Shown: one piece after another, positions 1-64,000 of the stretch
Numbering within the stretch: the first letter of the stretch is position 1
Layout of the letters: every line of letters starts with the position of its first letter
Assembly (NCBI GenBank): GCA_964016885.1
Contig: OZ024744.1
Coordinates: 88,040,001 to 88,104,000 of the forward strand
DNA length: 64,000 nucleotides
Origin: Eledone cirrhosa
Taxonomy: Eukaryota
Direction of reading: 5' to 3'
Made by a program: the position numbers and the translations under genes
Notes under the pieces: generated by a model
What the model saw: only the letters and a program-made list of their open reading frames with translations
The model's database searches: none
Told to the model about the DNA's origin: nothing

Positions 1-207
1 GCTCCGAAGGAGCATAGAGTGCTCAACCGGCTTACCGCCTATGGAAGCATCCAAATAACCTTACCACAAATATATATAAATATATATCTTAATTTTAAAA
101 GTTGCCTGACATTCCGCTAAGCGTGTACTCTACAGTACTTCAATTCATGTCTATTCTCTCTCTATCTACCTTTTATTCTCTCTATCTCTCTCTCCCTCTC
201 TCTCTCA

Positions 208-241
<34 letters not shown>

Positions 242-242
242 C

Positions 243-1100
243 TGTTATACTTTGGGAGGGTCATGTTGCCAATAAGAAACACACGCACCAATGCTTTCAC
301 TTCAATTTATTATAAATTTATAAATTTAGGAATTTATAAATTTCCGGTTGGTTGTTTGGTTCCACAACCAGATGGTTGTTTATATATTGTCAAAGTTCTT
401 TCGTCACACATTCTGTGACCTCTTCAGTGACTGGGGATTATTTTCTTTGTTTTTGTGCGACCTTCAAGATAGTAAAGAATCATCTGTACTTTACCAACAT
501 GCTAAAATAGAACATAAGGGTAAATTAGAGAACATAGAAATAAAAATAGAATCTACACACAGAAAAGACGCAATGTTTAGACAAATCACAGAGGCAATAA
601 ACATAAAAGAATTACAACCAAAATTAAATAGAAAACATGAGTGGAACAGCAACATCACAGCTTACAATTAAGGACAAAATGAAAACACACACGCACATAG
701 AACAAACAACCAACCTGTAACATATAAATAAACAAATAAATAAACGAATATAAACACACACAGACACACGGATGTGGCGCATGCGCAGACTGAGCACACA
801 ACAAAATGGCGTAGGACAGAACAAAGGAGAGGCACAAAAACAAAGAAAAGAATCCCCAGTCACTGAAGAGGTCACAGAATGTGTGACGAAAGAACTTTGA
901 CAATATATAAACAACCATCTGGTTGTGGAACCAACCAACCAACCAACCGGAAATTTATAAATTTATAATAATAAATCGAAGTGAAAGTTACTGGTGCGTG
1001 TGTTTCTTATTGGCAACATGACCCTCCCAAAGTATAACAATATCGGTTTCAACACACGTTTTCAGATAAAGAATCTTGCTAAACAAATTCAGAAACGAAA
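243..1100 (+). mobile_element. 5'-truncated Penelope-like element (family A): inverted pLTR (243-460), GIY-YIG C-terminal remnant, sense pLTR (830-1042) and tail
   Basis: ~215-bp inverted arms. The spacer translates SVLYQHAKIEHKG..IESTHRKDAMFRQITEAINIKELQPKLNRKHEW, the E-A-x-x-I...P-x-L-N motif of PLE GIY-YIG ends. Hammerhead motif in the arms; (TA)n on both flanks. Confidence 0.85.
859..901 (+). ncRNA. Minimal type I hammerhead ribozyme motif (PLE family A); antisense copy at 389-431
   Basis: GUCA-CUGAAGA-G-[GUCACA gaaug UGUGAC]-GAAA-G-AA-CU-U/UGAC. Stem I GUCA/UGAC, 6-bp stem II, vestigial stem III, CUU cleavage triplet. Confidence 0.7.
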
Positions 1101-1102
1101 TA

Positions 1103-1245
<143 letters not shown>

Positions 1246-1639
1246 GTAGAATACACGCTTAGTGTAATATCAGGCAACATTTAAATTTGAGAGAGCGAGA
1301 GAGAAAGAAAATGAGAGAGAGAGGAACGAACGCTGGAGAGCGTGGAAGCATAGACAGACATACATAAACATAAACACATAGATATACGCACATATACGTA
1401 CGCAAACACACATATGCATACAAATGCATACACACATATTCACGAATACAGGTACGCAAAATGAATGTCGTTTGCTGAGCGTTTGTACAACATAGAGAGA
1501 CACTCAGTTCAGTTTGTCGACTAATAGAATGAACTCGAAAGATAATGAACACAACCACAAGGATATGGTGCGAATGTGGAAGAGCCGAACTGCTACTGTC
1601 ATCACCTCCATCTCTCTTGCCCTCCCCATCTCTCTGTAT

Positions 1640-1835
1640 GGTGAGCAAATGGGGTCCCACTTGCTGTACTCCCCACAGCCCAGGCGGACAGAATGGAGAA
1701 GGCTTTTCCCTTGAGGATGGTAAGGGAGATGCGCTGGAAGAGCCATTCCAACTCGCGAGGATCACACCTGCTGCTGGCCACTCCGCGCCTATGCTGGTGA
1801 GCAGGGAGGTGGCCCTAGGGCCAAGGACACCAGTA
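1640..1835 (-). mobile_element. CRE-like non-LTR retrotransposon, 3' fragment
   Basis: Minus strand reads GRGVASSRCDPRELEWLFQRISLTILKGKAFSIL, matching the RE..WL.QR.S..I.RGNA C-terminus seen in the copies at 2.4-3.2 kb and 28 kb. Confidence 0.65.
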
Positions 1836-1929
1836 CTTTTTACATATTCTTCGTTTTGTTTTTTATTTTAATTTTAGGTATGGAATAAACATACATGAAA
1901 ATGTTATTTTTTTTATAATTTATTATTTT

Positions 1930-2115
1930 ATGGCAGTATCGGTAGAGCGTCGGACACCATGCTTTGCAGCATAGAGTTACATCCCTTTATACGCTCTGAG
2001 TTCAAGTCCTGCCGAAGTTAACTTTGCCTTTCATCCTTACGGGATCGATAAGATAATGTACCAGTAATGCAATGGGATAATTGCTGGCCTTGTGCCAAAA
2101 GTAGAAACAATTATT
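1930..2115 (+). mobile_element. tRNA-derived SINE (octopus-type)
   Basis: A-box-like tggcagtatcgg and B-box-like gagttcaagtcc, body tttgcctttcatcc...gtaccagta...ggccttgtgcc, attatt tail. Many copies in the window. Confidence 0.85.
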
Positions 2116-2415
2116 AATTTTATTTGTTTTTGTTTGTTTTTTTTTGTTATTTTTTGTTTGTTTGTTTGTTTGTTTGTTTGTTTGTTTGTTTGTTTGTTTG
2201 TTTGTTTGTTTTTTGTAAATTAGCATAATCGAGGTGTGATATATTTTACTTTCCATATTGAAAATACAGTTCTTCCTTAATGTTTTTGAGGGAATCAAAA
2301 ATAAAATATGTCTTACAAAGTCTATTTTCATCGACTCGGGAAATTAGAAAACCAGTTACCATTATCGAGAAACAACAGCTGAAATTGGTACCTCTCCACA
2401 TTCACAGGTGTGACA

Positions 2416-3210
2416 GAAGAATTGGAAGGCAAGAGAGGGGGGGGGGGACTCTGGTCGTAGGACGTGGCGTGGCGGTTTTGGGCCTGCGTCTCGCAGACAA
2501 TGGCCAGCGACACACCTCTGCAACAGTCACCCAACCTCACGGGGCTCCTTCTTCAGACGGGCTGCCGACGTTCCGATCTTGCGGAGGAGCTCGGCAGAAC
2601 GTGATCTGAGGACGTCTGAGGTCTCGAGGGTTACTGGTGCGAAGAGGAAGCGGCCGGACAATCATAGGTATTTATTGCTCTTCCTTTCCTCTGTATTGCG
2701 GGTCGCAGTACTGGAGTTTGTGGCCGAAGTGACTAAGTTGGAGGCGGAGTGCGTATCACACCATGTGGCGTCTTAGATGAGGGATCTACCTCCTTCGAAT
2801 AGGAAGAGGGTGATTCCGATTAAGGCTTGCTGGCTCCAGTTGTTGTGATAGTAAGCCAGTTGCGTCCAGGCTCCTTCTTAATATGTCGTTGAGAGTGGCA
2901 TGTCGGGGGAAAATCCAGCCCGCGCTCTGGTGGTATGGAAGTGGGTGCTGGCCAAACAAGCCAACGACAGACCCGCAACGGCACTTGTGGCTCATATAGG
3001 CGGAGACAGTAGCGTTGTACCATTCCGATGGTAGTGCACGCGTCATCAAGAAGGGTAACGGTTGATGATGAGGAGGGCACAGAATTGAGCTGTTTGGCTC
3101 TAAAGCGGCGCAGCGTAGGTAGGGGAGTCGGTGTTCGTCCAAAGCCAGACTCGATCCGTCTGCGTTTGATGTCGTCCCGGTTGCGTTGGAAATTTGAATA
3201 CTGTCCAGTC
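2416..3210 (-). mobile_element. CRE-like non-LTR retrotransposon, decayed 3' part (zinc finger plus restriction-like endonuclease)
   Basis: HKCRCGSVVG.FGQHPL...RHATLNDILRRSL...EP, then frameshifted GRSL..DAT and F.FAPVTLETSDVL segments. Confidence 0.75.
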
Positions 3211-3849
3211 GGCAAGAGTTTGTCATACACTCACACACACACAGACACACACACGAACACACTCACACACAAACACACTCACACACACATACACTCACAC
3301 ACAGTCACATACACATACACTCACACATACATACACTTAGACACATTCACACACAGAAACACTCACACACATACACTCATACACTCATACATACATACTC
3401 ATACCCAAGCACACTCACATGCAAAAACACTCAGACACGCATACACTCACACCCACCTACACTCACACACACATACAGTCCCACACACATACCCTCACAC
3501 ACACCTACACTCACACACACCTACACTCACACACACACATACACTCACAGAAGTGTATCCATTCTAAGGACACTAGTTAAAAATATTTATTATAAACACA
3601 CTACTACTTTGACACTAAACTCCGCCAGTTTCAGACTGCACATTAACATGAGATATTTTTCTCCACAAACCCTCGATCACCAATAGCAGAGTTTAAAGAG
3701 CAAATCCATAAGATGACATTATCAAGTCATCGTTTTGTCTGCCGGCTTCTGCTTCTCTTACCAGCTAACCTTCTTTCCAGACATCATGAGACTTATGATT
3801 GGCAAGTGGCTCACTGACCGTAACTGTATCAGTGAGCTGCTCAATATTA

Positions 3850-4182
3850 CCAGACCAATTATATCAATTGTCAAATCAAGAGTACTCAAACTATACCACT
3901 CAACTCGTGCTGCGAGTAGGTTATATCTAACATTGTACGTAAAAGAAGATTAAGATTTGCTAGCCACTGTCATCGTGCCACTGCCATCGTGCCACCTCTG
4001 AGGCTGTGTCCTCACAAGTGCTTTGGAAACAACAAGCAGTCACTAATAACAGCGGGCGCAAGCTCTCCTATCCCGATGTCATCTCAAAGATTCGTGTATT
4101 GAAATCCAGGACTTAAGGAACGGCAATGAACGACAAACCCACGTGGAGATCAATTGTTGAGTTGATTTCGGCCGAGGCCGCC

Positions 4183-4223
<41 letters not shown>
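3850..4223 (+). mobile_element. RTE-like LINE 3' fragment with (TGA)n tail
   Basis: LRFASHCHRA...VLWKQ...GRKLSYPDVISKD..AMND...WR pattern, followed directly by (GAT)n. Confidence 0.6.
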
Positions 4224-4225
<2 letters not shown>

Positions 4226-4376
4226 ATATATACTCATTGAGACAGTAGTGGTAAACACTTTACTCTCTATATACACATATTTATTTATCGTATATTTAAC
4301 AAAATTGAACTAATAAAATAGAATCCCTGTGAGCTACTATAGATGATTACTGCATAAGGGTTTCAATTCTACATCT

Positions 4377-4408
<32 letters not shown>

Positions 4409-4850
4409 TTCTATCGCTCTCGTTCTCTCTCTTGGCATGTCTCTGTTTATCTCTTACTATTCTTCATTCTCTTTATTTCTCCCCGTCCCCCTCTCTCTTC
4501 CTCTCTCGCTCTCTTTCGCATGCTGTTACATATCTGTCTTTGCCTCTGCTCCCCACTCTATTTTTTCTCTCTCATCGCCCTTTCTCACATCTTTCTCTCT
4601 CGTACTCTCTCGTACTATCTCTTTCTTTCCCTCTCTTTCTGTTTCCTACTATTTCAGCAATTAGGAGATCGATATACCTAACAGATAAATGCTATCGGCC
4701 TCAACACAAAAAGGTGGGAAACAATATACATACATATATATATAGGTGCGTGTGCGTGTCTGTGTGTCTGTGTGTGCGTGTGTGCGTGTGTGTGTGTGTG
4801 TGTGTGCGTGTGTGTGCGCGCATGCGTGTGTGTGTATGTGTGTGTGTGTG

Positions 4851-4881
<31 letters not shown>

Positions 4882-5319
4882 TTGACTATGCTAATTTTAG
4901 GTTTAATCAATACATATAAAATATATATCACTAAGGTTTCTCAGTTGAAAGCAAAATAAATTTCATTTCAGAGCATCAATCACAACAGGATATATCTATT
5001 GTGAACCAGCTAGCATATTGTAGATATGTACAGAATAAATAATATGTAAATAAATATACATACTTCACGATGTTATAATAGCCTAGAATCCCCTAGACAG
5101 GCCTGTTATTGGAAAGCGAAAATAGAAAAGTCTAAATGGAGAATGGAAACCTTCTATCTCAGTGATTAGTATCAATCACCAATTATCAATTTTGGTAATA
5201 CGCCTCCTAAGACCTTGATGTCCTTCATTTGAAAAGCAGATTCCTAAATTTTTTACTGAGGAAGAGGGGCATTTCTTCGTTATAATTTTGTATGATGTAG
5301 ATTTCTCAAGTTCCATAAT

Positions 5320-5490
5320 AATAGTTTCTACTTTGGGAATAAGGCCATCAATTACCCAAGTGTATTACTGGTGATTTATTTTATCGACCCCGTCAGGATG
5401 AAAGGCAAAGTTATCCTCGGAAGGACTTGAACTAAGAATATAAAGAGTCATAACTCTATGCTGTAAAGCATGGTGCCTTGTGCTCTAGTG
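5320..5490 (-). mobile_element. tRNA-derived SINE
   Basis: Homologous to the 9442-9629 copy (ttttatcgacccc..ggatgaaaggcaaagtt). Confidence 0.8.
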
Positions 5491-5494
5491 TCCT

Positions 5495-8400
5495 GGTTCA
5501 TGCGGGATGCCCTTCAACGTCTCTAATTTGTGCAGTCAATACATACAACAAGAGAGTCAATACATACAACAAGGACGAGAGGGGACAGCCCTGGCGGACC
5601 GAACACATGATGTTGAACGATTCCGAGAGGTGACCGTTTAATCTGACTACAGAGTAGATGTCACTATGCATAGCAACTATCCATCCTCTGAAAACCGGCC
5701 GAAACCTGCTGCTTTGAAGATCGTCGCCAGGGACCCTATCAAATGCTTTGGATTGATCCAAGTTGATAAGTGCCCCATCCGTGTCAGGTTCTTTAGCTAC
5801 CCTCTCTATGGTATATCGCATGAGATGGAGGTTGTTGTGGATGGATCTCTTTGGAATAATACATGTCTGTGCTTCCCCTACACAACCATCAACGACAAGT
5901 GCAAACTCGTTGCTAACACCTTAACCAAAATTTTGAAATCTGCATTTAGCACAGATATGGGCCTAAAATTATTTATATTTCCCCCTTTTTCAGGTCTTGT
6001 CTCAGCAGTGCTACTACTCCACAATTCACAGAACTGAGGATTCTCCCATTCTATTGCCAGTTGCGGAAGACGTCTGCCAAGATGTCACAAAACAAGCCTG
6101 GTGTGTAAACAAAGTTCGTAGGGCAGACCATCTAATCGCTAATGCATCCTATATCTCAACAGCTGTTACTGGCTTTTCGTAAGCCGTCGAGATAGGTTGT
6201 GAAGTCCACCCCACATCCGGCTCGCCACCGCTCCCGAATAGTCGGGCAAAGTGTTGCTGAAAAGTTGCACACATCTGCTTGGGATCGAGTATCATGCGCC
6301 CTCGTAGTATTCCAGAGATCGAATTGTGGCTTTGTTGCGACGGTGTGCCTCAGCCACATGGGCCCATTGAACGGCTTTCATCCCGTCAGGCCTAAGAGCA
6401 CGCGCCTTAGCTCTGTCAAAGCATTGGAGAATCAAGAACTTCGTTTACGATACCTTTGTTAATTGCCTCTTCTAGTTTTTTCACTAGCTCCCTCTCTAAT
6501 TTTATTATTTGCTCTATTGATATATCTTTGCTAAATCTTATTGATTCTACTTCAATTGCTCTTTTCAGGGCATACCACCACTCTTGTTGACGATTGCTCC
6601 TGTCAATGCCCGCTTAACTAAAACGCTAATCCGGTCTCTGTAGGCTTTGCGTATTGGGAATGAGGCGTTTAGCTTCCAGTAACCGGGTCCTTGCCTATGG
6701 AGCCTATCTAGATGTACTATACGTCACAAATTTGTCGTCTGTGTACTCAACTGTTTGAAATTGTGGACAACTTATGCTATCCCTGTCTACTTCCATACAG
6801 AATACCCCATCTAGATAGGAACTGGATGACCCGATGCGATTTGTCCATGTCCACATTGGGGCATTCGGAAAATCCAGTCGGTATCTGTCAAACAGTTGGA
6901 AGTGTCTGAGCAGATTTGCGAGGCTTTTACATCCTTCTGCCCTATCCGTTAGTCCCACACAATCCCAGCGTGCTTCTAAAATACACATCCAGTCGCCTAA
7001 AGATCGAGATGTTCCCAGAAAGTTTTCCAGACGTCTGAAGAAATCAGTTTGTCCTTCCCCTGTTGGAGCATAGACGGCCACTAACCTGAAGGTGTGCCTG
7101 TGTCCATGGGTCACGTCAAACACCACCAATTTACCCTCTGGGTCCAGGAAGATGGTCCGTATTGTGAGATCCATGCCTTTCCGAAACAACACGGCAACTC
7201 CGCCCCAGATCCTGGACGGCTTAGAGATGCGTACACCTCGTAGCCAGCTAAATGGGTGCAAAGGTTCGTGCGTCGGAAACTCTGGTCGCGCTAATGGCCA
7301 CCACATCTATGTCCAGTGACCTGAGGTCATTGAGAAGGTGCCCCTGTTTCCAGGATGACCCCCAAGCCCCGTGCATTCACACAGCCTATTTTCAGTGAGC
7401 CCATGTTTGATTTAGAAGAGGAGAAAATGGGAAAGGCCACTTACCTTGGATTTGGGGAAGGAAGGATCCTTGTTTTTTGGGGTGGGGGGTTGCTCAAAAG
7501 CCGAAATGTCTGTGTAGATTCGTTTGGAGATTGTTCCCCTGAAGTCTCCAATCAAATCTGGGAATTTTGTTTTAAATGTGCGTATGTTTGTGATATTTTT
7601 TATTATTTGTATGTTTTTAGGTAATGCTACTTTTTCTGGTTTGGTAAAATCGTTTCGTGTGATTGTGGCGTAGTGTTGTAAGTAATTTAAAAGTTTTGTA
7701 TTGTTTGAGTCAATTGCTGTGTAGAATGTGATGTTTGTATCTTTTTGTTCTTGCGGGTATGGGTTAGGTTTTGCTTGAAATGTTGTTTGTGTGTGTGGTG
7801 ATTGTCGTGGTGTTGGCTGTGTGGGTCTTTGTGGTGGTGGTGGTGATGGGGGTGCGATTTTGGGGTGTGTTGTTTGCCTTTCAGCTTCTGGGATCTTTTT
7901 TTTTTTTTACTCTTTCGCCTCCTTTTTTTATTGAGGGCGAAGACGGAGAATGTTTTTTTTTTTGGGGGGGGGGGGGGGGGGAGAAAGGGGGAAAACACAC
8001 TATTTGCCACTTGTCGTCATATGTATCGTCGAGGAGTGGCATGTCTTCAATGGGTATTGGTGTTGTTGATGTTGTTGGTGACAGCTTTTTCTGTGTTGGA
8101 CTTGGCGGTGCCGGTGTTGCTGCTTCATTTAAATTATCTGTTGCTACTGGTGTTGATGTTGTTTTATTTAGTGTATGTATTCTAGTAGCAGTTGTTGTTG
8201 TGGGTTTTTGGTGTTGTTAGGAAAGGAGGTTTCTCTGTTTGTTTTTAGGGAAGGGCAGAGTGCTCTCATGTGTTTGTGGAGAGGCAGATATGACATCTAT
8301 CTTTTCGCCCTTCAATTTTTATGGGTAATATTATACCGCCTGAATGGTGTAGTTGTTCAGGGATGGCATTTACATTTTTTGTGTGGTTTGCAATAAAATT

Positions 8401-9150
8401 TCCTCTGCCATCCCCATCCTTGCTTATTTGGTAAACATGTGTTCTTCTTAATGTTTACCGTTACGGCGGCTAATAGCCAAGAAATGTCTATTTCCTGTGG
8501 TATTTGGTTTAATTGATTCTTACTAATCTCATTCCACACTAGAATGGGATTAGCAGAATTTCCTCACTTTGTAGGGGCTTGAGGGATTAAGGTTTTGCCT
8601 CTTCTTCGGTGTTAAATCTCACCTCCACCGTGCCAAAATCCCCGCCTCTTTTAATATAAATGTTTGGGGTCCAAACTGGCCCCAAATACTTTTGAATTTG
8701 AGCTTCTCTAACTCTTTCAATTTTATTACTTTTTAATCCAATAATACGGTATACCACAGTTCGACTAGCCGCATTTTGTATCATTTCCAGCGGAGTCTTG
8801 GGACGATATGGCCATTGCTTTCAACAAAACTCATTGCTTTTTCTATTTCATCTTCAGAAAAGTTTAGTTTTTTGAAGCATGACTTGATAACACCAGCGAA
8901 AGAAATGTTCTGGGTGCTATTGTTCAGTGTGGATTATGTTGTTGCTGTTCCTCCCTCCGGGATCGTTGCTACTGTTGTTGATGTTGTTGTTGTTGTTATT
9001 GCTGTGGTTTTCTTTGATACTGTTGCTGCTGTTGTTGTTGTGGATATTGTTGTTGTTATTGTCATTGTTATTGACAAATTTCAACTTTATCGCTGTTATT
9101 TTCGTTGTAGCTGTTGTTATTGATGGTGTTGTTTGTGTCGGAACCATTTG
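5495..9150 (-). mobile_element. Decayed Tx1/L1-like LINE: ORF1 remnant (~8200-9147) and ORF2 (ATG at 7404) with AP endonuclease and RT N-half; 3' end missing
   Basis: ORF2 starts MGSLKIGCVNARGLG; GGVAVLFRK, FRLVAVYAPT, WTWTN, LDQSKAFDRV and SVRQGCPLSSLLYVL motifs. ORF1 has a CxxC..H..C knuckle near 8255-8300. Many stops and frameshifts. Confidence 0.85.
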
Positions 9151-9319
9151 ACTGTTTTAAATCTGAAACAATATCGTTAATAACGATATTATTTTTTTAC
9201 TTTTTTTTTTTCATTCGAAATATATTCTTTTGTTTTTCCTTCGCTAGAACGCTGTCTTGTTGAACTGTTATCAACGTATTTCTCTCTCTATGTTGTATTA
9301 CATCTCTCTCCCTCCCTCT

Positions 9320-9390
<71 letters not shown>

Positions 9391-9441
9391 TCTCTCTCTC
9401 TCTCTCTCTCTCCTTCTAGTGGTACTTATGTTTGACATAAT

Positions 9442-9629
9442 TGTTTCTACATTTGGCACAAGGCCAGCAATTATCCCAGTGTATTACTGGTGCTTTATTT
9501 TATCGACCCCGTAAGGATGAAAGGCAAAGTTAACCTCGGCAGGATTTGAACTCAGACCATAAAGGGACGTAACTCTTTGCTGCAAAGCATGGCGTCCGAC
9601 CCTCTACCAATACTGCCAATCCACCGCCT
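9442..9629 (-). mobile_element. Full-length tRNA-derived SINE with 16-bp target-site duplication
   Basis: TSD ttatgtttgacataat at 9426-9441 and 9630-9645. Confidence 0.9.
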
Positions 9630-10059
9630 TTATGTTTGACATAATGATTGAAAAAACTTTTTCTTTGAAATTTTACAAAAGACGACACCCATATCTGGGT
9701 GTGTCGTAGTATTTACGAGTGTACCCCCTGTGTTAAGTGGGTCACTGTCTCTAAACTGTTAACAGGTTTAAAACTTGAATAAAAGGTTAGAAGATGTCGA
9801 AATAAATGTACACATTTGAAAAATCCTGGAACCGATATGAAGCATGGCTTCACCTTCACGTTATTTCATAACTGGAAGTATCATTGTTAAGAAGAAGTAA
9901 AAAAAAAATACACATATCTAGAAGTGATAGAAATATCTTGGACGTTATTTTGGTAAAGAATTGTGGCGTTATTTAGTGTCATTTTGAAAATTATTGAGGT
10001 TGGTGAACTTACGTTATTTCATAATTGGAAGACTCCTTGCTCAGAAGAAGAAAAATTAA

Positions 10060-10152
10060 TAATTGTTTCTACTTAGGTACAAGGCCAGCAATTACCCAGT
10101 GCATTACTGGTACTTTATTTTATCGACCCCGTAAGGATGAAAGGCAAAGTCA
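10060..10152 (-). mobile_element. SINE 3' half abutting the R4-like element
   Basis: Same SINE body, truncated after aaggcaaagt. Confidence 0.8.
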
Positions 10153-10154
10153 AT

Positions 10155-13100
10155 CCATAGTAGAATCAGCGGCTATGGGAGAGTATCCAGACAGAAAACT
10201 AACCGCTTAACAACATGATGGCACAAACAAGAAGTAAATCATACCGCATCGGTCGTGTCGCAGATTACCAAGGACCGCGTCCTTCGGCGATGAACCATAC
10301 CGAGGTCGAAAAATCAACAAATGGAACAACCCTCTCCCATACACCCCGCAGTGATGCTCATACCGAGGACAGACCTCACAATGAGCCACGGGGGGGGGGG
10401 GTACAACACCAAAGTATATGATAAAAAGCCACGACAAACATGGACCAGAGAGGAATACAAAGCAGTGAAGGCTGCGTAATATACTGCCATCCTGTTTCCG
10501 AGAGAGAACTCGTCAACGCAAGAAACCTATAGTATCTGGCGGAATTCCAACTCTAACTCCAGAGAATACATAAACATGAATAATTTAACTAATGTGAGAA
10601 GAGACATTATGAGGAGTAAAAGACTCACTGAATCAGAACTGGAAACCATCACATCAGAGATAATTAAGCAACATAACAACCCCAGTCAAGAAGGAGACCT
10701 GCATACAACAGAAGCAGGAGACGGTAAGGGTATTACTGAAACTACCACAGTCGAGAACCTCCCTGAACATGAACATGTAGGTGATGGCTCACTGGTTGAT
10801 GCTGCTGTCTGGACAATGAAGGGAGATATTCTGCATGAGAGGGAGATTCTAAAAATATAGGTCTTGATAGATCGGACAAAAGTGCAGAAAGTGCCCAAAG
10901 TCAGCAAAAGAAGAAGGTCAACCTTGCTAACAAAGCACTAGAGGTAATCAGAGGTGAACACGGAAAACCACTGACACTTGATGAGATTAATCAGCTGCTA
11001 TATGCCACAGCAACCGTGATTGCCGGCAAGCTGCACCCCAAAATACAAACAGGGAAAATAAACACAAAGGAAATACCGAAATGGTAGAGACAGCTGGAAA
11101 ATAAAATTACAGAGTTGAGGAGAGATGTCACTCTCGTATCCGAAATGGATAAGGGAACTGACATCAAGCTTTAAAAGCTGCCTAGGCTGAGAAAAAAATA
11201 CCAGGCCAACCGGACATCAGGCTGGAAAGAAATTGCTGAATCAATCAAGTAAAAGATACAGGAAAAGGCGCAGAGACTAAGAAAATGCAAACAAATAGCT
11301 AACTTCTTTAAACAAAAGAAAATCTTCGCCGACGATGCCAAAATAATTTACAGTGAGTTACGTAAGAAACATTTTGAAATAAGGGAACCATTTGATCTTG
11401 ATGAGGTTGACCACTTTTGGGCAAATATTTGGGAAAAAGCTCAAAACCACAACTCCAAAGTCACTTGGCTGGAACAATTGGAAATCCCTGCTTGCACCCA
11501 GCAATGGAATGAGATCATCTCACAAGAAATAAAAACAGCAGTCAGCCATGTTGGAAACTGGAAATCACCGGGTAGCGATGGCGTGCAGCATTTCTGGCTG
11601 AAACATCTGGATGTGCTCCATGAAACCTTGGCTGCTAAATTATCTAGGATTGTAGCAAACCCAAGAGAGGTCCCAAAGTGGATGACAGCTAGAATAGCGT
11701 ATCTTCTACCGAAGAATGAATGCACAGAAAATCCCTAAAAATAAACCAATTACATGTCTCCCAACAATGTACAAAGCACTCACATCAGTGATTACCAACA
11801 GGGGCTATAATTACCTCGTCTATGGAGATCTGTTGCCACCTGAACAAAATGGCTGTAAACGAGGGATTTATGGGTGTAAAGATCAGCTACTGATAAATAG
11901 ACTCATAACGGAAAACTGCAAACAGAAAAAGAAAAACCTGTCAATGGCCTGGATAGACTACAAAAAGGCCATCAACAGCGTACCTCTTTCATGGATCATA
12001 AAGACACTAGAAATGTATCACATAGCACCTGAGATCACAACTTTCCTCAGGGCAGTGATGATAGACTGGAAAACTACGATGGTCCTTCAACACCACAACG
12101 GACCACTGGAATCTAGATAGATCAAGATTAATCATGGAATATTCCAAGGCGACTCATTTCCCCCTTTGCTGTTCTGTATGTCACTTTCTCCGTTAAGTCA
12201 GTTACTGCGGAGGACAGGCTATGGAAATAAAATAGACAACAGGCACTACAGTCACCGTCTTTATATGGATGTTATCAAGCTATTTGGAAACAATGATACG
12301 CAATTGGAAGGTTTATTGCACATAGTGAAACAATTCAGGTATGACATCCATATGAAATTTGGACTGGACAAGTGTGCACAATCCACATTCTAGAGGGGTT
12401 GCGCTCTAACCATAAAGATATTGCCATAGATCAAAAAGCTACCATAAAGGAACTTAACAATGATGAGTTCTACAAATGTCTTGGGTTTAATGAAGGAGAT
12501 GGAATCCATCATGCAGGTATCAAGGAAAAGATACGGAAGGAGTACATAAGGAGAGTGAGACTGGTAACAAAAAGTGAGCTAAACTCCTGCAACAAGTTCA
12601 AAGCCATTAATAGTCTAGCAGTACCAGTTGTAACAGAAAGCTTTAACATCATAAACTGGAACCGGCAAGAACTACAAATGTTGGACACTAAGACAATGAA
12701 ACTATTGACAACGAAAAAAATGCATCAAGCTGATGTACAAAGGCTATATATCTCAAGGAGAGAAGAGGGACGGGGGCTCTGACAACTGGAAGCTGCATAC
12801 AAAATAGAAACCATTGAATTGGATAGCCACCGTCAGCACACCCGAGATGAATTCCTTATGCCTGTATTCAAGCATGAAAGAATTAAGAAACTGCACTCAA
12901 TAACAAAAGAAGCAAGCAAATTGAGGCAAAAACTGAACATGGAACAAGACATACCCGTAGAAAATCAACAACAGAGTGCTGCACAGCTAGCTATGACTGA
13001 AAATCAAAGCAAAGAAACTCCAAACAGAGGAACTAAACTGTGAATGGAAGGTAAAACCACTAAGTGGTAGATTCCCAGAACGACTTTCTGACAATGATAT

Positions 13101-13880
13101 CGATCAGCATGGTTCACTATTCTGGCTCAGAGGTGATGGTTTGAGACTGAGGGACTCTTAGTTGCTGCACAAAACCAATCTCAAAACACTCGGGCCTAAA
13201 GACACAGAATAGTGAAAGATGGGACTAGTCCTCTATGCAGAATAAGTTACAATACAAAGAAACGGTAGATCATGTTATGTCTGGGTGTCCGGAGCTGGCA
13301 AAACTAACTATATCGAAAGACCCAACCACATTGCCAAATATGTGCACTGGATGCTCTGCCGCTCTCTTGACATCGAAACTTATAACAAATGGTATGAACA
13401 TCAACCAAAAAGTCATGGAAAGGGGCAATATATCCATCTTGTGGGATATGCCTGTGATAACTGACAGAGAAATCATTGCCAAGAGACCAGATATCATCAT
13501 AAAAAACAAAATAGACCAGACATGTAGCCTTATAGATATTTCCATACCAGCTGACAAGAATACATCTGTAAAAACAATGGAAAATCTGTCAAACTTCAAA
13601 CACCTAGTATTTGAAATCAATCTCATGTGGAGGATGACCACAAACACTATCCCCGTGGTAATAGGAGCATCAGGATTAATACCCAAATCCTCAGACCTGA
13701 ACATTAGCGTCCTTCCATGTAGATCAGCAAATATAAGCTACAGAGATCGGGCTACTATTTCTTGCGCTATGAGTTCTCTCTCTATAATAAAAACATCTAT
13801 TGCCCTAGGTTCATGGTCTGAACTCGGCAATAGAGAAAGAGAACTGAGCTAAACAAAATAGCACAACAATAATAATAATA
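10155..13880 (+). mobile_element. Near-full-length decayed R4/Dong-clade non-LTR retrotransposon (RT plus restriction-like endonuclease)
   Basis: NWKSPGSDG, PITCLPTMYK, EQNGCKRG..GCKDQLLI, AWIDYKKA, GIFQGDSF, LYMDVIKLF, ETVDHVMSGC, ILWDMPVITD...KRPDIII, IPVVIGASG. Ends in an (AAT)n tract. Many stops. Confidence 0.88.
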
Positions 13881-14401
13881 CTGATGATGATGATGATGAT
13901 GATGATCACGAGGATAAGGATAATGATATGGATTTCTATTATTACATTATGTATATGTATTCGTATACTATAATTTATATATATATATGTGTGTGTGTGT
14001 GTATGCGTATGTATGTCTGCATATGTAAAAGTTTGTCAGTGTGTATGCATGTAGTGAGTACAGTCCGGAAATTTCGGCTCTCTTCAATTACGAATAATTC
14101 TTTTCCTTTATTTTATTTTATTTTATTTTATTTTTTGTTCTTCTAAAGAAGATTGCTACCTGCCCACAGGAAGACGGTTTGCAAAGAACCAAACGAGTTG
14201 TCCAAGTTGATATCTCCAAATACGAATGGAAAGAAATCTCAAATTGATATCGACTCACACTAGATGAAGAAAGAAAGGATTCCTAGCACGTCTATCTGTT
14301 CGCAGACATCTTTACCATCTCCATTCTTGATTAAAGTAATAGTTAATCTTTGGAATGGCGGGAGTTGTCATCCAATTTTTCTCTTATGATTTCTTGTATA
14401 T

Positions 14402-14463
<62 letters not shown>

Positions 14464-14731
14464 GAGAGAGAGAGAGAGATATATATGCATGTATATATAC
14501 TTACATATACACGCAAAAACATATGCATACATAGACCATACATATTTATATAAATATGTACCATATATATAAATATATATATATATGCATATATATATAT
14601 AGATATATATATGTATATATATATATATATATATGTGTGTGTATGTATGTATGTATACATATTCCCAAACACACACACATGCACGCACGCACGCACACAG
14701 ACACACACACACACACGCGCACATACACATA

Positions 14732-14812
<81 letters not shown>

Positions 14813-15117
14813 ATTCCAAATGATTTTTGTTGTCTATATTTATAAGTATTTGTTTGTATTCAATATCCATGTTTCCTGCTACTGATATACAGACATCAAG
14901 AATAGAAGCGTAGAAACATAGTGAAGGAAGATACGCATGGTAGTAGAAGAGAGAAAAGAAAAATAAATAGGAAATAACATTACACTCACATATTTATATA
15001 CATTGATACATACATACATACCTACCATACCATACCATACAAAAACACCCCCACCACCACACGCACACACCTATATATATATGTATATATATATATATAT
15101 ATATAATATATTATACA

Positions 15118-15178
<61 letters not shown>

Positions 15179-15744
15179 TAGTAAGAGAAATACGGAACAT
15201 AAGCTGCTGAGAAACCCAAATCTTTTGATATAGTTTTCCTCGGAGTATATATATATCTAGCTTCAATCATATAGAAACAACTTTTTCTCCGCTTTGGCAC
15301 ATCATTGGTCATAAATCTTTCTTAAATCAGCAACATTGATGGTAAAGGTATTTTCCCAGTGGATGGAAAGTATGTTTTATTTTCTCCATTTTTATTGCTT
15401 TTTCCCCCTTTTTCCTTGTTACTGACGATTTTCATTGCTAAAGTGCTGGAGGAAATATCTGTTAAACTTTGATAATCATAATTCAGGCGCAACCGACCTT
15501 TCAGTAGGTGAGCTAAGAGATACACTCGTAGACACACATATAAACACAATGACTGAGAAAGAGATATGCACACATAAGCACACATATACATAAAAACAGA
15601 TTTACACACACACACCAAACATATATATTCCCGCACACATGTGTACATATGTGAGTGTATATTACGAAATAAATATATTTATATGGCGAAACGGTGTATA
15701 GTAGGAGTGGGTTCGAATCCCACGAGTGGCGCGCAAAAATTCTA

Positions 15745-15990
15745 TTCACTTAACGTAAGGACAAATGTTAGTAGGAGATTCTTAAACCTAATTGATAAGT
15801 ATTTTCCATTACAGCATAGGTTCAGTAAAGTCTTCAATCGCTGCTCGGTGAGGATATCTTATTCTTACCGGCAATCTATGAAATCCAAAATGGCTGCAAA
15901 ACAGACCAGATTTAAATCCAGGATGCCATTTCAGGAGAAAATATGACTGTCATTGCACCAAAATTGCATCGTCTACGAGACAGAGATTAA
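15745..15990 (+). mobile_element. Penelope-like element fragment
   Basis: TNVSRRFLNLIDKYFPLQHRFSKVFNRCSVRISYS resembles [29 protein letters not shown] of the PLE ORF at 36073-37269. Confidence 0.7.
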
Positions 15991-16009
15991 TATGTAAATA
16001 TCAACCAGC

Positions 16010-16270
16010 CAGAAACCAGTGAGGTCCAGACCCGTACAGCAGCACACACTCCACTACAACAATGAAGAAGCGAATTTTCAGGTATTTACGAAGGTCCGAC
16101 TTCCACACCGATCTCAAGCTGTGGCACGCCGCCCAGGCTTTGCTCTTCCTCTCGACCACATCATCTTCCGTATTCCCAATCTTTGCTCTCAAATACAGGA
16201 AGTCCTCAACCAATTCTAGCGGCTTCCCGCCTACATTAGTGATCACCTCTCGCTTCTCAACATTCTCTAC
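16010..16270 (-). mobile_element. RTE-like LINE RT C-terminal fragment
   Basis: LELVEDFLYL...RKSKAWAACHSLRSVWKS...KIRFF..VECVLLYGS. Confidence 0.75.
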
Positions 16271-16479
16271 CATATATGTATGTATGTATATTGCCAAATA
16301 TACTATACATACATTCATGTATACATCGCTGTTTCAGAGCACCAATCTTAATATATATATATCACCTTGATCACCTTGACCGACCAGTCTGTCGGGCGCC
16401 ATTCGGCGCCGCTGGTCACAGCACGTTGGTATTTTAGCCATACGATGACGCCAAACCGCTGGCTGGGGAGGGAGGTCGA

Positions 16480-16936
<457 letters not shown>

Positions 16937-17080
16937 GGTTTGAGGTTCACCACTGTATAGAGCTCGTCTATTCCGTATGGTCAATCGTAATGCAATAATA
17001 TAGAGAGTACTCAACGTAAGGCAGTTCAACCGTCTTTGTTTTTGTAGTTGGTGATGCTATTACGGAGTTAAATATTATAA

Positions 17081-17358
17081 TGAAATGACAGGAGGCTGGA
17101 TTTGTGTAAATCCTTGAAAGGTTTATTATACTATGATCATTTCAATGACCGGGCGACCGGCTGAAGTTGAAGGAACAGAATAGCGGTCGCCCTCAGGTCC
17201 TCGATTTTCAGCCCCATGGATGTTATCTATTACATTCACGTATTATATTTCGAATACCTGATGATATCACCGGATTCATACGGAACCCGGTCATTGAAAT
17301 GATCATAGTATAATAAACCTTTCAAGGATTTACACAAATCCAGCCTCCTGTCATTTCA
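17081..17358 (+). mobile_element. Short non-coding PLE-type foldback (73-bp inverted arms, 17081-17153 and 17286-17358)
   Basis: Perfect inverted arms, a hammerhead motif overlapping the right arm, and a (TA)n flank. Confidence 0.7.
17254..17311 (+). ncRNA. Minimal type I hammerhead ribozyme motif with palindromic stem/loop III
   Basis: AUAC-CUGAUGA-uauc[ACCGGAUUC auacg GAACCCGGU]cauu-GAA-AUGAUCAU-A/GUAU. The base of stem II is imperfect. Confidence 0.65.
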
Positions 17359-17366
17359 CATTTCAT

Positions 17367-17491
<125 letters not shown>

Positions 17492-20400
17492 GATATATGC
17501 TTATATATATGCGCGTGTGTGTGTGTGTAATTATTTAGGTATGAATGTATGTATGTATGTATGCATATATGTATGTATGCATGTATGTATATTTGTATGT
17601 TTGTATACTTGTATGTGAGTATATATGTATGTATATATGTATGTATGTATGTATCTATGTATGTATGTATGTATGTTCTTATGGTTTTATAATTTCACAA
17701 ATGTTTGCCAATAGGGAGAGAGTCGGTTTCTGACATAGACACAAGACTCTCATTGGAATTTACACAACATCAACTAGGTAGATATGTATGTATGCATGTG
17801 TAGATATGGATGTTATTGTATGTGTGGATGTGGATGTTTTGAGTTTTATGCATCTGAATACGCTTTGTATATGTACATGTGTATATGCAGTTATTAGATG
17901 CAATATTTTTGGAATGTTTTACATATTTTTACTTTCCATTAATGGATTGTACTTGTAATTCCCTTACTAGTTGTGTTCTTTCTATTCCTGTGAAGCTTCT
18001 CAAGATTTGTATTGAGTCAGTTACTAACATACCCCAGTGCCCCAATAATCACAGGCATAAATCTGAAGGTGTAATCAGGGTGGAGTATCTGCAGATTTCT
18101 CATCAGTTCTGCATAAATATTCTCCTCTTCATTAATCTTTGATATTATATTGGCATATGCTGGACAGCTAATTTCCACTACTGTGCATGTTTTCTTCTCC
18201 CTGTCCCATATCATAATATCTGGTCTGTTATGCCTGCATTTTATTGGGGTTTTTACTGGAACATTCCACCAGTACTCTTTCATATTATGTACATGGATGT
18301 CTTCCATATTGCTGTATCTTTCCTTGTACAGGATTGCATTGTACAGTGTTTTGGCCACTACATTATGCCTCATAGGTAGATAGTACTACGATGACATCTT
18401 TGAACAGTTGCTAATGACATATGTGACATCTTCGATGTTGATTCTACAGAGTCTGCACTTGTCACATCTAGGTGTTTTTCCTGCATCGCTGTCTCTTTTG
18501 TGAACCAGGTATTTCGTGTTGATTTCCTGTTCTTGTATTGCAAAACCGTATCATTCAAAGTGGGAGCCAATATAGCGGTTGTTGGTCCAAGATAGATTAC
18601 TTTGTTTATCTATTTTACTCTCACTCTGGGGCTTCCTGGCAACATATCCATGCATGATTTTTGGCTGATAAGCATGCACTTTTTCATCCATGGATTCACT
18701 GCGGTACTGCTGAGCAATTTGCCTGGGTGTGAGTTTTTGATTATCACACAGGGAATATGTTTCAAGGAGTTCCTTCCCTACTCTCATGATCTTATCTGTC
18801 TCATGTAGATAGATAGACTTTCTTGAGAGACGGGCTCCTACGCTTCAAGGTTCGTAGATGTTGTCAGAGGCATATGATGCGACACTCAAATGCTGTCTGG
18901 ACTGATGTTAGGCTTCTGCTTCCCTGCTTACGTTTCAACTAGGGCTGGACTGTTGATGTGGAAGTTTCCCGTATTGTTTGGTATTTTTCGAGTCCTAACA
19001 TCAACTGCTCGGATATCGTCTATCGTCCAATTGAGTACTCCAAACGTTGGTGTTAGGATAGACACAGCAAACACATTATGAGTCACTGTTTTATTGTGCG
19101 CAGAGAGTTCTGAAGACATATTTTTCTTAATCGGGTGTAATATTCCCTGGTTACGCGTTCCTTAATACAGATAACATTATAGGATATGTTCTCATCTATC
19201 CCCAGGTATCTGTAGCAATCCTCATCAGATATCGGAGAAACAGTTAGGCCATTGATGAAAATGTTGCTAGATTGGGTTGTTGTTTTTCCCGCCTTACAGT
19301 CATATAAGAGCATTTATCATGGCCAAACTCCATTCCTATATCCTTTGAGAATGTTGTAACCAGATCAAGATTTTTCTTCATCCCATCTATGTTCATAGCA
19401 TAGAGTTTCAGATCATCCACAAAGAAATTATGGGTTAGGTTCTTCTTTATGTCCTCCCGTGAGCCAATGATGTATCCTTCACGTTTCGTTTCTTCATCAG
19501 AAATGACAAGGAGATTAATGACAGGATACATATTATCACAGAAAGACTGTCTTCTTGAAGTATACCCCTGTGATATTCTATGTTATCAGTTAAAATAGAG
19601 TCCTCCTCTCTGTCTTTAATCTTAGGATAGTAGCCCAAGAAGAAGACAGCTTATCTATGGCTCTGATAATAATGTCTGGGACTTTAGCAAGTTGGAGGGC
19701 CTCTATCATCCAAGAGTGGGGAACATAATTGAAAGCTTTCCTGTAGTCGAGCCAGACTGTAGTCATATTCCTCCTAAGTTGTCGCACCTCTGACATCGCA
19801 GTTTTGTTGATTAGGAGTTGCTCAGCACACACGCAAACCCCTTTCTTTCCAGCTACTTGATCATCTGTGATGATGTTATTATTTTCACAGTGATCTTGGA
19901 GGAATAGGTTCAGGCAGGCTGTATACATCTTATACATCAGGTTCTGGCATGCAATGGGTCGGTAGTTTTTTGCCAAATGGGTGTCTTTGTTCTTGCGGAC
20001 CAGTATTGTTTGTTCTAATGTCAACCATTCTGGTATAAGTGTATCTCCCTTAAGAAGTTGTTGGTAGAGGTCGGTAAAATACCTCCAATAGAATATCAGT
20101 TTTTTGTACCAGTAGCCGACAATCATGTCTCTTTCTGGTGTTTTCTTATCTTGGAGTTTTCCCATCACAGTCTCAAGGCTACCCTCACTTATTTCGTATG
20201 TTTTTTGTTGTAGTGTAGGAGCAATAGTTATTTTGGATTTCTTTTAGCCACACTGCATCTTGGTTGAAATTCTTCTTTTCACCCCATATTTTTCTCCAAA
20301 AGGAATGTATTTTTTTCTGGGATGGGGCCTCTGTGACACTTATTATTTTGCCCTTTATATCTCTAAAGACTGATGGTTTGGTTTCGTCTGAATCTTTTAT

Positions 20401-20965
20401 TAATTATTTTTCTTTCATCTACCTTCTTCAAGTATCTGCGTTTTTCGCTGACAGCTCTCAATTCATCTTTGAGGGTGATCAGCTTATATTGAAGAGTTCT
20501 GGTTCTACTTTTACCAAAATCATTTCTATTTTATTTTTCACTCTTTGTTTGTGAGGAGTGAAGTTTTTTTTTGGTTTTCATTGCATGTAAGGAGCATTGT
20601 CACATATCCTATGGTTTTTCGTAGGTCAGTAATCTTTTTTTTCTATTTTAGTTATATATGATGGTATTTTTGGCGGTGTCATGTTCTTGTTAATATCTCT
20701 GCTATCACCAAGATAATGTTTCACTGTCGTTGCTAAGGCATATAAATAGGCGTTCATTTACCAAAATGTATGTGTTTTAATCCGTCGTAAATATCCATTC
20801 CCTATTTCGTCAATAACACGTAATATTTCATTATTTGTTTTTTGTTATTAAATAATAGCATAGGCACCCGGCGTTGCCCGGTATAACTCTCAATGCAGTA
20901 GTCGTTCAAATTTGCCGAAAGACTTCCGTTAAACACGACTATAGAAGTAACAATTTATAGGTGTT

Positions 20966-21445
20966 GGCCCTAAAGAGGGCCTTTGAACGTTCACTTTGAA
21001 ATATCTCTGCGGTGTTGCTGCCAGTAAAGACGAATCCGATGCTAACAATTTAAAGTTGGTGGCCCTAAAGAGAGCCTTGGATCGTTCAATCTTAAAAGTC
21101 TCAGCGGCGGTGCTGCCAGCAAAGACGAATCCAGCGATAACAATTCATAGTTGGTGGCCCTGAAGAGGACCTTTTAACGTTCACTTTGAAATATGTGAGC
21201 GGCGGAGCTCCCAGCAAAGAAGAATCCGATGGTAATAATTTAAACTTGGTGGCCCTGAAGAGGGCCTTGGATCGTTCACTCTTAAAAGTCCCAGTGGCAG
21301 AGCTGTCAGCAAAGACGACTCCGATTAGAGGTGGTTGCTCTTAAGAAGTCCTTCACAACACTTTGGTGTGTCGTATTTGCTTTTCTTGTTATTTGAAATT
21401 GTAACCTAGAAAAGCATGTAACAGTCGGTGGCCACAAAAACGGCC
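20966..21445 (-). promoter_or_regulatory. Tandem array (95-bp period) of histone-mRNA-type 3' stem-loops inside the Helitron
   Basis: 16-nt hairpins at 20966-20981 (GGCCCU CUUU AGGGCC), 21061-21076 (GGCUCU CUUU AGGGCC), 21156-21171 (GGUCCU CUUC AGGGCC), 21251-21266 (GGCCCU CUUC AGGGCC) and 21430-21445 (GGCCGU UUUU GUGGCC). Flanks are CCAA/CAAA/AAAA 5' and mostly ACC 3'. Confidence 0.75.
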
Positions 21446-21705
21446 TTGGCAAGATCACGCTGGAATGTCAAAAAAATGTGTATATAAGATGTAGGGAAAA
21501 GTAGATAAATCGAACTACGGAACATCGATAGCAAAGCGTAATAGCAACATATAAATGAGACATTGAACATTTATAACGTATAGCAAAAGCAACCTCAGAG
21601 GCGTACGTGGTATTGTCAAAAGGACAAAAATAGCACACGGATACAGCAAATGTAAGCACTTATACAAAAAAAAAAACACCGATTACTTATTGGCGAATGG
21701 GGTGC

Positions 21706-22230
21706 CTACAAAACTTCCTTATAGACTATATTTGGGGTTTTCTCGAGAGTTCCAAAAGCAAATAGGTTATGTCGGCTCCCCCTCGAGAGCAGCCAACATA
21801 TATTTGACCATGTGAGAAGCACGGTTCTTCTAAATTAAGCCCTACGACCATCAGCGTCTGACCCTATGATTTGTTAATCGACATGGCGAAACTGAGAGGG
21901 AATTGCAGCCTTCTGAATGTGAAAGGAATCTCTTTACCGGAAGGAATAAGAGGTAACTTTGGTATGAAGACAGTATCCCCCTTACCACATCCTGTAAATA
22001 TTGTTGCTTCAATAACAAGAGGCACCACCTTTTGAACGACCAGACGAGTGCCGTCGGAAAGCCTTCGGGGTTCGAAATTCCTGAGGAGCATGACAGGGGC
22101 ACCGTTCTTAATTCGCAGTAAGTGTGGTGGCAATCCGGGAAGGTCTAGGAAATTAAGAAATTCTGTGGGGTGATGAACAACTTCGTACGGATCAGCCATA
22201 GAGTCATGGGACTTGTAGATGTGCAGGTTT
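21706..22230 (-). pseudogene. Helitron RepHel PIF1-family helicase C-terminal remnant
   Basis: EFLN.LDLPGLPPHLLRIK.GAPVMLLRN...GTRL, FTFRRLQFPLSFAMSINKS*GQTL, PCFSHGQIYVGCSR, TPNIVYKEVL* (stop at 21706-21708). Confidence 0.9.
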
Positions 22231-22334
22231 CCAGGCCAGCACAGCGTAGTCGGAGGAGGGCTCGTAGTTTAGGCCTTCAACAGCCATCGTGAATTGCAAG
22301 TCCTAGAAATTCCATGTAATGATGATCGCCGCTG

Positions 22335-22727
22335 TTCACTTCCAGAAGTCGGCCACGTCGTTGGTCTATGGTTTCAGTATTTCGTGCAGCAGCAGTGGCA
22401 GTAGCGTCCCTGCTTCGTCGAACGGCGCGTCGTCCTTCATCCTCTCGCGCGCGAGCAGCGGCTGTTACAATGGCGCCCCTGCTTCGTTGAACGGCACCTC
22501 GTCCTTCATCCTCTCGAACGCGAGCAGCAGCAGTCGCGGCAGCATCTTTGTTCCGTCGAAGTTCACGCCGACTGTCATCCTCCTCCACTCTTGTAGCTGC
22601 CGTCTGCACAGCATTCTGTGAGAGCCTGATCGCAGTCGCATTTACATCTTCGGTGAGACGCCTTCGCTTAGATCTACTTGCATCATTATATAATCGACCA
22701 ATGAAAGTTCTTTTCTTGGGGGGCTTT
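22335..22727 (-). pseudogene. Helitron RepHel N-terminal remnant with 23-aa (STPR-like) repeats
   Basis: PPKKRTFIGR start region, then EDDSRRELRRNKDAAATAAARVR / EDEGRGAVQRSRGAIVTAAARAR / EDEGRRAVRRSRDATATAAARNT / ETIDQRRGRL. Confidence 0.7.
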
Positions 22728-23379
22728 GTTTTTATAAAATTAACCAGGGAGAATGATAAATAGTGGACAAATAACGTTTAAGTAAGCAAATTTAAACACG
22801 GGTATAAATTGTGAAAAAATATGATATATCTATGTGGTCTGAGAAAGTGGGTATGTTTTGCAAGATTTTGTGTACCAGTCAAATTTCAGGTTTTAAGTTA
22901 GGGGCAACGCAGCGTACGGACTACCTGTGATAAAGGAAATTAAATAGTGTGGCTACAGTGGTAGGTATATATGTGTCGGTATGTTTGTTCAGTTCGAACA
23001 TAGCAATAAGTAAGTACTAACCATTGAAAGGATACAGGCCAAAATGTCAGAAAAATCACAGCATGATAAACTGGAACCTTATGACCATAAACACATTAAC
23101 TAAACCTCTTTTAAGGTGACAAATGTTGAAGAAGCAGGCGTTTCGGAAACATGGGGTAGCTTATGAGAGTACGCATGTAAAAAAACCTACCACTTGTCAA
23201 AAGCCAAAAAAGAAGTGTGATCCTAGGTCGGACTTGACCGATATAAATAGGAGTGATTTCGCTCAATGAACAACACTCGAGTTGTCTGATTGATTAGATA
23301 ATACAAATAAGTGTGATGAAATCTACAGAACACAATTCACTGATGTGTGGTTGGCCAGAGGTCGCCATTTCGCACTTAC

Positions 23380-24400
23380 TTGAGGTGCAATTAAACGGGG
23401 GAGACAACATTGTGCAAAAACTAATCACTCATTCGCACAGTTTAGGCATGAGTGTGAAATAGCACAATCCACATACAGTAGGCATTAAAATTTACACCTG
23501 GGTTAAATCGCGCTTTCTTGGTTAGGAGTGTGAAATGACGCCAAAATTCAAGGAAACAAATTTAACTCCTCATTCCGCTCTTAACACGAGGGAGACAACT
23601 AGGTGCAAAATTCAATTCAATCATCCTAAAGTTAACTAATCAAACTAAAGTTAAGTCAGGGGGAATTAAAATTCGCTACTCCATCTGTAGGACATGAGTA
23701 ACCGATGCATCAACTTTCGTTTAAATTGACTTTTATTTCCAGAAGTTGAAATGCTTTGCTGCAACCATAATATGAACTTTAAAAGTGGTCCAAAGGGGCT
23801 CACTGCTCCCCCAGGTGATTCCTTTGTAAAATTCAAGTGATAACGAATGTGTGGTGCTTTATCTTATTGCAGGCAATAGGCATTTCGTTTAGTTTTTGTA
23901 AGAATCAAGTATAAACTCCCGAGGTTATGGTGCTTTTTTTATTGTGGCAGTTTGAAATTTTATAGGTTAATGGATTGGGCTCATTGTCCCCGAGGGGGTC
24001 CTCTTGCTGAATTGAAATGAAAGTAAATGTGCCTCACTGTATCTTCATCTGTAGTACATGAATAACAACTAAGTCGAAATTCGTTTTATTGGACTACCAA
24101 TTATCGAATCTATGACGCATTGCTGCATTACAATAGCCAAATTCAATAAATGACCCACCGGGGCTTACTGCCCCTGAGGGTCCTCTTGCTTGTTCCGGGT
24201 ATAGACAGTGTCTTAAACATCATCTTTAGGCAATGGGTGACCAATGTGTCCGGTAAAGTTAAAATCGAACGTAAACTTCAAAAGTTATCAGGTACTAATA
24301 CAGTGTTAATGTGAACTTCAATAGATAAATCGAAGGGACTTACTTAAGATGGTTATCTGCCCCGGGGAGGGGGGGGGGGCACAGCAATGCATGCGGTTAC
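23380..24400. repeat. Degenerate ~180-190-bp tandem repeats in the Helitron 5' region
   Basis: gggct(c/t)a(c/t)tg..ccc motif near 23796, 23977, 24160 and 24335; ggagacaac..gtgcaaaa near 23400 and 23591. Confidence 0.55.
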
Positions 24401-24741
24401 ACAATCAGACAGACATCTTCTGTTTTATATATAGATTGTTATTTTAATACGTTCAGCAAGAGAAATGTTTATACATTAATTAATTTCTCTCTGGGAGATG
24501 GGAGATTTCATTTAGAGAAATTTTCAATTTTTTTATACTTTTGATTATTATTATTATTATCGATAGTATTTTCCACAACAGTCGAGGTAGACTCAGATGG
24601 TATACGTGATGCCAAATTTCTTACGGGCATAGTTGTTTCAAGGCACTGTTCGACCTTGCTGCTAGGAAGTCTAGTAGCTTGGCGACCTGTAGCACGTGTT
24701 GTTGATTCCATGTTTGTTCTAGGGGACTTAGAATTGATAAT

Positions 24742-24853
24742 TGTTTCTACGTTAGGCACAAGGCCAGCAATTACCCAGTGTATTACTGGTACTTTATTTT
24801 ATCGACCCCGTAAGGATGAAAGGCAAAGTTAACCTCGGCGGGATTTGAACTCA
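24742..24853 (-). mobile_element. 5'-truncated SINE with 17-bp TSD
   Basis: gacttagaattgataat at 24725-24741 and 24854-24870. Confidence 0.88.
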
Positions 24854-25719
24854 GACTTAGAATTGATAATATTTATTTTTACGTTCAACAAACGTCGCTT
24901 GTTGGCGTAAGTGTTTCGCTGTGAAATGATTTAGCTCTAGATTTATTTTGTTCCAGTGTAGCTTCATTCTGTTCATATAGCCAACGGAAGGATTTTTTTT
25001 TTTTTTGCCATTTTATAACAATTAAATAAATCATCATTAAGTTCGCAACTCCAAGAGAAATGCGATTCAAATTTCGGTTTCTTCTGTAGCTACAACTGAA
25101 TAAAGTTTGTTTACTTTTATCGTTTATTTTCTACGGTATTTCCTTAATGTTATTGATGTTGTTGTGTTCAGCCATGCTGTTTGTAGCAGATCCTTATAAA
25201 ATGGATTATGTATTTAGTCGGTTATGTCTACGAATTCGAATAAAATGTGTCTTCAGTGGATATAGTTAGGAGAATATTCAGGCATTCAACATGACTGTAG
25301 TTGTGACATTACTGTCAGAGATAATATTCATCTTAAATTTAATGAATAGTCCCCCACGCCAAAATATGCGACTGATCGCGTTGACTGACTCTGTATATAT
25401 GTATGTGTGTATGAATGTATGTATTATGTATGTATCAATGTGTGTCTGCGTATCTATGTATGTATTTATGTATGTATGTAAGTATGTGAGTGCGTGTGTT
25501 TCGTGTATCTACATATATAACTATAAAATTACAGAAGAAAGTTCTTTTAAATTTAATTGCTTTGCACACGTTTCAATATATACATACACTCATACATACA
25601 CACACATATAAATACATACATCCATACATACATATATAGGTACATACACATACAAGGTCAGTTCCCTGGTGGAATCAGGATCCTGTCTTCTTTCCTACAA
25701 ACAATTTAGTTCATCCCAA

Positions 25720-26082
25720 GTTTACATTAAGCTGGAGAGAAATGAAGCAAGCATGCTCTGATGGATGTGCAATATCAATGTGCATGAACGACCAAGCATA
25801 GGCGAGTTGAGAGTGAAACTGTATAAAAGGGATAAGTTGAAGTGTGTGGGAGAGAAGACTGCGTTGCTATGGACATGTGATACGTATGGGGGATGACCGG
25901 TGGGTAAAGAAGTGCCAAGAAATCCCAGTTGAAGAAAGACGCAATAGAGGAAGACCACGAAAATCATGGGCGAAGGTGGTGAGAGCTCACGGAGGAGATG
26001 ACGAAAGACCGTGACGAATAGAGAGATGCTGGTCTGAATAGGACCCGTCCCACCCTTGCAAGCAGGGAAAAGCGGGCGTAAA

Positions 26083-26117
<35 letters not shown>

Positions 26118-26155
26118 AATGATGATGGTGGTGATGGTGATGGTGATGGTGATGG

Positions 26156-26200
<45 letters not shown>

Positions 26201-26232
26201 CGATGATGATGATGATGATGATGATGATGAGG
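25720..26232 (+). mobile_element. RTE-clade LINE 3' end with expanded (GAT)n tail
   Basis: KLERNEASML.WMCNISVHER...RLRCYGHVIRM..WVKKC...RGRPRKSW, followed by a ~150-bp (GAT/GGT)n tract. Confidence 0.8.
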
Positions 26233-26329
26233 ATTCTATTATGTTCCCAAACTGGAATTGCTTCTCTATCTCTTCCACCGATTCAACTATAAAAACAAGC
26301 ATATATATATATGTTCCTATGGACAGCCA

Positions 26330-27305
26330 GTTTTCCCATCCTCCAATAAAGCCTCGAAGACTATAATGAACAGAAGTGAACTGAGTACTAAGCCATGATA
26401 AATATTTACATGCACATTGAAATCCACACTAAACTTATAACATACCATATACCCATCGGCCTATTCCGTTTGCTAACACGTCAAAAGTTTTATCTTTGCC
26501 CCGGATGAGTCAGTGTTGATGTGGTTAACCATTCTTCTCGAGTTAACATTGCAGATAGTTCATTTGCATCACAAAATGTTAAGAACCTTGCTCCCTTTTC
26601 ATTTCTTGAGTCATATCCATAGCTACTGTGTATGTCAATGTAGCCATACTGGTGCTACACAACACGCCCGCCGAAGTTGCAAGCTACAATGATACTTTTC
26701 TCTGTCATTAGTAACTGAGGTTGTATGTAAGAGTTCTTCATAGAAACGGTACTTTTGTTCATTACATAGCCCTGATTGTGGTGTACATTCATAGATAATT
26801 AATTAGTTCTACTATAGGCACAAGGCCAGTAATTTGAAGGGGTGCAGGAAAGTTGATCAAATCTACCCCATTGTATTACTATTACTTTATTTTATCGACC
26901 CCGTAAGGATGAAAGGCAAAGATAACCTCAGCTGGATTTAAAATCAGAACGTAACGAGCCATAACTCTCTGCCACGAAGCATGTTGTCCGATGCTCTACC
27001 GATAATACTAATCCACCGCCCTCATAGTAATTGTGTATTGTCTATGTCTATTCTGAGCTTGATAGTTTTGTAACTTGCTTAAGCTACTTCAATTACCTTC
27101 TCAGCTAGTAGGACGCCTATTCCACCTACTCCTCCTAGCCCTACATCATTTACTACTTAGAGAAGTTTATATTTAAGTTGTTTACCAGTGAGGTGTCTGA
27201 GCTAGACTCACCTTTATCTCACCTTATGAACACAGTATATATCTACTTGTCTCCTCTCAAGTAAATCCATAATTTATCCCGACCTAACTTTCAGGGTGCC
27301 TACAG
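26330..27305 (-). mobile_element. RTE-clade AP endonuclease fragment, with a SINE inserted at ~26800-27022
   Basis: GTLKVRSG.IMDLLERRQVDIYCV...GLGGVGI and GARFLTFCDANEL motifs. Confidence 0.65.
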
Positions 27306-27597
27306 TAATAGACGCTTATTTGAGATATGTTACCTGATAGCGGTAATTTGGTCACCCTTTAGTAGTTTCTGTAACTGAAATGGAAAATGGGTGAGCGACT
27401 TCTTGGAGACTGGCGAGCGATTATCGTACAAGGGTCTGTTAGCCTCACTACTGTGCGCAACACTACCATGAGCGGAGTTAGGCCTATTTATAAAATTACA
27501 TTTAATATTTAATATTACGTTAGCGTGTCGGATAAAATCCATTGCTATAAACTTGGAAGATAATGATTCAGTACGAAATATCTCATACTTTCTTTAT

Positions 27598-27800
27598 TTA
27601 AACCTAATCCGAAATCCTAAATTTACACTCTAACCATAAATCTAAGACCTAAAACCCAACCCAAAACCCCACTACATAACTCCAGGCTTGAAACCTAACC
27701 CCAAGTCCCAAGCCTAACCCAAACACTAGACCTAACTGTAAACCCTAAAATCTTAGCCATAAACCCTAACCCTTCAATCCTAACCTTAAACCCTGACTCT
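27598..27800. repeat. Degenerate (CCCTAA)-like repeat tract
   Basis: Repeated aaccctaa/cctaaccc variants with strong C-strand bias. Confidence 0.6.
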
Positions 27801-28059
27801 ACTCACAAACTATAATTTACGGCGTATTGCAAAACCCAAAACGGAGATGAGTAGGGACGTTGTACTGCCAACGGAAACTTTTTCTTTTGTATAATCATAA
27901 TATTCGATATATAAAACATTTCTGAAAACAATTTTGACGTCATCAGATTTCACGCGGCTGATTTTGCGTCACAATTGCAACCAATAATAATATTTTATCG
28001 TTAAAAATGTGTCTTTTGTGGTTATAAAAACGGAAAATGAAGGGAAAGGCAAGGATTCA

Positions 28060-28470
28060 TGGTCACAGAAGAATTGGGAGGAGGAAGGAGAATGGCCTTA
28101 GGCGTAGGGCGCGGTGGTGTTGGGGCTGTGACCCGTAGACAAGACCATAAAAGCATTCCCGTGGATAATGTTCAGCAACACCCGCTGCAACATCCACTCC
28201 CCCTCGCAGGGCTCATTCCTCAGACGGGCCACCGACGTTCCAATCTTGTGGAGGAGCTCGGAAGTATGGGGTCCAAGTATGACTGAGGTCTCGACGGCGA
28301 CAGGTGCGAAGTGGAAGCGGCCGGACAATCCCCGGTATTTGTTTTCCTTTCCTCTGCATTGCGGACCGCAGTACCCTGATTTGTGGCTGGGACGTCACAA
28401 CATGTGGCGTCCCAGATGAGAGATCTACCTCTTTCGAATAGGAAGAATTAATTCCATCAGGCGCTTGATC
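28060..28470 (-). mobile_element. CRE-like retrotransposon 3' fragment
   Basis: PDGINSSYS..GRSLIWDATCCD; LSGRFHFAPVAVETSVILGP..ELLHKIG...EGEWMLQRVLLNIIHGNAFMVLS. Confidence 0.78.
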
Positions 28471-29600
28471 GGCTTTGACCTCGATGATGGTAGAGACAGA
28501 ATATAGCCCTTTTTCAGTTCGACAGGTTAAATCCCTATTCTGGGATTCCATATGTTGTGTCACGTTTTCCGCTGCCAACTCCATCTCGTCGGACACAAAC
28601 CTGTGCACTACCACCCGTAACTCAGAGGCGCGTGAAATAACAAAATAACAGGCTTTGACCAACCGCTTCATTTCTTGTTCCGGCTACCGTTGATATATCC
28701 AGTGTCCTCGGTATCTGGACTGACATTATTTTTTTGGCAAACGCAGGAGCTCCCTCATCTAATAAAGGAGACCTGTAAGGTAGAAAGGCCGATGGAGTGG
28801 GTGTCAGTCAGCGGCAACGATTCCACTCTCTTGTCTTTCTGGTGCCACCCTTCTTCTTTGCTCACTTATTCCTGGTAGGGTCTTGGGAGCATGCCTTACA
28901 GCAAGTCCTGTCAGAAACAACCACCTCCAATTAATCCGGCTGAATCCCCATGTGCGACGAACCGAGTTCACTAATGTTATCTAATCATCTTGCTTGGCGT
29001 CTTCCTGCGGTTGCTTTTGCCCGTAAAATTTGTCCAGCGATTCTTTCCTGAAACATTCTAACCAAATGTCCGTTATATTGGAGCTGTGATTTCTCAATTC
29101 GGAGAAGTAACGGCTCTACCTGGATCAATATTTTGATCTCCGAGCCACGCACTCTACATAGTAACGTTGCTTCTAAGACTCCTCAGAGGAACGCCATTTC
29201 AGCCGCTTGTATTCGCGATCGTATTATTTTGGTTATTAACCCAAGATTCCCCGACATGTCTTTTAATATTTTTGCCACCGTTTCTTTTTCTCCGTTTACT
29301 AATGTCTTTTTAAACATTTACTCCTGTTTGCTAATAAATATTCCCTACCATTTCAAAATAAGAAAGAAATTAAAACAATTACGACCGGCAGCACACTCAA
29401 AAACCGTGAGTGATGAGAAAGAGAAAGAGAAATCCAAAGAAATTGTCGACAAAGAATTAAGTTGGTATACTTATCCCGTGGCTCCATCTACACTATTTCT
29501 TTTTAAGTCATACGTTCCAGCTCACTACATATTTCTATTTTATAATAACTTTATATTGGTAAAGTAAAAATAAAAGACAATGATTTCGAATTGATTCTGA

Positions 29601-29606
29601 TTTATT
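29601..29606 (-). terminator. Putative polyadenylation signal of the EB1-like gene
   Basis: AATAAA on the minus strand ~190 nt after the stop, followed ~20-40 nt later by a U-rich tract (ttgtcttttatttttacttt). Confidence 0.45.
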
Positions 29607-29798
29607 GCAAGAATAGCACACCTTTCTTAAGGGCATTAGCATTGTTTGGTTAATAATGTGTCAAAATTTGGAATCGTAATCGTGCCCCCACACTCGGCCT
29701 CACAAAGAATGAATGGTAATTAGAAGTACAGAATATTTTACACTAAAAATAATATCAGTCGAGTGAAGATAATATTCAAATGATAATTTACCATTGGT

Positions 29799-30743
29799 TT
29801 AAAAAGAATCGTTAGTCTCTTTTAAAATTACAACAATTTCTTCGTAAAATATTTTCAATTGTTCGATCAGATTCGGTGTGAAATATTCAGTCGTATCTAG
29901 AACATTGGCTACTGGAAAGCAGGCTTCATCCATTTTCTTTAATGCTTCCAGCAAGATAATGTTTTTTTTAGTTGCATTCTCCAGAGCATATTTCAATTGC
30001 ATGTTATCATGTTCCAAGCTCATGTTGTTTTGTTCCAGTGCTGCTGTAATTGATTTGAAGTATTCATTTTCATCGGTTGCAGAATTCGACATTTCGTCGG
30101 AATCTACGGATATCTTTGATGCAGCCTTTTTTTCTGTATCATTTCTACTTCTTGTGCTTTCAGATTTCGTATTATCAGACTTTCTGTTTTCAGTTCTAGT
30201 CCTATCACTCTTTCTGTTCTCAATCTTAGGGCTAATGTTTGGTGATTTGATCTCATTCGTAGATTCGTTTTCCACTGATTCGTTATCTTCGACTTCAGTA
30301 GGCGTTCCGGGAATTGATGCAATCCTTGACCCTTTCTTCTTACAATATTGAGCCCGCAACTCGCCTATATCATATGGTTGTGAATGGTAGTTTACTTCAA
30401 AAAAAGATCTATACCACAAACCGAAGAAAAAATTGTATTTAAATGTTCCCTTTATGATATCATCAATAGGTATATCTTTCTTTAAGTGTATCATATTTAG
30501 AGCAGCTCGTAATTGTATGAAATTCATCCGTCTAAAATATTCACAGACATCTAGAAATTTTACTTTCTTCATTTCTACACTACCCGGAAATAATATTTCC
30601 ATGCCGAGGCAATAATCCGCTCCTGTACAAAGCTCCTCGAGATCGTGTAGTTCTGGTGAAAGGTATTTACGAAACCAATTTATCAGTTCATATTTGCTTA
30701 CTTTTTTAACAGGAAAATGTGTAACTGCCATAGTTTTCTTCAT
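29799..30743 (-). CDS. EB1: Divergent RP/EB-family (EB1/MAPRE-like) microtubule end-binding protein, single coding exon; likely start MAVT at 30731
   Basis: CH domain LINW...LEELCTGADYCLGMEILFPGSVEMKKVKF..NF..L...IPIDDIIKGTFKYNFFFGLWYRSFFEVNY..YD aligns by eye with EB1 ([29 protein letters not shown]...[29 protein letters not shown]). A charged linker and coiled coil follow, and the end IVVILKETNDSF resembles IVDILYATDEGF. The 314-codon frame is intact in AT-rich DNA. Confidence 0.88.
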   Translation of the reverse strand: MKKTMAVTHFPVKKVSKYELINWFRKYLSPELHDLEELCTGADYCLGMEILFPGSVEMKKVKFLDVCEYFRRMNFIQLRAALNMIHLKKDIPIDDIIKGTFKYNFFFGLWYRSFFEVNYHSQPYDIGELRAQYCKKKGSRIASIPGTPTEVEDNESVENESTNEIKSPNISPKIENRKSDRTRTENRKSDNTKSESTRSRNDTEKKAASKISVDSDEMSNSATDENEYFKSITAALEQNNMSLEHDNMQLKYALENATKKNIILLEALKKMDEACFPVANVLDTTEYFTPNLIEQLKIFYEEIVVILKETNDSF

Positions 30744-31117
30744 TGGAAAAAAATGATGAGACCTACCGACAGAGTAAAGACAAATTGTAGATTTAACGTA
30801 TGATGTCTGAAACGTTAAAGTATTTAAACGTTAACAATTGAAAAGAGAAAGAAGTCTTTATGCGATAGCGTCTCTCTGATTTTACTTTCTTTCGTTACTT
30901 TTATTTTTTTTTTTTGTTTTTTTGACTTTTTAAAATAAGGAAAACTGATAGATCAGCTTTAGAAAAAAAAAAGATTCAATTCATGAGCTGTTAATGACGT
31001 AATAACATAAAGAGTGTTTTCTTTTTGTTTTTTATTTTGTTTTTTGGTTAGTGACTTCTTATTTATATAAATATGTCTAAACAGAAAAAAAAAAAAGAAA
31101 TGATATTGAATAATGAT

Positions 31118-31332
31118 TACTCGTATAGGCACAAGGCCAGTACTTTGGGGGAAGGGAAAGTCGATTAAATCGACTCCAGTACGTTACTGGTGCTTTATTG
31201 TATCGACCCCCGTAAGGATGAAAGACAAAGTTAACCTCGGCGGGATTTGAACTCAGACCGTAAAATGCCGTAACTCTATGCTACAAAGCATGCTGTCCGA
31301 CTCTCTACTGATACTGCCAAATTACCACCCTC
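31118..31332 (-). mobile_element. tRNA-derived SINE
   Basis: Full SINE body with imperfect aatgatatt-type direct flanks. Confidence 0.85.
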
Positions 31333-31489
31333 AATGATATTAAACAATAAAAATAAGATGGAAGGGTGAGGGGAGCGGTATACACTACTCCTAATTAGCC
31401 AGTATATCTCATCGGCGCCCTGCTGACAAAATAGCGGAAGCATTACCTCTGAGAATAGCCAGAGATACACGTTGTTTCAGCCACGCCAC

Positions 31490-33550
31490 TTCACTGGGCA
31501 CCTTCTTCGGGCGAGATACACTCCTCCTAATGTTACGGAGGAGAATAGGTCACCGGGGACATTAGAAGTTTCGACAGTAACCGGTACGAAAAAGAAGTGG
31601 TCAGTCAAGTCCTGATATTTAAATATCTTCTGCCCATTTCTGTTATGGACGCTGGGGCTCGGATGTGTTGCCGAAGCGACAAGGTTGAGGTGAAAAAGAT
31701 ATCACAGTACATAGTGTCCCAGATTAATAATTTACACCACTTCAATACGTAAAATATTATGCTGCCTCTAAGCTTACTGTCACCAATGTCGGAGCCGGCA
31801 GGCTCTAGTTCTGACGGGAAATATATCGTGTTAAGTCTATTTATGATGTTATTCCAGGTAGTGTGTCAAGGAAAACTATCTGCATCATGGCGATAAGAGA
31901 GCAGTTGTAGTCCGAAATTGTGTATCATAGCTCTACGAAGACATTATTGTAGTTCTTACACACATAGAACAAGGCGCAGTACCTCTTCAAATGCAAGTAC
32001 ACTCATCTTCAAAAAAGATCTCGGTCGGTTGAAGAGGAGAGCACCAAATTGAACCAAAGGCTACATTTTGGCTGCGAGGCAGGTCGGATGCAGGTGAGAC
32101 TGCAAATGATAACTAAGTCCACATGTAATTTGAGCTGCATTCGATGTCATACCAATTGCACTGGTATCTTGCTAATTGGCGTGCAGGTTTTCCACCGTCA
32201 ACCCAAACGACCAGAGTTGACTCACGCTCTCGGTCCAAATTGGGTTCTGACGGTTTGCAGAGAACCTTGTTAATGAGGCTACGGTTGGAAATAGTGGATG
32301 ATAGGAAGATCAGGAAACGTATCATTGAGGCGCGATCTGTCAGTGATCTTCGACGGGTTAGCTTTTTTAGTCGAGAATGTAGGCATTATACTTCGGCGTA
32401 AGACGTATCCAACTCAGAACGAACCGAATAGTTTGTACAGCGTGGTCACATTGAGTTTGACTTTAACTGAAATGTATCACCACTGACTTGTACGAGCGAA
32501 TCTCGAGTTTGAAGAACGATAGGACAGGGATGATGTTCGGCAATTCGTCAACGACAGAGTCAAGTGAGCCACCCAGTGTCACGTCGTCCAGATACCAGAC
32601 ATTGAAAGATGAGCAGGCTGAATTTGCAATATCGTCGGCATTAAACACAAAGATGAATGAAACGAAAAAGTAACTTTGCTAGACACCTGTGACTATAGTA
32701 ATAATGTTGTCAGCAGCAATGAAACTGCTAGGTGTCTTGTAAAAGAGATGCACCAGAAGGAGTGTCGAATAGATAAGTCCCTGACACGTCATGCCTAACA
32801 CCAAAAAAGGAGTTTCAAATTTTCAACTTTGCCAGTAGGTGAGTTGACGATGGGGATTCATGATCAATGAAAAATATAGCTATTGAGCTGGACTAGGCGC
32901 ATTTCCGTGCTGAGGTACTTTACAACTAAACTGCAGGTTATCTTGGCCACAGACCACCAAAAGACATTACCCACTGTGATAGGCCGCATATCTCTGTCAT
33001 CTTTTTTTCAGTGCAGTCAGGCTGACTAAGAAAAAAATATCGCGCAAAGGTGACTATTTGGCTGAAGCATACGTACTCTGGGCTCTACTATGGGGAAGGA
33101 TCTCAGTGCAGCTCCCCCTCGTCGGATGGGACAGGACTATATCTTTTGCAAGAGGCTGAAGGTCTGACTCTTTCAGTCGGAGAGCGGCTAGAACTTCGGA
33201 TGTAGGCAGCAGGACCGTGTCATTCGAATCCAAACACGAGCCACGATAAAAACGTCACCCACAACTAATTTGCAATTCACTCAGCCACGGAGACGTTTCG
33301 TGCTATACACCGGGAACTTAGTGTTTGCTATCGGTATGGGTGAACAGCAAGAGAGAACAGAAAGACTAGATGAAGACGGGCGATAGAAGGAAGCGATGTT
33401 TGTCTCAGAGTTTCGAAACATGTCCTCCTTCATCACCAGGATTACGAGTAAGAGAGTAGCGAAATAGAACGTCTGGTTCAAGTCTTGCGGAGTGATGATA
33501 ATGTGCCTGGTGGATGGATTACGTTAAGGCTTCCGTTGTGAGAATGCACG
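31490..33550 (-). mobile_element. Heavily decayed CRE-like retrotransposon (RT region)
   Basis: MRPITVGNVFW, FNVWYLDDVTLGGSLDSV, and F.FVPVTVETSNV near 31560-31600. Confidence 0.7.
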
Positions 33551-34143
33551 CCGCTTGCGCTCCTAACAGTTACTGAGCACGACTGTCAATGGTGGGAAAT
33601 CACTTATTTAGCTATGCATATGGATTACATGCAGTACATCTGTTTTCTGTGGCCTTCCTGCTATTCTCGCCATCTACAGATTCATCGTAAAGCAATACAG
33701 TTTATACAAAGTGTATATTTTAACGCTTAGTCAAGCTGGAAGGAGCAATGCCCATGAATCTTCATTTTTACAGCGCTTCTGAAATATGTGTAGAAGGGAA
33801 AAGATTGTTCCCATAATTCATACCTGTCCCGAACGCTGGCAAACAATATGGGGTGAGTAAACCAGGTGATATTTATGTCTACAACACAAAAACTCGGAAC
33901 GCAAAAAGCGGTACATATACACATGATCACACATGATCACACACACACACACACATATACACAAGTGCGCGCGCGCAAACACACACATACGCACATCTAT
34001 ATGTATCACGTGATTCTACATACTTTTCATCTATTAAAGTTCATGCTCAATTGGTTTATTAGTAGATATTTATTTGCCCAGTGTGCCTCAGGTTACGAAT
34101 CGAAGTTTTTAAGACAGCCATATACATGCATACATACATAAAT

Positions 34144-34227
<84 letters not shown>

Positions 34228-34617
34228 ATGTGGTTTTGTCTTTGCGTGTAATTGTTCTCACCGCTCCACATAGTGAAGTATTATCTTCGTTTTTTCCGTT
34301 CATTGCCAGGGAACATCTCCACGAACCACCTAAATAGAATATTAGTCCACGACTTCATTTATACATAAACTTGGTTTTGTCTTTGCGTGTAATTGTTCTC
34401 ACCGTTCCAAATAATGACGTATTATCTTCGTTTTTACCGTTCATTGCCAGGAAACGTCTCCACGAACCAAAGTATCGTCTTCCTGTCTTCCTTCGGTTGC
34501 AACATTTTTCGAAATATTTACTTCTGCGTTCACAGATTGATTTTTTTTTACTTTCAGAAGATCCCGTTAAGGGTGAAAGCAGCGATTCTTTGCTTAAATA
34601 TTAATCTGTTATTTTAA
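34228..34617 (+). mobile_element. Separate, more diverged partial pLTR of PLE family C
   Basis: Direct similarity to 37880-38270, including the ~140-bp sub-repeats and the hammerhead-like motif at 34550-34600. Confidence 0.8.
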
Positions 34618-35222
34618 TATATATATATATTTATTAAAATAACAGATTCAAGTTTAAGCAAAGAATCGCTGCTTTCACCCTTAACGGGATCTTCTGAAAC
34701 TAACAAAGTCAATCTGTAAACGCAGAACTGGATATTTCAAAAAACGTTGGAACCGGAGGAAGACAGGAAGACGATACTTTGGTTCGTGGAAACGTTCTCT
34801 GGCTAAGAACGGGAAAAAACGAATATAATACGTCATTAATAGGAGCGGTGAAAAACAATTACGCGCAAAGACAGAACCACGTTTATGGTATAATAGAGGT
34901 CGTAGACTAATGTTCTCTTAGGTGGTGCATAGAGACGTTCTCTGGCGATGAACGAAAAAAACGAAGATAATACGTCATATGTGGAGCGTGGAGAACAATA
35001 GCCCGCAAAGACAAAACCACGTAAATGGTATAGCAGAAGTCGTAGACTAAATTCTAACTAGGAGACCGAATGAATCTCCGCTACGGAGTTAAGAACAAAG
35101 TAAATAAATACAATACAGAAGTAATAGAAATAAATAAATACATACACGCAAACAGAAACGTACATACACAAGCATACGCAAAAACTTACAATAGGTAAAC
35201 AAAACCACGCACATATAAATAT

Positions 35223-37269
35223 GTGTGTGTGTGTATTAAAAGGTTGCGTTGGCGGGCCTTTTACTTCGATAATCCGCGAAAAGCAGACAACAAACAGGAT
35301 AAATTTGGATTTAAAACCTATAATAACCCCCCGTGTAACCCAGCATTGCTACCCTTCGAAAATGATGTCTTGGAACTCATTCGGAGTATCAAATTTCGGA
35401 ATAGGAGCAATTCCTTCCAGCTAGACCTGAAGAATAGAATTCGTTCTATTAAGGATTCTAATGCCGTGCACGTCCATTCCGACAAAACTGGCAACCTATA
35501 TCAAGTGGAGCGCAGTACTTACCATCAACTACTACATAATGCTGTAACTAAGGATTACCGTAAAACTAATCGGTGCGTCATCAATGAAATCAACGATGCT
35601 GGGTTTAAAATCACATCTGATCTCAACATCCTGGACCGGACCGAACCTCTGGACCCTATTTCTCCCCACTTTACCGTGAAGGATCACAAATCCAATTTTC
35701 CGAACCATTCCTCTATTCGGCTTATTAACCCTACGAAGTCCGATTTAGTTAGACTTAGTAAGACGATTCTTGATAGAATTATACCTGAAATTAGAAGTTT
35801 GGCCCCTCTTGCACTGTGGGACAATTCCTTCGCGGTGATTGATTGGTTCAACGGCATATGTAACAAGGAACATTGCCGTTTTATCCAATTTGACATCAAC
35901 AATTACTACTCCTCCATCACTTTACCACTTCTCCTTAGAGCTATCAATTTCGCTAAAACACTCACAGTGGTTAAGGATTTCGAAGTTGATGTCATCCTCA
36001 ATGCCCGTAAGTCGGTGATTAATTTAGACGACTCTATTTGGATTAAAAAAATCCAATAGTACCCCATTCGACGTGAGTATGGGCGCCAGTGATTCTGCGG
36101 AGGTTACTGATCTTATCGACCTATTCCTTCTTTTCACTATCAAGGACGAATTCCCCAACGCGGGCGGTGGTTTGTACCGTGACGATGGTCTTTTGACCAT
36201 GACTAAGTGTGGACCTCGTGCTTGCGACAGGTTCAGAAAAGAACTCACAGCCTTCTTTAAAGGCTTCAACCTCTCTATACAGGTTGAGGCCAATCTCTCG
36301 GTCGTTAATTACCTCGACGTTACCCTCAACTTATTGAATGGGTTGTATTACCCGTATAGAAAGCCGAATGATACGCTTAATTACATAAGTAAGCATTCCA
36401 ACCATCCTGCCAGCATAACAAAGAACCTGGTAAGAAACGTTTCGTTGAGGCTTTCCCGTCTTTCCACCAACGAGCGTATTTTCAACGACCATTCCACTTA
36501 TTACAATGAAGCTCTTGCTCGAAGTGGATTTGTCGATAAGGTAGCATATACAGAGTACAAAAATAGACCTAGAAGAAATAGATCCCGTCGCATTTGTTGG
36601 TATAACCCACCATATAATATGGAGGTGGCCACACCATTAGCTAAGATCTTTCTTTCCCTTATTACGAAGCATTTTCCCCCTACACATAAATATAGTAAAA
36701 TGTTTAATAGAAATACTATTAAAATGTCTTACTCTACGACTCCTAACCTTGCACATAACATCACAGCTTCAAATTTAGCTAAACTACCTAGCCGTAGGAA
36801 CACGTGCAACCCTGTAGTTAGTACTAACTGTAATTGTAGGAATCAGGTTGATTGCCCCCTATCCGGGAAATGCCTCTCTAGTAACATTGTCTACAAATGT
36901 AAGGTTGTAACACCCACGTCCCGTAGGGCCTACATAGGGTTAACCGCCTATAGATTCAAGCAGCGTCTTTACATGCATGCCCATTCTTTTCGTTACCCTC
37001 TAAGAAGGAATATGACGTCACTTTCAGCTTATATCTGGAGTCTAAAAGACAACCACACCCAATATAAGTTACACTGGGAGATCCTAGCGAGGGCTAGATC
37101 GTATAACGGAAATAAAAGACCATGTGACCTCTGCGCCGCTGAGGCCCTGGAAATACTCTACGCCACAGACCACATCTTAAACAAAAATTCTGAGGCAATT
37201 TCGGCTTGTAAACATAAATTGCACAAAACTTTCCTGTATTACAGCCCCACGTTATACCTTAACGGATAG
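35223..37269 (+). pseudogene. PLE RT-GIY-YIG polyprotein, broken by one +1 frameshift in A7 (36045-36051)
   Basis: SDKTGNLY, IRLINPTKSDL, FIQFDINNYYSSI, FDVSMGASDSAEV, GLYRDDGL, CNC..CPL.GKC, NIVYKC...AYIGLT..FKQR, CDLC..EAL.IL...LNKNSE. Confidence 0.92.
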
Positions 37270-38197
37270 TACGATCTATACGTGGATAATTTTACGTCTC
37301 GATGTGGGAGCTAAGTATATGTTTTATTTATACCTTTACTTATTTGCATAGGTAAGTATATATTATCCGTATGTTTTGTGAAGGTACGTATACTTCTCGT
37401 ACGTATATTTGATTGTTATGGCGTATAATTTTTTTATATATTCTGGTACATATGGTTCGGCTATGTGTATACGGGAGTTTTGCGTCTGTGTGAGTATGCA
37501 GGTTCGTACGTATGTAGGGCGTGTGTATATGTGTACTTCAAGTTTTGCTTGACTTACGTCTCCGAACATTCGTGTATTTACATGTAGGTATGTGTGTGGG
37601 CTTGTTATATACGTATTTATTTATTTATATACGTTTATATAATTATTTATTTATTTGTATACACGCTTACACACACATATTTATATGTGCGTGGTTTTGT
37701 TTACCTATGGTAAGTTTTTGCGTATGCTTGTGTATGTACGTTTCTGTTTGCGTGTATGTATTTATTTATTTCTATTACTTCTGTATTGTATTTATTTACA
37801 TTGTTCTTAACTCCGTAGCGGAGATTCATTCGGTCTCCTAGTTAGAATTTAGTCTACGACTTCTGCTATACCATTTACGTGGTTTTGTCTTTGCGGGCTA
37901 TTGTTCTCCACGCTCCACATATGACGTATTATCTTCGTTTTTTTCGTTCATCGCCAGAGAACGTCTCTATGCACCACCCAAGAGAACATTAGTCTACGAC
38001 CTCTATTATACCATAAACGTGGTTCTGTCTTTGCTCGTAATTGTTTTTCACCGCTCCTATTAATGACGTATTATATTCGTTTTTTCCCGTTCTTAGCCAG
38101 CGAACGTTTCCACGAACCAAAGTATCGTCTTCCTGTCTTCCTCCGGTTGCAACGTTTTTTGAAATATCCAGTTCTGCGTTTACAGATTTACTTTGTT

Positions 38198-38248
38198 AGT
38201 TTCAGAAGATCCCGTTAAGGGTGAAAGCAGCGATTCTTTGCTTAAACT
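38198..38248 (+). ncRNA. Hammerhead-like motif with CAGAAGA core (U4A); antisense copy 34651-34701, further copy 34550-34600
   Basis: AGUUU-CAGAAGA-U[CCC guuaa GGG]U-GAA-[AGCA gcgauucuu UGCU]-U/AAACU. All three stems can form. Confidence 0.55.
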
Positions 38249-38375
38249 TTAATCTGTTATTTTAATAAATATTTGCTCTACGGTTCTTATATATTTGATA
38301 TATATTTATCCTTATCGAGCCCTCTTTGGATTTTAGTCTTCACATTTATTATTATTACTATATATATATATATAT

Positions 38376-38605
38376 TTCGTTTCTGAATTTGTTTAGCAAA
38401 GAAAAGAATCCCCAGTCACTGAAGAGGTCACAGAATGTGTGACGAAAGAACTTTGACAATATATGAACAATCCTCTGGTTGTGGAACCAACCAACCAACC
38501 GGAAATTTATAAATTCCTAAATTTATAAATTTTATTTATAATAAATTGAAGTGAAATCATCTGGTGCGTGTGTTTCTTATTGGCAACACGACCCTCCCAA
38601 AGTAT

Positions 38606-38683
<78 letters not shown>

Positions 38684-38712
38684 ATATTGTTATACTTGGG
38701 GAGGGTCATATT
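38376..38712 (+). mobile_element. Short PLE family A pLTR copy with 25-bp inverted tail; hammerhead at 38415-38457
   Basis: 38400-38612 matches 845-1042; 38376-38400 is the reverse complement of 1076-1100. Confidence 0.85.
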
Positions 38713-39173
38713 TGTGTAATATTGCCAAAATTAATAACAGAACACACTCACTGTTGGGTTGGTTTTCGCTTCTCTCTTCTGTGTCTTTTATATCGGTAAT
38801 CTAACTTACTCGGTCCTCAATGTTGCCATTGACTGACCGACGGTCAAATATAATACAGATACAATATAGAAACAAACACATATATATAGATTATCATAAA
38901 TCTTTCGTTGCACATCTGCAACATCGTCAGTGGTGTTATATTTTCCTCCTGTTGTATTGTATGTCTACGCCATTTTTATTCAGTCTGTCTATATATTTAT
39001 TTATTTATTTGCTTGTTTGTTTATTTTATTTGTCTTCTTTGCGCATGCGTTTGCGTTTGTGTATAGTGTTTTGTTTGCTGTGTGATGGGTGACTAGTGTG
39101 TGTTTATGTGCTTGTTGTTATTGTGCTTGTGTATGTATTTATTCATCGCCGCTATATATATATATATATATAT

Positions 39174-39731
39174 ATTATGAAGAGAGAAGAAACATTTAGA
39201 TATAATTAGTAATAAAATGTATCATACCTAAACTGTTCCTAAATTCCTCGACTACGTAGTTTCGTGGCATAAACAAAAACAATATATCAAAGATATAGAG
39301 TCCTTGCGAGGTCTGCCGACTCTGGTCGAGCAATCTTTGAAGTGTGGGGACAACTGGAAAGCTTCCATTACTCATACTTCTCGCCTTCTTCACTACCTCT
39401 TCTGCGGCCTCGATATGAATACCCCCTCCGCCTCCGTGGTATTTTCTTCGTGGTTATAAGAGGCTTAGCTCTGTTTCTCGACCGTTATATCGCGTGACTA
39501 TCTCCCCCTCCGCCTTCTGGGATTCTTTCTCACGTCGTGTAGACGCGTTCTTGAGACTAGTAAAATGAGGTATCCTCTTGATAAGTCGGCAGACCTCGCA
39601 AGGACTCTATATCTTTGATATATTGTTTTTGTTTATGCCACGAAACTACGTAGTCGAGGAATTTAGGAACAGTTTAGGTATGATACATTTTATTACTAAT
39701 TATATCTAAATGTTTCTTCTCTCTTCATAAT
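39174..39731 (+). mobile_element. PLE-type foldback element (family D): 148-bp perfect inverted arms, 39174-39321 and 39584-39731
   Basis: Inverted arms, hammerhead motif, (TA)n flank, no recognisable ORF. Confidence 0.78.
39573..39660 (+). ncRNA. Type I hammerhead ribozyme with U3-A8 covariant core and long stem II insert
   Basis: UCCUC-UUGAUAA-GU(C)GGCA...UGCCAC-GAA-ACUACGUAGU-C/GAGGA, with a GUC cleavage triplet. Confidence 0.75.
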
Positions 39732-39891
39732 GTATTTTTAACTCTGATACTGGTTCAGTCTGGTTCAAACTGAATTGGTCTGTCCCAGTCATTCATTGAG
39801 CAACATCGGTGAAGTAGGCACCCTTAACTCACAGTTGGGTGCGGATGCATTCATGTATATATGTGTGTCCCCGCATGTATCTGTGTGTTTT

Positions 39892-39963
<72 letters not shown>

Positions 39964-40324
39964 AAAAGAGTCAGGACCCCGACGGCTGAGCTCCGGCCGT
40001 TTCGACAGCTAGGTCCGAACCACTCTACTACCATAAATATTGAGCACTCTGGTGCGTTATTGTCCACGTGGCAACTTATAAAACCCTCTTTGTTCTTTGT
40101 TATATATACATAATACATATGTAAATATGTGAGGTCAAATCTTGGTCAAATACTTTAATTACCTTTTTAATTAATTACATCTAAATACAATTATATTCGA
40201 TGAAAATTTCAAATAGTAATATCTTTTTGGTGATTTCAATGTTTTCTTATTTAATTGTTTGTACTACATAATTAACAGATTAAAATCTTATTCAATTAAA
40301 ATAAGCAAAGAGATTCTTTTATTG

Positions 40325-40373
<49 letters not shown>

Positions 40374-40716
40374 AGAAAATGTTCGCTCTACATGGCTGAA
40401 TACAATAAATGTTTTTCGAATATTAATCACAACATTCGATTCGTTTGCAATTATGCAAACAAGCCTCAGTTTTATAGCCATGTCAGTAGAATGAACCATT
40501 CTTTCTTGCTCTTGTGTTGGCATGTGAACAAACCGCAGACACTAATGTTTCTGGGTATCACCGTTCATCAATACAGCTCACTGTTCACCTGCTAAACTGT
40601 CAGAGCTATTGAAAATATATGCTATTTTCAAAAATACACAGTGACTGACCGGCCTGATTTGCATATTAGCAGACTGGCTGATCAGTCAAATCAGCATATT
40701 AGCATATCCACTGATA

Positions 40717-40773
<57 letters not shown>

Positions 40774-40782
40774 GTTATTTTA

Positions 40783-40830
<48 letters not shown>

Positions 40831-40837
<7 letters not shown>

Positions 40838-41057
40838 TAAGAGATTAAAGTTTAAGCAAAGAATCGCTGCTTTCACCCTTAACGGGATCCCGTTAAGGGT
40901 GAAAGCAGCGATTCTTTGCTTAAACTTTAATCTGTTATTTTAATAAACATTTGCTCTACGTTTCTTATATTTGATATATATTTGATATATATTTGATATA
41001 TATTTATCCTTATCGAGCCCTCTTTGGATTTTAGTCTTCAAATTTATTATTATTACT
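40831..41057 (+). mobile_element. PLE family C mini-insertion forming a 114-bp spacerless palindrome (40831-40944) plus tail
   Basis: Symmetry axis at GGA|TCC (40887/40888) with one mismatch. The right arm and tail match 38208-38358. Confidence 0.85.
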
Positions 41058-41063
41058 TTATAT

Positions 41064-42030
<967 letters not shown>

Positions 42031-42560
42031 GTATGTGTGAGTTACATTTTAATACCCGAACACCCTACCAGGTCCGTGTCAACTGAAGATTGCCATCAGA
42101 TAAATGGTAGAACATATTTTGCTAAACTAAATCTGGATCACTTATTACGCCTCAAGCGTAACGTTACACGTGTTTCCGCACCCGATCATTCTCTCCGTAT
42201 TTGCATTTCCGTTTGTTTATTTTTTTTTCTTTTGCTTGTTTGTTTGTACGTTTCTTTTTTGTTTTGTTCACTCTTCACTTTATAGATATATATATTTGTT
42301 TTTTTCTTTGTTTATTTTAATTATTTGTTACACATTATCACAATATCTTATAATTATTATTTCGTATCATATCATTACACCCGTTATAGTTTTTTGTTTG
42401 CTATTTTTATTGTTTGCTTCTTTATTTGTTTATTTGTATTTGTTGTTGTTTATTTTGCTTTTGTTTTGTTTTTTTATGAGTGAAACAAAGTTTTAGGCAA
42501 ACCTCGTTCCGCTGTATTGACACAGAGAGAGATAAACATATAAAAAGATAGATAGATATA

Positions 42561-44150
42561 TTTCTTTATTAGCCACAAGGGCGCACAAGAAAAGGGGACA
42601 ATACAAAGACACATGCCGGGGATTTTACATACAATCGTGTAAAAATATTGAAACAAACAAATATAACAATCGAAATCTCCATTAGAGGGGAGGCGTCACA
42701 AATGGGTTGTTTAATACCCATCGATAGAACAACCCTCAACTCCAGGAGCGTGTTGTACAAGTGCCCCTTTCTTCCTTTTGCTCTCTTCTTCAACCTACAG
42801 CTTTATATACAAAGAAGGCCCAATCACTCGGGTCATTTTTTCCACATTCACCACCTTTCAGTAAATTTACTGGGATGCAGTGCCTCTCTCTCCACTCTCA
42901 TTCTCCTTCTAAAGTGATACCTAAAGAAGGGAATGAGTTGTTGTCCGGAGAGAAAGGTATCTGTCCTCAGTCCTCTCAATCTCGTCCACCATATAACTTC
43001 TTTCACCATAGCCACTATACAGAGGAAACCGCCTCTCTCAAGTTTTTCGACACCATTACTTTCACGTCGTCGGCATAAGACGTCGCTGCTTTTTTGCTGT
43101 CCCGGTTCCTGCAACAGCTCCAGCTTCCGCAGTATTGGCTCGGGAGTCAAAACGTACAGAATAGAGTAGAAAGAGCATCCCTGTCGGATGGATCGCGTGA
43201 TTGGGAACGGCTCCGATAGGTAGCCGTTCACCTTGACTGTCGAACAGATATTGGTATGCATGGCTGTGATCCAGCCTCTGAAGACGGGTCAGAAAACCGG
43301 CGCTTTGAGAACCGTTTAGACTGGTCTAAATTGATCAGAGCCCCACCGTATCCGGGTTTGCACCCCAACCTCTCTATGGTGTATAGCATGCGGTTGATGT
43401 TGTCGTGGATGGACCTGGTTGGAATTGCACACGTTTGAGCTTTTCCCACCAGGTTCTCGACGAGAAATGCTTGGCCAAAATCTTTAACTCAGTGTTTAGT
43501 AGAGTTATGGGCATGAAGTTACTTATCTCGTTCCCCTTATTCTTGTCTTTCCTGATCAGAGTTATTACGCCCCTGCCTACAGAGCTGGAAATTCTCCCGT
43601 TCTGCTGCCAGTTGCAGTAGACGGCTTCTAGGACGCCAGAGAACAAGTCCGGCACACCTATGTAAAACTAGAAGACCATCTAGACCGGGTGATTTGCATA
43701 TCCCGCAGCGGCCTAGAACGTCTTGTATCTCAGCGTCTGTGATCGGTCTTTCGCAGAACTTGGCGTCCATGCTCGAGAGACGTGGTAGGCCGTCGAGGGA
43801 TGAACTGGAGTACATTGCCTCGTTCGACGCACCGCTATGCTCGAACAGATGCGCAAAGTGCCGCTGAAAGGCCGTGCACATCAGGTTGGAATCAAATAGA
43901 ACGCGTCCGTTTTGGTCTTTCAAAGACCGAATCGTGGACTTGTTGCCACTTTTTTGCTTCTGCCACTCGGGCCCAGCTAACAGCTTTTGCTCCCTCGTTT
44001 CCTAGAGCACGTGATCTACTCCTGACAACACAGCCTTCGTCTTTCGCATCGCAGAACTGGTCCAGTGCCGTTCTCGTTTGTTAGCACTCTAGCTGCGTTG
44101 GCACTCCTAAACACCTCCTCTGTCTTGGCTACCAGATCCCTCCCACCGCT
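42561..44150 (-). mobile_element. Tx1/L1-like LINE, 5'-truncated and internally deleted, ending in AATAAA plus (ATCT)n
   Basis: KSPGLDGL, GVITLIRKDKNKG..PITLLNTELKILAK, ALINLDQSK, SIRQGC. Deletion near 43060. The 3' UTR matches 61531-61900. Confidence 0.88.
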
Positions 44151-45028
44151 TGCGACTGCTGGACTAGAAGACAGGCGAGAATATATATTCCCAAGCGGTG
44201 GGAGGGAACGTCCTGACGAAGGCCAGTTAAGCCTGAAATGCATAGACAGTTGTCCTCCTTGCTTCTGCTGGACATCACCAGAGGGCGTTAACCCCCCCCC
44301 CCCTCCCCCTGGTGTTTGCATAGCTACGGCTTCCTAAAACCGTATTTCTTTGGAGATACGAATTATTTATACATATTGTATAAAGCTATGCTTGAAGCGA
44401 AATCCTATTTCTTTTTTATTATAAGTTGAGCCAACTTATGCAGCTTCCTATTGAAATGAGATTAATCACCTCATTTACAGAGACGAGAAAAGTATATATT
44501 CTCGCCTGTCTTCTAGTCCAGCATGGATGTATGTCCTTAGATAAATATAACAGGTCCTTTCATGTTGACATCTCTTGCAAAACTGTTGGTGCTGGCGTTT
44601 TCGTCCAAGTGAGTTTGTTTCCTGATGATTTCGAAGCTCGGGAATTTATCCTTGATCGGATATTTCCAAAAGCGAATGAAATCCTAAGGGGTAGAAACGT
44701 AATCCTGGTATGTTTATATACAGTTTTTCGTCTAACTTTAATTTTATACCTAATTGCGTATGGTTGACGATATATTTAATCGATCTCCACGTGCTATTGA
44801 AATACTGGTTAAATATTCTATAGCTGTTGATCACGAATAGATGGCTGTCGTTTATCTATCCATCATTTCTTCATAGATGCCTTTTAATCTTATAGTCTAT
44901 TTTAATTGTTTTGTTTTTTTGTGTGGTTGATCATGTTAATTGGGAGAGGAAATGGTGTATATATCTTATCAAATTATTCTATGGACATATTTTATAATAT
45001 ATATATTTATATATATGAAGACCATACG

Positions 45029-45118
45029 CTACCAGTTTTAAAGTAGTGACTATGTCAGTTATTTCTTTTCTTTGGCGAAAAGAAATTAGTGACATAGTCA
45101 CTACTTTAAAACGGGTAG
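45029..45118. repeat. Near-perfect 90-bp hairpin
   Basis: ctacc.gttttaaagtagtgactatgtca..atttcttttc pairs with gaaaagaaat..tgacatagtcactactttaaaac.ggtag. Confidence 0.8.
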
Positions 45119-45218
45119 GTGTTCTAAATGTTTTTAATTAAGCATACGGTATATTGCCAAATTTATACATCATTTATACATTCATTTATACATCGCTATT
45201 TCAGAGGCGGCACCAATC

Positions 45219-45287
<69 letters not shown>

Positions 45288-45312
45288 TAATATATATATA
45301 TTTCATATAATA

Positions 45313-45353
<41 letters not shown>

Positions 45354-45383
45354 GAATAGAGGTGTAACACACAAGTTATTATA

Positions 45384-50298
<4,915 letters not shown>

Positions 50299-50444
50299 AT
50301 ATATATATATATATATCAATGATATCCGAGGCAATATTCTGCGGTTGTACTTTAGTTTCATTAATGTTCATCTTGTAAACATAATAACACACACATATAC
50401 ACAGTAAAAAACATTCACTGTGAACATGTCAGCAGAACTGTTAT

Positions 50445-50551
50445 TTATATATCTAAAACAGAGAATGTCTGTCTGTCTGTCAGCTCCTTAAAACTCGAGA
50501 ACCGCCCAACCGATTGTTTTCAAATTTTACAAATTGCATTACGACATTACG
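50445..50551 (+). mobile_element. Helitron-like 5' terminus fragment
   Basis: tatatatctaaaacagagaatgtctgtctgtctgtc resembles the 5' end of the 20855-24435 Helitron (tctatatataaaacagaagatgtctgtctg). Confidence 0.55.
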
Positions 50552-51379
50552 ACGGGGACGATAAAATAAAGTACCAGTAATGCACTGGGTATTTGCTGGA
50601 CGTTTGCCAAAAGTAGAAACAATTATTAATTTTATTTGTTTTCTTTTGTTTGTTTGTTTGTTTGTTTTTTGTATTTTGTAAATTAGCATAATGGAGGAGT
50701 GATATATTTTACTTTCCATATTGAAAACACAGCTCTTCCTTAATCTTTTTAAGGGAATAAAGAATAAAATATATCTTACAAAGTTTATTTTCATCGACTC
50801 TGCAAATTAGAAAACCAGTTACCATTATCGAAAAAAAAAAAACAGGTGAAATTGCTACCTCTCCACATTCACAGGTGTGACATATTTTCCATTGATTTAT
50901 TGCGTAATCATTAGGTATGGTAGAGCATGTGGCCTTTTTCAAGTTCTCTAAGATTGATTTGTGTGGAATGAGTGTTGGCCTGAATTATTTTTAACAAAGT
51001 GAATAACTCTATAGAAGCCTTTCGCTAAATAACTGTTTACCCAAGTCGTCTCCTTAACCTTTTCGAGCTTCATTTGAAGATGAAATTCAAGGCAAAGAGG
51101 GAAGCACGACTTTCTAAGAAATGTTCATTAAAGGTGAATGAGAGTGATGAGCATGTAGCAAATAAATGGACCTATTGTAAGTTAAGTATGCGCCTATTGA
51201 TGGGAGAAGGACAACTTGGATGGGGCCTGTGTCGCTAGTAAAAGAATTATATTGGTTTAATGGAGGGTAAAAACGACGACATTTTCAAAAGGACTATATA
51301 TATCGAGTCGAATAATATCAACTACACTCTCTTTTCCAGAGGGCTTTCAGTCCAGGTCCCATTGATAACTTGCATAAAT

Positions 51380-52110
51380 CCCTGTTCTGGCACTGCTACT
51401 GAGGAGCTTTGCCATTTCGAGATAAACTTTACAAGCATGGAAGTGCTGTCAGTCGGGCCTGTCCTAGATGCGCGCGCAGGACGACGAAACCGTCCCCCTG
51501 CACGCACTCATCCAGTATCCGAGTATTGCTGACTTGTGGGTTTACGTCGAACACCTGCTGTCGCTTGGGAGACGGATTCCAACTATCAACTCGGTCCATT
51601 CTGAAGAACACACCGTCGTCTTCCTTTAGAAAGGAAGGACAGGTAGTTTTTATTTGCCTGGTGGCCATGGCGAAAGAAGTCGTGTGGTGGATGTGCTTGA
51701 AAGGATTGAAGACAAGCGCTTTCTGTTTCGGCGAAGACCTGATTAACCTTTTTTAGGTTTCACCTGAAGAAAATAAATGAGGATGGAGAAAGAAATGCTG
51801 CCTTCCAAGCAGTTGGTTGAAAGGTGGGTGAGTGATGCTTCCTCTGAGTATGAGCCTAAAGATTGGAGGAGGCGAACTGAGAGTGGCCACTTGCCCTCGT
51901 AGTCAGGGTTTCAGCGGCTTTTGTGGGCTTTCCCTACGAGTGACCCTCGCAGGTAACTCCAGTTTTAGGGCATTTAAATTTTTTTTATGTTTATGTTTTT
52001 AGTCTTCGAAATAACCCTTTTTCTCACACAAAAAAAAACAACACACTGTATCGTCCTGTATCGACATTATTTACCTCTTACTGTTAACACTGTATGGCTA
52101 ATAAAGAGAA
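51380..52110 (+). mobile_element. Tx1/L1-like LINE 3' fragment (different subfamily)
   Basis: ALPFRDKLYKHG...CPRCA, FICLVAMAKEVVWW. Ends ggctaataaaga. Confidence 0.75.
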
Positions 52111-52124
52111 CATTATAATTATTT

Positions 52125-52545
52125 ATTAGCAGAATCGGTAGAGCGTCGGGAAAAATGCATTGTGGCACAGAGTTGCGGCCCTTTAGGTTTAAAGTTCAAA
52201 TCCCACCGAAGTTAGTTTTGCCTTTCATCCTTATGGGGTTGATAAAAGTACCAGTAATGCACTGGGGTCAATTTAATCGACATTTCCCTTTGCCCTTCAA
52301 ATTGCTGGCCTTGTGCCTAAATCAGAAACCATTGACAGTATCGGTAGAGGGTCGGACGCCATGCTTTGCAGCATAGGGTTACGGCCCTTTATGATCTGGG
52401 TTCAAATCCCACCGAGGTTAAGTTTGCCTTTCATCCTTACGGGGGTCGATAAAATAAAGTACCAGTAATGCACTGGGATCGATTTAAATCGAACTTTCCC
52501 TTTCCCCTTCAAATTGCTGTCCTTGTGCCTTAAGTAAAAACAATG
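52125..52545 (+). mobile_element. Two head-to-tail SINE copies
   Basis: SINE bodies at ~52125-52330 and ~52333-52545. Confidence 0.85.
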
Positions 52546-52840
52546 ATTATTGTTGTTGTTGTTGTTGTTGTTGTTGTTACTATGTCGCACCTCTGCCACA
52601 ATCAACACCATCAACATAAAACAATTACCCTCATCATTAAAACAATTATCATCACCATCACCATCACCATCACCACTACCATTACCATCTTCATCATTTT
52701 CCTCACTGTCATCATGGTCATCATAGCTATGTTTATCATCATCATCATCATCATCATCGCCATGATGATCATCATCATCGTTATGATCGTTATTACAGAC
52801 ATTATCAATAGCACCATAATCATCATCTTTATCATGGTGA

Positions 52841-53051
52841 AAGGCGGTGGATTGGCAGTATCGGTAGAGGGGTCGGACGCCATGCTTTGCAGCATAGAGT
52901 TACGGCCCTTGCCATTTCTGAGTTCAAATCCCGCCGGCCGAGGTTAACTTTACCTTTCATCCTTAAGGCGGGGTGGGGGTGGGGGTCTATAAAATAAAGT
53001 ACCAGTAATACACTGGTGTAATTGCTGGCCTTGTGCCAAACGTAGAAACAA
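52841..53051 (+). mobile_element. SINE with 12-bp TSD inside a (CAT)n region
   Basis: ttatcatggtga on both flanks. Confidence 0.85.
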
Positions 53052-53074
53052 TTATCATGGTGACTATCATAGCC

Positions 53075-53278
53075 ATAGTCATCATCATCATCATCATCAT
53101 TTTTATCATTAACATAATAATCTTCCGCCTCCTCTTCCTCCTCCCCCTCCTCCTTCTCCTCCTCATCATCATCATTATCATTAACATATTAATTTTCATC
53201 ATCATCACCATCATCACCACCGTCATCATCACCATCATCACCACCGTCATCATCATCATTATCATTAACATAATTATT

Positions 53279-53330
<52 letters not shown>

Positions 53331-53689
53331 CCATCATCATCAACATAATTATTATCATCATCATCACCATCACCATCATCACCACCATCATCATCATCAT
53401 CATTATCATTTTTATCATTAACATAATTATCCTCCTCCTCATCATCATCATCATCATTAACATAATTATTAACATCATCATCATCACCATCACCATCACC
53501 ATCACCATCACCATCATCACCATCACCATCATCATCATTAACATCATCATCATCCTCATCGTCATCATCATCATCATCATCATCATCAACATCATCATCA
53601 TCATCATCATCATCATCAACATCATCATCATCATCATCATCATCATCAACATCATCATCATCATCAACATCATCAACATCATCATCATC

Positions 53690-53721
<32 letters not shown>

Positions 53722-54087
53722 CAACATCATCATCATCATAATCATCATCAACATCATCATCATCATCAACATCATCATCATCATCAACATCATCATCATC
53801 ATCATCAACATCATCAACATCATCATCATCAACATCATCATCATCATCAACATCATCATCAACATCATCATCATCATCATCATCACCACCATCATCATCA
53901 TCATCATCAACATCAACATCATCATCATCATCACCATCATCATCATGATCAACATCATCATCATCATCATCACCATCATCAACATCATCATTATCATTTT
54001 TATCATTAACATAATTATCCTCCTCCTCCTCATCATCATCACCATCATCATCACTATCATCATCATCATCATCACCATCATCATCAA

Positions 54088-54118
<31 letters not shown>

Positions 54119-54120
54119 GT
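53075..54120. repeat. ~1-kb imperfect (CAT)n array with CAC/CAA/CCT variants
   Basis: Trinucleotide phase is kept throughout, with a recurring tttttatcattaacataat(a/t)atc motif. Confidence 0.95.
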
Positions 54121-54262
54121 TGTCTACATTACAATCATACAATGATGTAAAGCATCCTGTGGTTCCCACTTTTCTGTCGTTTCCCGTCCCCTTCATTAAA
54201 TACACGTTAAAATTATCAGAAACGTTCTCTGAACAATTTTTTTTTCTTTTTCCTTTTGGTAT

Positions 54263-54373
<111 letters not shown>

Positions 54374-54920
54374 TCTCTCTGAGGATAAATTCGAAAATAA
54401 CCACCTTGACGCAGTGGAACCACAAACAATACCTCACTGGGTGGTATTAACATTTTTAATTTCATGTTTTTTCGTGTTTGCGTCCCGTGCCGTACAAATT
54501 TATATTCTTTTAACTTTGTTCAATAACCAAGCTAAATATTTTCATATATTCTTTATTTATTTTATTTTATTTTATTTTATTTTATTTTATTTTATTTTAT
54601 TTTATTTTATTTTATTTTATTTTATTTTATTTTATTTTATTTTATTTTATTTTATTTTATTTCTCTCGTCGTTTTGGGTGCGTGTTTTTTTTTTGTTTTT
54701 TTTTGTTTTTTTGTTTTTTTTTGTTTTTTTTTTGTCAATATGTAATCTTTTTAATTATTCAACTAATTATAGCAAAACGTGGAAGAAATTATACCATTTA
54801 ATTTACTCTAGTCTGCAGCTAAGTTGCACAGTGATTAAGAAACAAAACAAAACGGATAAATAGTAAACAACACAAAAGAAGGCGGAGTAGAACAGAAATG
54901 GTTTTATATTAAATATATAT

Positions 54921-54952
<32 letters not shown>

Positions 54953-55104
54953 GGGGGGGGGTGTCTGTACCTTTGAGACACCATTTAAAATATGCATAAA
55001 AAACGTACATGCATACATATATACATACGTATATGCATACGTACATGCAAATATCTATGTATCTATCTATCTTTATGTATGTATACACACATAAACATAT
55101 ACAT

Positions 55105-55216
<112 letters not shown>

Positions 55217-55411
55217 GCCCATTTATTTCTGTATCTCCTTTGTGTTCCTGTCTCTATTTTTGAACTCCCGAAGAAGGGCTAAAGCCCGACACGTCAAACT
55301 TTCTTTCCTCTTTTCCATATCAAGCGTGAAATTAAGAAGACGTTTTATACATCAGTTTGTTGTCTCCTTGAATTACGTAATTGTGTTGTCTATGAAGGTA
55401 TATACGATATG

Positions 55412-55436
55412 TTTTATACATATTAGTAAAAGTCTG

Positions 55437-55475
<39 letters not shown>

Positions 55476-55762
55476 CTGTCTGTAATGTAATACAGCCAAA
55501 AGGTCGTATAATGGGGAAATACTTTAAAAGAAAGTTGACCCTAAAATGGGAATACAAATGGAATAAAACAAGATTCGCGTAAATCGGGACACGGGTTCCC
55601 GAGATATGGGGGTTCTTCCGAGTACCTTCATAAACAGAGAGAGAGAGAGAGAGAAATAGATGGGAAGAGATAGTGGTTGTGAGAGAGTAGATTGAAAGAG
55701 AACCATAGAGAGAGTACGAGAGGAGACAGAGAAGGAGAATGGAAGAGAGCTGGTGGTGTTAT

Positions 55763-55827
<65 letters not shown>

Positions 55828-55926
55828 ATATGTGTGTGTATATGTGTATGTGTGTGTGTCTATGACCAGTGTATATAGATCACAGACACCCACATATATA
55901 TATATACACACACATACACACACACG

Positions 55927-55963
<37 letters not shown>

Positions 55964-56138
55964 GTATGTATGTATGTATACACACAAACACATATATACA
56001 TACACACACGTATATATATATGGCCTTCCAGTTTCATTTCACATTATATACACGTCTGTGTATATTTTAATTATTTTAAAATGATTTTAAAAAAAATTTT
56101 GAAATGAACGTGACCCAACGGGTCACGGGTGGTCTAGT
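55412..56138 (+). mobile_element. Non-autonomous Helitron-like element
   Basis: 3' hairpin CGTGACCC-AAC-GGGTCACG followed by CTAG|T at 56135-56139. The 5' region has a (GCTT)n microsatellite after an AT-rich start; the 5' boundary is uncertain. Confidence 0.65.
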
Positions 56139-56501
56139 ATACATACAAAAATCAAGCTATGAATGTTTTACATAGCCTATAAAAATCTGTGACACGGGTT
56201 TCTGGTTTCATTCATCATATGGGACAGTTAATCACCTGCTACTGAAACTAGAACAATCTATCTAAAGGATTAAATGCTCATTTTCAAGGGTTTTGGGGGT
56301 AGAATTGCTCGATAGAGTGTAAAGCTTGAGGATTAGTAGGACACACCAGGTGGAGCTGCTGCTTTTCTGTATCAAGAGATTGGAGCTCTGATACTACAGA
56401 CATGTGGTTTGAGTGTCTCAGGAGGGAATCGCTACAGAGATTTTACAGGTAAAACCAGGGTCGATTTTTTTTTTAATCTCTTTCTCACTTCTTCTCTATC
56501 A

Positions 56502-56534
<33 letters not shown>

Positions 56535-56553
56535 CTTCTTACTTCCTCTCTAT

Positions 56554-56596
<43 letters not shown>

Positions 56597-56704
56597 TCTC
56601 AAGAAGTAATCGACTGTATTCAAACCAGGAGAGGAGATGGGTTCTGTATATTTTGTCATTACATTGTCCTTACAACTCCACCAGGAATTACAGGTCAAAG
56701 AAAA

Positions 56705-56960
56705 TTTAATGGCCTATTGGTAAGGGTGTTTGGCTTACAGCCATAATGGAATGAATGGTTTGTGCGTTGTGTTCTTGAGCAAAACACTTCATTTAATGTT
56801 GCTCCAGTATACTCAACTGAAAATGTGTACTTGCAATAGCTGGGAGTCTAACCTTGCGATGGACTAGCGTCCTGTCCTGGGTGTAGTTTTGTATTCTCAA
56901 TCTCTTAATTGGATAAGCACCAGCCTGATGAGCTTCCGGGCTCGAAACAGACTTTAGACT
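56705..56960 (+). mobile_element. Decayed SINE of a second family (CORE-like central domain)
   Basis: gtgttcttgagcaaaacactt...aaccttgcgatggactagcgtcctgtcc resembles widespread invertebrate SINE bodies (from recall). Confidence 0.55.
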
Positions 56961-57626
56961 TTCGATATATTGCGAGAGTGACGGCCTATAAGTTATCACC
57001 CCCGCCCCTCCAACCCCCCACTACCGTCTGTCTGCTCTGTCTCTTCGATGAGCATGTGCCGCCAAGAATAGGCTGCCTTATATATGCTAGCTGGTCGATT
57101 AGAGAAAGTGTTATCCCTAGGAAAAGCAAGATGACCACAACTGCTAGTGGCCTACTACGTCCATATAACAGCGAATAGGAAGAGTTTTAGAAAACCTAAA
57201 CCGCGAGGAATCCCCGTCGCTAAGATTCAAATCATCTGTGTACAGGGTGGGCTAGAATTTATGACTCATTTGTTAGTTATATTTCTTAACATGCTTCTTT
57301 TGTTGTTATTGTATTTTTTATTTATTTTATTTCTTAATATGCTTAGCAGGTTTCTTATATTTATATTTATATTTTTATTATCTTCCGTAAATAATCGAGT
57401 GAGTCAGGGATTCTGGCACAAGAAAGATACAGAGAGAGAGAGTGTGTGTGTGTGTTTGTGTGCGTGTATGTGTGTGTGAGAGAGTAAGAGAGGGGAGTGG
57501 GAGAAATATTTTTGTTTATCTCAATTGTCAGTTTATTGCCATTTTAAATACGTTCATTTGTTTTACATCTCTTTCTCTTTTTCCCTTTGTCTTGGTTTTT
57601 ATCTTACGCGTCTTCTCTCTGTCATT

Positions 57627-57664
<38 letters not shown>

Positions 57665-57754
57665 ACATACACACACACACACACACTCTCTCTCTCTCTC
57701 TCTCCCTTCTCTCCCCCTCTCTCTCTCTCTCTCTCTTTGCCTGTGTCAAACAAT

Positions 57755-57920
57755 AATTGTTTCTACTTTTGGCACAAGGCCAGCAATTACCCCATTGCAT
57801 TACTGGTGCTCTATTTTATCGACCCCCATAAGGATGAAAGGCAAAGTTAACCACGGCGGGATTTGAACTCATACCATAAAGGGCCGTAACTCTATGCTGC
57901 AAAGCATAGTGTCTGACGCT
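57755..57920 (-). mobile_element. tRNA-derived SINE
   Basis: Same family as 9442-9629. Confidence 0.85.
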
Positions 57921-58184
57921 TATGCTATATACGTATTAACATACATTAGCAAATACCCGCATTATGACGTCATCATTCGGATTTATATGCGTATAAATAT
58001 GTGTGTTGTGAAGTGTTTTTGTACGGGCGTGTATGTGCTTGATATATATGTATCTGACTTCTGTGTATGTAATTGGTTTTCTATATGTATATGTTCGTTT
58101 CCTCTTTTGCGTCTATCAAGAGTGAATTAGGAAACGCTTTGGGTGATATATGTGTATATGTACGTGTGAGCATACATTAAAGAG

Positions 58185-58975
58185 TTTCAGGAGAGATGGC
58201 CGGAACTGTAACGGCATGACAGTGGGTGGTGACCGAAAGGATCTACAGTAGTACCGTAGCGGCATTTGTGAGGCTTACAGCCGCAGAGACCAAGTTTCAG
58301 GGAAACTCCGATACGCAAGTATTCGCTGTCCTGCAGTCCTGCAGAGAGCCACTCGCATGTGATGGAACTGCGTTGAACCAGGCACCTTTGTGGGGTTAAG
58401 GGGCCAAGCGGAAATGTGCCAGACGGTGCACCAACCCATCTGAAATCACGTTGCAAAGGATGGCATCCCATTTATTTTGACGGGACTGGACGTCTACGGG
58501 GGGGGGGGGGCGTTCAAATGGCGGAGGCCGAGCTGGTTCCAAGTTAAGTAAGCTACCGTGCTTTCCATGATCACAGTCGGTTCAGTTGTGTCGTACATAA
58601 CCCTGTTGATGATGACATGACAAAAGATCATCGACGAAAGGAAAGTAGACAGGGTCAATGAGACTGGAGATCGGGGACCGAGGGCGCCATATCTGACAGA
58701 TAAGGTGGTCTGTTGCCATCCGGTGTCGTCAAACCGGTTGTTGCATATCTCCTCAGCAGCCCGTCGGGGGCAGACATCGAGATTTGTGGGCAGAGTTGCT
58801 TGGCAGTATCAGGGAGCTCTGCGGATGGTGTATAGGAGCTTCGGCATGCGGAACAGTTCATACACAGAAAGAGTGCCGGGTTTGCATTGTTCATACTCAG
58901 TCTACTCATTAGGGATTCTAGCGGATGGGGCGATCTGCGAATCGAGGATAAGGACATATTTCTTAAGGGTCACGG
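58185..58975 (-). mobile_element. CRE-like retrotransposon internal fragment
   Basis: WQQTTLSVRYGALG; YLRIGVSLKLG...PHKCRYGTTVDPFGHHPLSCRYSSG. Confidence 0.75.
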
Positions 58976-59399
58976 CTGCTTTAGTCTATATATGAAACTC
59001 AGCAAAAAATGCACTAGCTCAATGAATACAAACTGTTTATGCATAGATTTCGTTATGCAAAATATTTAACTGATGTACAGTGATATAGATAAATATACAA
59101 ACGCACATGCCAAATTATTATAATTATAATTATAATTATAATTATTATAATTGATATACATATTAAAAATAGGGAGCGCAGATGACAAATACATTCACAC
59201 ATACGTCTGTACATTCGTGCGTGCGTACATACATACATACATGCGTACGTACATACATACATACATACATACATACATACATACATACATACATACATAC
59301 ATACATACATACATACATACATACATACATACATACACACACACACATGGCAAATGCGGAATGGGCTATTTGCCAAAGATCACAAGTTAGTCTATCGTA

Positions 59400-60325
59400 G
59401 CTTCAATAAGAAAGGCCCAATCTCCGTAAAATCACCAAAAGATCAGGTAAAGAGCCACTGGAGATCTGTATTGGAAACAAATGATGAGTTCAACAAAAAA
59501 GCTGCATGTACATAAGAGAACTGCTCCAATGGTTATCAACTGCAACTACTCCCCTATCATTCAAAATAGCCTGACAAACTTTGTTTAAAAAAAAGAAGAT
59601 AATAGCCTGTCAGAACATTATGTTCAAATTATACACAGAATGCCTCAATCTGTTCTTGCAAGATCAATGTGTCTTCAACAACATTATAACACCTGAGCAA
59701 GTTGGCGGAAAGAGGTGTGGAACTGTATAGAATAGCTTCTAATTAACAAAATGATCCAAGAAAAAAAGACTGTAAAGAATCGCAGGAAGTTAACTCTAGT
59801 GTGACTGGCGTACCAGATGTCTTTTGATAGTATACCACATAGGGGAATTATCAAGGCTTCACAGTTACCCCAAAACCCACAACCACTAGTAGCTGCTATC
59901 TAACACCTGACCAAGATTTGGTATACTTCTTTGCTCCTTAGTGGTGATAAGTTGCGACTTCATTCTGATAACATTCACTATCTTCCAAATTAATAGCTTG
60001 GTAGTACTACTCGCCACCCTTTCATTAAACCTACTATCATATCTGCTCACAAAACATAGTGGCTGTAGAAATGGATCCAGAAGTGTCTCTCATCTTATCT
60101 TTGTCGATGAGCTGAAATTGTATGGGCTAGATATCAATCACATAAAAAATTGAATCTCATTACCCTATCTTCTACAGATGAGTCCAAATGTACATTTTCT
60201 AGAACAAAACGTGGAAAGATTGTGCCCTCTTCTGAAAACATAAAAATGAACGGCCTAATGATACAACTTCTATAGTCCGGTGACTATTATAGATTTCTTG
60301 AACAGGATGAGAATGTCAGATATGC
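59400..60325 (+). mobile_element. R4/Dong-like RT fragment related to the 17.9-24.7 kb element
   Basis: IACQNIMFKLYTECLNLFLQDQC..NIITPEQVGGK; HLIFVDELKLYG. Confidence 0.75.
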
Positions 60326-61000
60326 GAATTTATGCTTAGACAGTTCAGCTCGCGATTGTAATGTCTTAAGCTGCGTCCTTCAGTAAGACACTATAATTTA
60401 CGTTGCCTCAGTCTACTAGGCGGTGGAAAAGGATTTGTACATATAAATTCAAAGAGCCAGCCTTGTCCCAAGTAGTATCAGGATGCACCTCCCCTGAGAA
60501 CTACATAAGTAGTACAATTGTTCGTGGCAAGATCAGCAATTATGAACACACACACTTTACTATAAAAATATTGAATATCATAAATCCTTGAGTCAACATT
60601 GTTTGGTAAAACGATAGATTATTTGCCGTTTATATGACGATAAAAACCATTGTCATGTACAGCTAATTCTGGCCGAACACAGATTTCAGCAGTGAATAAT
60701 TTAATCAAATAAATAAACACTTATCTTTCACGGATACGACCGTATATGTCGCGTATACATATATACCCGACACACATACATAGAGGCAAAGACACACACA
60801 CACATATACACGCAAACACACACACACGCACACGCACACATACATACACGCACCTACACACAAACACACACACACACATATATATATACACGGAAACACA
60901 CACACATACATACATAAATACACACACACACAAATATATACACGCAAACACACACACACATACATACACGCACCCACACACAAACACACACATCCACACA

Positions 61001-61056
<56 letters not shown>

Positions 61057-61530
61057 GAACAAGGCAGTTACAGAAGCAACGTTCTTAAGTAAGCAACCAT
61101 TATTGCACTATTTTATTATTATATTACAATATTGCACTATTTTATTGGTACGTGTGAATGTATATGCGGATGTGGGTGCGTTTCTGAGTGGAGGCGTGGG
61201 ATCTATTTTTGGCAATACCACTCTAATAGATTTCGATCTTCGATCTTCGATGGACCAAAAATATATGTATAATTTAATCTGTGTGTATATATACAGAAAG
61301 GCTCACCTAACGAAAAACTGTAGAGCTCTACAATGTTTAGTTATTATAAATCACCTTGCTTGAACTTATCACTGGTGGGTCTATAATGTTGGTTGTATGA
61401 TATATGACATATCACAATATTTAAATGAGATATAAAAATACCATCCTTATATGTATGTGTGTATGGTTGGAGGGAGAGATAAAAGGGAGGTGAGATAGAT
61501 AGATAAATATTAGATAGATAGATAGATAGA

Positions 61531-61624
61531 TTTCTTTATTAGCCACAAGGGCGCAACAAGAAAGGGGACGATACAAAGACATGCCAGGGATTTTACATAC
61601 AGTCGTGTAAAAAATATAAAAACA

Positions 61625-61626
<2 letters not shown>
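61531..61626 (-). mobile_element. Isolated 3'-terminal Tx1-like fragment between two (AGAT)n tracts
   Basis: Matches the 3' UTR ends at 42561-42660 and 61675-61750. Confidence 0.8.
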
Positions 61627-61674
<48 letters not shown>

Positions 61675-64000
61675 TTCTTTATTTTCCACAATGGCGCACA
61701 AGAAAAGGGGACAATACAAAGACATGCCGGGGATTTTACATACAAAAACAAACAATTACAACAATCGAAATCCCAATAGGGGAGAGGCGCCACAAATGGG
61801 TTGTTTAATACCCCGTCGATAGAACAACCCTCAACTCCAGGAGCGTGTTGTGCAAGTGCTCCTTTTTTCCTTTTGCTTTCTTCTTCAACCTACAGGTTTA
61901 TATACAGAGAAGGCCCAATCACTCGGGCCATTTTCGCTTCATTCACCCACCTTTCAGTAAATTTGCTGGGGTGCAGTGCCTCTCTCTCCACTCTGATTCT
62001 ACTTCTAAAGTGATACTTAAAGAAGGGAATCAATTGTTGTCCGGAGAGAAAGGCATATGTCCTCACACCTCTCAATCTCGTCCACCATATAACTTCTATC
62101 ACCAGAGCCACCGTACAGAGAAACCACCTCTCTTTCGTTTTTGAAAGAGGCTGGCGGTTTGATCCTTACTATGGACCTCGGCAGTCAACTGGATTTGTCC
62201 CATACGCGACAGCAGTTGTTCTGCATAATTCCACAGATCGGTTACGCCCGGGCAGTGTACAATTGCGTGCCGGGCTGTTTCAATGTCCTGCGCGCATCTT
62301 GGACTCGTCCTCTTCGAGGGATCCCTGCCGGGGCATCCGTGCCTGTAGATCTTGTCACGAACCGGAAGAGCTCCTCGGTAGCACTGCCAGGTCAGGGAGC
62401 TCTGGAAGTTGTCCATACGTCCCGGGCGGAAAGTCCTACCAAACAGACTGGTGAGCTCATCGTCTTCGACGCCCAGAGTCTCTCCGAGAGCACGTCGTCG
62501 CCCTTGTAACGTACAATCCCTCTATAGAATGTCGAAGTGGAGTTCCCACTGATTGCTGCGCCCGCTTTCCAGAGGACTGTGAGAGCCTGAGCGCATTCAA
62601 TGTGCCAGGCGCCCATCGTTTTCGGTCTTTTCTTGACCCAGGACTGCAGCTCCGTCAGCGAGACGAGCTATGGGAAAGCCTGTCTCACAAACGGTGCACA
62701 CACAGGTTGGGGGTCAGTGAGGAATACCTGGAGATGTCGCAGACTCAGCGCAGGTTTGCGCATCATCAGCCATGGCATTCCCAGCCCTCCGTTGGAAGGG
62801 TGCTGACAGCAGACGGATCTTCTCACTAGCGGATCCTGCTTCTTCCACAGAAACTGGAAGAGCATGCGTTCCATGTTGGCGAGGTGTTGACGGGGCCAAG
62901 GCATGACAGTCAAGCGGTAGTAGATGACGGACGCTATGAAAGTGTTCGCCACCTCCGCTCGACCTTTCAAGGACAGTTTGCCCTCTGCCCACTTCTGGGT
63001 GAGTGCAAACACCTTGGCCGTGACCTCGTTCCAGTTTTTCTCAACCTGGAGGTCTGGACCAAACCAGATCCCGAGCAATTTTACCGGTCCGTCCGTCCAG
63101 CGTCTAACGACGCTGTCGGACGTCATCGGTTTGCCTCTCCACGTACCGAGTTGTAAACCGACAGACTTGTGCGGGTTTAGTTTTGCTCCCGTCAACGTTT
63201 CGTATTCTTTCAGTAAATTGCCGATCACCCCGATTTCCGAATGTACTCGACACCATTACCGTCACGTCGTCGGCATAAGCCGACGCTGCTTTGCGCAGTC
63301 CCGGTTCTAGAGAGATGCCCTGCAACAGCTCCAATTTCCGCAGTAGTGGCTCTAGAGTCAATATATACAGAATGGAGGAGAGAGGGCACTCCTGTCGAAT
63401 GGAACGCGTGATTGCGAACGGCTCCGATAGGTAGCCGTTCACCTTGACCCTCGAGCAGATATTGGTGTGCATCGCCTCGATCCAGCCTCTGAACACGGCA
63501 CCGAAACCGGCCGCCTTGAGAACCGCTTCCAAGTATCGATGGTCGACCCTATCGAATGCCTTAGACTGATCCAAATTGATCAGAGCCCCACCGAAGCCGG
63601 GTTTACTACCCACCCTCTCTATGATGTATTGCATGAGGTGGAGGTTGTCGTGTATGGATCTGGTCGGGATTGCACACGTTTGCGCTTTCCCTACCAGGTT
63701 CTCGACGACAAGCGCCAACCTCGTCGCTAGCACCTTGGCCAAAATCATTAACTCTGTGTTGAATAGAGTTATGGGCCTGAAGTTGTTAATTTCGTCTCCC
63801 TTGTTCTCGTCTTTCCTGATCAGCGTTACTACGCCCTTGCCTGCAGAACTGGGAATTCTCCCGTTCTGCTGCCAATTGCAGTAGACGGCTTCGAGGGCGC
63901 CAGAGAACAAGTCCGTCATGCCTATGTAAAACTCATAGGGTAGACCATCTAGACCGGGTGACTTGCGTTTCCCGCAGCGGCCCAGAGCGTCCCATATCTC
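61675..64000 (-). mobile_element. Tx1/L1-like LINE, RT to 3' end (continues beyond the window), few frameshifts
   Basis: KSPGLDGLPYEFY, NFRPITLFNTE..ILAKVL, LDQSKAFDRVDH, SIRQECPLS, SAYADDVT, VKLLGIWFG, LSLKGR, GGLGMP, ETARHAIVHCP. Ends AATAAA then (ATCT)12. Confidence 0.92.

Follow-up and report, generated by a model that had tools for sequence, protein, structure and literature searches.

The window, the whole stretch of 64,000 nucleotides analysed here, contains a Helitron whose RepHel stop codon is followed on the coding (minus) strand by a tandem array of histone-type mRNA hairpins, a known RNA element that is really present in a new setting. Hairpins with the stem of the host's own histone genes lie on the sense strand of six of this genome's Helitron families (A, B, C, D, G and I), behind the RepHel stop in the five coding families; the sixth, G, is non-coding. 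Because the hairpin has been kept while neighbouring sequence diverged beyond recognition, these Helitrons likely borrow the host's control of histone messages. We give a probability of about 0.55 to the reading that active Helitrons are selected to keep the hairpins, which host SLBP would bind on the RepHel mRNA. The evolutionary evidence for a hairpin function is fair, and it comes from other families, not from the window copy.

In the proposed mechanism, an ancestral Helitron would have captured a histone 3′ end, the captured unit would then have been duplicated in tandem, and it would have been retained for SLBP binding on the RepHel mRNA. Once bound, the message would be handled like a histone mRNA, translated and stable in S phase and stored in oocytes, so that transposase would be made when the element has access to host replication factors and to the germ line. 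The RepHel message would either end at a hairpin by U7 cleavage or carry the hairpins internally. To our knowledge, the stem-loop/SLBP system serves histone mRNAs alone. An SLBP-controlled transposase, if true, would be a natural exception and would offer a rolling-circle transposon a concrete route for timing its activity to DNA replication or the germ line; the timing of Helitron activity is an open question. We found no description of histone stem-loop or SLBP control of Helitrons in the openly accessible articles searched. The word ‘histone’ appears nowhere in the main text of a paper on Octopus vulgaris repeats (PMC13282606).

The Helitron in the window is an internally deleted, non-autonomous family-A copy of 3.6 kb (20855..24435, minus strand). 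Its 5′ TC is preceded by A and its 3′ CTAT (CTAG in the family) is followed by T; the Helitron hallmarks of 5′ TC, 3′ CTRR, a subterminal hairpin and an A/T target are all present, with the final base altered in this copy. The subterminal hairpin (20867..20881, minus strand) is an ordinary GC-rich one, separate from the histone-type hairpins. The element further resembles a canonical Helitron (RepHel: PF14214, PF05970, PF21530) in its PIF1 helicase, deletion derivatives and internal minisatellite. Unlike in a canonical Helitron, what was captured is a regulatory RNA element and includes no histone coding sequence; families have conserved it instead of letting it decay.

RepHel is identified by its PIF1 and Pif1 2B domains and by a longer copy (L110) that aligns to residues 77-1482 of a full-length RepHel; the window copy retains the tail only. 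This C-terminal remnant of the PIF1 helicase (Pif1 2B domain; 21706..22245, minus strand) contains an in-frame stop (21864-21866) and a late frameshift. Its natural stop is at 21706-21708, and both this position and the distances of 260-740 nt from stop to hairpins are correct in the earlier note. A deletion of about 3.4 kb of RepHel (at 22241-22245) joins the helicase tail to a repeat-rich N-terminal remnant of the frame (22241..22777, minus strand) that has no match in Pfam. With this deletion and the in-frame stop, the window copy cannot make RepHel; it is a dead relic, and its hairpins no longer matter.

The array could have been a histone-gene fragment captured once, in this copy alone. 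A search of the 3.0 Gb genome with the 3′ region of the element returned 252 candidates, of which 40 were scored (90-100% identity); the array is present in all 30 copies fetched, and further families carry homologous units. In a set of 30 family-A loci chosen by helicase, which overlaps the fetched copies and includes the window copy, 29 have one to five near-intact sense hairpins. Contigs under five other organism labels cover the array at a likeness of at least 80-85%, none spanning the whole stretch, and run X6 gives 5 contigs on the stretch that are uninformative on transcript ends. Neither AATAAA nor ATTAAA occurs within the 866 nt from the stop to the end of family A, where three TATAAA are found; the missing polyadenylation signals are a weak hint of a histone-like 3′ end. 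Unlike a replication-dependent histone gene, the window copy has no histone coding sequence upstream of its hairpins: tblastn of 7 host histones against 10 element sequences bears out the impression that no coding remnant is visible here, and elsewhere the best E was 0.12. Four family-A Helitrons stand in tandem at one locus, about 4.4 kb apart (G000:C1:163630052-163644307). A short repeat adjoining the Helitron 5′ end in the window (24737-24855) recurs at many loci with about 95% identity; we take it to be a common octopus repeat, and on this ground the host is likely an octopod.

Four hairpins of 16 nt each, with a fully paired 6-bp stem and a CTTY loop, make up the canonical part of the array. 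On the minus strand they lie at 20966..20981 (loop CTTT; RF00032 score 26.5 bits), 21061..21076 (CTTT, a single G.U pair; 24.3 bits), 21156..21171 (CTTC, a single G.U pair; 24.2 bits) and 21251..21266 (CTTC; 28.5 bits), the last being the first canonical hairpin 3′ of the RepHel stop. Their spacing of exactly 95 bp, already reported in the earlier note, was recovered both by a pattern scan, which found no other fully paired match in the 64-kb window, and by TRF, which gives 4.0 copies of a 95-bp unit (20948..21325, minus strand). A unit runs GTGAACG, 6 nt, hairpin, about 11 nt, ATTGTTA. All four hairpins have the features of RF00032 (GG...CC base, top U-A pair, U at loop position 3) and are flanked by A residues (AA 5′, A 3′); at loop position 1 they have C and not the U of the host. 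The stem variant with a G.U pair at 21156..21171 also occurs in host H2A/H2B genes. A fifth hairpin had been counted at 21430..21445 (minus strand), but it is weak (15.4 bits, E 0.63) and departs from the RF00032 feature set, the top C-G/U-A pairs being replaced by G.U/U.G; a degenerate sixth unit (21346..21361, minus strand), in which the family majority pairs at five of six positions and the window copy has decayed more, had been missed.

To judge these hairpins against the host, we assembled its histone stem-loops. Of 67 histone-fold matches we fetched 30 loci, whose core-histone genes have 33 distinct 3′ ends; another 4 stem-loops come from 12 H1-like loci (37 in total). The stem GG(C/T)CCT/AGGGCC occurs in 31 of the 33 core-histone genes and in all four H1 stem-loops found; the Helitron hairpin stem is this same stem, which upholds the histone-type identity first proposed from the window alone. 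Likeness to the histone mRNA 3′ stem-loop (RF00032; SLBP PF15247) extends from the host-identical 6-bp stem to the 4-nt pyrimidine loop with U at position 3, the top U-A pair, the A-rich 5′ and AC-rich 3′ flanks and the sense position behind a stop codon. The Helitron hairpins differ in standing behind a transposase, 260-740 nt from its stop (mostly 19-38 nt in host genes), in their tandem copies, in the C at loop position 1 (families A and G), in an extra upstream GTGAACG and in a weak, nearer downstream element.

Could a minisatellite hairpin have come to resemble the histone stem-loop by chance? None of the window hairpins, the fifth included, reaches the RF00032 gathering score of 34 bits (24.2-28.5 bits for the four; E 8e-6 to 3e-4 in a search of 951 bases), and the 65-nt segments around them show no folding advantage over shuffled sequence (z -1.64 to +0.16), with no outer helix between GTGAACG and ATTGTT predicted consistently across five folds. 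A low covariance-model score had been named in advance as grounds for doubt, and the scores are indeed below 34, yet this is no refutation because, of seven genuine histone stem-loops of the host (25.3-42.1 bits), five are also under 34. The stem is identical to the host's, and in 3.0 Gb the exact C-loop pattern has 356 matches and the T-loop pattern 1012, with 0 for each reversed control. In family I, 23 of 23 nt coincide with the 3′ end of a host H3 gene. With the host stem reproduced exactly in six families, a chance likeness is largely refuted, and we consider it highly improbable.

The loop is where the window hairpins depart from the host. It is TTTN in 37 of 37 host stem-loops, with C at position 1 in none, and position 1 is C in families A and G and T in B, C, D and I. 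The C had been read as a C. elegans-type variant. CTTT is indeed the form of the C. elegans histone hairpin (PMC1924863), and two of the four window hairpins have it, but here the host and four sister families have TTTN. Since it was not found in the 37 host stem-loops or in families B, C, D and I, C at position 1 is a family-level variant. Human SLBP is reported to tolerate C at this position, a result attributed to Michel et al. (2000).

One SLBP gene was found in the host genome. The sources cited describe a role of SLBP in histone 3′-end formation and a cell-cycle pattern (PMC1924863, PMC13525598), and a minimal SLBP site 20 nt long that includes two A residues on the 5′ side and one on the 3′ side (PMC10388802). 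In each Helitron family, the best match to the 3′ regions of host histone genes spans no more than 18-23 nt, roughly the SLBP footprint. H1 is a possible donor: the flanks are slightly alike, but the longest match is only 19 nt. In oocytes, the stem-loop region can also be bound by other proteins (PMC12803260). Repeats scattered through this genome contain roughly 1,300 exact histone-type hairpins. If transcribed, these could compete for SLBP; they will also mislead histone annotation based on stem-loops.

Families B and C were discovered by helicase likeness, independently of the hairpin, and A, D, G and I through the hairpin (D, I and G from pattern searches). The helicase-likeness sample comprises 20 loci with long open frames: three of family A, one of B, one of C-long and 15 without a hairpin (nine C-short, four E, two F). 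The B and C-long copies each carry an exact host-type hairpin, placed about 250-290 nt 3′ of the stop. When 16 C-long copies were chosen by a junction outside the hairpin, all 16 had the unit and 11 an intact stem. Deleted family-D derivatives and the non-coding family G also carry it. The suggestion that hairpins would sit in sense orientation 3′ of RepHel frames elsewhere too is thus supported, with homologous units in five further Helitron families, all sense.

Four related lineages are without the hairpin: it was not found in C-short (nine loci), E (four), F (two) or the distant family H (25 loci). C-short and C-long are identical at 91% of 100 four-fold sites, and C-short most likely lost the array. 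The hairpin is dispensable, since C-short, which is without the array, has 65 exact junction matches versus 16 for C-long. Among metagenome Helitron loci, 0 of 80 have the hairpin (67 with at least 300 nt downstream), the closest having a complete 3′ end with AATAAA and no hairpin; a viral collection gave one distant helicase only. A tree of 16 rows, which leaves out I and G, resolves only C-long with C-short and B with D, and places F beside B-D at 93/86. Because so few groups are resolved, a single gain followed by losses is indistinguishable from exchange between families. The lineages and metagenome loci without a hairpin count against SLBP control, as do the loop C seen in 0 of 37 host stem-loops, the low score of the host-type downstream element and the GTGAACG motif, for which SLBP binding does not account.

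Hairpins had been expected to be better conserved than spacers among copies, and they are not. In inserted copies, departures from the majority number 56 in 1133 cells at stem G/C sites (4.9%) and 141 in 2932 at non-CpG G/C sites of the spacer (4.8%; p 0.87), and 25 stem changes keep a pair while 36 break one. Copies of the window element decay neutrally, and this is expected because inserted copies are dead. The majority sequence of family A, which has four units, varies in 3 of 16 hairpin columns versus 18 of 42 distal columns, a modest contrast.

Between families, conservation is centred on the hairpin. Helicase synonymous sites among A, B and C are saturated, with identities at four-fold degenerate sites of 31% of 72 (A-B), 26% of 69 (A-C) and 25% of 71 (B-C), and yet families A, B, C, D, G and I have the same 12 stem bases in their majority sequences. 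When the best unit of each array is compared across 15 family pairs, identity averages 0.93 in the hairpin, 0.73 in the 17 nt upstream and 0.60 in the 22 nt downstream; in 60-nt windows beyond these flanks it is 0.48 and 0.49, versus 0.47 +/- 0.05 after shuffling. At 60 nt from the hairpin, sequence is at shuffle level, and the sister pair B-D is the sole pair alike further out. This conservation is inflated, since the hairpin itself led to A, D, G and I and the best unit of each array was compared. In family B, two diverged units keep 6 of 6 pairs, including the second G-C and the top U-A pair, despite changes on both sides of the stem. Stem changes pass through G.U pairs.

A neutral passenger would be a different account of the same hairpins: a histone 3′ end captured by chance, amplified and swapped between families, its symmetry kept by template switching and its apparent conservation produced by best-unit picking. 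Sequence capture is normal for Helitrons, and an unrelated Merlin-type element in this genome has taken up 64 nt from the 3′ end of an H4 gene (97% identity). The patchy presence of the unit, the poorly resolved tree, the neutral decay of copies and the inversion of the loop in 1 of 16 C copies would also suit a passenger. In that last copy (L344 / L322), the loop is inverted to GAAA while the stem is intact, likely by a template switch; such switching therefore acts on palindromes and can mimic compensatory change. A passenger should decay evenly, but identity falls from 0.93 in the hairpin to shuffle level 20-40 nt away. Template switching preserves symmetry, not the host sequence or the direction of the loop, and families B and C have 12 of 12 stem bases although they were discovered without the hairpin. 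We regard a neutral passenger as unlikely.

The motif GTGAACG is a feature that SLBP binding leaves aside. In the window (minus strand) it occupies 21273..21279, with 6 nt between it and the stem, and it recurs at 21178-21184, 21083-21089 and 20988-20994. All six families have it 6-8 nt ahead of the stem (as GAGAACG in C), and the hairpin is mostly followed by ATTGTT. A family-I row with shifted coordinates was left out of one supporting alignment. It is kept as well as the hairpin, also in units whose hairpin has decayed, and is found at this place in 0 of 33 host core-histone 3′ ends; SLBP does not explain its conservation. The coding end of H3 was rejected as its source on a mismatch of spacing.

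These observations favour an element that acts as DNA, in which GTGAACG, the palindrome and ATTGTT would form a protein site or a single-strand hairpin for transcription, replication or termination, unrelated to SLBP and captured or convergent in origin. The one to five near-intact units in 29 of 30 family-A loci suit multiple binding sites, and the unit is carried by the non-coding family G and by deleted D derivatives, but this retention is expected because both were discovered through the hairpin. Such an element leaves unexplained the match of 16 of 16 nt to a host stem-loop, the pyrimidine loop, the A/C flanks and the constant coding strand; it also sits badly with stem changes that pass through G.U pairs and with the good spread of C-short without the unit. 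We regard a DNA-level role as unlikely.

SLBP binding on the RepHel message would be compatible with U7 cleavage at a hairpin or with internal hairpins, and the earlier note had taken the missing purine-rich U7 element to favour binding over cleavage. This argument fails because the host downstream consensus is itself AAAGT followed by pyrimidines, mostly 14-15 nt 3′ of the stem. The Helitron sequence ATTGTTAC resembles this consensus weakly: family A scores 3.8-6.2 at offset 11 (p 0.12-0.32 versus random windows), where host genes scored leave-one-out have a median of 8.2 (range 0.9-12.8), and the element is 3-4 nt nearer to the stem than in most host genes. An Rfam search of the genome for U7 snRNA gave 4 matches, all below the cut-off, among 65 candidates scored; for the best of these, pairing with 37 host downstream regions is no stronger than with shuffled sequence (-2.83 versus -2.76 kcal/mol). 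A guessed U7 pattern gave 20 matches versus 43 in the control, none with a U7-like hairpin.

A second kind of transposon in this genome carries a histone stem-loop. At L123:1900-2808, a Merlin/ISXO2-like element (PF12762) contains, inside long inverted repeats, a 64-nt piece of the 3′ end of a host H4 gene (97% identity) that includes both stem-loop and downstream element. As in the Helitrons, the stem-loop is in sense behind the transposase stop, here by 138 nt (RF00032 34 bits). Unlike in the Helitrons, the capture is independent and recent, with a full downstream element and a match to one H4 gene. The same element is found at L116, L119, L122-L130, L133, L135 and L140-L143, and it makes up 17 of the first 30 loci of the T-loop pattern. 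It also occurs in 3 of 30 histone-gene loci (L034, L039 and L055; about 100 kb) versus roughly 0.02 expected, and may target histone clusters or stem from them. Capture of a histone 3′ end therefore recurs in this genome. This cuts both ways: it may be convergence, or proof that capture is easy here.

The 3′ slot of a hairpin-less lineage holds a different RNA candidate. A ribozyme scan of 15 loci, four of them from hairpin-less families, found an HDV-like ribozyme in a family-H copy (L205:3780-3859), about 310 nt 3′ of its RepHel stop, and none in the other three from such families. Its score (29.9 bits, E 0.002) is below the gathering score of 44, and a strict pattern with paired P1 and P2 arms and a C at the catalytic position occurs in 7 of 25 family-H loci. 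A literature search on Helitrons and HDV-like ribozymes gave a match that concerns R2 elements. We count the ribozyme as indirect support for SLBP control of the hairpin-bearing families.

A wider reading is that octopod DNA transposons may have hijacked the histone mRNA pathway at least twice, Helitrons long ago and Merlin recently, with SLBP-bound transposase messages timed to S phase or the oocyte. These would be the first non-histone animal mRNAs so controlled, and the Helitron 3′ UTR would be a slot for exchangeable RNA-processing modules, either a histone stem-loop or a self-cleaving ribozyme. We offer this wider reading tentatively, as possible rather than probable. A ready test set is at hand in sister lineages that either have or lack the hairpin, in the natural variation at loop position 1 and in the recent, independent capture by the Merlin element.

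Two further observations concern other repeats found in these searches. A third old, dispersed class with an exact histone-type hairpin (L134, L137, L138, L159, L171, L311 and L321) has purine-rich flanks, is about 75-79% alike over 60-90 nt in three pairs, and has no coding frame that we could find. Near-identical family-H helicases (L177-L204, on C19, C20 and C27) lie about 100-200 kb apart on few contigs, a spacing that likely reflects a very large segmental repeat.
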